A DNA stretch of 14,949 nt from Paramoeba atlantica. Lineage: Eukaryota; Protista; Discosea. Both the position numbers and the translations under genes were made by a program. Of this stretch, positions 1-14,949 are shown in pieces. The notes under the pieces are model-generated. The model had not been told where the DNA came from, searched no databases, and saw nothing but the letters and a program-made list of their open reading frames with translations. The stretch is from assembly GCA_977017575.1 (NCBI GenBank), contig CDRNVI010000136.1, positions 1 through 14,949 of the forward strand. The letters run 5' to 3'. Position 1 is the stretch's first letter; each line of letters opens with the position of its first letter.

Positions 1-159
1 TTTTTTATTGACCACCCCTGTGGTTGTTTATATGGAATGCACGTTTGTGAGATCCCATGCAGGGATCTGAGTGTGTGTGTCAAGACTATTGCCTTGTTGT
101 TGCCTAAGTTAGGCCTTGTTACCTACTCCTTGTTAGGTAGATTGAATTGCAAAATTGCA

Positions 160-543
160 CCTATGGGCACGTACACGGGCTCAGTGAGTCGGAACCGAGG
201 TTCCTCCAACACTTACACCAGGTCGTGCATAAGGAATCGTCTGTTCCGGGTGTGATTGGACGCTCCGCTCTTTCATAGGGGTAGGGTTACTACCGCGCGT
301 ATTACTTGAGTAATTATGGTTTTCGCGCTCGCGTTTTGCGCCCAAGTGGCCTAGAAGGCCCAAGTTTGCTTCGGGATTGATTTCCAGCTTAAGAGGCGTT
401 CAGCTGTTAATCATCGCCTGGTGGTCTTGCGGCGCCTCTTTTCAAAGGGCCGCTGTTGCTAGGGAGGCGAAACGAAAGTTCCTCTCGTACTACTTCGTAT
501 TTCCCTCGGCAAACCTGCCGAAATGTTTGATTAAGTAGGGTAA

Positions 544-587
<44 letters not shown>

Positions 588-1332
588 CATCCGGGTGAAC
601 AATCCGACCCTTTGCGTCAACTGCGGCGCAAGGCTAGGAAGAGCCGACATCGAAGGATCAAACGGCAACGTCGCTAGGAACGCTTGGCTGCCACAAGCCA
701 GTTATCCCTGTGGTAATTTTTATGACACCTCTGGCATTATACCTGAATGTACGTGCTCAAAGGATCGCTGGCCATGCTTTCACATTCTAGACTCGTACTG
801 AAAGTCTAAGATCAAGCGAGCTTTTGCCCTTGTGCGCCACGTGAGGTTTCTGTCCTCACTGAGCTCGCCTTAGGACACCTGCGTTGTCGTTTAGCAGATA
901 TGCCGCCCCAGCCAAACTCCCCATCTCAGTCTTGTCTCCAAACATAGGCTCACCCTGGTACATCCGCACCTGGGTTTAGAGCTACAACAGGTGAGTTGGC
1001 ACCGTTGAATTTCCCGTAGGACTCGGACGGTGCACGAATGCCCTGGGAGCCGTGAAGCCCCTTAAGACATAACTCCCTTTGCCTTATCATTGGATTTGCC
1101 GAGCAACGATAAAAGAAGTGGTTTTTCAGAACCGGCACCCTTTCGAGCACCTCCCACCTATGACTACACCTCCTATGTCGCCCGGCAAACTGAGACTGGA
1201 GTCAAACTCAACAGGGTCTTCTTTCCCCGCTTAATCATTCAAGACCGTTCCCTTGACGCAGTTGGTTCGCTAGATGGTAGCTAGGGACAGTGGGAATCTC
1301 ATTAATCCATTCATGCGCGTCTCTAATTAGAA

Positions 1333-1389
<57 letters not shown>

Positions 1390-2483
1390 GTAGGTGAATC
1401 TCGTCACATTGACATTCAGAGCACTGGGCAGAAATCAGCTTGCGTCATACAGCACTTGGCTGCGTCGCAAGCCTGTGTTTTAATTATACAGTTGGATTCC
1501 CCTTGGTAAGCAGTTCTGAAACAGCAATTCAGCGCTGTGAGAGTTTGCCCGGCTGCACCGTCCCCGAAGGGTCGGCGTAGTCCCTGGAGGCCCCGTCAAG
1601 CGTGACACCGCAGCACACACGCCCCACCCACGCAAGGCGGGCGGAGCACGCGACGCGGGCACGTCAGCCAGGACCTTGAGCCCAGGGACTTGCCGGCTCC
1701 CAACAGCTTTGCCTTCAGAGCCAATGCTTCTCGCGAGCATACGCATCTAATTTGCCGACTTCCCTTAGACTACCTTGTTCTATTGGCTAGAGCTTTCTAA
1801 GCTTGGGGACCGGATGCGGATATGGGTACGGCCTGCCATCAGGAAATAGGACCCCGCTGGCTTTTTCTGAAGCGTGAGACGGTTTCCCTACCACGCACAA
1901 ATGCATGGCTTTGCTGGATCCCCTTCCGCGTCACCGCACGACGCGAACTCAACGGAGGGGGAAGTCCATTCAAAAGAAAAGAGAACTCTTCCGGGCCCGT
2001 CCCACACTGTCACCAGCATCGTCTCAAAAGCGTTACCGCCTCAAATTCCCATGGTCAGCTGCGGGAATGTTAAGCCCGCTTTACTTTCAGCCAACTGGGT
2101 GGAGCCGTAGAGTTCCCAGGCATCGACGCCCGCCCACACGAGGTGAGCGAACGCGGCGCCCGGGCGGCCATCACCCCGTTCCACAAGTGCGGTCCAACGT
2201 TGGCTTTAGTACCGAGTGACTCGTGTCCGATCGCCGTTGACACGAAACCCTTCCCCACTTCAGCCTTCAACGATATATCGCGGAATTTCCGCAGTTGAAT
2301 ATTCGCTACTACAACCAAGATCTGCACTAGAGGCAGCTCCACCCAGGCTCACGCCAAAGGCTTCGCAGCTTTGCCTCCACGCACCCCTACACGGAACTGT
2401 GTTTCTTGTGCCCTCCCACAGTTACAGTTCCGGGGAACTGTCGGCGGCGGGCTTGAGCGCCATCCATTTTCGGGGCTGGTTGA

Positions 2484-2517
<34 letters not shown>

Positions 2518-3928
2518 ATTCCGACTTCCATGGCCACCGTCCTGCTGTCTAGATCAACGAACACCCTTCATGGTATCTATGAGCCCGCACTTAGGCGCCT
2601 TAAGTTCCCTTGCGGAGCATTCCGCATCGCCTGTTCCGCTTACCGAAAGAGGCCCACTTGGTGACATCATCCATTACCTTTGGCTTCATGAAAGCAAGCC
2701 AAATGCTGTGCACGTTTAAAGTTTGAGAATAGGTCGACATCAAATTGAAGCCAATGCCTCTAATCATTTGCTTTACCGCACACGACTGCTTTACTGTCAC
2801 CAGCTATCCTGAGGGAAACTTCGGGGTGAACCAGCTACTAGGTGGTTCGATGAGTCTTTCGCCCCTATACCCAAATCCAACGAGTGATTTGCACGTCAAC
2901 ATCGCTACGGACCTCCACCCAGGTTTCCCTCGGCTTCGTCCTGTTCAGGCATAGATCACCACCTTTCGGGTCCCAACATGTATGCTCAGGCTCAAAAACC
3001 CGGCCCATGGCCAAGTCTCGGCCGGTGTTGCACCCGGGTGCGGGGCATAACCCCGCACAACGGGTTGACACCTCACGCGGACATACGCGCTTCCCTTTCA
3101 GTACGCCTTATACCTTTCCAGTATATGACTCGCATACTTGTTAGACTCCTTGGTCCGTGTTTCAAGACGGGCGGATGAACCCCATCGTGGCCTATGGCCA
3201 TCTCAAAGTCTGTCTGTGGAGAGCGAACACGGGAGCTCCTGCCGCGAACCCCATCCGAGCCGGAGGCCCCCACCCGAGGGCGGGAGACGCTCCAAACCCA
3301 GGACGGAGCCGCAGCCGAGATCTCCACCGTTTCATCCCTCCCGAAGGGTAAGACTGTCCCAACCACACGCTCGAGTACAAAAGTGACGAAGGTGCGAAAT
3401 CACACCAACCCCCTTGCTCGGCGTGGGAACAGCGACAGACATGACGTGTGCGGAAGACACCCCGGGGTTGCCCCCGAGGTGCCCTACACACGTCTTGGAT
3501 AGTGGTACATCCCTTATCTTATGACGGCTTCAGGTGCTATTTCACTCTCTCTCCAAAGTGCTTTTCATCTTTCGCTCACGCTACTTGTATGCTATCGGTC
3601 TTCCCAAGATATTTAGCCTTGGCAGAGGTATACCTGCCCTTCGCACTGCATTCCCAAGCAGTACTACTCCGCAAGTCTCAAGTTAATCCCGCCTGAGGAG
3701 GACTCGGATCAAGGGGCTCTCACCCTCTATGGCGCTCCGTTCCAGGAAGACTTGTCCGAGTGTCCAGGCTTTCCTGAGACCTCTTACCCCACAATTCGGA
3801 TGTGATCCGATTCGGATTGGGCTAATCCCTCTTCGCTCGCCGCTACTAGGGGAATCACAGTTGTTTTCTTTTCCTCCGCTTAATGATATGCTTAAGTTCA
3901 GCGGGTGGTCGACCACAGCTCAGGCCTT
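160..3928 (-). rRNA. Large-subunit (28S-type) rRNA gene, copy 1, apparently complete
   Basis: Minus strand reads the universal LSU 5' motif ACCCGCTGAACTTAAGCATATCATTAAGCGGAGGAAAAGAAAAC (~3864-3907), helix 69 region GGGTAAACGGCGGGAGTAACTATGACTCTCTTAAGGTAG (~1347-1385), peptidyl-transferase motif CCTTCGATGTCGGCTC (641-656), sarcin-ricin loop AGTACGAGAGGAAC (478-491) and a terminal helix GTAAG...CTGAG (~180-216). 5' end placed by analogy with recalled kinetoplastid LSU starts; 3' end uncertain by about 15 nt. Confidence 0.97.
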
Positions 3929-4002
3929 GAAAATGGTTTCTTTGGTGTGAGACACCAACGGAATTCGATTTCAGGGCACGTGTCGTTCCCCAGCAAGGTT
4001 AT
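3929..4002 (-). other. ITS2 (about 74 nt)
   Basis: Non-conserved sequence between the inferred 5.8S 3' end (GTTCAGTGCCG) and LSU 5' start (GGCCTGAG...ACCCGCTGAAC); contains hairpin TTGGTGT-CTC-ACACCAA. Confidence 0.75.
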
Positions 4003-4158
4003 CGGCACTGAACTGTGGACGTGCTTGAGTGCGAGACCCAGCACACATGTTGCGTTCAAAGGTTTAGTACTACGCTTGATTCTGCAATGCGTACGAATTA
4101 TCGCATATTGCCGCGTCCTTCATCGATTGGGAAGCCAAGACATCCACCGTCATAAGTT
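4003..4158 (-). rRNA. 5.8S rRNA gene (about 156 nt)
   Basis: Minus strand AACTTATGACGGTGGATGTCTTGGCTTCCCAATCGATGAAGGACGCGGC...ATTGCAGAATC...CTTTGAACGCA matches conserved 5.8S motifs (GGAT..CTTGGC, CGATGAAG.ACGC, GAATC, TTTGAACGCA); lies between SSU and LSU. Confidence 0.93.
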
Positions 4159-4412
4159 ATACATGACTCGGTTTCATCCGGGCGCGTGGGGGGTTTCCCC
4201 CCCACGCGTAGCACCGGGCCGAGTAAACCCCCTTGAGCCGTCTACGGCGCAAGCCGTCGACGAGGAGGAACAAAAAAGGAGTCCCCCCAAACCCCGCGAA
4301 CGGGGTTTGGAACAGACGGTTTCCCTTCCCCGAGCGCAAACGAGCACTCGGGAGGGCTGTGTTAGGACGCACCGTACGGTGTGCCTGTTGTTCAAGGTTC
4401 GAAAACTTTCGA
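4159..4412 (-). other. ITS1 (about 255 nt)
   Basis: Non-conserved, moderately GC-rich sequence between SSU 3' end (GGATCATT) and 5.8S start. Confidence 0.8.
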
Positions 4413-6436
4413 AATGATCCAGCTGCAGGTTCACCTACAGCTACCTTGTTACGACTTTTGCTTCCTCTACTAGTTAAATATGGGTTAACTTTCCCACAAT
4501 CCTCGAAGGGATCGCAAGTCCGTTAACCTTTATCCAACTGGCATCGGTAACAACGACGGGCGGTGTGTACAAATGGCAGGGACGTAGTCAATGCGCTTTG
4601 ATGAAGCACGTCTACTAGGCATTCCTCGTTCAAGAAGAATAATTGCAAGCTTCGATCCCAAGCACGACAGAGTTTTCTCAGTTTCCCCACTTCTTTCGAA
4701 GAAGGACCAAAAAGGCTTCACTCATTCACTTTGTCATTGTAGTGCGCGTGTCGCCCAGGACATTTAGGAGCATCACGGACCTGCTGTTGCCCAAAATGCC
4801 ACCGTGCTAAGGCGCACGGAATGCCGCGAAGAAGGGGATGCACTATCTGGGAAGACGAGTGGGACGAATCCCCTCGCTTCCGTTTACCTTTCGGTAGATG
4901 GTGCCCCTAGTAAGCGGATTGGGTCTCGTCCGTTAAAGGAATCAACCAAACAAATCACTTCACCGACCAAAAGCGGCCATGCACCACCGTCAAACGAATT
5001 AAGAAAGAACTCTCAATCTGTCAATCCTACCGTTGTCCTGTCCTGGTAAGGTTCCCCGTGTTGAGTCAAATTAAACCGCACACTCCACGCCTGGTGGTGC
5101 CATTCCGTCAATTTCTTTAAGTTTCAGCCTTGCGAACGTACTCCCCCATGAGACCATAGCCTCAGCTTTCGCGTTGAAGGGGGAGCAGTGCCGAAAAGAT
5201 CCCATCAGAGCAAAATGCTATCCGATCCATGGGCGTCATCGTTTGCAGTCGTGGACTACAATGGTATCTAATCATCTTCGATCTCCACACTTTAGTTCTT
5301 GATTGATGAAGGTATACTTGGAAAATGCCTTCGCATAAGTTCGTCCCCGAGCGGTCTAAGAATTTCACCTCTCACGCTCAGATACGTTTTCCCCCGACAA
5401 CCCCCATTGATCCCGTGTTCGACGAAGCTTTCCATCACACAAGGTGACGGAAATTAACACTTCGCCAACCGATTACCCATGTTGGGTCGTAAAAACCGAC
5501 AAAAGACTGACCCAGTGGTCGATGCTTTGTCATTCCATGCTTTATCATCCAGCCGCAGGCGGCTGCTTTGAACACGCTGTTTTCTTCACAGTGATAACGA
5601 CGGGCGGTCTCGACATGCGTTGCATGTGGGATGTTAGCCTCTTCGGCCAACCGCTTCCACGTCACCACTGAAGGGACGCTTCCGCAGACTCCGGCCCCGT
5701 CTAGGACAGAGTGGTGAGGAAGAGCTGCCGAGGCAGCAAACTTTCACCACTCTGAATTCAACTACGAACCCTTTAACAGCAACAACGTTAATATACGCTA
5801 TTGGAGCTGGAATTACCGCGGGTGCTGGCACCAGACTTGTCCTCCAATTGTTACTCGTTGGTGGGTTTACGTACCACCCATTGCGAACCCCACACTCAAA
5901 GAGGCGGGGACGCTATTTCTCTTCGCTGCCTCACCAATTTGGCATTGGGCAATTTACGCGCCTGCTGCCCTCCGTAGAAGTGGTAGCTGTTTCTCAGGCT
6001 CCCTCTCCGGAATCGAACCCTAATTCCCCGTACCCGTTATCGCCACGGTAGTCCACTACACTACCGTCAAAAGCTGATAGGGCAGAAATTCGTCGGGACT
6101 CGCACACCAAAGGTGCGCTTTTGCTGAATGGTTTGATTCATCAATTTACGACACTGCCATTACTGGCGTCGGTCTTTGTACCAACCATTCGCGAGCCACA
6201 TTCCCCACCTTGGGTTTCCCCGCAGTGGTTGAATGGAATGTGTCACGTGACGTACATGTATTAGCTTCGCCTTTCGCGAAGTTATCCATTCAAGCAGTTT
6301 TCACTGCAATTCTCCCGGTAGATCATTTCTGATATAATGAGCCGTTCGCAGACCTCCTATTGTCTCAGTTACTCTTAGGCTTGCATGGCTTAATCCTTGA
6401 AACAAGCATATGACTACTGGCAGAATCAACCAGGTT
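4413..6436 (-). rRNA. Small-subunit (18S) rRNA gene (about 2,020 nt), Euglenozoa-like
   Basis: Begins AACCTGGTTGATTCTGCCAG (6436 downward); contains GTGCCAGCACCCGCGGTAATTCCAGCTC (~5803-5830) and TTGTACACACCGCCCGTC (4555-4572); ends AAGTCGTAACAAGGTAGCTGTAGGTGAACCTGCAGCTGGATCATT. The CAGCACCC, GCTGTTAAAGGGTTCGTAG and AGCTGTAGGTGAACCTGCAGCTGG variants match my recollection of kinetoplastid-type SSU. Confidence 0.98.
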
Positions 6437-6697
6437 TCTTGAAAGGGAGGGTGATTCCTCTCTCAATCTGTTCCCTCACAGTAAACTGTAAGGTTCAATG
6501 TAGTACCCATCTCAATGGGACTGTATTTCTGTTCCTCATCGTGCATACATCGGCTTACTAGGAAGCCACAAGATGTATTCAATCATACGAGTGAGCTGCG
6601 TTGCGACTTGTGGGCACTTTCGCCTCACTTTCAATTACGGGTCGAACCATCCAAAATTTTTTTCATCTTACATGTACAAAATGCAAACCGTGTTTTT

Positions 6698-6824
6698 GGT
6701 GGCCAGGTGGCCACTTTTTTTGGGGGGGCGGCCAGGTGGCCACTTTTTTTGGGGGGTGGCCAGGTGGCCACTTTTTTTGAGGGGTGGCCAGGTGGCCACT
6801 TTTTTTGGGGGGTGGCCACTTTTT
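6698..6824. repeat. Short array of about 4.5 units, GGTGGCCAGGTGGCCAC-T(6-7)-G(4-7), 28-31 nt per unit
   Basis: Directly visible; same core as the 27-nt array at 7845-8528. Confidence 0.95.
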
Positions 6825-7844
6825 CCATCTCGGGAAGGACTAATCATCGGGATCTCACGGAATAAAACGTTTCGGGAAACCAAGAAGGTACGTTACTTTT
6901 CCAGGCAACCCACCCCTTCTTTGCTAAGCACCACTTTTTCGTTAAGCACCCCTTTCTTATTAACCGAACGGGATGATGTTGTCTAGATATCCTTTTGGAT
7001 GCGTCAGGTGGGAGAGATAATCCCACCCCATCTCCAGCAGAGACCAAAGCATAAAAATCTTCAATTCTAACAATCCGGAGCAGTGTAGTTTTAGCGAATA
7101 CAAGCAAAGCAGAGTCTGACGCAACACGAGATTCACTTAAGCGTTGGTTAGCAAGTCTCGCGCTACCCAGTTAATGGGGTGTCTCCATTGAGGTGCGTGA
7201 GTGGAAACACACACTTTCTGTAGAAACTTTTGAGAAAGAAAACCCTTGTTCAATGCCTACGTCGCCGCGTGAATCCCCTCATTGCTGATCTCTAATTTTT
7301 TCTCTTTCACCACCTGCACCGCCAACGGTGTGAATTGTCTCAGCCCCGCTTCAAAAGAGTACGAGGACCGACATAGGGAAGTCTCTCGCGAGAGAAGCTT
7401 GCGCTACGACCCCACTTGTAGGACAAAAGGGGTTTCTTACAGGATTACAGTGAGTGGGTGAACAACTTTTTGGACCTTTTTCATCTCCAAAAATAGCAAT
7501 TCCAGCACCCGGCGGCAACAAAACAAGGCGCCAAAGAACTAGGGTGTGAGGAATGCCGCGGAAAGAGTCTGCCCGTCACCAATAAATCAAGGTGCTAAAA
7601 AAGTAGGACAGATTCTTTCCCGCGTATGGAGTTACCCAGTGTTAACACAACGAAACACTAGGAAACTAGGGTAAATACCCATACACACTAACAAATGATC
7701 ATTGGATGCTTGGCCGATGTGCCGTCCGTAGTGCCCACAGCCTAAAAAGTGTGCAGTACGGCAAAAGCTATGATTTCATAGCCTGGAGCACGCGGCTAAA
7801 AGCAGTAAATTTTGGATCGTGCCTGGCTATCACCCGGACACCAC

Positions 7845-8528
7845 ACTTTTTCATAGGGTGGCCAGGTGGCCACTTTTTCATAGGGTGGCCAGGTGGCCAC
7901 TTTTTTATGGGGTGGCCAGGTGGCCACTTTTTTATGGGGTGGCCAGGTGGCCACTTTTTCATAGGGTGGCCAGGTGGCCACTTTTTCATAGGGTGGCCAG
8001 GTGGCCACTTTTTCAAAGCGGGGCTAGCTGGCCACTTTTTCATAGGGTGGCCAGGTGGCCACTTTTTCAAAGCGGGGCTAGCTGGCCACTTTTTCATAGG
8101 GTGGCCAGGTGGCCACTTTTCCATAGGGTGGCCAGGTGGCCCCTTTTTCATAGGGTGGCCAGGTGGCCACTTTTCCAGAGGGTGGCCAGGTGGCCCCTTT
8201 TTCATAGGGTGGCCAGGTGGCCACTTTTCCAGAGGGTGGCCAGGTGGCCCCTTTTTCATAGGGTGGCCAGGTGGCCACTTTTCCAGAGGGTGGCCAGGTG
8301 GCCCCTTTTTCATAGGGTGGCCAGGTGGCCACTTTTCCAGAGGGTGTCCAGGTGGCCACTTTTTCATAGGGTGGGCAGGTGGCCACGTTTTCAAAGCGGG
8401 GCTAGCTGGCCACTTTTTCATAGGGTGGCCAGGTGGCGAGTTACGCATAGGGTGGCCAGGTGGCCACTTTTTCAAAGCGGGGCCAGGTGGCCACTTTTTC
8501 ATAGGGTGGCCAGGTGGCCACTTTTTCA
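7845..8528. repeat. Tandem array of about 25 x 27-nt units, consensus CATAGGGTGGCCAGGTGGCCACTTTTT
   Basis: Directly visible; variants CAAAGCGGGGCTAGCTGGCCACTTTTT and CAGAGGGTGGCCAGGTGGCCCCTTTTT; the 9-aa periodicity of the overlapping repeat ORFs confirms a 27-nt period. Confidence 0.97.
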
Positions 8529-8557
8529 GAGGGAGCTCGATGCATCTGTGGGGATTG

Positions 8558-8689
8558 TGGTAGTTCCGATGAGTACTCATCCAAACTACCATTACTTCCT
8601 AGGGGGGGTTGTGGTAGTTTCGATGAGTACTCATCCAAACTACTATCACCGGCCTCCGACGAAAATGGAAGTACTCATCCAAACTACCA
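8558..8689. repeat. Cluster of two 34-nt near-palindromes (8558-8591, 8612-8645) and one half-site (8670-8689) built on GATGAGTACTCATC
   Basis: TGGTAGTTCCGATGAGTACTCATCCAAACTACCA pairs 15 of 17 positions with itself; the half-site 8670-8689 is the exact reverse complement of 8705-8724. Confidence 0.93.
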
Positions 8690-8704
8690 TAAATCGCGTT
8701 GTAG

Positions 8705-9013
8705 TGGTAGTTTGGATGAGTACTCATCGAAATGACCTCTTCACATGGTAGTTTGGATGAGTACTCATTGAAACGACCTCTTCACATGGTAGTTTGGATG
8801 AGTACTCATCGAAACGACCTCTTCACATTGTAGTTTGGATGAGTACTCATCGAAACGACCTCTTCACATGGTAGTTTGGATGAGTACTCATCGAAACGAC
8901 CTCCTCACATGGTAGTTTGGATGAGTACTCATCGAAACGACCTCTTCACACGGTAGTTTGGATGAGTACTCATTGAAACGACCTCTGCACATGGTACTTT
9001 GGATGAGTACTTT
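8705..9013. repeat. Tandem array of 7 full plus 1 partial 41-nt units, consensus TGGTAGTTTGGATGAGTACTCATCGAAACGACCTCTTCACA
   Basis: Palindromic cores start at 8715, 8756, 8797, 8838, 8879, 8920, 8961, 9002 (exact 41-nt period); only single-base variants between units. Confidence 0.97.
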
Positions 9014-9297
9014 CTTCCGTGGCGCATCTCATGAGTACTTTCTTCCGTAGTCAGCAATCACGTAAATTGTTGCCAGGTTATAGGTGATGCAATATAGTAC
9101 AAAAATACACAATCCTGCGGAAGTGGCAGACATAGGTTCTCAGCGCCGGTGGAAGTCAAGGACTTTTGCATAAGTCAAGGACTTTTGTGGAACACCCAAG
9201 AATTTTTTTTGATTTTCATTTTCCGTGCGTTCAGTATCCTACACTTCACTACATACGTTGACAACGCCTGCGTAGAGAAAACTACGAAATTCGGTGA

Positions 9298-9486
9298 GCT
9301 TCGCAAATTGCTTCCCACTAACGACGCACAGGGGAATCCTACGCGGGGTGCGGCTCAGGCCCGCTCACGCGGTCCCTCGCCGTTTCGCGGCCGCGCGCAC
9401 CCCCGCTCACGCGGGGGCCCCCGCGCGGCCAAAATGGGTACTAAAATTTGTTATCAAGTAGTTGGGCTTCGCAAATTGCTTCCCAC
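9298..9486. repeat. 21-nt direct repeat GCTTCGCAAATTGCTTCCCAC (9298-9318, 9466-9486) bracketing a GC-rich nested hairpin (9389-9430)
   Basis: Exact repeat; hairpin outer stem GGCCGCGCG/CGCGCGGCC and inner stem CCCCCGC-TCAC-GCGGGGG. Confidence 0.9.
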
Positions 9487-9566
9487 GAATCTAGAGAGAA
9501 GCACACGTGTCCCAGGGCTACGTTCACAGTTTAGCCTTACAGAGTCAGACGTTGGTAATATAGTGA

Positions 9567-9627
9567 AAAGTACTCATCCAAAGTACCATGTGCAGAGGTC
9601 GTTTCGATGAGTACTCATCCAAACTAC
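9567..9627. repeat. 61-bp inverted copy of 8953-9013 (60/61 identical)
   Basis: Reverse complement of 9567-9627 matches 8953-9013 including the terminal-unit variants CTGCAC and GGTACTTT; the one mismatch is CATTGAAA versus CATCGAAA. Confidence 0.95.
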
Positions 9628-10046
9628 TACAACGCCCATCTGTGCCCCCAAGCACGCTACTTATCCAGGTACGCTACTTATCGATGTACGGAACAAATTC
9701 ACGTGCACTACTTATAAAATTTGTAGTTTGGCTCTCTTGTTCACTAGCTTTCCTCTCCATACTCAGTGCTTTCTCTCTCATAGAACATTCCCACTCAAAA
9801 ACGAATTTCCCGTATTCCGGGAAGATAGATGACGTAAATCGGAAGTGGGATGACTTTGACGAAGGGATGAAGGATCGGAATTCATCGCTAAGCGAGTGTA
9901 ACGAGCAGTCAATCACTGGACAACCTCGCCCCCAAAATGACTGCAGCTCATGACTGCAGTGCCTTGAAAGCAGAGTCATGAGTATGTCTGCCCTGTGAAG
10001 GATCATTTGTTTTCGTTGATTTGCGAAATTGCACTTAGAGGCATGT

Positions 10047-10085
10047 ACACGGTAACGATAGAGATACAGTTTCTGTACCTTGTTG
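10047..10085 (+). other. Spliced-leader-exon-like sequence (possible relic), no GT donor
   Basis: ACACGGTAACGATAGAGATACAGTTTCTGTACCTTGTTG resembles the recalled kinetoplastid/diplonemid 39-nt SL (e.g. AACTAACGCTATTATTGATACAGTTTCTGTACTATATTG): 16-nt exact GATACAGTTTCTGTAC, upstream TAACG, and TTG end at the same spacing. Followed by ATTTTTTT rather than GTA. Confidence 0.4.
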
Positions 10086-10262
10086 ATTTTTTTATTCTCA
10101 GACAGTACTAACTCTTGCGCACGCATCATCCTCACTGCGGTGTGGATGCCGTGCCTCCGTGGAGGGATTGGAGGCGTCGTTACGCATTCAATCCATTTCA
10201 ATCATACTAAGCCACTCCCATCCGGTTAAAAACAGAGCGATCTGTGGAACAAAGTGGTAGTA

Positions 10263-10291
10263 CAGTGAGTCGGAACGGAGGTTCTTTCAAC
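10263..10291 (-). repeat. Degenerate partial copy (D) of the LSU 3'-terminal helix
   Basis: CAGTGAGTCGGAACGGAGGTTCTTTCAAC matches CAGTGAGTCGGAACCGAGGTTCCTCCAAC at 26/29. Confidence 0.8.
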
Positions 10292-10511
10292 TAGATCATT
10301 CTGATTTTTTTGTTTTATGCGTCGTATGCACCTACTCTTGTGTATGCCGTAAGACCCAAGCTGTGTGTAAAAGAGGTTAAGTAAGAAGGTAGTGTGTTGA
10401 TTCACACATGTTCTTGTGCACATGAGAAGCACGTTCCTGAGATCCCCACGCCGTAATGCGGAGCGTCTTTGTGATCAAGGCATGGCCTTTGTTTACTCCC
10501 ATATCTTTGTT

Positions 10512-10612
10512 TACTCCTTGTTACGTAGATTGAATTGCACCTATGGGCACGTACACGGGCTCAGTGAGTCGGAACCGAGGTTCCTCCAACACTTACACCA
10601 GGTCGTGCATAA
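10512..10612 (-). repeat. Extra copy (C) of the LSU 3'-terminal module
   Basis: 80-nt core 10533-10612 identical to 11298-11377 (= 153-232); flank differs by one substitution and an 8-nt indel. Confidence 0.92.
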
Positions 10613-10821
10613 AGACTTTGTTGTCGTGTGAGTGGGTGTCTGACCCAACCATGAGACTACCATGAAGCGCTTTATGTACCTCTCGTGCATGTGGAACACA
10701 TACATTCTTGTGCACATGAGAAGCACGTTCCTGAGAACCCCACACTGTAATGCGGAGTCTTTGTGATCGAGACGGTTTTGTCTCTGTGATCAAGGCATAA
10801 CACCTTTGTGTTATCTTTGTT

Positions 10822-10932
10822 TACTCCTTGTTAGGTAGATTGAATTGCAAAATTGCACCTATGGGCACGTACACGGGCTCAGTGAGTCGGAACCGAGGTT
10901 CCTCCAACACTTACACCAGGTCGTGCATAAGG
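10822..10932 (-). repeat. Extra copy (B) of the LSU 3'-terminal module
   Basis: About 111 nt identical to 11269-11379; 80-nt core at 10851-10930. Confidence 0.93.
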
Positions 10933-11145
10933 ACTTTGTTGTCGTGTGAGTGGGTGTCTGACCCAACCATGAGGTTGTTGAGACTTGACCGTGGAGTGAG
11001 AGTGTATCAACACATGATCACACATAGCACACCTGCTATGTGCTCTACATCTGTTTCATTTATATAGTGAGGAAGCTGTGTAAGCTTGAAGAGAGAGGGT
11101 TGTGCAGGACTCACCGTGGATGTTGGTGACGAGAATGTGGGGTCC

Positions 11146-11688
11146 TTTTTTATTGACCACCCCTGTGGTTGTTTATATGGAATGCACGTTTGTGAGATCC
11201 CATGCAGGGATCTGAGTGTGTGTGTCAAGACTATTGCCTTGTTGTTGCCTAAGTTAGGCCTTGTTACCTACTCCTTGTTAGGTAGATTGAATTGCAAAAT
11301 TGCACCTATGGGCACGTACACGGGCTCAGTGAGTCGGAACCGAGGTTCCTCCAACACTTACACCAGGTCGTGCATAAGGAATCGTCTGTTCCGGGTGTGA
11401 TTGGACGCTCCGCTCTTTCATAGGGGTAGGGTTACTACCGCGCGTATTACTTGAGTAATTATGGTTTTCGCGCTCGCGTTTTGCGCCCAAGTGGCCTAGA
11501 AGGCCCAAGTTTGCTTCGGGATTGATTTCCAGCTTAAGAGGCGTTCAGCTGTTAATCATCGCCTGGTGGTCTTGCGGCGCCTCTTTTCAAAGGGCCGCTG
11601 TTGCTAGGGAGGCGAAACGAAAGTTCCTCTCGTACTACTTCGTATTTCCCTCGGCAAACCTGCCGAAATGTTTGATTAAGTAGGGTAA

Positions 11689-11732
<44 letters not shown>

Positions 11733-12477
11733 CATCCGGGTGAACAATCCGACCCTTTGCGTCAACTGCGGCGCAAGGCTAGGAAGAGCCGACATCGAAG
11801 GATCAAACGGCAACGTCGCTAGGAACGCTTGGCTGCCACAAGCCAGTTATCCCTGTGGTAATTTTTATGACACCTCTGGCATTATACCTGAATGTACGTG
11901 CTCAAAGGATCGCTGGCCATGCTTTCACATTCTAGACTCGTACTGAAAGTCTAAGATCAAGCGAGCTTTTGCCCTTGTGCGCCACGTGAGGTTTCTGTCC
12001 TCACTGAGCTCGCCTTAGGACACCTGCGTTGTCGTTTAGCAGATATGCCGCCCCAGCCAAACTCCCCATCTCAGTCTTGTCTCCAAACATAGGCTCACCC
12101 TGGTACATCCGCACCTGGGTTTAGAGCTACAACAGGTGAGTTGGCACCGTTGAATTTCCCGTAGGACTCGGACGGTGCACGAATGCCCTGGGAGCCGTGA
12201 AGCCCCTTAAGACATAACTCCCTTTGCCTTATCATTGGATTTGCCGAGCAACGATAAAAGAAGTGGTTTTTCAGAACCGGCACCCTTTCGAGCACCTCCC
12301 ACCTATGACTACACCTCCTATGTCGCCCGGCAAACTGAGACTGGAGTCAAACTCAACAGGGTCTTCTTTCCCCGCTTAATCATTCAAGACCGTTCCCTTG
12401 ACGCAGTTGGTTCGCTAGATGGTAGCTAGGGACAGTGGGAATCTCATTAATCCATTCATGCGCGTCTCTAATTAGAA

Positions 12478-12534
<57 letters not shown>

Positions 12535-13628
12535 GTAGGTGAATCTCGTCACATTGACATTCAGAGCACTGGGCAGAAATCAGCTTGCGTCATACAGCAC
12601 TTGGCTGCGTCGCAAGCCTGTGTTTTAATTATACAGTTGGATTCCCCTTGGTAAGCAGTTCTGAAACAGCAATTCAGCGCTGTGAGAGTTTGCCCGGCTG
12701 CACCGTCCCCGAAGGGTCGGCGTAGTCCCTGGAGGCCCCGTCAAGCGTGACACCGCAGCACACACGCCCCACCCACGCAAGGCGGGCGGAGCACGCGACG
12801 CGGGCACGTCAGCCAGGACCTTGAGCCCAGGGACTTGCCGGCTCCCAACAGCTTTGCCTTCAGAGCCAATGCTTCTCGCGAGCATACGCATCTAATTTGC
12901 CGACTTCCCTTAGACTACCTTGTTCTATTGGCTAGAGCTTTCTAAGCTTGGGGACCGGATGCGGATATGGGTACGGCCTGCCATCAGGAAATAGGACCCC
13001 GCTGGCTTTTTCTGAAGCGTGAGACGGTTTCCCTACCACGCACAAATGCATGGCTTTGCTGGATCCCCTTCCGCGTCACCGCACGACGCGAACTCAACGG
13101 AGGGGGAAGTCCATTCAAAAGAAAAGAGAACTCTTCCGGGCCCGTCCCACACTGTCACCAGCATCGTCTCAAAAGCGTTACCGCCTCAAATTCCCATGGT
13201 CAGCTGCGGGAATGTTAAGCCCGCTTTACTTTCAGCCAACTGGGTGGAGCCGTAGAGTTCCCAGGCATCGACGCCCGCCCACACGAGGTGAGCGAACGCG
13301 GCGCCCGGGCGGCCATCACCCCGTTCCACAAGTGCGGTCCAACGTTGGCTTTAGTACCGAGTGACTCGTGTCCGATCGCCGTTGACACGAAACCCTTCCC
13401 CACTTCAGCCTTCAACGATATATCGCGGAATTTCCGCAGTTGAATATTCGCTACTACAACCAAGATCTGCACTAGAGGCAGCTCCACCCAGGCTCACGCC
13501 AAAGGCTTCGCAGCTTTGCCTCCACGCACCCCTACACGGAACTGTGTTTCTTGTGCCCTCCCACAGTTACAGTTCCGGGGAACTGTCGGCGGCGGGCTTG
13601 AGCGCCATCCATTTTCGGGGCTGGTTGA

Positions 13629-13662
<34 letters not shown>

Positions 13663-14949
13663 ATTCCGACTTCCATGGCCACCGTCCTGCTGTCTAGATC
13701 AACGAACACCCTTCATGGTATCTATGAGCCCGCACTTAGGCGCCTTAAGTTCCCTTGCGGAGCATTCCGCATCGCCTGTTCCGCTTACCGAAAGAGGCCC
13801 ACTTGGTGACATCATCCATTACCTTTGGCTTCATGAAAGCAAGCCAAATGCTGTGCACGTTTAAAGTTTGAGAATAGGTCGACATCAAATTGAAGCCAAT
13901 GCCTCTAATCATTTGCTTTACCGCACACGACTGCTTTACTGTCACCAGCTATCCTGAGGGAAACTTCGGGGTGAACCAGCTACTAGGTGGTTCGATGAGT
14001 CTTTCGCCCCTATACCCAAATCCAACGAGTGATTTGCACGTCAACATCGCTACGGACCTCCACCCAGGTTTCCCTCGGCTTCGTCCTGTTCAGGCATAGA
14101 TCACCACCTTTCGGGTCCCAACATGTATGCTCAGGCTCAAAAACCCGGCCCATGGCCAAGTCTCGGCCGGTGTTGCACCCGGGTGCGGGGCATAACCCCG
14201 CACAACGGGTTGACACCTCACGCGGACATACGCGCTTCCCTTTCAGTACGCCTTATACCTTTCCAGTATATGACTCGCATACTTGTTAGACTCCTTGGTC
14301 CGTGTTTCAAGACGGGCGGATGAACCCCATCGTGGCCTATGGCCATCTCAAAGTCTGTCTGTGGAGAGCGAACACGGGAGCTCCTGCCGCGAACCCCATC
14401 CGAGCCGGAGGCCCCCACCCGAGGGCGGGAGACGCTCCAAACCCAGGACGGAGCCGCAGCCGAGATCTCCACCGTTTCATCCCTCCCGAAGGGTAAGACT
14501 GTCCCAACCACACGCTCGAGTACAAAAGTGACGAAGGTGCGAAATCACACCAACCCCCTTGCTCGGCGTGGGAACAGCGACAGACATGACGTGTGCGGAA
14601 GACACCCCGGGGTTGCCCCCGAGGTGCCCTACACACGTCTTGGATAGTGGTACATCCCTTATCTTATGACGGCTTCAGGTGCTATTTCACTCTCTCTCCA
14701 AAGTGCTTTTCATCTTTCGCTCACGCTACTTGTATGCTATCGGTCTTCCCAAGATATTTAGCCTTGGCAGAGGTATACCTGCCCTTCGCACTGCATTCCC
14801 AAGCAGTACTACTCCGCAAGTCTCAAGTTAATCCCGCCTGAGGAGGACTCGGATCAAGGGGCTCTCACCCTCTATGGCGCTCCGTTCCAGGAAGACTTGT
14901 CCGAGTGTCCAGGCTTTCCTGAGACCTCTTACCCCACAATTCGGATGTG
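11146..14949. repeat. Second copy of positions 1-3804; rDNA unit length 11,145 bp
   Basis: For example TCAGTGAGTC at 181 and 11326; every ORF in 37-3696 recurs with identical translation at +11,145. Confidence 0.97.
11305..14949 (-). rRNA. LSU rRNA gene, copy 2 (5' ~125 nt beyond window end)
   Basis: Identical to copy 1 at offset 11,145; the ORF track is also reproduced exactly at that offset. Confidence 0.97.

Follow-up and report, generated by a model that had tools for sequence, protein, structure and literature searches.

Organisation of the rDNA in the window

The window, a stretch of 14,949 nt from the Paramoeba atlantica assembly GCA_977017575.1 (contig CDRNVI010000136.1), comprises 1.3 rDNA units, all encoded on the minus strand, which Rfam resolves into one complete unit and part of another (Table 1). 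The unit period is 11145 nt and the two adjacent units are identical at 3804 of 3804 positions (1-3804 compared with 11146-14949), the LSU of the upstream unit being identical to 155-3804 of the other. This complete identity reflects either very tight homogenisation or a consensus-type assembly, and the analysis of the intergenic spacer is that of the single complete spacer in the window. The 3' end of the LSU is placed at 11300 by the Rfam alignment, which is also the position at which the similarity to two relatives stops. An ORF search returned no meaningful ORF and a tRNA search returned no tRNA genes.

The two relatives are metagenome contigs, L002 (Ga0247828_10001964, positions 481-6624) and L001 (Ga0115591_1161117); scans of genome contigs and viral contigs for relatives found none. 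L002 is 92% identical to the window in the SSU and 85-91% identical in blocks of the LSU. It carries a complete SSU-5.8S-LSU array followed by 188 nt of unrelated 3' spacer and has no second copy of the LSU end, while L001 ends about 10 nt short of the LSU 3' end and includes no spacer. The SSU in the window starts ...GGTTGATTCTGCCAG...TTGTTTCAAGGA and ends ...CCTGCAGCTGGATCATTTC, termini that we take to be kinetoplastid-like, or euglenozoan, when set beside trypanosomatid termini. The lengths of the SSU (2025 nt), ITS1 (253 nt), 5.8S (156 nt) and ITS2 (75 nt) best fit the free-living prokinetoplastids among the groups compared in Table S1 of PMC9082867, apart from the longer ITS1. The corresponding values are 2022, 162, 155 and 72 in Papus and 2018, 105, 155 and 73 in Ankaliazontas (PMC9082867 Table S1). 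The rDNA in the window appears, on these features of its sequence, to come from a prokinetoplastid. Two primers for Neoparamoeba perurans found no match.

The intergenic spacer also holds repeats of other kinds. A 27-bp repeat that consists of GGTGGCCAGGTGGCC and a T-run after it is present in about 25 copies at 7844-8533. Four more copies, with a 28-bp period, are found at 6698-6818, only about 260-380 nt ahead of the start of the SSU, in what is presumed to be the 5' external spacer or promoter region. Between 8549 and 9638 there is an array of 41-bp units, each with a palindrome (GATGAGTACTCATC core), of which 7.5 copies occupy 8705-9011; weak matches to microRNA models in this region correspond to the palindromes only. 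A 61-nt inverted repeat that is 98% complementary (8953-9013 and 9567-9627) encloses 553 nt.

Table 1. Features of the rDNA window, with the copies of the LSU 3' end and the spacer units that they head
Feature	Positions	Strand	Basis or remark
LSU of upstream unit, 5' end cut by window edge	11300-14949	minus	Rfam RF02543, 2373.7 bits, model positions 133-3401
Conserved LSU hairpin directly preceding the block, GGAA / 7-nt loop / UUCC	11378-11392	minus	Rfam structure line and consensus fold with relatives
Block, copy A	11269-11380	minus	exact match to 10822-10933
3'-terminal compound helix of LSU, wholly within block	11312-11373	minus	RNAalifold with L001 and L002
Intergenic spacer	11299-6437	minus	between Rfam-called genes
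Remainder of sub-repeat unit A (3' spacer)	10977-11268	minus	56-60% against matching parts of B and C; about 130 nt extra, absent from B and C
Segment X before copy B, 43 nt, non-LSU-like	10934-10976	minus	B and C 42/43; A and B 18/43, not above shuffle level
Block, copy B	10822-10933	minus	112/112 against A
Remainder of sub-repeat unit B	10659-10821	minus	84% against unit C
Segment X before copy C	10616-10658	minus	shared with copy B
Block, copy C	10512-10615	minus	80-nt core 10533-10612 identical to A and B
Remainder of sub-repeat unit C	10292-10511	minus	alignment with other units
Copy D, decayed remnant	~10240-10291	minus	hairpin tip 26/29 at 10263-10291; rest barely alignable
Copy E, remnant: last 25 nt of LSU and spacer head	10016-10052	minus	84% over 37 nt
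SSU	6436-4412	minus	Rfam
5.8S	4158-4003	minus	Rfam
LSU, complete, second unit	3927-155	minus	Rfam; 3773 nt
Same block at 3' end of complete LSU (155-3927), second unit	124-235	minus	unit period of 11145 and identity of 1-3804

Copies of the LSU 3' end in the spacer

A block that recurs within the intergenic spacer is made up of the last 81 nt of the LSU (11300-11380) and the 31 nt of 3' external spacer that follow them (11269-11299). Copy A (11269-11380), which is the gene end itself, and copy B (10822-10933) are identical at 112 of 112 positions, this being the exact extension of the match. The probability of 112 straight matches by chance is about 4e-18 even at a background identity of 70%, and the identity cannot have arisen by chance. 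An 80-nt core is identical at 11298-11377, 10851-10930 and 10533-10612. A preliminary description had listed these three sites together with a 26/29 remnant at 10263-10291, and all of them lie where it had put them; it had taken the repeat to be an LSU module of 80 nt, which is right as to the identity of the three copies and too narrow as to the extent, since A and B agree over the full 112 nt including 31 nt of spacer. To its three identical copies and one degenerate copy, copy E adds a fifth, partial copy; copy C ceases to be identical beyond the core.

Copy C differs from A and B by two substitutions, one of them at 10613, and by an 8-nt deletion at the LSU/spacer junction. The deletion sits at a short direct repeat on the junction between gene and spacer, after which the match resumes and continues, with the second substitution, down to 10512. 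A short palindrome, TGCAA-TT-TTGCA, can be read off the sequence exactly on the LSU/spacer junction of copies A and B and is lost from copy C through the deletion. Copy D may, to judge from the alignment, extend past 10263 to about 10240. Copy quality falls with distance from the gene, with B being perfect, C carrying three changes and D and E being fragments. A search of the spacer by itself with Rfam does not recover B and C as LSU fragments. This is a limit of sensitivity, as the score of only 80 nt from the variable 3' end is too low, and does not speak against homology.

Structure of the repeated block

The core aligns to approximately positions 3320-3401 of Rfam RF02543, about the last 80 positions of the model. 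The terminal compound helix within it comprises 21 pairs, two of which are compensatory in the RNAalifold comparison with L001 and L002, and the single-sequence fold has a free energy of -30.2 kcal/mol (z -2.2). The preliminary description had read the block on the minus strand with a GGAAC/GTTCC stem, which is correct; the stem forms the tip of the compound helix with which the LSU ends. It had further equated the module with helices H99-H101, and this equation is retained for the terminal helix, which aligns to RF02543 with the two compensatory pairs, and is given up for H99, the hairpin of which contributes only its last 3 nt to the block. The edge of the block at 11380 thus falls inside the 3' strand of the hairpin at 11378-11392, and because this boundary cuts a hairpin strand the block is not a clean structural or processing unit. 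The last 401 nt of the LSU (11300-11700) align to model positions 2977-3401 (425 positions), with no elongation and no insertion at 11380, and the LSU gene is continuous across the edge of the block.

Folding of the first 150 nt of the 3' spacer (11150-11299, minus strand) gives four or five hairpins with a free energy of -37.5 kcal/mol (z -3.3 against shuffles), among which are a GAUCCC-loop-GGGAUC hairpin at about 11198-11214 and the 3'-most hairpin at about 11151-11169. The stems just beyond the block in unit A are not retained in units B and C.

Mosaic organisation of the spacer units

The block heads a tandem, head-to-tail spacer sub-repeat with units of 300-450 bp, and its copies lie in register at spacings of 447, 318 and 299 nt. 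The units headed by A, B and C measure 447, 318 and about 320 nt. Homology between the units spans more than the block. Downstream of it, identity over gap-free columns is 56% between A and B, 60% between A and C and 84% between B and C, and the parts that align significantly are those of A with C and of B with C. The alignment score of B and C is 109 and that of A and C is 36, a value reached by none of 300 shuffles (best shuffle 28), while the downstream alignment of A and B is weak when taken alone, its score being reached by 6 of 300 shuffles. Upstream of the block the situation is different in that the 43 nt of segment X are 98% identical between B and C, whereas A shares only 42% with either of them. 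Over the 20-90 nt that precede copies B and C, local and anchored global alignments detected no homology to the LSU better than that of shuffled sequences; a collinear 9/10 match, CCAATCACAC compared with CCACTCACAC, is suggestive but non-significant. Within the block, A and B are 100% identical, and A and C as well as B and C are 98% identical with the 8-nt gap. The earlier observation that the core is kept far better than its flanks is therefore borne out by the comparison of 98-100% in the block with 42-98% upstream and 56-84% downstream.

Copy B is a mosaic that resembles C on both sides and is exactly A in the middle. A run of 112 unbroken matches between flanks that have diverged to this degree excludes plain shared ancestry, so that some force must keep the tract uniform. 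The mosaic points to a force confined to the block, either gene conversion or selection.

Runs rich in A are present in the minus-strand sense, as T-runs on the plus strand, about 150-290 nt downstream of block copies A, C and D: AATAAAAAA (11146-11154), ACAAAAAAATCA (10302-10313) and AATAAAAAAATCA (10084-10096). Their pairwise similarity is no better than chance.

Origin and maintenance of the copies

The extra copies are probably non-coding 'pseudo 3' ends', each at the head of a unit in a tandem spacer sub-repeat that begins, with its first unit, inside the LSU, and they are likely to have been kept alike by gene conversion. In this scheme unequal exchange or replication slippage would have duplicated about 300-450 bp of sequence that started within the LSU, 81 nt short of its 3' end, and extended into the spacer, and this first duplication would have created the junction between segment X and the block. 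One unit would later have been duplicated to yield B and C, while the older copies, D and E, would have decayed. The bodies of the units may then have drifted to the present 56-60% between A and B or C, while the 112-nt block was repeatedly overwritten by short-tract gene conversion. The net direction of this conversion would be from A into B and C, with the adjacent 31 nt of spacer being dragged along. Such an outward flow is expected because ribosome function fixes the LSU part of A, so that a mutated tract entering A would be selected out. The mature LSU would remain a single continuous molecule, and any transcript that RNA polymerase I extended into B and C would carry these copies as part of the discarded 3' spacer. 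They may also provide extra sites for the normal 3'-end machinery, which the pattern does not demand.

The comparison between species is in keeping with this interpretation, as is the finding that no promoter-like or other spacer sequence is duplicated beside B or C. The 31-nt head of the spacer is identical at 31 of 31 positions between A and B, yet it cannot be aligned with the spacer of L002, and a sequence that is uniform within a genome and fast-evolving between species bears the mark of concerted evolution. We infer from this that conversion is what keeps the copies alike. To judge from the arrangement of the sequence, the mature LSU would likewise be continuous, and B and C may be transcribed. 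Purifying selection on the block would fit the data of a single genome as well as conversion does, and on such data the two cannot be separated. The sharp 3' edge of the identical tract at 11269 could equally be the edge of a functional element, and the identity may look sharper than it is as a result of consensus polishing during assembly.

The reading that gives selection the leading role is that the block is a functional 3'-end module which has been repeated as a fail-safe and is held intact by selection rather than conversion. Each copy would then offer the terminal helix and 31 nt of spacer to a cleavage, trimming or termination machinery, and B or C would halt the polymerases that had read through, or be the place where their transcripts are cleaved. 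The conserved tract does end sharply and take in 31 nt of spacer that are dispensable for the ribosome, its copies are spaced at 300-450 nt like those of known multi-terminator regions, and the palindrome TGCAA-TT-TTGCA marks the junction in both A and B. In plants, multiple termination sites are known within a few hundred bp of the LSU, and cucumber and mung bean have several termination signals downstream of the 26S gene (PMC3409069). However, 81 of the 112 nt lie within the mature LSU, where a terminator of the roadblock type would halt the polymerase before the end of the gene; known Pol I terminators are located downstream of the mature LSU 3' end, so that only the 31-nt spacer head could qualify as one. 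Furthermore, the spacer head is not conserved in L002 and shows no complementarity of at least 9 nt to the rest of the pre-rRNA. Copy C is without the junction palindrome and copies D and E have decayed, which implies that selection on the distal copies is weak or absent. A repeated 3'-end signal is for these reasons considered rather unlikely, though it deserves to be kept in mind. A very small probability is given to an artefact of assembly or polishing, in which diverged or misjoined copies B and C were 'corrected' to the abundant LSU end. The identity of the two units over 3804 positions is compatible with a consensus-type rDNA assembly and the edges of the identical tract are razor-sharp, but B and C are embedded in spacer-specific flanks of their own which they share with each other and not with the LSU, and C retains private differences within the block.

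The preliminary description had suggested two possible roles for the copies, repeated 3'-processing or termination signals being one of them. The other was that the LSU 3' end is made as a separate small rRNA from several gene copies, in which case A, B and C would be three genes for an RNA of about 80 nt. The lineage does look euglenozoan, and its sister group, the metakinetoplastids, cuts the LSU 3' region into small rRNAs, whereas prokinetoplastids and diplonemids have a continuous 28S without an extra ITS (PMC9082867). The core is moreover perfect in three copies and folds alone into its native helix. Against this, no excised spacer precedes the block, which is colinear with the model as well as with L001 and L002, and its 5' boundary cuts the strand of a conserved hairpin rather than lying in an expansion segment. 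Upstream of the block, B and C have a flank that bears no relation to the one of A (42% identity, not above shuffle level), so that a single 5'-processing signal cannot serve all three copies, and the deletion in copy C falls on the 3' end of the putative RNA. In prokinetoplastids the last 28S segment is without elongation (PMC9082867 Table S1). With no extra spacer in the LSU, a boundary within a helix strand and a continuous prokinetoplastid 28S, this proposal is highly improbable. The precedent on which it drew, a repeated LSU-epsilon in Leishmania, was not found in the literature searched; in three strains this terminal fragment has a read-depth ratio of about 5-18, similar to the 6-22 of the other rRNA genes (PMC6222132). 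It is just as hard to credit that transcription of the spacer copies is followed by their excision, so that each would yield a free RNA of about 80-110 nt with the terminal helix in it; were this so, such RNAs could enter pre-60S particles or compete for them. Overall, the gene-anchored spacer repeat is best regarded as an ordinary product of concerted evolution and a known kind of rDNA spacer dynamics, with no evidence for a fragmented LSU.

Comparison with known systems

Spacer sub-repeat arrays under concerted evolution by unequal crossing-over and gene conversion, such as those of Daphnia (PMC3036644) and Cucurbita (PMC6589552), likewise follow the LSU as tandem repeats, each a few hundred bp long. 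As in the window, homogeneity is uneven within the unit, and high identity within a genome is combined with quick turnover between species. Unlike in those arrays, the first unit here begins 81 nt inside the LSU coding region, and the segment that is tied to ribosome-constrained sequence therefore stays perfect while the rest of the unit drifts.

The inclusion of gene sequence in a spacer repeat also has a counterpart in the 5S rDNA of Pistia stratiotes, in which a 68-bp tandem duplication includes 15 bp of the gene 3' end together with the terminator (PMC8928438). There too the unit contains the 3' bases of the gene and the downstream signal and is near-perfect in that part while the rest differs. 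The Pistia repeat, however, belongs to a Pol III gene and is present in two copies of 68 bp that contain 15 bp of gene, as opposed to a Pol I gene, units of 300-450 bp, 81 nt of gene and three good copies with two remnants in the present case.

Pol I terminators, such as the mouse Sal boxes bound by TTF-I and the Reb1/Nsi1 sites of yeast, are short protein-binding sites that lie wholly downstream of the mature 3' end. Like the block, they occur as several similar elements over about 1 kb downstream of the LSU; unlike them, the repeated block consists mostly of coding sequence and is without an established binding motif. A parallel at an LSU gene is reportedly the rDNA spacer of cucumber, where Ganal and colleagues in 1988 and Zentgraf and colleagues in 1990 are said to have described a repetition of the 25S 3' border with adjacent spacer and several pre-rRNA termination sites. 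That case would share the repetition of the LSU 3' end with spacer, but it concerns a plant.

The LSU-epsilon and other small rRNAs of metakinetoplastids and the plastid 4.5S rRNA correspond to the same 3'-terminal region of the LSU, the former in a related lineage within the Kinetoplastea. Each of these fragments has a single copy per unit and is bounded by excised spacers that lie in expansion segments, in contrast to the block, which has no such spacer, begins within a helix strand and has its extra copies in the intergenic spacer. The literature searched yielded no description of LSU 3'-end copies in a kinetoplastid or diplonemid spacer, nor anything on Paramoeba spacers, and nothing on Pol I termination or LSU 3' maturation in early-branching kinetoplastids.

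Implications

In practical terms, annotators and rRNA pipelines should not take the spacer copies for extra or truncated LSU genes, and probes or primers directed to the LSU 3' end would match three sites per unit. The prokinetoplastid lineage branches just outside the kinetoplastids that release the LSU 3' region as separate small rRNAs. If free RNAs were indeed produced from the spacer copies, this would be a living intermediate on the way to fragmentation of the LSU 3' end, in which redundant gene copies precede the break. If instead the block were a working 3'-end signal, it would open a first way into the study of how Pol I terminates, and how the LSU 3' end matures, in early-branching kinetoplastids. 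As a gene-anchored spacer repeat, which we hold to be the probable explanation, its perfect 112 nt amid a drift to about 56-60% would provide a natural marker for the length of conversion tracts in rDNA.
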